DNA from: Octopus vulgaris
Taxonomy: Eukaryota
Length of the DNA stretch: 64,000 nt
NCBI GenBank assembly: GCA_951406725.2
Contig: OX597822.1
Span: forward strand, 20,460,001-20,524,000
Reading direction: 5' to 3'
This document shows, piece after piece, positions 1 to 64,000 of this stretch. Position numbers and translations under genes: made by a program. Numbering within the stretch: the first letter of the stretch is position 1; each line of letters opens with the position of its first letter. The notes under the pieces were generated by a model. It searched no databases and was not told the origin of the DNA. It was given only the letters and a program-made list of their open reading frames with translations.

Positions 1-800
1 GCAATCATCAACAACCTGGGTGGGTAGCTCTGGAAAGGGCTATTACAGTAAAGGCATTAGAGTTTAGTAAAGAATAGCGTTAGAGGAATCTAGAATAGAG
101 AGGGAAATAGATAGGAAGCTAGAAGAGGCATTAGAAAAGGCATCGTGACCAACATGCTGGCGGCAAGACTGGCTCTTGATCAATTCCTCGATTCCAAGCA
201 CAAAAGCTACGTTGTCAAAGCTAGAGCGCATGCGTTAAGACACTAGGAAATAAAAGCCGTTCGATGGTCCCGGATGGCGAAGGTGCACCGAGGAAACAAA
301 GCCACAATTCGGTGTTTGACGGGCTGGAGTAGGCGCATGCTACTCGTATCCAAGCAGATGTGTGCGGAATTTCAGCGGCACTATGCCAAACATACGGAGT
401 GTACGGTGAATCAGAGACAGGATGGATTTCACTTCCAAATCTCGACGGCATGTCACACCTTTCGGCTAGGAACGGGTCGAGGTAGGTAGTGCGTATATCG
501 CTTCTGTCATCTATTATCGCCTGACCGTCGGCCCTTGACCTGCTTCGTGGATCTTCAAGTTGGAGCGCCTGCTCTCCCACTTTCTGTGGAAGGACGTAAT
601 CCTTTCGTCAGACGATCCATCTGCTGCCAGCAGATACCGAGGCTACCGAGTGGAGGACTGGACGTGCTAAGACTGCGACATATTCAGTGTTTCCTTGACA
701 GCGAGCAAGTGTGGTCGCCGTTTGTCAGACAAAATTTTCCGTAGCTCGTTTCAATAACGGACCAACAATCTTGGATCAATCGACTTACCCGCTCTTCTGT
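1..800 (+). mobile_element. Decayed Tx1/L1-clade LINE ORF2 remnant (linker region fused to post-RT region, RT core missing)
   Basis: Translates to ...FLWKG/RNPFVRRSICCQ...GGL...LRHIQCFLDSEQVWSPFVRQNFP. Nucleotides 670-740 are homologous to 49990-50060 of the YADD-containing copy. Confidence 0.65.
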
Positions 801-1119
801 ATTTGCTAGCCTTGTGCCAAAATTTGAAGCTATGATTACTATTATCATCGTTATAAAACATTGCAACTGAAAGAAATATTTTACATTTTAGATTTTATTT
901 CACACAGAGACACTTATTGAATTTTTTTGAAATGCCTGCTCAACAACTTCGGTTATTAAAATATTTTCATTCTATTCCACTACGAAATGCTTATGTAAAG
1001 AAATGGCGTCTTCTTTCCTTGGATCCAGCCCTCAGAAACACTGCAGTAAATAAAGTAAATAAAAACAACTGCTAAATAAAACAAAGCAAACAGCAAAAAA
1101 CTGCTAAACGAAACAAAAC

Positions 1120-1161
<42 letters not shown>

Positions 1162-1191
1162 TATATATAAAATTATCAATATATATATATA

Positions 1192-1790
1192 TTGACTATT
1201 TTTTTTTTGCACGTTAGACCACTGGAAATGTAAATTTTGATTGAATGTTTTAATTTTAATTAAATTCCATTTCCCTTTGACATGATTAAATACTGTAAGT
1301 TTTTGGATAATTTTCGGTTAAAAGTTGGCGGCTTTTCATCGTAGCCAACGAAGGACTGCGTCTGCGCAGTAAAATTTGAAAAGTTAGTTCGTATAAACAC
1401 GAGACAAGTAACCTTGTTTGTCTTGTGTTGGATATGTTTAGCCCTAGGTTTGACCTTGCTGAAGAATATCAGACCTTGTGAGTTCTCCTTGACTCGCTAA
1501 AAGATGATCAGAAACCAATTGGTCCAAGGAACTAGATAGTAAATGTTTTTCATTTCCAAATTTATTCCTGTCGAATTTTATCCGTTATTTTTGTGGTTTA
1601 CAGAACCTAGCTGTTCTTTCTAGCGTGCTGAATTCCCTATAAGTGGATTCTTTATGTGTTTAAATATACACTATATCGTATGACTAATATATAGTCTTCT
1701 TGACTAATTTTTTTTGCACGTTAAACCACTGGAAATGTAAATTTTGATTGAATGTTTTAATTTTAATTAAATTCCATTTCCCTTTGACAT
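1192..1790 (+). mobile_element. Non-coding HHR-bearing element: 508-bp monomer plus 91-bp terminal direct repeat, in (TA)n
   Basis: 1192-1283 nearly identical to 1700-1790; (TA)n on both flanks; HHR at 1454-1529. Confidence 0.8.
1454..1529 (+). ncRNA. Type-I hammerhead ribozyme motif
   Basis: CCTTG-CTGAAGA-[stem II ATCA/TGAT with inner GTGAGT/ACTCGC]-GAAA-palindromic stem III ACCAATTGGT-GTC cleavage triplet (1522-1524)-CAAGG. Confidence 0.85.
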
Positions 1791-1800
1791 TTATATATAT

Positions 1801-1849
<49 letters not shown>

Positions 1850-1859
1850 TGAACACACA

Positions 1860-2150
1860 AATAAGTGAAAGAAAATGTTAAAAGTAACACTTCCTCAGAA
1901 AGATGCAACTTCATAAATACGTTTAACGCCAACTACAACAGTATGTATGCACACTGCATTAACACGAATAGTGTTAACTATTCGTGCGTTAACACGAATA
2001 GTGAAAGTGTTCTTGCACAAATGTTCTTTGAAATAAATAAGTCTTTTAATATGAATCATTTCACTAAAAGATTGGAAGTTGGAAACATTTTGTCCATGAA
2101 ACGGGTGTCGGTATTCCACAATTAATCATATAAACCCGTGGGAAGAAAAA
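1860..2150 (+). mobile_element. Possible decayed Penelope-like 3' end
   Basis: SERCNFINTFNANYN resembles a GIY-YIG C-terminal E..FI..F.P.LN. It is followed by a degenerate HHR-like CTAAAAGA-TTGGA...TCCA-TGAAAC-GGGT-GTC (about 2064-2110). Confidence 0.35.
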
Positions 2151-3524
2151 GAGCAGTGTATTTCTGTCTTTCTAGGCACACAGCAGATTACCCCTTTTCA
2201 ACTAACTCAAAGTTGGAGACAGCCTTGGAATATATATTAAATTAAATATCCGGTATTTGGAGAGGGAATGTGTAAGGCACAATAAAGTAGGATCATTAAA
2301 ATAGAAGACAGAGCAAAGCACAAGCCGCAGTATACTTACACATAAGCTGGTTTGCAATATCTGGGAAGGAGAGACACAAATTATTGTCAGAGACATCAGA
2401 TATCGATCCCTGGCTAGAAGTCGCTTTCGTGGTACAATATTGATAGATGGTCAGTGCAAATATAACATTTTGCAATATGTAATCGGATGGGATCACCATT
2501 GACATACTAGTCCTCATGACCCCGTAAGATCACAAAACAATGCAAAAAATGACTCCTACAGAAGATAGTAAGAGAAAAACCACAAAGCTTGGCAAACAAG
2601 GTAGACAAACCAGATGTTATACATCCACTAGCAAAACTCATGTATAAAATTTTTTACACAGAGAACTGAAAAGAGTCAAAGCAACAAGTTAACAAATTAA
2701 ATGTTCCTGTCCTTATTACAAAGAGCGTGTCACCAAACCAAAAATTTTCTTCTCCGAAACACAACCCGCGAACACAACAGCTTCACCCCACGCCTTTTGC
2801 TGAACGCCAGGCAGATGGTTAATTAGATTTTACATTTTCCTGTGCATAAGATATTCACCCAGCATCTCCAATACTTGCTCCTCCGTGGATATAAAGAACC
2901 CTTTCCTTGGCAAGGTCAGTCTTTTTCTTCATATCCTATTCTCAATGTATAATTCGAACAAAGAGATGCACTTGATTTAAACACAGTTGTGCCAGTGCTC
3001 ACGTTCAAAAAAATTTACACTGAAGGAAGCTCGCGAAAAACTAATTTCATGCGTGAACATTTTCTTCGACAGCATTTCTTTTAGTGTTGTCGCTGCTCAA
3101 CGTTTATGAATCACCGAAAAAATGCTATTTTTTAAAAAAGAAAGACGCAAAGTTTTCTCTTTCTAGAACCTGTGTGTGCTATTTCAATGCAAGTTTGTTT
3201 GTGTTATTCTGCTTCGCAATGGCAAATTTGCTTTATTTTCATTTTGCCTTGGCAGGCGTCACTTCGACTCGACACCATTGCAAATGAAGTCGAAATAAAA
3301 CAAAGTTCAAAATGTCAATAAAACGTTTTTCTTCTTGGAAAGTGAATTAAATAAAATAAACTTGTCTTGTAAAATACATTTACGTGACACAGACAAGTAA
3401 AATCATATCCAATTTCTTTTTTTAAAAAAATCATTGGAAAAGGTAGTGATCCAAGTACTAACAACAAAATTAAACATCTGCACTCGTTGAAAATAACAGC
3501 CACAACAGTAATAATATTTATGAA

Positions 3525-3593
<69 letters not shown>

Positions 3594-3723
3594 CAGAAGA
3601 AGAAGAAGAAGAAGAAGAAGAAGAAGAAGAAGAAGAAGAAGAAGAAGAAGAAGAAGAAGAAGAATTGTTATTATTATTATTATTATAATTATCATTATTA
3701 TTATCATTGTTATTATTATTATT

Positions 3724-4277
3724 GAGTGAGAGAGCAGAGCATGCCATCAAAGTGACACTGGGGTAAAATATACGAAGCCCAGTATACCCATCATGACGAC
3801 CCGTCTGATAAGGGTACACCAGGCACATGCATCACAACCATATGTGCACCACATGGTGATCTCGTATCAAGATAAACAGCACATGACCTTGCAGGTGGGG
3901 CCCAGTTAGAATTTTCTTCTGGTCGAGTAGCCCATCCCGCTCAAAAGGTCCCTGAATAAGGGTTGTTTAAGGATGTTGAACGAAACACTCATGTTTCCAG
4001 AGGTGAATTATCCAAACCCCAAAGAATCCCTTTCAACACATGGCTATGATGCTCCCCCACTACTTCTGCTCGTGATCAGAGATGCACATATCGTCAGCCA
4101 CAAAGGGACATGCTCAACTGGTTAAGGTCAAACAACTGACAAGCAAATCTGTGGTATTGAGCAGAATATTTGCTGTAGCCCATCTTTTTATACCAAGACA
4201 AAACAACGTACATAATAATACTTCTAATCAGTTAAGATCAGAAACCACGAGAGCCACTGCCTGGTACTGCATCGGGG

Positions 4278-4281
<4 letters not shown>
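3724..4281 (-). mobile_element. 560-bp non-coding interspersed element in (AAT)n, full copy 1
   Basis: Nearly identical to 5478-6032; both ends embedded in (ATT)n; no ORF. Confidence 0.85.
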
Positions 4282-4324
<43 letters not shown>

Positions 4325-4327
<3 letters not shown>

Positions 4328-4815
4328 ATCCCCTCCGCCTTAGCGAAGGTGGAGGTATTGTTTTCAGTCGTGTTTGCTTGTTTGTTTATTCGTGGACAAG
4401 ATATCTCAAGAACCGCTGGATTTTTCGAATGAAACTTTCAGGGATGTTTGCTCACGTGACTGGTACGAACTGATTAGATTTGGGGATTGATCCGGTACTG
4501 GAGAAAGATTCTGGATTATTTTTCCTGTTATTTTTTGCTTAATTTTTGAGAGCGGACGAGTTCATTTTTAGAATTCTCGTTTGTGAGAGCAGTTTATTTC
4601 AGATATTCTCATTTCAAGAATCATCTCTGGCATATCGTTTAGAGGACGTTGGCGTAACCTTGGCGATGGTTTGTGCTCTCTGAGTGCTTTTGTTATTATT
4701 ACCTTCGCCTTAGCGAAGGTGGAGGTATTGTCTTCAGTTGTGTTTGTTCGTTTGGCCTAGTAAATGGCCCGAACTGATTAAATTTTGGGATCGAACAAGG
4801 ATTCTGGATTATTTA
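4325..4815 (+). mobile_element. HINE/DINE-1-like non-autonomous Helentron, with partial tandem second copy from about 4695
   Basis: Starts cctccgccttagcgaaggtggaggtattg followed by (GTTT)-rich tract; 3' hairpin gtgctctctgagtgc; start motif repeated at about 4700. Confidence 0.55.
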
Positions 4816-5173
4816 TTATATTTACTTTACATGATTACGATCTTACGTTCAACTTCAAGCCTTTCTCAATTATCTCCCTTTAGGTTGTTTCCAAAGTTTT
4901 ATTTTCATTTCTCTATTATCAGTTTTACTTGCGTCCCCATCTTTGTAGAAACTGATGGCTACAAAATCAAACTACATAAACAAACGACAGCAAAACCGTT
5001 CAGAAATGAAATAACACTAACATATTTTTATAATATATATATCATATATACATATTAACATTTTACAGTATACTTGAATATTACTATTTTGAATGATAAA
5101 TTTGTTAACATTAGGTCGATGTAATCGATTTACCCCCTCCCCTCAAATTTGAGGCGCTGTGCCTGAAGTAAAA

Positions 5174-5251
<78 letters not shown>

Positions 5252-5304
5252 CCTTATTATTAATATTGTGATTATTATTATCATCGTCATCATCATCATC
5301 ATCG

Positions 5305-5347
<43 letters not shown>

Positions 5348-5477
5348 TGTTGTTGTTATTGTTATTATTATTATTATTGTTGTTGTTGTTGCTGTTGCTG
5401 TTACTATTATTATTATTGTTATTATTATTGTTGTTGTTATTATTGTTATTGTTATTATTATTATTATTATTATTATT

Positions 5478-6029
5478 GAGTGAGCGAGCAGAGCATGCCA
5501 TCAAAGTGACACTGAGGTAAAATACGAAGCCCAGTATACCCATCATGACGACCCGTCTGATAAGGGTACACCAGGCACATGCATCACAACCATATGTGCG
5601 CGACATGGTGATCTCATATCAAGATAAACAGCACATGACCTTGCAGGTGGAGCCCAGTTAGAATTTTCTTCAGATCGAGTAACCCATCCCGCTCAAAAGG
5701 TCCCTGAATAAGGGTTGTTTAAGGACGTTGAACGAAACACCCATGTTTCCAGAGGTGAATTATTCAAACCCCAAAGAATCCTTCTCAACACATGGCTATG
5801 ATGCTCCCCCACTACTTCTGCTCGTGATCAGAGATGCACATATCGTCAGCCACTAAGGGACATGCTCAACTGGTTGAGGTCAAACAACTGACAAGCAAAT
5901 CTGTGGTATTGAGCAGAATATTTGCTATAGCCCATCTTTTATACCAAGACAAAACAATGTACATGATAACACTTCCAATCAGTTAAGATCAGAAGCCATG
6001 AGAGCCACTGCCTGGTACTGCATCAGGGC

Positions 6030-6032
<3 letters not shown>
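5478..6032 (-). mobile_element. 560-bp (AAT)n element, full copy 2
   Basis: Homologous to 3724-4281 along its length; (ATT)n flanks. Confidence 0.85.
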
Positions 6033-6114
<82 letters not shown>

Positions 6115-6115
6115 A

Positions 6116-6428
6116 TGGAATGAGAGATCAGCACACGCTATCAAAGTGACACTGGGATGCAAATATGCGAAGCCCAATATACCCAGCGTGACTATCAGTC
6201 TGATAAGGGTACACTAGGCCCAAGTATCACAACCATATATACACGACCTGGTGACATATCAAGATAAATAGCACGTAACCATGTAGATGGAATTTTCTTC
6301 AGGTCCAGTAGCCCTTCCAGCTCAAAAGGTCTCTGAATAAAGGTTATTTAAAGATAATGAACGAAACACGCATGTTTTCAGGAGTGCATTATCCAAACCC
6401 TACGGGCTCCCTCTCAACACATGGCTAA
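6116..6428 (-). mobile_element. 560-bp element, diverged 5'-truncated copy 3
   Basis: atcaaagtgacactggg...ctctcaacacatggcta matches the left ~310 bp of copies 1 and 2. Confidence 0.75.
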
Positions 6429-6439
6429 GAAACTCCAGT

Positions 6440-7305
6440 AACAACAGCAGTAGTAGATACGACGATGGCGAAAGTATGGAATGCATTGCAATGGAGATGG
6501 ATGACAAAGCTGTTAACTGCAGAGTATATTACTTTTCAAAGATTACAGAGAGATAACTGGAGATTTGGCTACACTTGTGCATATTTTTAGAACAAGCATA
6601 ACAGTATGTTGCTCACTGAAAAGTAAAAAAGTGCGTGGACGAATACCTCACCAGTTACATTCAGGGAACAAATTTAATATCTTTAGACTATATAAATTGG
6701 AAAGGCATAAATCCAGGTAGATGTCAGATGGTTTGGCATATTTTTTAGATAACAAAAATTCACAAACCACCTGAATTCCAACTGAATTTATGCTGGTAAG
6801 ACTTTTCAAAAATTATCCTGAAAGTTGTCGAGATTGAGATAGAAGGGTTCTTTATTGTGACAAAATCAAATTCTCCGTACGTGAAACCACCAATATATGA
6901 AGCATAATATAGTAATTGCATACTGTGTAGAGATGGGAATAAGCAATAAACCAGATTATCTCTCACTACCAAGAAATAATACACCCACAGGCGTGATAGA
7001 GTTGGAGCTTATGTACATCGGAACTGATGCCAGCCAGCATTATGAAATACAAACAGGAAAGATATATTTGCATACACAAAAATATGGCTTCCGAGATTTA
7101 CAAAGCAACAATGCTCTGGGATATGCTAATAGGCACATATAGGGAAACCAAGGACCATCAGAAAAAGCGATGTCCCTAATCAACACATCAATACCAACAG
7201 ATGATAATGTATCTCTCAAAGAAGCTGAGAAATTCTCCAGTGAAAAAGATCTTGAAATAGAGTTAACCCGTATGTGCAAACTAATAACAGAAACGATTTC
7301 TACAA
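6440..7305 (+). mobile_element. Decayed R4/Dong-clade LINE (CCHC + RLE region)
   Basis: Fragments IEGFFIV..Q, CILCRDG, RRDRVGAYVH, ANR, SIPTDDNVSLKEAEK...DLEIELTRM. Confidence 0.65.
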
Positions 7306-7480
7306 TACAGTTCTAATTTGAGAGATGAGGAATTATGTACATTATTTACATTTGACGATATTTGTCCTCATTTTGTTTGTTGTTAGCACAACGTTTCGGC
7401 TGGTGTACTCTCCAGCCTTCATCAGGTGTCCTGGAGGCATTTCGAACCTGGGTTCTCATTCCTTAGGTAATTTTTGATGC

Positions 7481-7565
<85 letters not shown>

Positions 7566-7683
7566 ATTATTATTATTATGTTTAATATTAATATTTTTAT
7601 TCAGGTCACTGCCTGGAATCGAACTCTGAATCTTGGCGTTAGTAGCCCGGGCTCTTAACCATTATGCCATATGCCCACGGGCA
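7306..7683 (-). mobile_element. tRNA-headed SINE-like element with internal (AAT)n and a hammerhead ribozyme
   Basis: Minus strand: A box TGGCATAATGG (7659-7669), B box GAGTTCGATTCC (7615-7626), (AAT)n, then HHR at 7387-7428. Confidence 0.75.
7387..7428 (-). ncRNA. Minimal type-I hammerhead ribozyme motif
   Basis: CAC-CTGATGA-A-GGCTGG-agagtaca-CCAGCC-GAAAC-GT-T-GTG. Confidence 0.85.
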
Positions 7684-7689
7684 TAGTAC

Positions 7690-7907
7690 TTACTCTAGCC
7701 GAACCGCGAAGTTACAGAGGACGTAAACACACCAACATCGGTTGTCAAGCGATGATGGGGGACAAAATCACACACACGCACACATATGACGGGCTTCTTT
7801 CAGTTTCTGTCTACCAAATCCACTCACAATGCCTTGTTTAGCTCGAGATGCCACACATGAGGGACTGAACCCCGGACTCTGTGGTTGGTAAGCAACCCAC
7901 TTACCAC

Positions 7908-7910
<3 letters not shown>
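7690..7910 (-). mobile_element. tRNA-derived SINE family A, internally deleted copy
   Basis: Shares gccgaaccgc.aagttac, cagtttc.gtctaccaaatccactcacaa and gggactgaacc with the copy at 26796-27210. Confidence 0.75.
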
Positions 7911-7950
<40 letters not shown>

Positions 7951-7952
<2 letters not shown>

Positions 7953-8385
7953 AATGTGGGATAAGATTGTTTTCGAAAAAAATTATTTTCGAAAAAAAAT
8001 TAATCAATGGCCAGCATATTAAAAAATACCTTTAAAGGTTAAATTTATAAACAATTCATAAATAAGGGCAAACAAAAAAATTCCTAATGCCAAATATGCC
8101 GAAAAATTGGACATATTGTCCATTAACCATATAATTTTTTCACGATACGCACGCTACTCCAAAAAAGGTCGACAGAAATTTCTAAAAAAATCCATTATTA
8201 CCATATCGGACCGATTTCAGGGTTAGCTCATAACAGCCCTCCCTTCGTCAGTGATACATGTGGCAAAAAAAATAAATGAGATACCTACTCATACCCATGG
8301 CATAAATAAGAGCAAAGGAAAAAATTTCTGATGCCAAATATGCCGAAAAAATTGGACATATTGTCCATTAACCATATAATGAATT

Positions 8386-8392
<7 letters not shown>
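7951..8392 (-). mobile_element. Non-coding HHR-bearing element with 244-bp period direct repeat and short inverted tail, in (TA)n
   Basis: 8057-8135 matches 8301-8380; 8379-8392 is the reverse complement of 8046-8059; (TA)n flanks; HHR at 8204-8256. Confidence 0.75.
8204..8256 (-). ncRNA. Type-I hammerhead ribozyme motif, slightly decayed
   Basis: TATCA-CTGACGA-AGGG...CCCT-GAAA-TCGGT-C-CGATA; stem III ATCGGT is one change from palindrome ACCGGT; A-C mismatch in stem I. Confidence 0.75.
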
Positions 8393-8458
<66 letters not shown>

Positions 8459-8561
8459 ACCTTTTATCTTTTACTCGTTTTAGCCATTAGACTTCGACCA
8501 TGCTGAGGCGATATGTATGTATGTATATGAATGAATATATATCTATATATAAGTATGTACA

Positions 8562-8625
<64 letters not shown>

Positions 8626-8688
8626 TATTTACACATATATATGTATAAATATATGTTATATATATATATATATTTATACATATATATG

Positions 8689-8756
<68 letters not shown>

Positions 8757-9219
8757 TATTTTGTGTGCTTGTGTGAGTGTGGGTGTTAACTGCTCCCGTT
8801 AAGAGATTCATTTCGGCAAACCCAACTGATATATGTGGAATTATTTAGATTCTTCATAAAGCATATTTTTTTTCAAAAAATTGTTATCCAAAATTGTTTC
8901 TTTCCGACTTGTGTCTCATTTCCCACTTGAATAAATTATTTTTTGATTAGTTTTAAGATAGCAGATAGCAATACAAGATGGCGCCAAACATATCTCTTTT
9001 CATTTAAGTGTTGCATGGCAAATTATTATTACAAGCTTTCAGGTTACAATGATTCCATCTACATACCAGATCCCCACCCGCGTTCAAATATATGACTTGT
9101 TTATTCTTTGCACACATGAAGGCTTCTATTTGGTACTCAACATACATACCCCAATCCATATGTAAACACACATAAATATACATATATACATACATGCATA
9201 CATACATACATTCATGTAT

Positions 9220-9670
9220 ACAGCTAAAAATCAACGAAAAAGAAAGTACCTACACTGAACTATTGAGAAAATCTACAGTTCAGGTTTATACCTGTAATAA
9301 TAGGGGCACTGGGATATGTAATACACTGCCTAAGTACCAATCTTGAGAAATTAGGCTGATTAGAAGATTGAAAGCTTATTCGAGCACTACAGATCCAAGC
9401 CATCACTGGAACTGACAAATTGTAAAACCTTCCAGAAGTTTATGACTTAAGTATGTATGGGCATTTCTAGAAGGCAGCTATATGTATGAGAATATGTGCA
9501 TAAAACAAAATATAAAAAATCTACACTTGCACTGACACCACATGCTGCACATATACTCACATACATGGAAAAATACCATTTTGATGTTGAAATTCCAATG
9601 ATGAAACCTTGAATAAAGATAAAAAGTCAGCTCTTTCTCTATTTGCAAAAAATCTTGAAATAAAACTTTC
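9220..9670 (+). mobile_element. 3' end of an RLE-type LINE; second partial copy at about 10459-10575
   Basis: LKINEKESTYTELLR...FIPVIIGALGYVIHCLSTNLEKL; 9313-9433 matches 10459-10575. Confidence 0.55.
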
Positions 9671-10955
9671 ATCCTTTCTGGTTTTCTCTCCCACCCTTCC
9701 CTATTCTTCTCCTCTCCCTTTCACCTCTCCCTCTCTCTTACTCCTCCTCCTCCCTCTCGTCGCTGACCAGAGGATAACTAACTTTCTTTCTGACTACTGC
9801 CTTCAACAAGTCCACAACGGCTTCTCCTGTCCTCGTAAGCCGTTTTCTCAATGCGTTCAAATTAATTTTTCTATCGTCTAGGCTTAAAATCCCTTATCGT
9901 TTGTTTTACTGTGTTATTCTCCTTGTCCTGTCTTTTACTGTTTTTATTTGTATTGCTTTTACTGTCTTGTTTTGTTTTTACTGTACTGTTCTTGTCACCA
10001 TTTTTACCCCTCCGCAAAAAATCCCAAATTGTATTTAATTTGCTCTGCGGGAAGGACTGTTTCAACTAAGTCGTGTCTTGCCCTTACCTTCGAAACACGG
10101 AGTAGTCCAAGCAGGGGAAGCTGAAGAAGGGGAATGTTCCTTGTGTTGTATATCTTGTACTCTGTTTTTTCGTTGTTTGAAATAGTCCGTTTCCATGTTT
10201 TTGTTTTTATGTTTTCGTTTCTCGTTGTGTTCTACGTTTATTTTTGTGTCCTGTACCATATATGCATGTATATATACGTATGGATGTAGGTATGTACATA
10301 TATGTATGTATGTATGCATATGTTTTATTTATTAATTTGATATTATATGATCGAACGCCTCGCATCCACTTCAAAGTACGTTTTATCTACATACATACAT
10401 ACATACATACATACATACATACATACATACATACATACATACATACATACAAAAATACATATGTAACACGCTGCCTAAGTTCCAATCTTGAGAAATTAAG
10501 AGAAAGGGGAAAGCTGATTCGAAGACTACAGATCCAAACCATTACTGGAACTGTAAAACTTTGTAAAACCTTCCTTGGTTATAAACGATCTCTTTATTGG
10601 CAAGAAATCAAGAAACAAAAACTGAATAATGACCTACATACAAATCTGGTTACAGGCACAGGCATAGTTCATTGGTTAAAATGTTCGCCTTACGATCGCA
10701 TGATTTGGAGTTTCAGAGTATTGTGGGATACCTTGAAGATCTGCTGAGATAATCCTGGAATTGATTCCAGTATATGTTTTTAAGTCTGCAACTGATTCAA
10801 TCATCGTCCCTTTTCCGAAACGCTAAGTTAGAGGAAATAAATAAACCTGTATTGCTTAAGTGGCTGAAGTAACAAATACAGACGTATACTCAAACACATA
10901 CATATATACACATACCCACGCATTTATGCTTATATATATATAAATATATTTATAT

Positions 10956-11296
10956 AGGCGCAGGAGTTGGTGTGTGGTAAGTGCCTTGCTTACCAGCCAC
11001 ATGGTTCCGAGTTCAGTCCCACTGCAAGGCACCTTGGGCAGGTGTCTTCTGTTATAGCCTCGGCCAAATAAAACCTTTTGTCTACCTTTTGCTAGACGGA
11101 AGCTGAAAGAAGCCTCTCGTATATATCTGTATATGTTTGTGTTTGTCACCCAACCAACGCTTGACAACCGATATTGATGTGTTTATCTCCCCGTAACTTA
11201 GAGGTTCGACATAAGAGAACTATAGAATAAGTCGATTTGCTCGATTAAAGGCGGTGCTCCAGCATGGCCGCAGTCAAATAACTGAAAAAGTCAAAG
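10956..11296 (+). mobile_element. tRNA-derived SINE family A
   Basis: aggcgcaggagttggtgtgtggtaag...gagttcagtccc (A/B boxes) ... ggtgctccagcatggccgcagtcaaat. Confidence 0.85.
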
Positions 11297-11423
11297 TATA
11301 TATACGTAGACATGCGTGTATGAATGTATGCTTGCATGTATATACACGTTGATATATTTATGTATGTATGTATGTATGTATGTATGTATGTATGTATGTA
11401 TGTATGTATGTTTGGATGGATAT

Positions 11424-11466
<43 letters not shown>

Positions 11467-12219
11467 TAAGCAAACTTATATGTGCTGCGTGAGTTGGTAA
11501 TCTCTCTCTCTCTCTCTCTGTATATAATTACTCAGCAGCCATTAAATTATAATCGCCATCTACATATACTCGGTATATATATTCTATTGTTCATTTCAGT
11601 TTGAGAGAAAATCTTTTTATGAACACATAGTTTTAAAAATACAATATTATTATGAGGAGCGAGGACAACACCATCTGATTCGCTGTGATATATATTGTGC
11701 TTTTAATCACAGCCTGTCTGTGAATAGATTTTCTCTGACAAAGCGCACAACATTATGCCTTCTGGAGGTGTGTGTGTGTGCTTATGCATGTTGTATATAC
11801 ATGTATATATTGTAAGATACAAATAATATGATAATTTATTTTCGAACGCAGAAACTTCGTTAAGTCCAACTGCCCACTGACAAATTAATCTACAATTTTA
11901 GACACTATAAATCTAAATGCACAACTACGTGTATATAAATATGACCAAACTAGCATTTATATGTTTTCTCAACCGTTGAAATGGTAAAGCACTTGGCCAG
12001 AGTCTTCGAAGGATGTGGGTTCGAGTCCCTTGGCTGTTTACTGACTAATTTTTCCACTCTGTAAGGGTAATTTACCCAATATTTCTGATTTTCTAACAGT
12101 GTTTCTGCACCCGAAAATAAATTATCTTACTTTTATCTTTCAATACATATTTCAACGCTAAAAAAATCTTTGTTTATATTTATATACATATATATGTATA
12201 TATATTACGCGCAAACGAA

Positions 12220-12548
12220 AGCATTTCGCCTTCCAGCCATATGGTTGTGAGTTCAGTCACACAGCGTGGCACCTTGTATTATAGCTTCGGGCCGACCAAA
12301 ACCTTCTGAGTGGATCTGGTAAGAAGGAAATTGAATGAAGTGTGTGTGTGTGTGTATACATATATATTTGCTTGCGTGTGTGCGTGTGCGCGCGCATGTG
12401 TTTGGGACTGCTCTGCAACCGGTCTTGAAGTTTTTACGTCACTGTAACTTAGAGGTTCGGTAAAAGTAACTGATTGAACAAGTAGTAAAAGTTTTTCAAG
12501 GCTGTGCTCCAGCATGGCTACTACCTAATGACTAAAACAAGTAAAAGA
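12220..12548 (+). mobile_element. SINE family A, diverged
   Basis: gagttcagtc..cagcgtggcacctt ... gtgctccagcatggcta...gactaaaacaagtaaaaga. Confidence 0.7.
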
Positions 12549-12561
12549 TTATGCATACATC

Positions 12562-12596
<35 letters not shown>

Positions 12597-12718
12597 ACAT
12601 ATATAGATATATATATATATATTAAAACCATGTAAGTGCGCGTATTTTCCTTTTTTAATTTCTTATATACATTACAACTCACCACGTGGGGATAATCGAA
12701 ATTCCTCTTTTCTGTTAC

Positions 12719-12782
<64 letters not shown>

Positions 12783-13499
12783 CATGTATATATGAAAGGA
12801 GAAGAGACTCTAATGGAAATAAAGTTGTATAATGTATTTCATTATCTGAAATTTAGCAAACTATTACTCTGAAGTTTACCCTTCAAATCTCCAGGCGATT
12901 ATGTAAAAGGGAACATGAAAAGTGTATGTAATAAAAGTACATTAAAGATATCCGAATATTATTCTCAAGTTTCATTGGATAAACTGGAATATTAGGATCT
13001 TATTGACAATGCAGCTATTAAATGAAAAATAGATTAGGAAGATGGTGAAATTTCCCATTTAGAGAAAGAAATATAAATTGTGTATAAGCATATGGCATAA
13101 TATATAAAACGCATATTAAAAAAAACATATATAATCATCAAGCATATTTATAACTGTTTTATAACTGTGGATGTGTAAGACAATGTAAACTACGCAAGGG
13201 AAATTCCTTGAAACGTTGAAACTGGAAAAGAACAATGCATTCCAAAACGAAGGCCAAGACAGAAAGTAAGATATTGTTCGAAAATGAATTATTTCAAGGT
13301 ATATTTTTCTTCTTTCTGCACGACTAAATCGTCTTTTTTCAGCGACTGAATTCGGTAGCTTATTTAATAAAAATGTAAATACTTTCTTACTTTATTCCAT
13401 GATGAAGTTCTGAAAGCAATTTTTCTTTAATATAAATTTTCCTGTGTAAAATCTTTTAACCTTTTCAAAATCATATTGTTATTTTCATTATTGTTATCA

Positions 13500-13690
13500 G
13501 AACGTAGCGGCAGACGAAATACCGTGAAATGCTTAGCGGTATTTCGTCTGCTACTTCGTTGTGAGTTCAAATTTCGCCTTTCATCCTTTCCGGGTCGATA
13601 AATTAAGTATCAATCAAGTACTGAGACCGATGTGATCGACTTACCTCCTCCCCCAAAATTTCAGTCCCTGTGCCAACGGTAGAAAGGATT
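13500..13690 (+). mobile_element. SINE family B (tRNA-like head, Meta-domain-like core)
   Basis: gaaatgcttagcggtatttcgtc...gagttcaaatt...gcctttcatcctttccgggtcgataaattaagta. Confidence 0.7.
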
Positions 13691-13869
13691 ATTATCATTA
13701 TTACATTATTTTAAAAGGATTTGGTGTAACTCTTCACAAAGTTAACAGACAAGATGAGGAGCGCGATGCGATTGCAATAGATATTTTATTGGTTGAACGA
13801 TATTTCGAGTTCTGTGTCGAGTTCAAAATAAAAAGTGTTAAAATGTTATATAAGTGAATCACTATTAAA

Positions 13870-14980
13870 GGAAACTTTCTAACTTCTTCTGAATTAGGTT
13901 TCTCATCTTGAGTACTTTCTTCTTCACTATTTATTTGGTTATAAAATCTCCTCTGGTCGGCCTCAAATCTATTCTATTGATACTTATCAATTATTTTCTG
14001 ATATCTGGAAAACTTACCTTCTAATGTTTTGATGCGCCGTTTCAACTCTTGAATGACTGTCCCAAATCCTTTCTCTTTGACTAAGTGTCTCAAGAGAGTA
14101 TTTAGTTCTTCTGTTTCTTAACTTTTTCAGTTTCTAGACTTCTATTCTAGACTTCACTTTATTTTGTAATCTCCTTTTCCACATTTGCTCTTTTCCAAGC
14201 TTTCCTTATGGGTGGAATATCTAATCTTCTTGTAACTACTGCCCTTCGTGCATAGATCAATAAGTTAGTGTCTCCTATGTTTTTAGTATCTTTCTTACTG
14301 ATTACAGAATCTACTTTCCTAGCCATATCTAGCAGCTTCCTTCTGTTGGTACCTTTTAATGCTGGCAATATTTTTCTTACTTCTTTACTTATTACTTCCT
14401 GCAGCTCATCTGAAATCTTCTGATCTTCCTCACTTAAATCATTTAAATCGCTGGTGCCAGTTGCCCCTTCATTTATTGGTAGTGCTATTATTATTTTTTC
14501 ATTTAAATTCCTCTTTGGTTTGAGCTGTATCTCTTATGTTGTTGTTTGTCTTTCCTATTCCCTGGTCTTTGTTTTCAAGTTCTCTTGTGATCTCTTCTAC
14601 CTCCAATTCTGCCATCCATTTTCTTCTAACAGCATTAACTTGATCTACTAGTCTCTACTCAGTTACTTTAAACATACCCTTCGCTAACCAAAGTGTTAAC
14701 ATCCGCTTTCTATAACCCCTTCTTTTAGGTTTATTTTCTAATCAGCACTGCATCACTATCTCGTTTTCTTCGCTGATCCACTTCCTCCTCCTTACTTTAT
14801 TATCTGCTGAGGTCATGACAGCCGTGGTCAGTCTGCATCTTTACTGAACCACTGCTGAGCGAGAGGCCTTCCCTGAAAGATCCAACCTCATTTTCGCTGT
14901 TACACCGGAATTTCGACGTAATATCCTGTCTATCATAAACTGAGGTAAGTTAACATTCGTCACCCTAGCCATCACCACTA
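13870..14980 (-). mobile_element. 5'/N-terminal part of an R4/Dong-clade LINE
   Basis: RRRKWISEENEIVMQC...RRGYRKRMLTLW, DTNLLIYA, MWKRRLQNK, NRFEADQRRFYNQI, typical of the Dong/R4 N-terminus. Confidence 0.7.
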
Positions 14981-15711
14981 TTATTTTTCGACATCTGATT
15001 GTTTCAAGTAATTTTCTGTTGCATCACTTGCTGCACTTTGGGCTGGTGAGGTGTGTGTTTCTCCCTTGAGGAATATTGTATTGCATAGGTATGTTTTGTT
15101 ATGGGGTTTGTGTTAAGCCTTCTATTGTATTAGTTTTTGTATTGTATGTTGTGAGCAGCGCAGGTTGTGTTCTGTTGGGCTTTGTTAATTTTATTAGGTA
15201 TTTACTGTATGAGTTTATTCCTATATGTTTTTAGAGGAGTGTTGCATAATAGTGTGTGTAAATCATACATCAACCATTGCATAGCATTCATGGTTATCTG
15301 TACATCGTTCTTTTTTTTATTGGCTTTGTCATGTGTCGGTCTTTACAACGTTTACTTTTTGGTAGAACACCGCCCATGGACATGTGTTGATGTTTCTTTC
15401 GCATTTATAATTGTTATTGATGTATAAGCGGAATGAGCATATATATATGGGACTTGTATAAATATTAATGCATATGTAATTAAAATTTTACTCACAGGTT
15501 TTCAGTTTTTCCTATAGTGGTATTGCAATCCATGTGTTTACATTTTCACGCACGTGTTGCTGTGGCGGAGCATCTGAGGGAAATTCTACTCCATATAAAA
15601 AAAATCTTTCGGTTTCCTGAGATGGCTTACATTAAAACATAGCTTTCTATCATTGTTTTTGCGGATTCTTAATTCCTGCTTCGTGATGGTTTTAGATTTG
15701 ATCTATTATTA

Positions 15712-15890
15712 TTATTACCCTGCGCACGTATGCGAAAGCAGGGTATTGTAGTCGCGCGTGTTTGTATGTTTGTCTGTGTCTTTGCAAAATTACTGGTAAA
15801 CGGCTAAACGGATTTTCACCAAATTTGGCAGAAATATTCATTGGGTGAGTGGCTCGAACTCATTAAATTTTGGCGGACAGGTGAATCAGA
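15712..15890 (+). mobile_element. HINE/DINE-1-like fragment
   Basis: ttattaccctgc...gcagggtattg hairpin, then gtttgt tract and cggattttcaccaaatttgg. Confidence 0.45.
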
Positions 15891-15994
15891 ATGTTTTTTT
15901 TTTTTTGTTTGTTACTTATGCATAAACGACAAACAGCAGGAAATAACTCTTGATGTCATTTTGTTGAAATAAGAATTCATCTGAGAGTATTCTT

Positions 15995-16900
<906 letters not shown>

Positions 16901-16959
16901 GGCACGCATACCATCCTTGTGTGCGCGCAAGGTATGCATCGCCCCTCCGATGCCTTTTT

Positions 16960-17014
<55 letters not shown>

Positions 17015-17779
17015 CATTATTATTATTGAGCTCAAATTCAGCCGAGGTCGACTTTCATCCTTTCGGGGTCGATAAATTAAGTACCTGTTAAGTACTGGAG
17101 TCGATATTATCAACTCAAAGTATCCTTCTCTCGCCATACGAACCTAGCTCGTCAGACCAGTTGACCGAATGGAGGATGGAAGGAGTTTAAAATGGCTACT
17201 GAAGATTGGCTGCTTTTGGTCAAGGCTTGTTACACGGTGTTGTTGATATTGGTTTTGAAATATTAGCGAAATCAAATATTTGCAATAGAATTTCCCAATC
17301 TATATTTCTCGGACCACTTAACTGGACACGATGTTGGTAGGAAATCGCATACATACAAACATAAATATTTATATACACGCCTACATATGCATGTATGCCT
17401 GCCTACACACCTGTCTATCTACCTACCTACCTACCTACCTACCTTCCTACACCCATACATACATGCAAACATACATATATACATATATCCACACACATAT
17501 ATTGCATGTGAAGTATTAAGTGCCGTGGGTAAAATATTCTTAATCATCGCAAACATCTCTGTTAACTGGAGAAAAAGTGTAAAAGTCTAGAGGCAGATAT
17601 TAGCAACGCTCATAGCAAAGCGGTAGATAATTGAAATAAGTTAAGAATTTATTTCTTACGAGTATAAAAAAATATATTTGCTTATGGGAACAGAAGTCTA
17701 ATCTTAGTTTACGGATAGTGGACAGCAATGGACATTCTATTACATACATATTTTCTCTGTTTCACACGGGGATGAATTT

Positions 17780-18270
17780 GTAAACTTTCATTTAGCCTTG
17801 CTGTGCATGTAGACCACTTGATTGAAACAGCGCTTCCATAAGACAACGTTTTCAGGAGGGAGAGCTTGGTGTATTGGTTTGTCTTATGTCAAGTGCTGGT
17901 GCCATGTAGAGATATTGAGTTAAGAGCCGAGTGAATAGGGAATGTGTGAGTGGGGCAAGTACGAACCCATCCAATTCCGAGCAACAGTCAGCTATAGAAA
18001 CCTAAAGAGAAGCAAAAAGTGGTGACGGTTATAATGTATATACATGATACTTTATTCTACTGATTAGATGTCGTCTGGTACGTCTCGGAGCAGTTTTATC
18101 CGAGACACGAGAGGTGTGGATCTTCACTGAACTATGTATAGCGTTACTAGTTGTCGAGAGTTGAAGTATTTTGGAGGTCTTGACGAGGAAGGGTAGCAGT
18201 TTTGACGCTCGCCTTGCAATCATGGAGATATGATTTGAATATATTATGTCCACTTGAAAAATATTCACTA
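17780..18270 (-). mobile_element. Possible very decayed CR1/L2-type LINE RT C-terminus
   Basis: NHISMIARRASKLLPFL resembles the HI..IA..AS..L motif downstream of the RT core. Confidence 0.3.
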
Positions 18271-18629
18271 ATGGTGCTGTTTAGGATTTCAGGCCATATT
18301 TCCTGTTCTTGCTGGTCGTGTTTGGTATGTGGATAATATTTGTGAGTGTGTGTGTGTGTGTGTGTGTGTGCGTGTGTGTGTGTGTGTGTGTGAGTACGTA
18401 AGTATGTGTGTGTGTTCAGGCGCAGGCGTGGCTGTGTAAGAAGTTTGCTTCCCAACCACATATTTCTTGGCTTAGTCCTACTCTTGGCACTTTTAATATA
18501 GCTCCAGGCCTACCAAAGACTTGTGAGAGAATCTGGAAGATGGAAACTCAAAGCGGCTTGTCATGTTTGAGTGTGTGCGAGCCAGTGTGGGTATATATGC
18601 ATACATAGAAATATGTAGACACACACGCA

Positions 18630-18691
<62 letters not shown>

Positions 18692-20096
18692 ATCACGTTA
18701 TACACCACTGGTCACAATGTGCTTCAAATTCTGTCTTGACTGCGCCATTCTTTTCCACCTTGACTCAAAGTAGAAAACAGAGGCAAATATGTAATGTCCT
18801 GGCTAGAAACCTACAGCAACAGCCTTTATCCGTTCTACTAATCTTGTAATTTCATCCCCACTAAGTTTGAAAAATAATTGTTATTACTGAACAATCTGCA
18901 CAAAGAATATGTTACTTAATGTTCAGCTCCTTTACTTTGTCATTCTACATCATTTATGATGTTCTCCTTGTCGTAGTAGGTCAATTATTTCCAAGCATAT
19001 TCATGAGTGGATTGTTCGCACAAACCGGTATGCACAAATTGTTTGATATTTCTATATGATTTTCCTTTTATCTTGAACCGAAAGGAATTCATTTTGGTGG
19101 CCATGCACTTGCAGTTGTTGAATGTCAGCTGGTCGACTAAAGAATCTTTAGATTGAGTTTCCCTAGCAGTTAATCCTGAAGCTCGAGTCCACATTGTGCA
19201 AGGTCTTTGTCAGGATCAGTAAAGATCAGAAAATGGTTGTGCATGGCAGGCGTAAATCCAAAGGGCCTTTTCTTTAATTTTGGCACTCGATATGCCGAAA
19301 AAATTTCTATCAAACTGTGCAGGTGTTAGTGTTGAAGACATTTAATATGAATGAGGAAACAAAGAAAATTATAATAGAGAGGTTCGTTATCTAGTGTGGA
19401 ATATCGAAGACTACAACCATTTCCAAGATACTGTTCCAGGAGGTAACAGCTTCGAAATGGCATTTGCTCTGGTAAGATTCGCTGTATGTTACACAAGCAT
19501 ATCAAGTAACTGTCATTGAGGTCAAGGAATGAATTTGAACGAAGTGTATTGTGTTGAAACTATCAGAGATTGAAGGAGGTTGTTAAAATTCCCCAATAAA
19601 AAATACAATCGTATCATCAAAAAGAAGTACGCGGTTTCAAATACCATGTACATTAGAAAATTATTTATTCATTCATTCATTCACTTTTAAATTTTTATGG
19701 AAAGTTTGCTTTAAGTGCTGTGCTACATCGGGAGAAAATTAAATTTTCATAAGATATATGAACTGTATATATTGGTACGCTATCTTTACTAATACTACTC
19801 TATTAAAAAAAAGTTTATACTTTTAAAATATTCAGGTTTTATGCATTGCAGAAAAGGTTTTTAATGCTTACATAATTTGAAGTGTATTCAAAGATTGTAA
19901 AAATTAGTAGTATGAACTGTAGAATATATAACTTATAACTGTAGAGTATATAACTTGTAAATAAAAGCATAAGTTAACTCGAGATATAGAAACAGTAAAT
20001 TATTTTATTTTTGTTTTGTCGTATTTGAAACAGTGTAGTAATTTTAAATGCGGGATTTTAATAAAATTATTATGCACACACACACACACACACACA

Positions 20097-20993
20097 CACA
20101 AAGTGGTATCAAAAATCTCCCAACTAATTCGGTATCGCGCCAACAGATAACAGCATACGGTTGCGTGAGCAGTGAGAGACAGCAGTGACCTTTATGAGGT
20201 AGTGTGCCGAGTGACATCACTGCGTTTACTTTGCAAGTTGTGAAATTTATGTTTTTGTGATCAGGGTATGCTGTAGTCGGCGATTTTGTCATGGACAGGA
20301 ACAAAGAGCCAACGTGAAATTTTGCGCTAAACTTGGAAAATTTGCTGCAGTGACACTGAACATGCTTCGGCAAACTCACGGTGACGAGGCAAAGGGTCGT
20401 ACGCAATATTTCGAGTGATCCGACCGAAAGCAGAAGGACGTCCCTGGAAGATGTAGAGCGATCTAGAAGACCTGTCACAGGCATCACCCCAGGAAATGTG
20501 GCATTGCGCCTCGAGAATTCGTTTCCCTGGACCAGACCGTCAATCGAAAGTTCTGCTGCGACTGTTTGAAGAGTTTGCTGGAGGACAGTCGTCGAAAGAA
20601 ATTGGATCTATGATGCGCGAACAATTGTATTCTTCACCGACTTCTCCTCACTCGTGAGTTTCTCGCCAAAAGCAACTTGGTGCCGTTTCCGCACCAGCAC
20701 CATTCACCGGATTTAGCACCTGCAGGCTTTCATCTCTTCTCGAAGATGAAACTGCAACTCAAAGGTCACCGTTTTAACACCATTGTCGACGTCCAGAGTA
20801 AACCGTACAAGGTCCTCGACTCGCTCACAGAAAGCGTCTTCTAGGCCGAATTTCAAAAGTGGCAGGAACATTGGAACCGATGTATTGCTGTGTAGGGTGA
20901 ATATTTCCAAGGAGAGGATGTTAGAACTTAGCTAAATAAGATATTTATTTATTAAATATAACTAGTCCGGGAACCTTTTGATACCACCGCGTG
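20097..20993 (+). mobile_element. Internally deleted mariner transposon
   Basis: Imperfect TIRs gtggtatcaaaa...actaatt / aactagt...ttttgataccac; N-terminal EQRANVKFCAKLGK...RTSLEDVERSRRP joined to C-terminal SPDLAPAGF.LF.KMK...W..CIA..GEYF. Confidence 0.85.
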
Positions 20994-21020
20994 TATCTCT
21001 CTTTCCCTCTCTCCCTCTCT

Positions 21021-21064
<44 letters not shown>

Positions 21065-22002
21065 TCATTCGTATGTATGTATATATGAATATATATACAT
21101 ACACATATATGTGTATGTGTGTGTATCCATTTGTGTATACATGTATACATCAAATCCATGCCTGGACATGGTGTATGTTTAAGAAGATTGCTTTTTGACA
21201 ACGTGTTTTCCGCTTGTCTTTGAACGGTTTATTCAACTTACAATTGTTTCGCTGTTTTTCTTTAATCCTAGGAAAAGAAATATGTTTTAGCTAGGTGATC
21301 ATATATACCCTATGTGTAGGAGTTGGTTTTTCCTCTCCTACAGCCTCTCTGTCCATAAATGTGATATTCCCTCTCGGCCCCAGCATTTATACGCATGCAT
21401 TTATATATAGGCCTTTCAAAAATCCCTCCCTTACTACTGTGGCATGTCTCTGTTTCTATTTTTTCCTCTATTCCTTTTGCATCCCTAGCCCTCTTCATTC
21501 CATTATCATATATAGATAAAATTGGAATGGACAGTTGTCACTTGAATGTTCACATGAAGGTCATTGGCCAAAAGTGACCGACCATGATACATAACTCTGA
21601 TAGGATTGAGAAATACCATTGTCCTGATTTCTTTGACACCGATCTTTCATCAATGAGTTTCGATCGGTTTATTTATTCCACCCACTAATCTCCCAGACTC
21701 TAAACCGGATGTGGCAATTTCAGGCCTTTGGTACCAAGGAGTCTAGGATATAAGTTTCCATTCCCCCATGTTCGATGGTCGTAAATTTGTCTCTCCCCTT
21801 TTCGAAGGCTTTTCAGAATGAAACAATTGAGTAATATAAACTGGCATTCATGAGACTTTATTCTTAATATATAAATAATATATTTTCTCTATTACTTAAT
21901 TTATTTGAAAGCCTGTTTATTTCTGACTTATGAAAACTTATTAGACAACTATAAACACACACATGTATGTGTGTATAAATACATACATATACACACCCGA
22001 GC

Positions 22003-22063
<61 letters not shown>

Positions 22064-22249
22064 CACACACACATATATATATATATGGCGGGTTCAATGT
22101 TGGTAGACGACAGATGAGAGTTCAGCAATTTCTCGCTGAACAACCTGCAATGATCATTTGTTGATAGTGATCTAATGTTTGTGCTGTTCATTCGCTCACT
22201 TTTCCCACCAAATCGATATTGCCAACACAGGTACACGCCTGATGTCGGA

Positions 22250-22550
22250 GAGATCACTAGTTTTCAAAACCACGATCGATTTTTGGCACTTCTTCGAAAT
22301 CAGTATTTCAAATCAGGCGAGAACCAGATGACAGGCCGCACAAAATACGTCCTATCGTTGACGAAGTGGCTGAATATTTCGGAACGTGTATGTTCTCTAT
22401 GTGTGTCCCCACACAGAACATTTGTATGGACGAGAGTTTATGGAAATTGAAGAGAAGGCTCCGACCAAACGTGCCAGCTTTAGAGTCAAAGTATATAAAG
22501 TATGCCAGTCAACTGACAGAGCCTGTGGGTACACGAACTTACAATTCCAG
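22250..22550 (+). mobile_element. piggyBac transposase fragment
   Basis: HKIRPIVDEV...PTQNICMDESLWK; homologous to 27560-27790. Confidence 0.75.
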
Positions 22551-23559
22551 GTATGAATCATGTGTAGAAACGCTTGGTCCGAATTTGTGCGTGTGTAATA
22601 AAGTTATTTCGTTACTATAATTATTGTCGATCAGTCTTTTCGATTCTGCCAACAAACTGTCAATACATCACTTGTGGTCTTAATTTCATACTGAGTTTAA
22701 ATGCATTTGGGCATGCCTCCTCGATCTATCTAACGAATTCCATTCTACGTGCCTACCTACCCATGTTCTTCTATGTATGTATGTATGTATGTATGTATGT
22801 ATGTATGTATGTATGTATGTATGTATGTATGTATGTATGTTCTCTTTCTCTTTTTTATTTAGAGTAAATTTGACCGGCCATCTACTTGGCAGCAAGATTG
22901 TGAAGGAGAATATCTTGTTCTAACCGTCATTCTTTAAATCTTAGGAAAGCCTTGCAAATGTTTATAGTCCCAGATATAGTGATCATTTGTAGCATATGAA
23001 TCAATGATTTTACATTCTCTCCCCAAGATCCCAAGTTCAGCCATACTTTATTCCAGACAGGTTGACATGTCTGAACATTAATGCATACGTGTCATACCAA
23101 GCTTCACATGGGCGCTAAATTCTCCGACGGAAAATATGGCGTCCTCATGACATACAGTGTCTCGCGTATTTTTAGACCAGAGGGAGTCGATTCCACTCTC
23201 TGCCTGAGTATTGGATATTTCTTCCAGAAAGCGAGAAAAATACTAACTGGCTGACAGACTTAGAGTTAGAAAAAGACAAGAATCGGTACCAGTACAGGAC
23301 TGGTACTTTGTCCATCGATCCCAAATTGATGAACAGCAAAGTTGATCTGGTCAGAATTTGAACTCAAAATTCTGCTTACTGGCCACCTATACGTTTGTAT
23401 GTATGTATGTATGTATGTATGTATGTATGTATGTATGTATGTATGTATGTATGTATGTATGTATGTATGTATGTATGTATGTATGTATGTATGTATGTAT
23501 GTTTGCATGCATGCATGCATACATACATACATACATACATACATACATACATACATACA

Positions 23560-23675
23560 AGGCTTCGATCGGCCCGAGGCTATAGTAGAAGGCACTTGCC
23601 CAATGTGCCACGCAGTGGGACTGAACCCAGAACCATGTGGTTGTTAAACAAGCTACCTACCACACAGCCACTCCT
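23560..23675 (-). mobile_element. SINE family A, 5' fragment
   Basis: cacttgccca.tgtgccacgcagtgggactgaaccc...accacacagccactcctg. Confidence 0.75.
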
Positions 23676-26280
23676 GGGTGGATGACGGGATGTATAGATG
23701 ACTGAATGAATAGATGCGTGTATATTTGTGCATATATGTGTGTGTGTGTATTACTTATCTATTTAGAGAAGCGAGTTAAATAGCTGTAAAGATTAATAAT
23801 TAATTCCAATTCTCATATCAACAATAATGGTTCCTTTAATTTAATAATCTTTATCTTGTTGCCAGAACGTCATATCATATCCAGAATAACTCTCAGCATT
23901 CTTGCAAATATTCTACAAAGAGACTTTATATGTTCCTTTAGGCATTGATTCGAGCAATATGGAATTAAACTCGATTTGGCATCATTGCCCTCTCTAGAAC
24001 AGGATGCAGGTTTCTATACGCTGTTTTATTTTGTGTTGTTGGTGCTTATATTATCCATGCTTTTGTGGCTGTTGTTATTGTGGTGGTGATCGTTTTGCTC
24101 CAGTCAGCTCTAGTCGAGGAAACATGTAATTGAGGGCATTCAAGTCATGATCATCTCGTCCGTTTTCAGGCATTACGTTACTCAAACTATCTGTGTATCC
24201 TTTTTTAAGATTAGGGTACGACTTTAGAGAGGCCTACAAGATAGGCTGCTGCGTTTGATGTATCTGTAATCGACGGGCAATAATTGCCACTGATATACAA
24301 GAAAAGAGAATTGTTTGAGTCCCCGAGGAAATGTCAACATGGTGGTCTGATATGCTGAAAATAATAATCATTTAGGCCTCATATTACGGCTTATCATATT
24401 AGAAAAGTAGAGCAAGGGATATTTAAAAATGTTATGTAGATATACACTATACTTTTATAAAAGGTTGGATAGCAAAGACGAGAATGCCTTTAATCTTACG
24501 GCTTTAATCAAAGCCTAAATTAAGGCATAATAACAACAAAGTTATCACAATATTTTCAACTCTGGTCTTTCATAACAACATTGATTGAGACTAATTAAAG
24601 CTATGTAACATCTATATTGAGATTTCGATTGTCGGATAATTATTTACAGGGCGAATACGAAAGAAAGAACACACACACAACAAAATTTGGTGCGCGCAAC
24701 TGAAACAAAATTAAATTAAAATCGCCATCAGTGTATCATACTAAATATATACGCACTGCTATAAATCATGCTGGGAAATTGTCAAAAATGAAATTGTTTC
24801 GTAGATTTGTAATCTGAAATGCACAATATATATCGAAGCGAAATTTTTTGATGCTTCTCGCGTACTTAAACGAAATATCTTGGTTTGATAAATAGAAAAT
24901 ATTTAATAAAACATTCACTGGTGTTGCGGAAGCGTGCCGTGCTGTAGAAAAATTCGGTGTAGCAAATGGAATAGTATTCGGTAAGTATCCGGAATACAAG
25001 CGAATATCTTATGCACTGTTTCCTGTATACTGAAGCAAATATGTTGTGCTTTATAGCGCAACAAAACTATCAAGCAATTTTAGCTCACATAATTCCATAT
25101 CAACATGCCTTCTAATGCTGTGTATATATTTAGCATGATTCACAGATGGCGGCAAACCCCCCCACCCAATTTGGATGGACTGTTCTCTAATTTCTACATT
25201 TGTCTCATTAATGACAGAAGCTTAGATTTTCGGCTGAAGAAATCCTACACAGCAGTCATTTGTATCATTAATCGTGCAATTCTCCCGCAACGGTTTATTT
25301 CATGCATTCTATTTCACGAATTGTCAAACATGTTTCTTGTCAAATCGCATTAATTCCTTTTCTCCGGATAATCTGTATAAATATTCGTTGCTCGTTAAAT
25401 TTATTACTTACTTAACCACACCACACAATACTTGAATAAAACAACTCACAATTGATTTAGCTATAACGATTTTTCACATATGCATCAAACCCGATATTTC
25501 TATAATGACGTAATAATGGCTTCGGGTGAGAATTGAAACTGCTTCCACTATTAAGTTCGGCGAATGTTTCTTTTACCTAAAGCTTGAAAGCACCCCGCTT
25601 CAATTTACGACTGATTTCAATGTGCACAAAAAATCCACCAAGGATCGATTTATATTCAAAATGCCAAGGGACGTAACTAAGTAACGCAGTTGATTCTATC
25701 ATCCACCGCTCTTTTTCCCGATGTATTTGTGGCCAATGTTTCACAGTAGATAGGTATATGATTATTTTCACCGCCATCTCAGAAGTTTATAACAAGGAAT
25801 AAGGCTTCAGGCCATGTTTTTCATTTACAGTTTGGATCACCTGTGTTCCTGCTTGCTGAATGACAATACAGTATTATCATTCAAGAGGCATTATTAATGC
25901 TTCTTGATTTTCGCTCTGAGGTATGAGATTTTTGCCTTGAATACTTATTAGAATATCAGCAAAATTGATTGAGACTGACAGAATTAATACTGAATATAGT
26001 TGAGATAGCAGATTTGCTCCTAACTAAAATATAAGGCTGCAATGTTATTCTCATCCTATACCACTTCACTCTATTTACGTTAATAATATCTTTAGGAAAA
26101 GCAAAATACTACAAGTATCATTTCATATTTTAGAATTGAAACTTTATGGATAGGCAAGATATAATATTCCTCACATGACATATTATTAGAAATTCCAATA
26201 TATATATATATACATATACATGCATACATACATACATACATACATACATACATACATACATACATACATACATACATACA

Positions 26281-26309
<29 letters not shown>

Positions 26310-26311
<2 letters not shown>

Positions 26312-27545
26312 TGTCCTAAAAAGTGTATACACACTTTAACAACTAATAACTTACTGTTCATTTCTTTTTAGATTTAGCCCATTAGAAAGAATAAAAGTAG
26401 CCAAGTTAAGCTTTAAACAAAGGACATTTAATCTAAAATACTATCGGAAGTTTAAAAAATGCAGTCGAATTCCAAAGACAGTTTAAGAGGAGGTTTGAAA
26501 CTTACTACCACTCGAATTAGAGATAAATTTGAAGCAGATGGAACTAAGAGCGACCACAAAAAAGGTTCCAGAGGGCCTCAGATATCGATGAACCGTACAA
26601 ATCAAGGAAGTATATTAAAAACGCTTTGCCAGAGATTAAGAATATCTGTGCGGCAAACGAGACGTGAGATAGAAATTTTGAAACCATGCGTCCATGGCAT
26701 TTCGAAGTATTGTCAGAAAAGTTACGTTCCAAGAATAGGTCATGTTCACAATGAAGATAATCTGGACTGAAGTGAAAAGCTTTGTCTGTAGTACTCGCTT
26801 TCTCTTTTACTCTTTTATTTGTTTCAGTCATTTGACTGCGGCCATGCTGGAGCACCGCCTTTAGTCGAATCAAATTGACCCCAGGACTTATTCTTTGTAA
26901 GCCTAGTACTTATTCTATCGATCTGTTTTGCCGAACCGCTAAGTTACGGGGACGTAGACACACCAGCAACGGTTGTCAAGCGATGTTGGGGGAACAAACA
27001 CAGATACACAACATATACACTCACATGCATATATATATATATATATACGACGGGCTTCTTTCAGTTTCCGTCTACCAAATCTACTCACAAGGCTTTGGTC
27101 GGCCCTAGGCTATAATAAGAGACACTTGCCCAAGGTGCCACGCAGTGAGAATGAACCCTGAACCATGTGGTTGGTAAGCAAGCTACTTACCACACAGCCA
27201 CTCCTGCGCCTACTTGATAAAATGTGCAGAAGATGCCGGTTTTCCACGAAAGATTGTTTGGAGTGGTGTAGCTACTTTCATATGAAATAGCTCAATTAAC
27301 AACTACAATTGCTCCTTACTGGGGATTTGGGTATCCATATATTATGGGTGAACGCCATGTTAACAAGAGTTACAGTACACTACAGTTTATCATCAAAATG
27401 ATTAATTGGACTAGTCTTTTATGGCGGTACTGTGAGTGGTCCCATGTATTTGATGCAGCAATCTGTCATTCCAAGCATTCAAGATGACTTCCAAGATTTG
27501 AATTTATTTCCTGCAAAATGGAACATCCTTTGGCTACAATAATAA
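26310..27545 (+). mobile_element. Decayed IS630/Tc1/mariner transposase (DUF4817-like N-terminus), interrupted by a SINE
   Basis: TRIRDKFEADGT, SVRQT.REI, SYVPRI.HV.NED, then after the SINE KCAEDAGFPRKIVWS, GTVSGPMY, YF.Q.. Confidence 0.65.
26796..27210 (-). mobile_element. Full-length SINE family A with 4-bp TSD (TACT)
   Basis: TACT at 26792-26795 and 27211-27214; tRNA-like head at right end, (CTTTT)-type tail at left. Confidence 0.9.
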
Positions 27546-27546
27546 T

Positions 27547-28438
27547 GTGTCAAGTGAGAGCCAGGATGACAGGATGCACAAAATACGTCCTATCGTTGAT
27601 AAAGTGGATGAATATTTCAGAACAGTGTATGTCCCCACACAGGACATTTGTCAGGACGAAAGTTTGTGGAAATTCAAGGGAAGTCTCCGATTCAAACAAT
27701 ACAACCCGAACAAACGTGCCCGCTTTAGAGTCAAGGTTTATAATGTATGCCAGTCAACTGGCAGATCCTGTGGGTGCACGTGGAATTACAAAATCTACAC
27801 TGGTCAGGATAGATTGGATCTTCCAGCATCTACTCAAGCGTCAATTGATGTGTTACCGCTGAATGAAAACTTGTTTGACAAAGGCTACAATTATTATATG
27901 GACAACTGGTTTTCTAACCCATACCTCTTCATTCAGCTGCAGGCGAGGAGGGCTAATGCCTGTGGAAATGTGAGGACACACAGGAAAAACATGCCGCCTG
28001 ATCTTCACACGATAAAACTTCGAAAGGTGGAAACGGGGTACCGATGCACTGTTTTGAACTCTACCACACTAAAGTCAATTTTTGAATTCAGGTGATAGTA
28101 AATACATGAAGTTGATCTGACTTGTGCTGTCGAGTAATCTTATTCAGGAATAATACCGCACAGAGATATAGTTTAGGTAAATAAACAGTACTTGCACTAA
28201 AGAGGTTGATGTATATGTACGCCGAACGTTATATCGCCCTGAGTGCTGATCTGAATCGGCGCGATTACCGTTGCCTCACGCAGGCAACCGAATGAATCAC
28301 CGCCGTAAACTGGTTAAAGCGGTTGATGTAAATATACGCCGAACCATTGTCGTGTGCTAATTGCTGATCTTAGCCGAGATGATTACCGTCAATGCAACCG
28401 AGCTGCTTGATAAAAAAAAAACTGTTGTCATGGGTTAA
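27547..28438 (+). mobile_element. piggyBac (PGBD4-like) transposase fragment plus 3' terminus
   Basis: ORF 27547-28095 has ICQDESLWKFKG, QYNPNKRARF and YMDNWFS (two catalytic Asp). Two ~118-bp tandem units end in GGTTAA / GGGTTAA. Confidence 0.85.
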
Positions 28439-29500
28439 AAAATGAATGTTTAACGTTTAGAGCGAAGAAAATACAGTTCTGTGTTCAAATATTGCCGAAG
28501 TCGATATCAGACCTAGGCATCTAGGTCTGATAAAATAATGTAGCAGTTAAATACTAGGGTCTTATTATCAGCTCTTTCTTTCTAACCCGACATTTTCAGT
28601 CTTTAATTATGTACAAAATTATTATTCGTTTCATTAAGGACTGGTGTGTGGCACAAATGGTAATAACGCGCTTATACTTTCTGAGTTTACTTCCGCTGCT
28701 GCGGTTGACTTCCCCGCCAACATTTTCGTGTCGATAAACTAAATAAGAGTTAGAATCTATGGCCGGGAACTATCAGATCTGTGGCTGCTAGAAATCAGTT
28801 TGATTTTCCTCTGATTAAGGCTGAGATTGATTTAATCGCTTATATGTTGCCCTACGAGTTTGAAATCATGTGCCAAAGTTAGACATCTATTTTCCTCATT
28901 ACCATTATTTCTCTTCCTTCTGCTCGATATATATAACTACAATGAAATTTGACAATATCGCTTCTCTATACATGCATGGCCTAGTGCTGATATAACAAAC
29001 CATTATTCTCTCCGCTATCGATGAAAGAATTAGCATTACACTAACTCAATTTACTTCACAGAATTCTTTCATTACAGGAAAGAATTTCGAGTTTATTGAA
29101 AAGGAAATACAATTCTGTTTACCTCTACAGCGTCAACATCCTGAGACATGGAACTAAGGACAAAATAATGTATGACTAATATGTTTCAGACGATACAAAT
29201 ATCAAAACACATCACATACGTATACATAGAAGACAAAAATCGATACATGTATGATCAATACTGAATGTAGATAAGAATAAATAAATAAATAGGACAGGTG
29301 TGTGTTTAACCATAGTTTTTGATCTTATAGCCAGGAGGAGAGATAGTTGCCATGATTTTTAGAGCGCTTTCAAGACCGTCGAGAATTATCCTTTTATTAA
29401 CATGGGGTCAATAAAATAGAATATTGGTCAAATTCTAGGGACGGTGGTACCCACAAACCACGTCCCTTCAAAATTGATGGTCATGTGTCTAAATTAGAAG

Positions 29501-29584
<84 letters not shown>

Positions 29585-29594
29585 TATTATTATT

Positions 29595-29810
29595 GAGTGA
29601 GAGAGCAGTGCAAGCCATCAAAGTGACACTGGGGTAAGATATACGAAGCCCAGTATAATCATCATGACTAGCCGTCTGATAAGGATACACTAGGCACATG
29701 TATCACAACCACATGTGTGCGACATGATGATCTCACTATCAAGATAAACAGCAAATGACTTTGCAGGTGGGGCCCAGTTAGAATTTTCTTCTGTTCGAGT
29801 ACCCCATCTC
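29595..29810 (-). mobile_element. 560-bp element, 5'-truncated copy 4
   Basis: Matches the left ~215 bp of copies 1 and 2; (ATT)n at left. Confidence 0.85.
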
Positions 29811-31170
29811 GAACAGGCTAGCGATACCGTCATGGGAGGTTATGAAGCAGATAGAAGGGACGGTCTGGGGATAGTGGACATCGATACATTGATGGAGAAA
29901 GAAATGACAGAAAAATTTAAGGTGGAGTACTTACGCAGACTGAGACTAATACTTAAGTCGAAATTAAACGGACGGAACAAGATTGAAGCTATCAACACTG
30001 GAGCGGTTTCACTACTTAGATATGGAGCAGGGGTAATCGCATAGAGAGGAGTCGAACTAAACAGCTTAGACAGATAGACAAGGAGGTTGCTAAACTGATA
30101 TGGGTCACTGCACCCAAAAAGTTACACAGACAGACTGTATGTACCAAGAAAAAGAGGGGGAAGAGGACTTATTGGATGCAAACACAGTATTAGGGCAGAT
30201 GAAAACAACATAGCATGGTATATAAAAATGCCACAGAACTGTTATTATTGGAAGTAAGAAGGTCAGGCTTGTGTAGGGTGGAAGATTACAAAGATAAAGC
30301 ACTGTACAAGCACTTGTGAATGAATGAAACTCAAAATAGATGGATAAAGAAAAGGACAATTTCATAGGGATGTTGAAGATAAAATAGAGAGAAAAGATGG
30401 CTATGGATGACTAAAATGTCTTAAAACCGAAATGGAGGCTCTAATCTGTGTTGCCCAAGAGGAAGCATTAAGAACTAATTGCATCAAATACAGAATAGAT
30501 AACACCTCAGAAAGTGATAAGGGCAGAATTTCTTGACAAAATGGTGAAACCGTGTGGCCTATTATCAATCAATGCACTCCACTAGCCCAGAAAGAATATA
30601 AAAGACGTCATGGACACTTTGCAACATGCATGGACTTGACAGAGCAAACAAGTATGGACTTGACAGTGGTGCGAACATAAGCCCGAAGGCATCATCGAAA
30701 AGGATAATGCAAAGATCCTATGGGATTTTATGATCCAATGCAACAATGTGACAGAGAATAGGAAACCAGACATAGTATTAATTGAGAAAGAAAGCAAACG
30801 ATGCTGGATCATAGATATAGCATGCCCAGCTGACAACAAGGTACGGGATAAGGAAGAAAGAAAAGTCGATAGATATAACAGGTTAGCTTGGGAGGTTAAG
30901 CAGTTGTGATCGATGAAAAAGGTGGTAGTAGTACCAATAATTGTCGGAGCCCTGAGAACAGTGAGTAAAAATCTTGACAAGTACATGTTACGAATAAAGA
31001 CAGCAATAAGGATGGAACACTTACAGAAAACAACACTGCTTGGAACCGCTTGAATACTCCGGATGGTATTTGAAAAATAAGAGGTGTTACCTTAGTTCAC
31101 TGGTAGTGATCAGCTGACACCGTTGTACATCTCCAGCGTTAGAAGTTATGCAAAGACAATAAAATAATAA
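29811..31170 (+). mobile_element. 5'-truncated R4/Dong-clade LINE (RT thumb, CCHC, PD-(D/E)xK RLE, 3'UTR, AAT tail)
   Basis: EYLRRLRLILKSKLNGRNKIEAIN, DRLYVPRKRGGRGL, KILWDF.IQ, RKPDIVLI...IIDIACP, VPIIVGAL, LQKTTLLGTA. Confidence 0.9.
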
Positions 31171-31764
31171 TGCTTTTTCTGAAGTGTTTGATTTTTCAGA
31201 TGGAGTAAATTCCACAAAGATAGTGCAGAAGATGCAGTGATAGGCGAAAACATTTTTCAAAACTAAATTCTTTATTATACACGTGTCATTAGTTTTAACT
31301 TAAAAGATACTATCTATTCTTTTTTTATTTTTGCGTCAAAAAGTTTTAAAAATTTGTAAGTAAAGAATTTGAAGGCATTAATCTATAGTTTTATTCTGTT
31401 ATAGATAATTATAGTATATTATACAACTATTCTGTGGTAACGCTTTAGCAAATCTTAATACATTGTACTACAGCCTTATTTTCATATCAATTGAAAAGTG
31501 CCAAAGGCGAGCTTGAAGCACTGTACTGGTGAAAGAAGTACAGTACCAGCTTTATTGAGCTGTGGATTTTGAAAAAACTATATACTAGTAACATATATAA
31601 ATATCATGCTTTATGTAGATCCTCATTTACCAGTAAATTACCTTTCTAATAATATAAGTTATATATTTCTATAATAGATTTTGTCTTAGATTCCTTTTCA
31701 TAGTTAAAGCATTACGTAAGTATAATACAACAATGATATAAAGTATTATTGCTACTAGTAGGAC

Positions 31765-31915
31765 GTCGAGCTGGCGGAAGCGTTAGCACGCCGGACAGAA
31801 TGCTGAGTGGCACTTCTGTCTCTGAGTTCAAGTACCAGTTGACCACTGAGGTCGATGAAATCGACCCATCTCCTATCCTGAAATTTCTGGTTTTGCGCCA
31901 AAATTTGAAATTACT
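31765..31915 (+). mobile_element. SINE family B, deleted copy
   Basis: cgagctggcggaagcgttagcacgccgg...ctgagttcaag...aagtaccagttg. Confidence 0.6.
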
Positions 31916-32311
31916 ATTATTACAGAATTTGAAAATAATATTCTTTCAATTTTTTTTTAAGTTTCTCCGATGTGGATTCTGTTATTATCTTTCCGTAATC
32001 GATAAATAAAGTCCGAAAATAAATTGTCAGTTGAATCGATTTTGCTATTTTCCGAAATTTTTAATAATATATGTGTATACTATAAATCATCATTATCATT
32101 GATTAATATTATTAAATGCATGGGGCACAATCTTAACAATTTCCGTAAATTTGGCAAATTAAAGATATACAAACTTCTTGCAGTTCTAATCTGAAAGATT
32201 TTCTGCTTCATTTTATTCGAAAATTTGTGAGTGTATGTGTGTCTGTATGTGTGTGCACGCGCGGAGCAGAGCGACTGTACACACACGCACACATACATAT
32301 ACATACATTTA

Positions 32312-32369
<58 letters not shown>

Positions 32370-32630
32370 ATATGCTGATTAACATTAGAGTATACGCTAG
32401 AGTTTTCAATAACACTCTTGGCAAATAATGTCTGCAATACAATTTCTATTCGCGTTTGAAGCTATTTCAACTCTTCTGTACGCCGCGGGTTTCTCTTATT
32501 TTTTAAAAAGATTATCTAATTTATTTTTATTTAGCTTTGTTTTAATTTATTGAATATGCATTTTTGATCATGGCTATAATATTACGTGATAAAGTTTTAA
32601 GTTTTTATAATTAACATATCGGGAAAGAAA

Positions 32631-33452
32631 TCTCTATATATAAAACTGAACCTGTGCGTCTGTGTGTGTGTCTGTGTGTTTAACCTCCCGGCACATCTCC
32701 TCCTAGCCAACAAATCGTAGAACCACCAAAAATGGGTCACTTAAAGTTTAGGCGAATGAAAATTGAACTGCGCTATTTCTGTTTCGAAATTCATCTCGCA
32801 AGTGCAAAAATCGATAATGTGTTTGTTTAGGCCTTATCCTATGCATTGAATAGTGAACTTTACTCAGTCAGCTGTTTGACGTGAACTGTGTTCACCACGC
32901 GTGCAAGCATGCGTAAATTGCATGAAAAATAAAAAATCAAGATATAAAAACGAATCGCCGTAAACATTATAGAAATTCGGCAAAGAAATGAATTTTCGGG
33001 ATGTAGCCTGGAGGGTTTTTTCGTATTAATCGTTTGGACTTTGTGAACACACACCAATTGTTTTCATAACATTTTTAACACTTTGAATTAAATGTGACCA
33101 TTTTGCGTTGAGTCTGCAGTTTGAATCACTTTAACCAAATTTTAGCAGGCCGGATTTTTGATCATCACGATACATCGGCAGCGACTCCCTGAAACTCTCC
33201 CCTGAAATCCCCGTTGAGAAAAACTGATCTAAAAGAATAATTCAACAATACAATTATTTGATCAGAAAAATTTATGAAATGCTTCTACGTACTTCCTATT
33301 GAGGAAATGGAACACATAAGCGCAAAAATAGAGGGCATTAAATGCTTGATTTTAAAACCCAAATAATTGAATTTTGATTGAACTTCATCAAAGTTTAGTT
33401 TAATTCCCGCGTGCATAGAACGCACAAGCGCACGAGCCGGGCAATACTGCTA
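32631..33452 (+). mobile_element. Non-autonomous Helitron-like element
   Basis: 5' TCtctatatataaaactg plus (GTGT/GTCT) tract; 3' gccgggcaatactgcta resembles the CTAG-type end seen at 45139-45167. Confidence 0.5.
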
Positions 33453-33789
33453 TATTTTCTCATATATTACCACTTTTTTACATTCCTTTCATGCTTTCCA
33501 CAGTTTCCTGCATTTTTGTTCTCCTTTCCGTCTTTCTTCCCTCTCTGGATGTCCATACTCTGTTTCCTCTGCCTGCACCCCCTTTTTTTGCCTCCCCCTC
33601 TCTCTGCTTCCCTTCTTTCTTTCCCTTTTCCGTTTGCCCCGTCTTTTCTGCCCCTATCGCTTACTTATCTAGTTTTTTCATACGATTATTATTTTTTTGT
33701 TTTTTTGAACGTTTGTTTTTTCCCCTTTTTTTCTATTTTTTTCATACGATATTTTTTTGTTTTTTGTTTTTTTTTTGTTTTTTCGAACG

Positions 33790-34190
33790 TTTACTCTTAC
33801 TCTTTTACTTGTTTCAGTCATTTGACTGCGGCCATGCTGGAGCACCGCCTTTAGTCGAGCAAATCGACCCCGGGACTTATTCTTTGTAAGCCCAGTACTT
33901 ATTCTATCGGTCTCTTTTGCCGAACCGCTAAGTGACGGGGACGTAAACATACCAGCATCGGTTGTCAAGCAATGCTAGGGGGACAAACACAGACACACAA
34001 ACACACACACACACATATATATACATATATACGACAGGCTTCTTTCAGTTTCCGTCTACCAAATCCACTCACAAGGCATTGGTCAGCCCGGGGCTATAGC
34101 AGAAGACACTTGCCCAAGATGCCACGCAGTGGGACTGAACCCGGAACCATGTGGTTGGTTAGCAAGCTACTTACCACACAGCCACTCCTG
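33790..34190 (-). mobile_element. Young full-length SINE family A
   Basis: Near-identical to 26796-27210; intact A/B boxes on the minus strand. Confidence 0.9.
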
Positions 34191-34221
34191 ATTTTTGTTT
34201 GTTTTTTTCCGCTATCCCATC

Positions 34222-36500
34222 ATGCCGGATCCTAGGTCCTACCTCCTCACCCTCCATCATCGTTTGAAGGATCATCTCCGTTCTCTTCCTGTATATTGCC
34301 TTCAGCCGTCCGTTAATCTCTCTCTACTTCTTTTTAAAAAACCCGCTTCTCTAGCCATGTCTCTTTCCTAAGCCGCTGCCTACATCACCGACTCATCCCT
34401 AAAGGTTTCCGCCTCCACTTCCACCCTGCTCTCCACTCGGATTCTTCCATCTTACCCATACTCCGCACCACATCTTACCGCCTTATGCGGGCCACCATTC
34501 GCTCCAATCTCTCTAAACTACATGCCATCAACCGCCTTCTTCCTCCTGCTTTCTCCACCTTCTTCTCCTCTCTGCCGCCTCTCTATGCTCCAAACACGCT
34601 ACGCTTCATTATCCATTTGAATCAACTCTTCCATCAATTTCTTTCTGATACCAAACTTCGTAAACTCCAATCACTCTTCCATTCCACCCTACCCGACGCC
34701 ACTACCCCAACTCCTCCACCACCCTTCTCCCCTCCCGATAGGCTCCATCCACCCACACCTAACCCCCCTGCCCCTCCCTACAACCCCGTCTCCCCTCCCG
34801 GTAGGCTCCCTCCACCTACACCTAATCCTACTGCCCCCCCCCAACCCGCCCCCCACGCACCTCCCCAATCCCTCCCCCTCAGACCTCCACGAGACCTACC
34901 ACCCCTCCTACTTCTATTCCACGTACCCCACGTACCCCCACCATTTACTTCCTCCCCAAAATCCACAAACCCAACAACCCTGGCCGCCCCATCGTCTCCG
35001 CCTGTAACTGCCCCACGGAGCTCATCTCTAAATACCTCGACCGTGTCCTTGCCCCCCTAGTGGCATCTCTTCCCTCCCACATCCACGATACCAACCATGC
35101 TCTCCGGCTTTTCAACTCTTTCTCCTTTCCTCCCGGCTCCTCCAAAATCTTTTTTACTATGGATATCCAAAGCCTCTATACTGTTATCCCTCACCACGAA
35201 GGACTGCAGGCCCTTCGACACTTTCTTGACCTCCGCTCTAACCCTGTACCTGACACCTCCACACTCATTCGTCTGGCCGAACTTGTCCTTACTCTGAACT
35301 GCTTCTCGTTCGCGGGCGAGTTCTACCATCAGGTCTCGGGAGTGGCCATGGGAACGCGAATGGGCCCCAACTATGCGAACCTGTTCGTTGGCTATGTTGA
35401 GGCCCAAATATTCTCTAATTTCACCGGTCCCACTCCTGAACTATATGGTCGTTACATTGACGACATTATCGGTGCCACCTCACTCTCCCGTGAACATCTA
35501 GATTCCTTCCTCTCTTTCGTCCAATCTTTCCATCCAGCCCTCCACTTCCCTTCTACTATCTCCAACACCTCTGTCTCCTTCCTCGACATTTCGGTTAGCA
35601 TTCTTCACTCCACTCTTACCACCTCCATTCACTACAAACACACAGACTCACACTCATACCTCAACTTCTCTTCCTCCCACCCAGAACACACCAAGCTTTC
35701 CATCCCCTATTCCCAATTCCTCCGTCTACGTAGGCTCTGTAGTGACGACCATGACTTTGAGACTCAGTCTCAACGTATGGCTCACCACTTCACCCTACGT
35801 GGATACCCCCTCACCACTATCCACACCGCCCTTGCCAGAGCACGGTCCGTGGACCGTGTATCTGCTCTCTCTCCCCGAACCCGCTCTGTAGACTCCGCCT
35901 CCCTTTTCCCCTCACTTACCACCCCCCGACCCTACCTCTCCAACGCACCATTCTTCGAGCTTTCCGTCATCTCCAGTCCGACCCGTCCACTTCACACCTC
36001 TTCCCTAACCGACCCCTCCCCTCTTTCAAACGAGCCCACAACCTTCGAGACCTTTTGGTCCATAGCTCCTTCCCTGACCCTACCTCCCAACCCGGCTCGT
36101 TCCCCTGTTCCCGCCCACGTTGCCGCACTTGCCCTTACCTCTCCAACACCACCCTCCTCACTAGCACCCACCATCGACCCTATCCCATCATCCACTCCTT
36201 CACCTGCACCTCCAGCAATATTATCTATTGCGTCTCTTGCTCTCTCTGCCATTCCTTGTACATCGGACAAACGGGACGCCGCTTGGCTGACCGGTTCGCG
36301 GAACACCTTCGTGACATCCACCTTGCGAACGACACACCGGTCTCACGCCATTTCCGCTCCACCGGTCAGTCCTTGCAACACCTATCTGTGTTCGGTTTGT
36401 CCTTACACAGAGGCCGTCCGGATTCCCGTTTGCGCCGTGAACAGGAATTAATCTTCTCTCTTCGCTCTTATACGCCATTTGGTCTCAACTCTCCCCCCTC
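34222..36500 (+). pseudogene. Penelope-like RT-GIY-YIG polyprotein, frameshifted and internally deleted
   Basis: HVSFLSRC..RLIPKGFRL; YFLPKIHKPNNPGRPIVS; MDIQSLYT; GVAMGTRMGPNYAN; GRYIDD; CSRPRCRTC; IIYCVSCSLCHSLYIGQTGRRLADRFAEH; REQELIFSL...PFGLN. Confidence 0.92.
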
Positions 36501-37140
36501 CTCATCTAACCCCCCTCTCCCCCTCCTCACCTATCCTTCCCCCCGACCCCTACTTCTCCAGTCTTTCATCCTTTCACCCCTACTCCCCTTCCCTTCTTCC
36601 CTCTTTCTCCCTCCCTCCTTCCCTCTGCTCCCCCCTTCTCTCTCCCCCTCTCCCTCTTTTCTCCTTCCTCCCCCTCCACCCCTTCCTTCTCCCCCTCCTC
36701 TCCTCTTCCCCTCTCTCCTCCCCCTCTTCTTCCCCTCCACTTCTCCTCCCCTCTTCTCCCCCTCCCCTCTTCTCACTACACCACACGACTTTACACATCA
36801 CATCATATATGATGTGCCATACTAATACATACACCAACTAATACATACTAATACATACTAATACATACACCAATCCTATACATACACACGTCCAGACCCC
36901 TCATACGCACTTATACTCTCTCATACACACACACACACACTTATACATACTAATACGTACTAATACATACTAATACATACTAATACATACACCAACCCCA
37001 TACATACGCACGTCCAGACCTATCCTACGCACTAATACTCTCTCATACACACACACACACATACACACACCCTTATACATACTAATACATACTAATACAT
37101 ACACCAACCCTATACATACACACGTCCAGACCTCTCCTAC
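36490..37140. repeat. Polypyrimidine tract and ATACATACTA-based minisatellite in the PLE 3' region
   Basis: Nearly pure C/T at 36490-36775; three ~120-bp units with cacgtccagacc at about 36890, 37012 and 37124. Confidence 0.8.
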
Positions 37141-37317
37141 GCCTTAATAGCTGGTCATTCAACCCTATTATCAATCCTATTATCTCCCCTTATTTCGCTC
37201 TCGCGTCTCATGTTTGATCTTTGACCTCTGGCCGAAATCAGATCGCCATGTTGATTCGTTAGTTACTGCACGCATTTTTTTCTCTCCTTCTTTCTGTGTT
37301 TTTTTTCTCTCTGTGTA

Positions 37318-37355
37318 TCTTTCTGTTGAAGAGCGTAGGCTCGAAACGTTAAAGA
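37318..37355 (+). ncRNA. Minimal type-I hammerhead motif at PLE 3' end (A6U core variant)
   Basis: TCTTT-CTGTTGA-A-GAGC-GTAG-GCTC-GAAAC-GT-T-AAAGA. Confidence 0.75.
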
Positions 37356-37455
37356 CTTGTTTTATTTATATTTCCTGAGCGCCATACTAATACAATTGTT
37401 TGTTTGTTTTCCACCTGCCTTCGTCTTTTGTCTATTTTCATAAAGCTTCCCGTTA

Positions 37456-39080
37456 TAGTTGCGGCCAAAATGTTCAGAACGGCATTGTTTTCGTCAGAAA
37501 AGTAGGTATAAATTTTTATCAAAGTTGTTTTATATTCTATAATTTTCACAGACAATAAATACAATATTAATTGTTATTGTCTGAGCTTTTGGTGTAATTT
37601 GAGAGGATAATACAAAAGTTATGGATGATTTAGTGATTTACTGCAAAACCAATGGCGGCCAAAATGATGAGAACGGTTGAAAAAATAACAAAATAATCAA
37701 AAATGACAGAGAATACTGGAATTATTTAATATTTAGTGTGAAGCCCTTTAGCTTCAATCACACTCTGACGTTTTCGACTGCATGAGGAAATTAAATTTTC
37801 AATTTCTTGCTGGGTGATCTTATTCCATTCTTCCTGAAGGGCATTCCATAATTGCTCAGTTGTTTTAGGATTTCTGGCTTTCGAACGTTCTAGAATATTC
37901 CACACATTTTCAATAGGATTGAGATCTGGGCTTTGAGCTGGCCAATCCATGACAATAACCTTTTCAGCCTTGAGGAAGTTCATGACCACCTTAGCCTTGT
38001 GACATGGGGCATTGTCCTGCATGAATATGGGTGGTCGCTTAGTTGAATTTCTCAGCACAGGCAAGACATGATCTTTTACAAGTTGTTTATAAACTCCTAC
38101 ATTTAACTTTTCATGTAATCGCACCAAAGGGCCCACACCATCTCCAGATATCATCCTTCAAACCATAATACTTCCTCCACCGAATTTAACACTAGTCTTA
38201 AGGCATTTAGGCAACAATTTTTCACCTACTTTTCTACGAAAGTACCTTTTCCCATCTGAGCCAAATAGCATAAACTTAGATTCATCACTGAAATGCACCG
38301 TTTGCCATTTTTCTTGAGACCACAACACATGTTCGGTTGCAAAGGTAAGACGACACTTTTTATTATTGGAGCTGATCAGTGGCTTCACTGCAGGTGCTCT
38401 TGCTTGTAGATCATGTTCAACTAAACGACGAGACACGGTTTTTCGAGATAAAGTTTTCTTCAATACAATGCTCATTTTCCGAGAAACAGCAACAGCAGTT
38501 TTAAATCTGTCCTTTTTAACCAACTTTACCATAGCACGATCTTCTCTCTTGGTCGTTTTTCTTGGCCTACCTGTAAACTTTCTTGCTCACACGAACCACA
38601 ATCATCGTAGACCTTAAGAATACCGTGTACAACACTTTTTGACTTGCTAACAATATTTGCAATAGATCCAATACTTAAATTATGCGTCCTTCGAAGCTTA
38701 ATAATCTGCTGACGTATTGGTAACGGAGTAAGTGGCATTATATTAACAAAGTACACTGCAAATATTCTTACTAATGTTTAGTAAACGAACCGTCACGTAA
38801 ATAAATTCAAAACATGAGAGTTCGCCGGTTAAATATACTAAAACACGGAGTAAAAGCAACCGTTCTGATCATTTTGGCCGCCATGGGTTTTGCAGTAAAT
38901 CACTAAATCATCTATAACTTTTGTATTATCCTCTCAAATTACACCAAAATCTCAGGCAATAACAAATAATATTGTATTTATTGTCTGTGAAAATTATAGA
39001 ATATAAAACAACTTTGATAAAAAATTATATCTACATTTCTGACGAAAACAATGCCGTTCTGAACATTTTGGCCGCAACTG
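37456..39080 (-). mobile_element. Full-length Tc1 transposon, IR/DR type, TA TSD
   Basis: ~220-bp TIRs (37456-37678 / 38858-39080), each with two gcggccaaaatg.t.agaacgg direct repeats; TA on both sides. Confidence 0.95.
37726..38738 (-). pseudogene. Tc1 DD34E transposase (one frameshift near 38590, one stop near 38158)
   Basis: GRPRKTT, FSDESKF, KFGGGSIMV*, QDNAPCH-(34 aa)-E in SPDLNPIENVW, ends GLHTKY. Confidence 0.93.
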
Positions 39081-39082
39081 TA

Positions 39083-39450
39083 TATAAAACTGAGATTGTG
39101 TGTCTGTCTGTGTGAATCCCTAAAACTTGAGAACTACACAATCAATTTCATTCAAATTTTATACATGCCTTGCTTAGGGTCTTTGTAGTGTCTGGGCAAA
39201 AACAATTTTTAACATCTTGCCTAGGGCGAGCCCATAGCAATATCATATCTTCTCCAGTGTGAATCCCTAAAATTCGAGAACTACACAACCAACTTCATTC
39301 AAATTTTACACATGCCTTACTAAAGGTCCTTGTTGTGTCTGGGCAAAAAATGTTTAACTTCTTGCCTAGGGCGAGCCCACAGCAATATTTCATCTTCTCC
39401 ACTATTTCAGTATTACGTGTTAAAAGTGAAACAAAAGCATCTCTCTATTG
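39083..39450 (+). mobile_element. Helitron-like 5' fragment with ~147-bp tandem duplication
   Basis: tataaaactgagattgtgtgtctg start like 32631; gtgtgaatccctaaaa...tatcttctcca duplicated (about 39110-39257 / 39258-39401). Confidence 0.5.
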
Positions 39451-39461
39451 TATGTATATGG

Positions 39462-39524
<63 letters not shown>

Positions 39525-39743
39525 TCAATATCAGGGTAGCAAAAAATTCAATAGAAATTTTTTTGCCACCAGCGGTCTAGTGAGAAAGAAAAAATAGTCA
39601 ACAGACTATATAATGTACATTCAACGATAATATTAAGGAATGGCCTTAATAGGCCATTCAACTCACTAAAACGAGCAGCCAAACTCAAGCCGCTAAATAG
39701 TAGTAATTCAGAAATCAAAGGAAAATTAAAAACATTTACCCTT

Positions 39744-39849
39744 CTTTGGACTATGCATAGTTTAGACGTCCTTTTTGGCAAACCAGCTTAATTAAATTAA
39801 GTTAAATTTAATCAAGTCAATTTACCACTGGCCCGTCTCATCGGCAAAG
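39744..39849 (-). ncRNA. Hammerhead motif with G12 mutated (TAAA), probably inactive
   Basis: CTTTG-CCGATGA-GACG...CGTC-TAAA-perfect palindrome ACTATGCATAGT-C-CAAAG. Confidence 0.7.
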
Positions 39850-40430
39850 AAGCCAGGGGGAGTATATATTCCACGAGGCAACAGCATCGATGCCTTGGGA
39901 ATATATACTCTAAATTTTCAAAATCTACCGTCATCGCGCCAACTTATCAGCAGCAAATATAAACTGCTGATTTAATTTCAGAATTAGCCAAAAAATCATT
40001 AATTAATCAATATCAGGGTAGCAAAAAATTCAATAGAATTTTTTTCGCCACCAGCGGGCTTGTGAGAAAGAAAAAATAGTCAACAGACTATATAATGTAC
40101 ATTTAACAATAATATTAAGGAATGGCCTTAATAGGCCATTCAACTCACTAAAACGAGCAGCTAAACTCAAACCGCTAAATAGTAGTAATTCAGTAATCAA
40201 AGGAAAATTAAAAACATTTACCCTTATCATCTTTGGACTATGCATTGTTTCGACGTACTTTTTGGCAAACCAGCTTAGATGATAAAGGTAAATGTTTTTA
40301 ATTTTCCTTTGATTTCTGAATTACTAATGCTGATAGGTTGGCGCGATGAAGGTAGATTTTGAAAATTTAGAGTATATATTCCCAAGGCATCGATGCTGTT
40401 GCCTCGTGGAATATATACTCCCCCTGGCTT

Positions 40431-40536
40431 CTTTGCCGATGAGACGGGCCAGTGGTAAATTGACTTGATTAAATTAAATTTAATTTAATTAAGCTGGTTT
40501 GCCAAAACGTACGTCGAAACCATGCATAGTCCAAAG
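40431..40536 (+). ncRNA. Type-I hammerhead motif with long stem II (U4C core variant)
   Basis: CTTTG-CCGATGA-GACG-(65-nt hairpin)-CGTC-GAAAC-CATGCATA-GTC-CAAAG. Confidence 0.8.
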
Positions 40537-40646
40537 GTGATAAGGGTAAATGTTTATATGTATATGTATAGATGTCTTTCTATAGATATACATGTATATA
40601 TAAATATGTATGTCTAGATGTATATATAGATGTACATGTAATGTGT

Positions 40647-40722
<76 letters not shown>

Positions 40723-40779
40723 GCATACATATATACACCCATACACACATACACACTGATCCACCCCACACACACACAT

Positions 40780-41090
40780 AGGTGCAGGTGTGGCTGTGTG
40801 GTAACAGACTTGGTTTCAAAACACATGGTCTTCAGTTCAGTCCCACTGTGTGGTAACTTGGCATGTGCCTTCTGCTATAGCCTTGTCAGTGGATTTTGTA
40901 GACAGAAACTGAAACAAATCAATTGTATGTATATGTATGAATATATGTAAGTCTATGTGTGTGTCTTTGTGTTTCTCCCTTATCACTGCTTCACAACCAG
41001 TGTTCGTTTATTTACATCCCCATAACTTACTGGTTTCACAAGAAGAAACTGATAGAATAAGTACCAGGCTTATCAAAATATAAAAAAAGC
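40780..41090 (+). mobile_element. SINE family A, diverged; 3' part tandemly duplicated
   Basis: aggtgcaggtgtggctgtgtggtaa...agttcagtcccactg...gatagaataagtacc. Confidence 0.75.
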
Positions 41091-41148
41091 ACTATGCAGT
41101 GTCTCATATTTTTGTTTGCCCACTCAGTTGTATCTATCAATTTATCTT

Positions 41149-41190
<42 letters not shown>

Positions 41191-41282
41191 CATACATATA
41201 TAAATATGTGTGTGGATTTCGTGGACAGGAACTGAAACAATCAATCGTATATATATGTATGTATATATGTAAGAGTATGTGT

Positions 41283-43762
41283 TTTGGTATTGACAACATG
41301 AATGACAATGGTCAGAGACTACTTGAATTTTGCACATACCGTAACCCGCGCATCACCAACACATTCTTTGCCAACAAGACATCCCACAAGGCATCTTGGA
41401 GACATCCAAGGTCTCATCACTGGCATCAGCTGAATCTCATCATTACACGAAGATCCTTTCTGAATTCTGCTCAACTGACCCGTAGTTACCACAGCGTGGA
41501 TTGTGACACAAATTATTCACTAATAAGAAGCGGGGTGAGGATTCTGCCTAAAAACGTCCATCACTCCATGAAAATGGGTCAAATACGCATTAACACTGGC
41601 AGAACCTCGGACCCTACACTGCGACAATGTTTTGCTGTTTCTATCAAGGTTGCACTCAGTAGCTGCCCAACCTCCTCTGCTGAAAGTAGGTGGAATTATA
41701 TCAGGGAAGCTTTGTATACCACATCAGTTGATACTTTCGGCATGAGAGAAAGGAAAAACCCAGATTGGTTCAGTGCTGGGCTCTCAGAGATGGAAACAAT
41801 TATCGAAGCAAAGCGTGCAGCTCCGATGCAATACAAGAGTGATTCTTCAACAAAGTCACTCGAAGAACTCAGAAAGGCAAGAAATGAAACCCAACAGACT
41901 GCCAGACGCTGTACAAATAGGTACTGGCAGGAAATCTGTCAGAGTATCCAGTCAGCTGCTGACAGTGGCGACACCCGCGGGATGTATGCCGGTTTGAAGA
42001 AGGCCCTCAGTCCATACGCAACCAAGTCAGCCCCTCTGAAATCAACTACTGGGGATCTCATCAAGGACCAAAGCAAGCAAATGGGTAGAGTACTACAAGG
42101 ATCTGTACTCACGAGAGACCACGGTAGCTGAGGCTGCAATCGAGGGTGTCAAGATCTTGACAGTCATGTGTAAACTTGACAGTCTGTCATCTATAGCAGA
42201 GCTCACCAAGTCTATTGACTCCCTAGCAAGTAACAAGGCTCCGGGAAAAGACGGCATCCCCTTAGAGATCATCAAAACCGGCAAAAACACCATCCTGCTT
42301 CGGCACATTCATGAGCTTCTGTGTCAGTGCTGAGAAGAGGGTACAGTCCCTCAGGATATTCGGGATGCTAACAGCATTACGCTTTACAAAAACAAAGGTG
42401 ACCGTGGTGATTGTAACAATTACCGTGGAATATCTCTTCTAAGCACTGTTGGAAAGGCCTCTGCTCGCATTATCCTGTCCAGGCTACAACTGCTTGCTTC
42501 TCGAATTTATCTAGAATCGCAGTGTGGCTTTAGAAGAAGCAGATCAACTATTGACATGATATTCTCCATACGCCAACTTCAGGAGAAGTCCAGAGAGCAG
42601 AAAATGTCATTATATATGGCCTTCATTGATCGGCCTTTGACTTGGTAAGTAGAAAAGGTCTCTTTATCCTGCTCCAAAAAATCGGATGTCCACCAAAGCT
42701 GCTGAGGATCATCAAATCTTTCCATGATGATATGCAAGGCACCATACAGAACAATAGTTCAACATCAGCCGCCTTCCAAATAAAAATCGGGATAAAGCAA
42801 GCTTGTGTCCTTGCTCCTACATTATTTGTCATCTTCTTCTCGCTGCTGCTGTCACATGTCGTTGAGACATCAGATGATGGATTGTTTCTGCACAGTAGAA
42901 GTGATGGGAAATTGTTCAATCTCTCGCGTCTGCGTGCCAAGACCAAAATCAGAAGCGTCCTGATCAAGGAGATGCTATTTGCTGATGGTGCCGCTCTGGT
43001 ATCACACACAGAAGAAGCTCATCAACTGCTTTGAGCAAGCATGTGGCAACTTTGGCTTAGTTATCAGCCTCAAGAAGACCAACATCATGGGTCAGGCTAC
43101 ATCGACCACTCCAAACATACATATTGGAGACCACAGACTACAGGAGGTGGAGAAGTTTACCTATCTTGGCTCTACCGTCACCTACAACCTATTCCGTGAT
43201 GCTGAGCTCAATATACGCATTGGCAAGGCAGCTGCTGTGATGGCCCAACTCTCCAAACGGGCATGGGACAACAATAAGCTGACCAAGACCACAAACATGA
43301 AGATTTACCAGGCATGTGTACTTACCACTCTACTGTATGGAAGTGAGACTTGGACACCATACACACGCCATACGTCGCCTAAATATCTTTCACCTGCGCT
43401 GCCTCCGGAAAATCCTTCACATCAGATGGCAGAATCATGTCCCCAACAAAGATGTCCTCAAGCAAGCAGGAATACCAAGCATGTTTGCACTCCTCACACA
43501 AAGACGTATGAGATAGCTTGGACATGTTAGCCCTTACGATACAAGGACGTTTGCAAAAGGAACATGAATGCCTGCAACATCAATATTACCAACTGGGAAG
43601 CAGTTGCCAGCAACCGTGGAGATTGGCGACGTACCGTAAAAGAGGGAACACAAAGAAGTGACATAGAGAGAGAGGAGAACTGGAAAGACAAGAAAACACG
43701 TCAACAAGAAACTATGACATTACAACCAGCCAGGCAAAGTCTTCGCTACATTTGCGGCACCT
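41283..43762 (+). mobile_element. 5'-truncated RTE-clade LINE (APE C-terminus + RT), frameshifted
   Basis: NDNGQRLLEFC...ITNTFF...SWRHPRSHHWHQL; KAPGKDGIPLE; NYRGISLLS; ESQCGFRRSRSTIDMIF; KQACVLAPTLF; LFADG (from FADD); FTYLGS; LLYGSETW. Confidence 0.93.
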
Positions 43763-43945
43763 CATCACTGCTTCGCAACTGCTGTTCATTTATTTACATC
43801 CACTTAACTTACTGGTTTTACAAGAACAAACTAATAGAATAAGTACTAGGCTTATCAACATAAAAAAGCACTAGGCTGTGTCTCATACTTTTGTTTGCCC
43901 ACTCAGTTGTATCTATCAATTTATCTTTGTATGTGTGTGTGTCTA

Positions 43946-44030
<85 letters not shown>

Positions 44031-44039
44031 GTCTATCAA

Positions 44040-44111
<72 letters not shown>

Positions 44112-45099
44112 ACACTCTAATGGGAGCCTTAACCCCCAAATTTTAGTAATTTCTTTTATGATCCAAATTAGGTCAAAATTACTGAATGTATCTTTATGAA
44201 ATTTGGGAATTATATTCTATGCATAAGGGCCATAACCCTCATGACAATTCATATATTTTTGCTGTTGAAATTTTAACCATAGATATTAGATACAAATGAA
44301 GTAATATTTATAAAATTTTATCTTCCTTCAAAGTTAGAAAGACCCCTCCATGGGGACTTAACACGCACAATTTTGTCATTTCATCTAAGCAAAAACTAAT
44401 ACAGTTGTGCTCTTGGAAACTGTAGGGTTACCCGAGGATAACAGTTGGGCATTATTTCTAATTCAATGGTACAACAGTGTAACAGTTTGCTGTCCAGTTA
44501 CATATCAGTATAGTGGTCATTTGCAAACTCCAACTTTCATTTCTCCTTAGCCCTCACGTCACACAGTTGTTAATGTTAATTTCAGTTGGGTCACGCCTTT
44601 CCAATTGTTAAAGATCCGTAATGCATCTTACGGCTGTGCCTGTCACTTGGATGGTGAGGAATCCTACATTGGGAGTGGTAACGACTAGGGTAGGGTAACT
44701 AACTGCTTATTGTGATCATTCGTCTTTTGGTCTCCTGTAGCTTTGCTCTCTTTTACAACCCCAGTGAACATATATTTCCTATTTCAAAGAAATTCAAACA
44801 ATAGATATAAGACCCAAGTTAAAAACTTTCAACAATTCAACTTCTCTGGTTGAAATTAAGATGCCCACCCCCAACAGGGGCCTTAACTCTCACATTTTAG
44901 AGCTCCATGACCTTCATTTTTCAGAAGCAAAATCTTTTTAACAGGTTCAATAAGACTGGAATTTTGGAATATGTGCATAAAAATCAGTAGTATGGGATAC
45001 ATGTGGCACGATTACAATTTTTTAGCGTGTGTAAAGAGGGAAATAACCCACATCTGCAATTTTGATGAAATTCGAAACATAGGTATTCCAGTTCATTAC

Positions 45100-45167
45100 A
45101 GAAGATATAACAGAAGAGTCTAATTCTTCAATTGAATGTAACCGGGCAACGCCGGGTATCTCTGCTA
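45100..45167 (+). mobile_element. Helitron 3' terminus
   Basis: Hairpin ccgggcaacgccggg, then tatctctgCTAG followed by T. Confidence 0.6.
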
Positions 45168-45309
45168 GTAATAGATAAAGGATGACCGATAAATCAACGA
45201 AGTCATATATCACAATCTCTCACACAAAATATAAAAGAGTTAAATCCGTGAAGGTAGTTTCTTAGTAAGGGTTATATCTCTCAACCAATTCTTATTTCTT
45301 TATTGCCTC

Positions 45310-45566
45310 AGAACGAGGCGGCAGACAAAATACCTATTTCTTTACTACCCACAAGGGGCTAAACATAGAGGGAACGAACAAGGACAGACAAACGGATAAA
45401 GTCGATTACATCGACCCCAGAGTTCAACTGGTACTTAATTTATCGACCCCGAAAGGATGAAAGCAAAGTCGACCTCGGCGAAATTTGAACTCAGAACGTA
45501 ACGGCAGACAAAATACGGCTACGCATTTCGCCCGGCGTGCTAATGTTTCTGCCAGCTCGCCGCCTT
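45310..45566 (-). mobile_element. SINE family B
   Basis: Reverse complement of ggcggcgagctggcagaaacattagcacgccgggcgaaatgcgtagccg...gtcgataaattaagtacc. Confidence 0.85.
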
Positions 45567-46694
45567 ATCTGTCAACCAGTTCTTTTATCATGATGGCATA
45601 ACTTTGATGACTCATTTCCCGGTAAATACAACTTTAACAATGACAGCCATGAAACGAAATGGCAGAATTATTAAAATACTGGATGAATATGCCTTACGGT
45701 ATTTATTCTGTCTCACTGCGTTGTGAGTTTATATTTCACAGAAGTTAAATTTATTTTTCATGTGTGGTAAATATAGTATCAACCTCGTTGTATCAATGGA
45801 ATAAAGAAATTATTAGGTTGTCAAAACGAAAATCGTTGGATAATTTATTCTGTTTCTATTCTACTCTAATCCCTTTTATGCTGATTTTGCTCTTCATCTT
45901 TATAAGGTAAATAAATATAGTAATAGTGTAATGCAATATTGGTGAAACATTATGGCGTCGAACGAAAATCTGTGCAGCATTTATTCTGGTTCCTTGAATT
46001 CTATTTTCAATCACTTCGTAGCATATTTGGGCTGTAGATTTTATGCTTCGTTTGCACCATTACCTGGTTTTCGGGCACATTCAATAGAGTTCACTCTGGT
46101 GTAAGTGGGCCTCCGGTCTGAGATTACATTCTTACTATTCTCCCTCCTCTAGTATTCGAGACCCAGTAAGTAGTGACGGGTTTGCCCTTCCTTCTTCCCT
46201 AAGCGAGAGAAACATGTCCGAAAAGGAGGTTATTCAAAGGAACTCTTATGAGATGTTTGTTGCATTCATTCAATGGTTATTTTTCAGATGCAATATTCAG
46301 AGACAAATGGAAACAAAGTAACCTGGTGAAAGTAAAACTTTCATAACGGAATTAATGAGAAATAGAGATGATAGTCGGAAATCAATCTAGCAACTAACCT
46401 ATGGGACTTCTCGTAATGGTTCTAGATAAGACAGGTGTAATATTTTCAACCATTAAATAATATACTGTCCCTGCCCCAATTATTTATTCTAATACTTAAC
46501 CATGGATACATCCATATAATCGTCAGAGACAAACACGATCGAATGTTGGCGGAAAAATTGCAGCATACTGCATGAAAGTCTGGAAAACCTTTTACTATTC
46601 AATGCTTCCTGGTCATATAGTTGAATTCATCTGGCAGGAAAATCTTTGATCAATCATCGGGCGAAAAATTCGCAATATTTCACCCATATTAAGT

Positions 46695-46910
46695 CAGCGC
46701 GCTGGCAAAATCGTTAGCAGACCAGGCAAAATGCTTAGCAGCATTTTGTCCATCTTTACATTTTGAGTTCAAATTACGTCGAGGTCAGCTTCGCCTTTCA
46801 TCCTATCGGAGTCGATTAGAATAAGTACCAGTTAAGCACAGGCGTCGATGCAACTAACTTATCTTCTCCACAGAAACTGTTGGCCTTGTACCAAAATTTG
46901 AAATCAATAG
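46695..46910 (+). mobile_element. SINE family B
   Basis: gctggcaaaatcgttagca...gagttcaaatt...gcctttcatcctatcggagtcgat. Confidence 0.75.
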
Positions 46911-49149
46911 TTTACCCATATTTCCCAGTGATGTTCCATGAGTTTTTAGTTTCATTCTCAGTAAATTTATATATAACACTAAGTAATATTAAAAGACTAA
47001 ATAATATCAGTTATGCTATTTAGTATTTTAAACATTGGCACCAACTATTTCAGTTTACGTATATGGACATGATGTGGACATTAACACTGAAACCAGAATG
47101 AATGTCTGACTATCAATTTTTCTGTGTCGCATAATACAAGGCGGTAATCTTGCACTCTTTAAGTTTTTCTCACAGAGTAGTGAGCAAACACTTTGAAAGT
47201 TTACTGTTTTCTATTTACAAAAACGTTTTCTTTTTTCACAAACATAAAATCTCATTCCTAATTTACTGGCTGACTGCTATTTAGAAGTGAGCAATGGAAC
47301 TGATAGACGGATATTTCAGTATTCATGTTGAGCAGACAGAATTTGTAAATAATATGACTTGCACGAAGGAAGTGACCCCTATCTTTTGTTGGCCTTACCA
47401 CAAAGACAAAGTCAATGGTGTTGATGTTCAACTTAAACTTCTTAATTTGATGTATGAGCGAAGAACATGAATTGAGGAAGAATTGTAGAGGGATGTATGA
47501 AATATTTTGAGAAAATGACTGGTTTACCGTAGAAGTTCAATGTTGAGATAAAGTAGTAATGACGACAGCGTTAGAACCTGGATGTTGGTGGTATGCAGCT
47601 AACTACTTCAGAAAGTGAGGGGAGTTGTACAGAAGCGTGCCAGGTTGTAGTGCAACTGAGTATTTACTAATCAGCTGGAAACAAAAAGTTGTGACATTTA
47701 TGTCTTTACGTAATAGTAAATATTACAAAAGGGAAATGCCACCGATTTTGACTTTGCCAAGGACCCGCGAACATAAATGCTTTATCGTCTACTTTGTTCA
47801 TGTTCGTCAATTTATCGAAATTTTGAGGTGGAAATAAATTTTCAAAGATATGTGTTAAATCGATATAAACTTGTCCCAAATTGCTTCATCTACGATTTCC
47901 TGCTCTCTTTAGATGAGTACCATTCTTATTTGTACTCTATTCTCAACATTTCGCAACATTTTGGCATTAGTTTGTGTTTGTTTCCATTCCAAAATAGTTT
48001 CACAATTCGTTTGAACAATAAGCTTCTTGCTGTTTTCAATGTTATAATATGTTTTTGTCTTGAATCATACTCAAGTGTGCTATTATTTGAATACTGGCCT
48101 TGCAGATTGAGTTTGACAGTGTTAACAGAAAATAAAAATCAAGATAGCGGACTGGCTTTTAGCTAAACAAAAATGTTGCACTCGTTAATGTTCTCCTCCT
48201 TCCTACCATCTCCCTTCGTTTACGCTCTTAATTCTTCGAGGAATAGCAAAAACGTCAAAAAAATTTACAGAGACATCTCGAATAGGAGCGCGGCATTATG
48301 GCTATGTAAGAAATAATATTCTTCAAGTGTTGATTGAAATATGTAACTGTAATATATTGGTTCAATTTAATCAATTATAACTTTTCTCGCACAAAAGTTG
48401 GGCTTATATCTTCTCAAGAGAATTCATATTTCTTATTGTTGAAGTAGTTTTTGTAGTTGTTATTATATAATTATTCTTTCTAGGAATGATGTTCTCATAA
48501 TATGATGGGTATGTGTATCGTCAGAATACAAGTGAAATTGATTAAATGTGACAGTATCAACGGAACATTGTAAAAATAGCGGTTTAACTTATAGTTAAAC
48601 TAAAATGGCGTTCTTATCTCTGAGCTAACTGAGGGAAGTATGAACATTTCAACGTCTGTTTCTCTCGTATATTTATTTAAATCACAAGAATTGATAATAC
48701 CCTTCACAGTTTATAAAATATGTACCATAATATATTGGCTCTTCCTTCTACAAATTTCTGAAATCTATAATTTTATAGTTGAGCAGAATTAGATTTCATG
48801 AGTTGCATGATTTTTATGAAAACTATACGAATTATTATTGCTGTTGTTTATCGGTAAACCTTCTCTAAACAAAAATTCTTTTGTAAAACATCTTCCGCAC
48901 GGCACCATCTATTTTCTTGTTTTCTTTTTTGGTATATCGTTTGCCCATGTAATCTTTATTTAAGATGGTAATGTAACACTTAATAAAGATTTATTTGTTA
49001 TTTCTATTTGTTGAAACAACTACGTTCTTCATGCAGGGTCAGTAAATTAAATACCAGTAATTTTCATAAATAAATGTAGCTTCAACTGGGGGAAGTTTGT
49101 TGTAGCCCTAAAGTAACTAAAGGCATTCATATGGGTTTCCTCGGTGGAA

Positions 49150-50720
49150 TATGTATCTCTAGGTCACTCAGCACGATATCAGGAATATATTGCATTCGCT
49201 AGAATAAAAATTCGAGATATCATTCGAGTGTAAAACTTTCGGTGGAGTTCTGATCAATTTTGATAAATCTAAAGCACTCGATGGGGTCGACCATCGTTAC
49301 TTGGATATAATCCTTAAATTGGCCATTCGCTGCAATACACAACGGTACCTGCTCAGTGGTCAAAGTAGACGGTCACCTATCGGAACAGTTCGCATCGCAC
49401 GCTCTGTCCATTAGAGCTGACCACTGTCACCTCCTCTGTACGTACTGACTTTCGAACCACTACTGCTGAAACTGGGACAGTTGTGGAGCATTCCTTTCGA
49501 ACTGGGAGACGGGAGGGAAGTGTCGACGTATGCGGACGATGTCATCGTCATGGTATCAGATGTCTCTGAAACGAAGACATTCGACACCATTCTAAAGGAA
49601 TCGAGTCGGTGACAGGGGCTAAAATCAACACTGACAATTCGGTAGGTTTGAGACTGGGCATCTGGAGAGGCAGGTACATGCTATCGGACGGCATCGGTAA
49701 ACGCTGGACTGGCCCAGTCCTTATTCCCCTCCAGTTGGATAAGAACCGGGTCATCTGTGAGGTGGCTAACAGAGTGGCTATTCTTACTCAGAAATAGGCA
49801 GAGAGGAAGCTGTTTCTGAAATGTCGGGCAGAAGTGGCGAATGCCTACACCGCCTCCATTATTATTCATCGCCAGGCCGTCGTGTCTTGTCCCGGCTATT
49901 GCTTGAGAAAACGTCACGCTGTAATGGTCAGGCGGTCAGTCTACTGCCAGCACCCTCCGCGTGGTTGCTGATGCCCAGATATGCGCTGACATGGCGCTAC
50001 CTACAACGATTCCTGGATAGTGAACATGTGTGATCTCTGTTCGTGAAACAAGTCTTTTCGCTGCTCGCGTCCTGACGGAGATTCAGTCCTGGGTGAAGGA
50101 AAACCCGATACCGGGAACCTGATACCCTGAGTATCATTAGGCGCTAACAACCCTCTACCAGATGGGCAACGGCGTCGGTGGATGTTACACTCTAGCAATA
50201 TATAGTGGAAAGGAAGTATGAAGGCGTTCTCGAGGTGACTCTGGGCGTTGAACTAAACGTCTACAGGCTTCGTAGTAACGTCAGCCGCACCTGCCCGAAA
50301 AGAACGCGGAACGACGAAACCGTTCAACACGCATTCATTCAACGCTCGAACATTGTTGACTTGTGGAGTTAAGTGGAACACCTGCTGTAGCGTGAAGGAG
50401 GGATCTGGCTATCCGTCGACTCCATCGTGAATATCGCCCCGCTGCCTTCCTTTAGCCAGGAAAAGCTGACAGGTTTTCTCTGTCTGGTGGCCATAGAGAA
50501 AGACGTTGTGTATTGGATGCAATTCAAAGGCTTGAAGGCAGGTACTTTCCTCTCCAGCAAAGCCCTCATCAACTTTTATTTTCAGGCTCTGCTTGGAGTA
50601 GGAAGTGAATTTGGGGAGAGAGGTACGGTCTTCTAGCAAATTTGTTGAATGGTGAATGTAGCCAGAAAGACCCGAGCAAATGAACTTACTGAAAGCATGA
50701 ACCAGTCGGCTGGAATTTAC
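49150..50720 (+). mobile_element. Decayed Tx1/L1-clade LINE (RT + CCHC)
   Basis: FDKSKA.DGVDHRYL; YADD at 49529-49540; VTGAKIN; TCPK...ETVQHAFI. Confidence 0.8.
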
Positions 50721-51161
50721 GGAGAAGAGAGAAGCAACTTCCATAGTGCTCAATGAGTTAATGGGAAGGAGCAGCCGGAATAAAAAGCAGCCACATTTAG
50801 TGATTATTGTTTAGGTTTGAAAAATTTGTTTCGCAAATACGGGACCTGTGGGTTTCCTTAGTTGCTCGTGGGTGACGCTACTCCTATTGCGGAATTTTAT
50901 TGTTTGTAATTTATATAAATTTATATGTAATTTATATAGTTTTATTGTTTACATGTTTTATACAACCCTCACCGCTATCCTTTGTCTTGTATCGCTCTTT
51001 TGCTCAATGTGCGGATCTTGTGGCCTATAAAGAAAGAATTATTAGTATTATTATTGTTGTTGTTGTTGTTGTTGTTGTTATCATTTTCTCTTCATCACAG
51101 GTTTTGTTAGAGCTCCTGAATTACTATTATTATTATTATTATTATAATTATTGTTGTTATT

Positions 51162-51570
51162 AAGGCGGCAGAATCGTTAGCACGCCGGGGGAAATGCTTA
51201 GTTGTATTTCGACTGTCGCTACGTCCTGAATTCAAATTCCGCCGAGGTCGACTTTGCCTTTCATCATTTCGGGGTCGATAAATTAAGTACCAGTTGAGTA
51301 CTGAGATCCATGTAATCGACTACCCTCTCTCCCAAATTTCAAATTATTGTTATTATTATTAAGTTGGCGAGGTGGCACAATCATTAGGAAGACAAAATGC
51401 TTAGCGGCATTTCGTCTTCTTTACGCTGTGAGTTCAAATTCCGCCGAAGTCGACTTTGCTTTTCAACGTTTCGGGGCTGATAAAATAGGTACCAGGTGAG
51501 CACTGCGGTCGATGCAATCGACTTACTCACTCCACTCAAAATTACCGATCTTGTATAAAAAATTTGAAAG
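51162..51570 (+). mobile_element. Two tandem SINE family B copies
   Basis: Heads at about 51162 and 51362, each with gccga.gtcgactttgc core, preceded by (ATT)n. Confidence 0.8.
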
Positions 51571-52546
51571 CATTGCAATTATTCTCTTCAGATCGATAAA
51601 GTAACTATCAGTGATAATACTTATTTAATTGAATAAATATATGTATTTATCATTAGTCTAAGGCGAAGTCAAGATGTCAACATAACATTTGATTAATAAA
51701 ATATCATAAGATTCTATGGTTAATTCAATTATTCATAAACCTATTATAAATTCCATTCGTATTTATGACCTCTTCCATGCTTCTCGAAATTTTTCTTTTA
51801 TTCTCTCCAGCACCGCTATCTTCTTCAGCTTTTCTCTTTTCCTTTACATGATTTTCTCCATTTCTTCTTCAATCGATTTTCCTCTTTTATATTCGTTCCT
51901 TTCTTCTCTCCATGCTAACTACCTGTTGACAAAAGCCATATCGTTGACCGCTTAGCCTTCAGCATTTGTTCCTTTTCTCTTTAATTCTAAATTTCTTTTA
52001 TTTCTCGGGTTTAACTTCAGCACATGTTGACACCCTACTTCTTTGTACATTGCCATACTGCGATGATGTGCCTCACTCCACTCATTCCTTCACCTTGTCT
52101 TCTCCTTTGTATCTTTCTTTCTCCCTTTCGCTCTCTTAAAACCGAACGCACGCACACACACGCACGTACACACCACACACACACCACACACATACACACA
52201 CACACACACACATACTGAGTCGTCAGAAAAAGAAAAATTTCGTCAGAAATCAATGAATATATATTAAATTTATGTTTCAAGAAAATACAAAGAAAACGTC
52301 TGTGAAATACAGCAAGAACGGTTAGTATGGAACTTCCCGTAAAAGCTAAACACTGAATATGGGGCAAAAATACAAATAGAATATTTTACAACACGTCATA
52401 GTTAAACATTTATCACTCTGGAACTTAAAAAGATGGTGACTAAATGGAGGAATGAGTGTTGAGTGCGCGATCTGGGAGCGAGGTGAGAGGAGATCGAAGA
52501 AAAGAGGAGATTGTTTTGTCAGATAGATCTGGAAGAAGATGGTACA

Positions 52547-52795
52547 CAGCTAGTTATTTCAAAGTTAGCTAGTTCGCAGTTAACTAGTTCGCACCTAACT
52601 AGTTCACACCTAGCTAGTTCGCAACTAACAATTTCACACCTAGCTAGTTTACAGTTAGCTAATTCGCAATTACTTAGATCATAGCTAGTTAGTTCAAAAC
52701 TAGCTAGTTTGCACCTAGCTTATTCACAGCTAGCTAGTTCATAGTTAGCCGCTACCCAGCTACTTATTTCATAGCTTGCTGCTTGCTACTTCGCA
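52547..52795. repeat. ~17-bp tandem repeat (agctagttcgcacct-like)
   Basis: More than 10 degenerate units of agctagttc.ca. Confidence 0.8.
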
Positions 52796-53479
52796 GAGAT
52801 AAAACATATTCCCAGCGTTCATCGAAAGGGAGAGAATGGTGAATCTGCCAAAGCCACCCCAATACCAAATGAATATGCATGTCGGTCCCTGTGCGAAGAA
52901 CAGATGGTAGGCCTAAGTGTCCGTGGAATGAAATTCCCTTCTGATCGCCACAGAAAAAAAAGAGAAGCCATATGAAGACTTTGATGGATGAGTAGTAACA
53001 CGCTGTATTAACAGATAAGACGCCGGAAAAACAAATCTCAAGGACATCTGCATACGTCTATTTAAATGAGGATTTTGCATAGGCTCTTGTGCCAAATGCC
53101 AGAATTTCAACTTGCCACCCACAAATGCAAAAGAGGAACTGGGAAGACTAGATATTATCATAGTTGAAAAGCTGAATGAGCTGATATGAACGGAGTTTGG
53201 TAGAACACAAAGTAGCCACATTTGATGATATTGTTTATGCAACCTGTAGGGACACTTGTTCGGGGAAACTGCCAAGAGAAAAACACCATCTCATTAATCC
53301 CGGGGATAACCAGAGATGTATAACATGCAAGGGAAAAAAAGGGATTTCAAAAACCAGTTGAATATTAAATCGGAGTTTGAGATCTAGGGGCAAAGTTAAT
53401 ATTTGAATTCTAACTAAATAATGCTAGGTATTTTGTCAGACATAGTATATATCGTTGCATCTAATACCAACTGCCCATG

Positions 53480-54700
53480 CCAACTCACAATCACTTCTAT
53501 ATTTCCTTCCATAATTTTATATGCTTCGGCTTTATAAATAGTGCTGTCGTGCTAGTTAAAAGCGGTTTTCGAGATACGAGAGTGGATACTTACTCTTCGA
53601 ACAAACTAGATGATAACATTGTCATAGATATACCAGAGAGGCGAATGATAGGGAAACGATAGATTTCCTGAACAGTGCTTATTTTTCTGAGGCAGTCTAT
53701 GTAATATGTGTTTTGTGTGGTTTCACCGTTAATAATTTTAATTAATTTTGTATTGCAACGCAGTTTAAAAGAACCAAAACGCAGGAATCATATTATCTTA
53801 AGGTCTGATTATTGTATCCACCCATTCCAATGATTGCTTATCTAATCCACTTTTTATGTCTTTTATAAACTGGTCATGCATTAATTATCCATTCCCTTTA
53901 TCACTCTTCTTCTGTTCTAATAATCATTTCAATACAACTTCGTTTTACATCCATCACCCAGACTTCACCACTGTTCTTTCTGTAGCAACTACGATGGTCT
54001 CGCTCAGTCTTATACAGTTTTAGCAGCTTTTCAACCGTCTTCTAACTCTGCTTCTTTGAAGATAACTTCTATAGTCATAACTTTTTGGGTGATGTAGTGC
54101 ATCATTTATAGCCATTCTCTTTCGTGCTTTAACATCAAGCCTTCTAATCTCTTTTGATAATCCCAGCTCCATACTTCGTCATCGAAAGCTAAATGTATGT
54201 TGTCATAATTATGTTTTTTTTTCTATTTTTATGCAAATTAAATTTGCTTTTTAAGACCAGCTACCTTCTAAAATATTCATTTTCAAATGCTCTTTTCGTT
54301 TTAAGTTTCTTTGATCTTATCTGTTTTTAATAAATATTTATGTCCACTGTTCTCTGTGTTTAAATATTTGTATCTACTGTCCTCTATATCTGCCTTCACC
54401 TTCCCTATCCTGTCAGATAATACCATTTTCTTCTCTAATCCCGAAATCCATCTCTATGAAATGAATAAATAAACTCACATATCCAGTTGATCTCTGCTCT
54501 TTTTACACTTCTTAAGATCATCGCTTTATAGTTAATAGCTTATTTTGAACATTTTTTTGCCCATTTTCTTAAAACCAATATTAAAGGTATCGTGCATACC
54601 ACGAACAGTAGTACTATCTTAATTTGAACATTTCTTCCTGATGGCGTAAGCTTATGCTTCCAATTTTTTATGCTTCAAAGTCACTCGCATTTTCTGCCTG
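53480..54700 (-). mobile_element. Very decayed R4/Dong-clade LINE
   Basis: Minus-strand remnants ALHHPKS.D, LMHDQFIKD (MHGQF equivalent). Confidence 0.5.
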
Positions 54701-55187
54701 GATAGTTACATACATCTATTATCCGCGAGGGGATAATAGCTGCATGGCGATCCTTTGTGTATTTTAATGTTTTTTTCGGGGACATTGTGGGGACGATCAA
54801 TGAGAAAATACATGTAATCGAAAGGGGCCAGTATAGACTTACAACTTCTTATAAACCCATAAAACCACAACGCTTTGACAAAATTACGTCTATTCGTGGA
54901 CGCAGAAATACGAATAGTCAGACTGGCAGTGCAGCACTGGAGACTTTGGTATACAAGTTCAGCAAAAGTCACGTGAAAGTTTCTTCTCGAAAACTTTTAC
55001 AAATCAAATGAACAACAACAATAACAGCAGGATCCTAAACACTGTCAATCAAACCCCTGTAAATGGCAGAGGAGCTTACCTCATTCTTGGTCTCAAGAAC
55101 TGACCAGAAACCTGAGAGTCCCATTCCTCTAGCCATTTTGCGAGTGAGGGAGACAGATGAAAATGTGGCCATAGTAACATCAGTAAG

Positions 55188-55248
55188 TCTTAGTCCCCAC
55201 AACAATAACCACCATTACTCCATTTTCTTGTGATGAGAGAGAAAGAGA

Positions 55249-55294
<46 letters not shown>

Positions 55295-56253
55295 GATGAT
55301 GATGATTGTGGAGAAACGTTCCCAAACTGTCAAAGGGAGCATCAAGCGTAAAAAGAGAGAAAACGTCTCCAAAGAAAAGAGGAGTGCACATCAATTGAAA
55401 AATCATCTCTGCCATCAAGGTCCTCTACACAGATACGTCTTCAACCATCTTAACTCCTGATGGGGAAACATCATCTTTCTCAATCAAAGCCGGAATACTG
55501 CAGGGAGACACACTCGCCCTATTTCTCTTCATCATTGTCGTTGACTATGTGCTACGTATGTCAGTTGATACCATTTCTGATAAGGGCTTTGAAATAAAAC
55601 CTAGAAGACGACATCGCTCTTAAATGAGGTAATTTCTACTCTTCTCCTCTGGAAGCCATCGGCTCCCGATTCCAGAGGGAGCACACTCTCCTACCCTGAT
55701 GTAATCTCCAGGGATACAGGCATCCACCAACAGGACCTCCGTAATGATATGATGGACCGTGAAGTCTGGCGTAACATAATAAATTCCATTGTCTCGACCA
55801 CGGTCGAACAATGATGATGATGATTGAAAAAAATAAAATCAGACGAGAAAGAACTCAATCATCAAATCATCAATGGTTCCCTTCCTCAAACGATAATGGG
55901 TAGAACAATGAATTGAAATTCGTCCTCCTTCAATGATAAACACAGATCTTATGGACATATCTGTAGTTCATTAAAATCTACTAGATATTCGAAGAACCGG
56001 AGGATGGTAAAAATATAACAATATCTTGAAGACATCTTAGTCCCCACAACAATAACCACCATTACTCCATTTTCTTGTGATGAGAGAGAGAGAGGGAGAG
56101 AGAGAGAGAGAGAGAGAGAGAAATGATGATGATGATGATTGTGGAGAAACGTTCCCAAACTGTCAAAGGGAGCGTCAAGCGTAAAAAGAGAGAAAAATTC
56201 TCCAAAGAAAAGAGGAGTGCACATCAATTGAAAAATCATCTCTGCCATCAAGG
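55188..56253. repeat. ~220-235-bp direct duplication (55188-55422 / 56036-56253)
   Basis: tcttagtccccacaacaataacc...(GA)n(GAT)n...ctctgccatcaaggt present twice. Confidence 0.9.
55423..55825 (+). mobile_element. Internally deleted RTE/RTE-X-type LINE 3' fragment with (TGA)n tail
   Basis: LTPDGETSSFSIKAGILQGDTLALFLFIIVVDYVLR fused to LSYPDVISRDTG...MMDREVWR. Confidence 0.8.
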
Positions 56254-56447
56254 TGTTATGGATCCCTTTAGGGTTCCAGACTGCAGGACGTACAATGACG
56301 AACAGATACAGGTGTAAGGCACTCTAATCCGACCTATCCAGTGGCTTCTCACCAGCGTGTCATTAAATAAGTACAGTTGAACATTAGGGTCGACTTATTT
56401 GACTTACCTCATACTCCTAACTGGCTGGCCTTGAGTAAAAATGCATG

Positions 56448-58150
56448 TCACTAATTACCAACAGGGTCCAATGGACCCAATATTTTTCTCTTAATGAAAT
56501 TTTATTCAAGCTACCACTATTTCTTAGTTACATTATATATGCCATCAGGTGAATGAAGAATTACTGTTCTCACAAATTTTAATAAAAAAATACAGCTTAC
56601 AGAATATATTATAAATTTAAAAAATTACAAAAATACAGAATTACAGCTCTTCATGGCAGTGAATGCAGGGAACATTGCAATGTTCTTGGCAAACATGGCT
56701 TTACAATTCTTACATGTAGTATGAGTTCTCTTGTCTTTTTTGGGGCCACACAAAAACATCTTTCTTTTTTCTTTGGCTGAAGAATCTCAAAAGAGGTTGA
56801 AGATCGTCTTCTTTTCTTGTTTGGTTAAGAAATGTTAGAACTAGAACAGAGTTTGTCGTATTCTTGTTTCGCATTAACTCCAACACGTTCTTTTCCTAAC
56901 TAAATTAAGCAGTCTTCTTTTATCCTTGAAACTTTTCAAGTGAAGATGTTTAGCAACAATGAAAGCATTCACTGCACTTATATCAATCATGTTCTAGAAT
57001 AAAACGATTGGCCATCTTCGAGTCATTCTTTTGCAAATGTATGTCCTTACCATCATATCTAGGGTATTTCCTCCCACTTTTGTTTTGTTGTAACATGTAA
57101 TAACTTCAGGTTTCTTTTCAGCACGTTTTGAATCAATTAAAGGCTGAGAGTGTATTGTACTCATAAGTGTGACAACATAATTTTTCTTGAGACAATAAGA
57201 TAGGATCATAGAATCCTTTTGAAATCCAAATATTGTGCTGTTGATTTTTCTTTCCTTTCTATTTGTGAAAGCACTTGGAAGTTCAACTCTGTTCCAAATA
57301 AAGTAGCTTTTTTGCTAAGCAGCTTTCGAGCCAATCCTAGACTTGAAAAAAAATTATCAAAAGTTATAATGCGACCAATATTTTCAAGCTCTTTTCAAGC
57401 TAGTCTTCAACAAATCTTGAACTTTGATTTGTTTCTCTCTCTTTTACTGTGCCTTTTCCAGCGTAGATTTGCATTTTTCAGTCATAATTTGGGCATATTG
57501 CCCAAATTTTAATTCCATATTTTCCTGGTTTTGAAGGAATAAATACTCGGAATGGGCAGCGCCCTCTGAATGAAACTAATTATTCATCAACTATCATGCA
57601 TGAACTTGGAACATGTCCATCTTGCAAATTCTGACTCCACATTTTAAATACTTCTCTTATGGGCTCCATTTCCTCATCACTTTTCTTTTTTCTTCTTGCA
57701 CTAGCATCATCAAAACGCAATATTTGTAAAATCTGTTGAAATCTTCCCTAGTTCATAATATTGTTGACACTTGGGTGGGTGGGGCATCTTTTTGATTACA
57801 TAACTGTGTGACATTTGCATGGTTAGATTTATAAACACCTATAAGAATAATCAGTCCCATAAAATTCTTTAGTACTAAGTGATCAATTTCCTTCCACTTA
57901 TATTTGTAAACAACCTTTGTCCATTTACGAATTACTTCAAGAAGACTCTGGCGCATAAACATAGTAAAACATTTTTCAATGATATCGCATCACCTTTTAG
58001 CAAACCCGGATGGTTCACATTCTTGGCGCACAATATGGCAAAATAAGGTTCTTATTACTGCTTGAGTAAGAGGATTAGAATGTCAAACTCCTTATCTGTT
58101 TCTAGAAACATATTGCTCATTCATAGTTGGGTGGCTTGCAGATAATTGGT
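56448..58150 (-). mobile_element. Decayed piggyBac (PGBD4-like) transposon
   Basis: RFQQILQILRFDD, IVDE*LVSFRGRCPFR.FIPSKPGKYGIK, FDNFFS, YNKTKVGG.TLD, RRWP, C-terminal Cys-rich tail. Confidence 0.85.
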
Positions 58151-58480
58151 TTTGAGTGACAAAAATTGGACACATAGAAACTGTGTGGCAGCCCGTGTGA
58201 TGGATTGTAACCGTAACCGGCCTTATAACACACTGACTCTACCTGAAGATGAAATTTAGGGTACACACACTTATGGAATACTCAATCTTTTATAAGTAAA
58301 TACAATAAACAGTTAATTCAGTTGATCGCACAACTGAAGTCCTATCGGCGAAATCGACGGAAATAAAAACGAGTTTTTGGACTAGTAATTTGTTACGAAA
58401 CACTGTCTGTGACACTCTTTCCATTGAAATTTGTTTTGTGCGTGCGTGCGTGTGTGTGTGTGTGTGTGTATCTGTCTGTC

Positions 58481-58511
<31 letters not shown>

Positions 58512-58652
58512 ATGTGCAATGTTACCCTTTCAGTGTATGACCGAATAGTTTTCAAAATTTTAGAAACCAAAATCAACATTTTAAAATCTTAACTTAGCTG
58601 ATTAATTTGATAAATCTTGATAAAATAAATTGTAAAAACATAAAGTCAGGAA

Positions 58653-58733
58653 GTATGAATATATATTTATTTAACCACGTATGAATATATATTTATTTAA
58701 CCACGTATGGATATATATTTATTTAACCACGTA
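58653..58733. repeat. 26-bp tandem repeat x3
   Basis: gtatgaatatatatttatttaaccac. Confidence 0.9.
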
Positions 58734-59711
58734 ACTTTCATAGGATTACGGCCGTTTCGAAGACTTCTTCGTGTACTATGAATTTCAGTATAGAAGAAAA
58801 TAAGGATACATTTTTACGTTAATATGTGCGCTCACCATTTTACAGTACAACTGTATATTCACAAATAATTGCAAATAAAGAATTCTAGCTCATCAAATCA
58901 CCAGAATATCATGGTTACACCAGCAATAGTAATTCTTCGATTTTTTGTCCAAGTAGTTTCTGAGATACGAAAAGAGCATTCAAACAGCCAAACATACAGG
59001 ATAACAACAATGGTACCCATATGTTTGATGGTTGGGTATGCCAGAAAAGCGAATGATGTTAAAAGTACAATTGGCCTTTTGTGTGTAGTTGGTTTTTCAG
59101 TTTGCTTCTATGAAACTATAGATATTCTGAGCAAGACGAGCATCGGCAGTAACATAAATAGATAAATAAATAAAATGATCTATTGCTAAGATTTTGCCTC
59201 ACATAACATTGAACAATGGTATTATATAAAATATGCATCAGCGGTTCTGAGTCATATCTTACAAATATACCATTAGCTCAATTATTATCTAGGATAGAAT
59301 AATCAAATTGATAATAACAGAATTAATAATATAGGCGATATTGCAGGCCCCACACGCCAAAAGCATTAAATAGCTGAAGGATTAATATTTATATTAATCA
59401 AAGGACATTCTGAGTATGTCTGCCTTCTGGAAATTACAGTCAAAACTAATTTAAACCGCCAAAAAATAACACTGACAATAACTACAGAAATCAACTGTTT
59501 GCGAGCATACGGGTTAAGAAAATTATTCAACATACCAATATAGCATCCAGCTATATATATTTTCTAGTAATTTGACTCGTGTGGGCCGGTTTGGGGACTG
59601 TTATTATAGACCCACCCTTCTCAGCACGTGTTACCACGATGAAAAAATACCCCAGCCCGTCACGCTATTGTTAATTTTCGGCGGTTTATTGTCAGTGTTA
59701 TTTTTCGGAGG

Positions 59712-59893
59712 CGTTAGAGGGCATCACTTTGCAAGAGTTCTATGACTGCTTCGAACAGTGGAAAATGTGCCTGGACCAGTGCATTGCTTCAAATGGAGAA
59801 TACTTTGAAGGCAATAAAAGTGTAAACATGTAAAACTAAGTGTATAAAATAATATTGCAAAATTCCGATTTCCTTTAGATGTCCTCTCGTATA
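59712..59893 (+). mobile_element. mariner 3' fragment
   Basis: EFYDCFEQWKMCLDQCIASNGEYFEG, then TIR-like ...cctctcg-TA. Confidence 0.75.
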
Positions 59894-60575
59894 TATACGC
59901 TTGTCTTCCTCATAGTTTCCATTTGCCAAATTTCTTTCAGAAGATATTATCCAACCCTAGGCTGTGATGTAAGACACTTCCTCAAAGTACTTCACCACAA
60001 ATGTTGGAAATACGACTCCAGAATTCCGTGGTTACGGCACAACCTTCTTAAGCACAAGTCAGTATCTGAACTTTTCCTTCATTTTCCATAGCTTTTTAAC
60101 AATTTCTTTCCAGTAGGGACGCGATTTCCACGTGAAACGTCGACAACAATATGTAACATGAATAGATTTATTGTAAGATTCATTGGATTTATTTTATAAA
60201 ATATATCAAGTTCTCTTTCTGCTTACACCAATATTGAACGACGTCAACAAACAAACACACGAATGTCTACGCTAAGGTGTAGGGAAATTATTTTCTTCAC
60301 AGGTAAGGAAAATAATGAATCTTTAACATTCAAAGTTATAGCAACTTAGGATATTTGAATTACCTTTTTGGTCTGAAGAACTAAACCGGTTATATTTATA
60401 CTTTCACTTTTCTTTCTTTTTTTGTGTCACGTGTTCTTAAAGAACTTCGTTAGTTAATAGCTTCAAATTTGAACGATAGGGGAATTTGCTAGGAGCGAAA
60501 GATTCTTCTCCTCTTGCTTTAAATAACAAACAAATCTTCCTTCGTTTCGTATCGTACATTTTTATAGGACGTATA

Positions 60576-60978
60576 GGCGCATGTGTGGCTGTAAGGTTAA
60601 GAAGCTCGAAACCATTTGGCTTCGGGTTCAGTCGTACTGCGTAGCATATTGAACAACTCTTTTCTAGTATAATCCCACACCGACCAATGCTTTGATGGTG
60701 AATTTGGTAGACGGAAACTGTGTGGGATCCTGTTGTGTATATATAGATATCTATATATAAATGTGTGTGCTTTTGAATTTTGTCTCACACCACCGATTGA
60801 CAACCAGTGTTACTTTCTATACGTCCACGTTACGTAGCAGTTCATCAAAAGTGAGTGAGGAAATAAATACCCAACATAAGAATAAGTACTGGGATCGAAT
60901 TACTCGACTAAACCCTTCAAGACGGTGTCCCATCATTACCGAAGTCCACTGACTGAAACAAGTAATAAAAGATAAAGA
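60576..60978 (+). mobile_element. SINE family A, diverged
   Basis: aggcgcatgtgtggctgtaaggttaag...gggttcagtc...ttggtagacggaaactg...tgactgaaacaagt. Confidence 0.75.
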
Positions 60979-61189
60979 TTGGGTAATTAGGCGGTTACAG
61001 AGGCACTATTTCTAAATAAAAGACGGAATATTCACAGTGGAAACATTTATCAAGAATGTTTTAGAGTTGGACAACAATGCAAACATCTATTCAGTGAACA
61101 CAAGTAACTTTTAGAACTTTAGACATTTGGGTATATCCTTTTACTTTCAGATTTTCCAATACACTTTCTCAAAAGAAAAGAATATTTAC

Positions 61190-61395
61190 TTCTTTATCTC
61201 CTACAGGGGTTTAAACATAGAAGGGGGCAGACAAAGGGATTGAGTCGATTACATTGACCCCAGTATGTAACTGGTATTTATTTAATCGACCCCGAAAAGA
61301 TGAAAGGCAAATTCGACCTTGGCGGAATTTGTACTCAGAACGAAATACCTGCTAAGAATTTCGTCCGGCGTGCAAACAATTCTACCAGCTCTCCA
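61190..61395 (-). mobile_element. SINE family B, diverged
   Basis: tcgaccccgaaaagatgaaaggcaaattcgaccttggcggaattt. Confidence 0.7.
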
Positions 61396-62274
61396 TCCTA
61401 GAATAAAAAGAATATTAGTTGAAATAAAAGTTAAGTACGACATCCAACTAACCGAGAGAATCCTAGTCGTTCCACTGACGATTTAGGTGCCATAGGTCGG
61501 TTTGCTCAATCAAGATTGAGTTAAGTCTATACAACCGCCATCACCACCATCGCCACCACCACTACCATCGCAACAACAACAATTAAGTTTATCGTCCGTA
61601 TCATATCCATTTTTTTTTATTTGATTATATATCAGTTTGGTTTTTCCAGCAAAATGCATACAGGAAATCAGACAAACCTGTAGAATAAATAATAAAGGAT
61701 TTTTGTTTTGTCTTCCTTCGTATCTTACTCTCTGTCCCTTCCCTACCCACTTTCCCCTTCTCCCTCACTTTCTTTCTGTTTGCGTGTCTGTTTCTCTCTC
61801 TCTCTCCCTCTCTCTTTCTCACCCCCACTCTCCTTTGCATTTGAATATCTGCTTATCTCTCCTCCTCCTCCTAAATTGCACAAACTACGTAATAGATAGT
61901 ACAATTTCCAATAATGTTACCGAGTTAATGATCTGTAGAGTATAGAATTTTAAACGAAATGTGTTTGTTTATGTATTAAAAATTGAATCTTTAAATACCA
62001 AATAAAAAGAAAAACGAAAAGCTAGATGTCTATCAGCAACGAAACTTATACATAAATATGCATAGCTGTTATATATAAAACGGCCACAAAGCCTGTAACG
62101 TGATAGATGAACCTGCAAGAAATAGCTGCTAAAACCTTCCAAAATTACATTCTAGAAGGAAAAATACATTATGATACAATATGCATCATAATAAACAGGA
62201 TGGTCATAGATTGAACGACTTTTATTATTATTATTATTGTTGTTGTTGTTGTTATTATTATTATCATTATTATT

Positions 62275-62349
<75 letters not shown>

Positions 62350-62351
62350 GA

Positions 62352-62715
62352 AAGCGGCGAGCTGGCAGAAACGTTAGCACCTCGGGCGAAATGCGTAGCC
62401 GTATTTCGTCTGCCGTTACGTTCTGAGTTCAAATTCCGCCGAGGTCGACTTTGCCTTTCATCCTTTCGGGGTCGATGTAATCGAATTAATCCGTTTGTCT
62501 GTCCATGTGTGTCCTCTCTGTGTTTAGCCCCTGGTGGGTAGTAAAGAAATAGGTATTCCGTCTGTCGCTTCGTTCTAAGTTCAAATTCCGCCGAGGTCGA
62601 CTTTGCCTTTCTTCCTTTCGGGGGCGATGAAACCAGTACCAGTTGAACTCTGGGGCGATGTAATCGACTTAACCTCCGCCCCCCAAATTGCTGCCCTTCT
62701 GGCAAAATTTTAAAC
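62352..62715 (+). mobile_element. Dimeric SINE family B
   Basis: gcggcgagctggcagaaacgttagcac...; core gccgaggtcgactttgccttt occurs twice. Confidence 0.85.
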
Positions 62716-62719
62716 CATT

Positions 62720-64000
62720 ATTATGATTATTATTATTGTTGTTGTTGTCGCTGTTGTTGTTTTACTTCTCAGGGCGCTCGGTCTTGTTTGCTCTGGATGA
62801 CTCTGTGAGAACGGACAGCAGCCTGTTGTCAGAGGTCTCACGTTTTCCGCACATTGTAAGCTTTGATATTTGGTTGTTAATTATCGCGGAAGACATTCAA
62901 CATCCAAGTACTAACCTCAAAATTCTAACTATCCCCAGCAGAGCAGTTTTTTGGGCCTGCTCTGCTCCCACGTCAATTCCAATTGCTCTGACATATATCT
63001 CGAATTTGGTTCTTAGTGCTCCGAGTGCTCCTACAATTACTGGGATGACAGACACTCTCCTCATAATCCACATTCTTGCAATTTCGTCTTTTACTAGTCT
63101 GTACCTTCCATTTTTTTTTAGTTCTCTGTCACTTATTCGTGCATTGCCAGGTATTGCAATATCTATAATCTTTATCTGCCACAACAATATCTGGTCTCTG
63201 ATCATCAATTAGGGAGTCACATTGGATTGTAAAATCCCACAATATCTTATACTTCTTGTTCTCGGTGACTCCTTCTGGTTCATGTTCATATTATTTCCGC
63301 GCTCTGTCGAAGTCATACTTTCTTCATGGACAAACTCAACCACGTAGTCGTGCCTCCTTTTGTAGTGATTTTCGGCCAGCTTGCTACATTCACAATATGT
63401 GAAATTGTTTCGTTTTTGCTGCCACACATTCTACAAATTGCTTGGTTGCTACATTCACAATATGTGAAATTGCTTTCACAATATGAAATTGTTTCGTTTT
63501 TGCTGCCACACATTCTACAAAGGGGCGATTCGCTGCTCTTATCCTGTATCTACAATCTTGTTCCTGATAGCTCTCCTTCTTTTGGATTTCACATTTCTAT
63601 CTTTTTCCAAGGTATTGATATGTTTTTATAGTTTATTCATTGATTACTTTATTCTTTTTTTTCCACCATGGCTCTTTTTCTTCATTTCCTCTTTTACGAG
63701 TTGGTTCGAGGCCTACTTTTTTTCCTGTATAGACGATACAAACTTTAATCAGTCAATTCATTCTGGTTATATTATCTGTCTTATTTTCTTACAGCATGTT
63801 ATTCACCTCCTGGGTTCACCCTTTGAGAAAATTTATATTTTTTCTGAATCCATTTATTTCCATACCCAGGTTTTCCTCAATGATATTAGTGATGTCTTCG
63901 ATCATGTCCTCATCATTCAGTCCTTTTAACTCCTAAGGCTTAAGTCCTCATAATTCTCCCGGGCACCCTCATTAAATATAATCTTGACAACTTTCTCTGT
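62720..64000 (-). mobile_element. R4/Dong-clade LINE 3' part (CCHC, RLE, 3'UTR, AAC/AAT tail)
   Basis: CRMCGSKNETISHIV, YKRRHD, ILWDF.IQCD, IIDIAIPG, VIPVIVGALG, QKTALLG. Confidence 0.88.

Follow-up and report, generated by a model that had tools for sequence, protein, structure and literature searches.

Layout of the insertion

To describe the locus, we compared the window (the whole stretch of Octopus vulgaris DNA that was analysed, 64,000 nucleotides) with itself. This comparison showed about 1.6 direct copies of a repeat unit (39520-40277; 1.57 units) and one inverted unit, joined head to head and bounded on either side by TA microsatellites (Table 1), and it thereby confirmed the earlier note's description of ∼1.6 direct copies followed by two inverted pieces. 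The direct copies (39520-40001 and 40002-40277) are 94% identical over 276 nt, and the inverted pieces comprise 50 nt (40277/40284-40326) and 231 nt (40328-40558; 94% identity). The unit had been given as 482 bp, which is indeed the period at the locus; the family unit, however, is 487 nt, as the 5 nt absent from copy 1 at 39742 are restored in family contigs.

Table 1. Features of the locus and its distant relative (window coordinates)
Feature	Position	Strand	Evidence
(TA)n tract, left end of insertion, likely target	39467..39521		sequence make-up
Copy 1, whole unit of 482 nt, shorter than 487 by a private deletion of 5 nt behind 39742	39520..40001	-	self-comparison, family contigs
Copy 1 hammerhead: C4 at 39843, G12 lost at 39764	39743..39849	-	descriptor scan, family contigs, folding
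Strong hairpin just 5' of the ribozyme	39860..39910	-	family contigs, folding
Copy 2, 5'-truncated within 3' arm of stem II hairpin	40002..40277	-	self-comparison
Inverted arm, first piece (unit positions 4-52)	40277..40326	+	self-comparison, joint analysis
Inverted arm, second piece (unit positions 284-487, then ∼22-27 nt beyond the cut)	40328..40558	+	self-comparison, joint analysis
Sole whole-core hammerhead in the locus (40431-40536)	40430..40537	+	descriptor scan, constrained folding
65-nt insert in stem II, with a 6x7 internal loop below a 52-nt, 23-bp hairpin (40453-40504)	40447..40511	+	folding
TA-rich degenerate microsatellite, right end	40556..40720		sequence make-up
Distant relative of the unit, a partial tandem of 508 bp flanked by TA tracts	1178..1790	+	alignment, folding

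Numbered from the ribozyme cut site, the left arm holds positions 445-487, 1-487, and 1-234, and the right arm holds positions 4-52, 284-487, and 1-22/27. In ribozyme sense, the direct copies read leftward (minus strand) and the inverted pieces rightward (plus strand). The arms meet at their 5' ends at 40277, where the first inverted piece begins 3-4 nt past the cut site and overlaps copy 2 by 1 nt; the two 3' ends of the insertion lie at unit position 234 (copy 1, at 39520) and at positions 22-27. The inversion point falls in a palindromic hairpin, and both internal joints overlap by ≤1 nt. The two inverted pieces, which are separated by 231 missing nt and carry one extra base at their joint, are collinear parts of one sense-oriented unit, and a deletion, instead of a template switch, may thus account for the second junction. 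The "at least two template switches" read from this layout in the earlier note are thus not forced, as one inversion and one deletion fit equally well. No target-site duplication was discernible at the locus, the flanks sharing only one 10-nt microsatellite word, and no 30-40-nt tail could be shown at the insertion ends. The locus shows two features of a PLE insertion unit, namely (i) a partial tandem with an adjacent head-to-head inverted 5'-truncated copy and (ii) an AT-rich or microsatellite target, here TA tracts at both ends.

The hammerhead ribozyme copies

A type I hammerhead descriptor, scanned over both strands of the window, returned one canonical motif (8200-8255), a second (40432-40535) with position 4 freed, and a third (39745-39848) with both position 4 and G12 freed. 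The same descriptor gave no match in any of 30 block-shuffled windows, indicating that the hammerhead motif is not due to chance, and the ribozyme regions fold at z values of -2.7 to -3.7. At the gathering score, Rfam yielded 0 matches in the 64-kb window, and none of 51 weak Rfam matches in 39400-40700 was a hammerhead.

The earlier note had reported two complete ribozyme copies reading CCGATGA. The motif is present in both 5' halves (39844-39838, minus strand; 40436-40442, plus strand), but the core is complete only in the plus-strand copy. At 39764, copy 1 has TAAA where GAAA is expected, and its hammerhead (cut site between 39749 and 39748) is predicted to be dead; copy 2 holds the 3' ribozyme half only (cut site between 40236 and 40235). 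A consecutive pair of complete ribozymes is therefore not present, and with a tandem of one half and one G12-less ribozyme the locus itself falls short of a non-LTR retrozyme in this respect.

In the whole-core hammerhead, stem I has 6 bp, the core carries C4 at 40437, stem II is formed by 40443-40446 and 40512-40515, G12 lies at 40516, stem III contains one mismatch, and the cut would fall after 40531. Constrained folding gave a stem I of 6 bp that continues through an internal loop into a distal stem of 4 bp, together with a 4-bp stem II and a 2-4-bp stem III, the whole lying 3.8 kcal/mol above the free minimum. Only in copy 1 is the 12-nt stem III palindrome perfect, with a self-duplex of -17.3 kcal/mol versus -8.1 kcal/mol in the other two copies. 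In the predicted fold, the 4-bp palindromic stem III of the family ribozyme could be used singly or as a dimer. A U follows stem I and an A ends the loop 2 strand, an arrangement that would match the loop 1-loop 2 contact of the Schistosoma ribozyme. The three helices surround the core and are open at helix I, as in type I hammerheads, but the core departs from CUGANGA ... GAAA ... UH in that U4 is replaced by C in both 5' halves. On sequence grounds, we class the ribozyme as a U4C variant of the type I hammerhead and not as a canonical member, since U4C occurs naturally and has been described as weakly active (PMC3088659). The family ribozyme likely cuts slowly owing to C4.

The stem II insert and other hairpins

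Stem II had been described as containing a 65-nt AT-rich hairpin. The distance between the stem II strands is indeed 65 nt, although the hairpin itself accounts for 52 nt (23 bp). It includes five G-U pairs and is more stable in the sense strand (-19.2 kcal/mol) than in the other strand (-9.0 kcal/mol), which would point to selection on the sense-strand RNA. As it sits beyond the loop that would contact stem I, the long hairpin likely leaves the core undisturbed in the predicted fold.

The other strong hairpins named in the earlier note fold as claimed. In the hairpin at 39860-39910, the outer 13 bp are perfect at the locus, and the family differs at 39862 and at 39865 (60-100% by run); the relative at 1178-1790 has a hairpin of different sequence at the matching place. 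The locus alleles at 39862 and 39865, which are rare in the family, make the outer stem a perfect palindrome, and they possibly reflect template-switch correction of a quasi-palindrome.

Relatives and neighbouring elements

The distant relative at 1178-1790 aligns collinearly with the unit at a score of 123, compared with 32.6 ± 4.7 (maximum 54) in 200 shuffles and a best unrelated score of 44 among 204 windows. Its hammerhead (1454-1529) has a canonical U4, the same 6x7 loop, a 20-nt stem II hairpin, a compensatory stem I pair, and its own, different stem III palindrome; the base of its stem II is damaged, and for this reason the first descriptor overlooked it. The 3' end of the relative lies within ∼8 nt of the left end of the locus on the unit, which hints at a shared reverse transcriptase (RT) start site ∼230 nt past the cut, as internal initiation described in a lizard PLE would predict (PMC11167929).

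A second partial tandem, of 244 bp, lies between (TA)n tracts at 8057-8380 (minus strand) and bears the canonical type I hammerhead (8255-8200), whose stem II has an internal loop and a small hairpin (18 nt) and whose stem III is near-palindromic. As a homologue of the unit it was rejected (score 30 versus 32 in shuffles). Judged from these three sequences, the "giant" stem II stands at the upper end of a local range of lengths, with 20 nt in the relative and 18 nt in the 8200-8255 motif.

A PLE with an RT lies 3 kb from the locus, as a frameshifted ORF at 34338-37440 (plus strand; RT by Pfam). It carries a minimal hammerhead (37318-37355) with U at position 6 and an extra base before stem II, and a CX4CxxC ahead of its GIY-YIG-like motif, as in Neptune/Nematis (PMC8557442). 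We found no homology of the unit to this element, the only PLE in the window, and identified no autonomous partner of the unit within the window. A Tc1/mariner-type element with 226-bp, 96% identical terminal inverted repeats and a broken DDE transposase occupies 37454-39082, and two 145-147-bp tandem units, ∼88% alike, lie between it and the locus (39110-39401). Further elements are a SINE at 40780, which together with the microsatellite-rich make-up points to octopus; a broken LINE at 41290-43800 (plus strand; RT by Pfam), which we take to be RTE-type; and two piggyBac-like transposase remnants (PF13843) at 27500-28100 (plus strand) and 56997-57314 (minus strand). Pfam searches of 149 ORFs (6 long ones and 143 others, the latter being 138 of 194 filtered short ones plus 5 more) found only transposon domains and one sub-cutoff DUF match, and no host exon of the window was found among them.

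The repeat family in sequencing-run contigs

Twenty-four sequencing runs under four organism labels were listed, 20 of which contain part of the stretch, the best with a share of 0.41 of the sampled words; no RNA run was among the holders listed. For the family comparison, one run per label (4 of the 24) was used, with contigs matching the unit (39725-40234) at 80% likeness; such contigs show presence only, and not strand, ends, or level. They numbered 810, 770, 466, and 352 in the four runs, indicating a high-copy family.

At 39764, essentially all depth in all four runs keeps G12, so that its loss in copy 1 is private. At 39843, U4 has no row among the 40 of 85 variant rows listed, where the lowest top share is 0.33 (computed for the 14 lowest-looking rows, the rest being higher by inspection); if the rows are ranked by share, as we infer, U4 would make up less than about one third of the depth in every run. 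C4 is therefore likely the family majority, and the prospect raised in the earlier note, that C4 might be private to this locus, likely does not hold. G-to-A changes occur at 6, 7, 8, and 9 places per run, 5 of them among the 40 of 85 rows listed.

The 65-nt stem II insert is, from the same contigs, likely a family-level trait as well: (i) contig depth does not dip over the insert (39776-39827), (ii) contig pieces (records 9, 25, and 26) run from within the stem II hairpin across the core, and (iii) no joint cleanly removing the insert occurs among the joints listed. One insert variant is listed for all four runs (39822, 29-51%), and it turns an A-U pair into a G-U pair.

Contig pieces and one wrap-around joint together cover the 487-nt cycle, and no piece spanning the whole unit occurs among the 32 of 2426 pieces listed. 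The share running on into unlike sequence is only 1-4% (0.01-0.04). This gives no sign of an attached ORF and is more in keeping with a closed non-coding unit than with a pLTR that continues into an ORF. The longest stop-free frame in the unit is 72 codons, no ORF was found to start inside it, and the five ORFs within the locus gave 0 Pfam domain matches. The unit shares with non-LTR retrozymes the character of a non-coding repeated unit with one type I hammerhead, and it lacks the RT and GIY-YIG ORF of an autonomous PLE. Two metagenome pattern scans returned 0 loci.

The unit could alternatively be the pLTR of an autonomous PLE, in which case the locus would be a pile of 5'-truncated pLTR pieces and not a free-standing retrozyme, with the insertion mechanism unchanged. 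Most PLE copies are described as 5'-truncated and keeping only the pLTR (bioRxiv 10.64898/2026.07.22.740005), and in the four runs the region 39946-40217 has 4.0-7.4 times the summed contig depth of 39776-39928, so that many copies would be part-units, although summed depth is not copy number and diverged subfamilies sharing only 39946-40217 would look alike. Loose ends, where such elements might be seen to continue, are listed for 24 of 301. We nevertheless regard this reading as unlikely, because contig pieces cross 39935-40033 and the rest of the cycle without a dominant exit, no ORF starts in the unit, and the relative at 1178-1790 is also a closed cycle, of 508 bp.

From bin 39946-39962 to bin 39929-39945, summed depth drops 2.6- to 4.9-fold in each of the four runs. 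This drop lies at a small hairpin and ≤6 nt from the start of the second inverted piece, and perhaps it marks a second family end point.

Origin of the inverted arrangement

Both locus-specific junctions are absent among the four joints listed from the contigs of the four runs, so the layout is that of the source assembly alone. We compared alleles between the arms, entering 30 of the 40 listed rows and leaving out 6 rows at 39766-39775 (most of them mainly from one run) and 4 single-copy places. Copy 1 and the inverted arm carry the same allele at all 13 of the 13 family-variable places compared, among them rare alleles at 39858, 39862, and 39865, from which 60-100% of family depth differs. 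Between copies 1 and 2 the match is 8 of 10 such places, and copy 2 alone departs from the family at five further places. Private changes number 8 in 209 nt and 12 in 272 nt, or ∼2% per copy overall. Together, the shared rare alleles and the private changes are consistent with a single old insertion and speak against an artefact by fold-back. The base equivalent to 39770 is common to copy 2 and the inverted arm and is absent from copy 1 and from the 40 of 85 family rows listed, suggesting either that the template was not a single uniform unit or that conversion followed later.

That the inverted arm arose in assembly, from a fold-back read or a misjoin of collapsed repeat copies, is accordingly very improbable. 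Structures of this kind are known to trouble assemblies (PMC8557442), and to the missing junctions may be added that the best run contains only 0.41 of the sampled words; but the run contigs likely derive from other individuals, and contigs drop rare forms. A fold-back, moreover, would duplicate private changes, whereas the arms differ at 8 of 209 places and by the 5-nt indel, and at these differences the family matches sometimes the one arm and sometimes the other; three rare alleles in common would not be expected from a misjoin of unrelated copies.

A biological but post-insertional origin, in which fold-back repair or palindrome instability in a tandem array produced the inversion and the gap without reverse transcription, would account for the palindromic hairpin at the inversion point, for the ≤1-nt overlaps at both internal joints, and for the base that copy 2 and the inverted arm share and copy 1 lacks; microhomology-mediated deletions of PLE copies have also been described (PMC3846280). 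It is quite unlikely, however, given that head-to-head inverted 5'-truncated copies are a common primary product of PLEs (PMC8557442, PMC3846280), that both outer ends adjoin TA tracts, and that the inverted arm has positions 284-444, which are not adjacent to the inversion point in copy 2.

Partial tandem and inverted layouts, a microsatellite bias, and junction palindromes are reported for PLE insertions (PMC8557442, PMC3846280), and the layout in (TA)n at this locus matches that published anatomy, which supports the PLE-type origin proposed in the earlier note from the partial tandem and inverted ends. We regard the locus as an ordinary PLE-type insertion of a retrozyme-like repeat that is predicted to be dead. 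As a fuller account, we consider it probable that it represents one decayed insertion of a high-copy, non-coding 487-nt type I hammerhead repeat, likely a retrozyme-like PLE derivative that was probably copied in trans by PLE enzymes.

In the mechanism that we propose, a multimeric, partly uncut RNA would have served as the template, and PLE enzymes (reverse transcriptase and endonuclease), supplied in trans, would have acted on a (TA)n target. One target strand would have primed cDNA synthesis ∼230 nt downstream of a cut site, and this first cDNA would have run back over 1.6 units before ending in the stem II hairpin. A second cDNA, primed by the other target strand, would have reached ≤4 nt from a cut site, and the 5' ends of the two cDNAs would then have been joined head to head; for such arrangements, PMC3846280 argues instead for self-priming on the antisense template, which may also apply here. 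Opposite-strand hammerhead pairs 100-700 bp apart have been noted elsewhere (PMC4209133). The 231-nt gap may have arisen during copying or later. An RT jump over a folded domain was rejected as a simple source of the gap, as neither the linear nor the circular predicted fold brings positions 52 and 284 together. That the inverted arm begins close to the cut site is weak evidence when taken alone, with a chance of 0.02 for one end and of 0.07-0.11 allowing for 4-6 ends.

Predicted double-stranded RNA

The plus strand of the locus folds into helices of ∼204, 52, and 13 bp, with a similar fold on the minus strand, and a read-through transcript is thus predicted to form a duplex of ∼270 bp. The duplex foreseen in the earlier note as a possible ADAR or siRNA substrate is therefore predicted for either strand; the idea is nonetheless generic and not special to this locus, as the window has other inverted pairs, including one of 226 bp and 96% identity 2 kb away. 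Because octopus shows exceptional hyper-editing and many such duplexes (PMC5625713), a transcript of the locus, if made, would be a plausible ADAR target. As a ribozyme, the locus is predicted to be inert, since the minus-strand ribozymes are broken and the intact plus-strand one would pair with its antisense copy, which is made first on a plus-strand transcript and would bury it. Both the locus and its possible dsRNA are, in these respects, ordinary.

Possible significance of the U4C core

What appears to be new is modest and lies at the level of the family, namely the likely fixed U4C core and the long stem II appendage of the predicted ribozyme. We found no paper on octopus hammerheads or retrozymes in the literature searched, mainly the main text of non-subscription papers, and the main text of a 2026 octopus repeat annotation contains 0 occurrences of "ribozyme" (PMC13282606). 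In the same literature, U4C and CCGAUGA each led to a single paper, these being PMC3088659 and an unrelated therapeutic one.

A bolder reading, which we hold to be rather unlikely, is that a retrozyme family of cephalopods has become fixed for a "slow" U4C hammerhead, one that escapes both descriptor and Rfam yet works in vivo, its cut setting the 5' ends of inserts. Were this true, partial cutting would yield both multimers and circles, and in vivo cutting would explain the start of the inverted arm 3-4 nt past the cut site and the 4-7-fold greater contig depth 3' of the cut compared with the ribozyme part. It would also provide a genome-scale test of the hammerhead's role in Penelope-type transposition, a role that has been called unclear (PMC8557442); in vitro work on a PLE reports that cleavage is unnecessary and finds no RNA ends at the cut site (PMC11167929). 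A high-copy family that keeps G12, the stems, and the sense-strand hairpin, yet has C4, would suggest selection for a weak ribozyme, and, if such a family is real, counts based on CUGANGA and short loops would miss whole families.

Comparison with known systems

Animal non-LTR retrozymes likewise consist of a non-coding, AT-rich, hairpin-rich unit with one type I hammerhead, and they likewise occur as partial tandems in high copy alongside coexisting PLEs (PMC7229834; bioRxiv 10.64898/2026.07.22.740005). There is a mollusc precedent in the mussel, with units of 350-390 bp in ∼5000 copies (same sources). At 487 nt, the octopus unit is longer than the 170-400 nt of invertebrate retrozyme circles, but it falls within the 51-972 bp given in the preprint. 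It differs further from retrozymes in its C4 core, which the CUGANGA descriptor misses, and in its 65-nt stem II insert, and a circular RNA form of it is putative.

The endonuclease-positive PLEs show the same insertion anatomy, with a partial tandem and an adjacent head-to-head inverted 5'-truncated copy, a palindrome at the inverted junction, an AT-rich or (TA)n target, and a 3' end downstream of the hammerhead (PMC8557442, PMC3846280, PMC11167929). In contrast to these elements, the octopus locus has no RT/GIY-YIG ORF, and no homologous autonomous element was found in the window.

With metazoan type I hammerheads, the octopus ribozyme shares a 6-bp helix I, a 4-bp helix II starting from G10.1-C11.1, and a palindromic helix III able to pair between tandem copies (PMC4209133). 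Its helix III, however, can close 4 bp in the monomer as opposed to the usual 1-2 bp, and its loop 2, unlike that of the metazoan ribozymes (PMC4209133), takes the form of an internal loop with a 23-bp hairpin on top. The same core change is described in a viroid, where U4C lowers activity considerably in vitro but leaves enough for infectivity (PMC3088659). There it is a variant within a viroid population, whereas here U4C likely prevails in a family of genomic repeats found under four organism labels.
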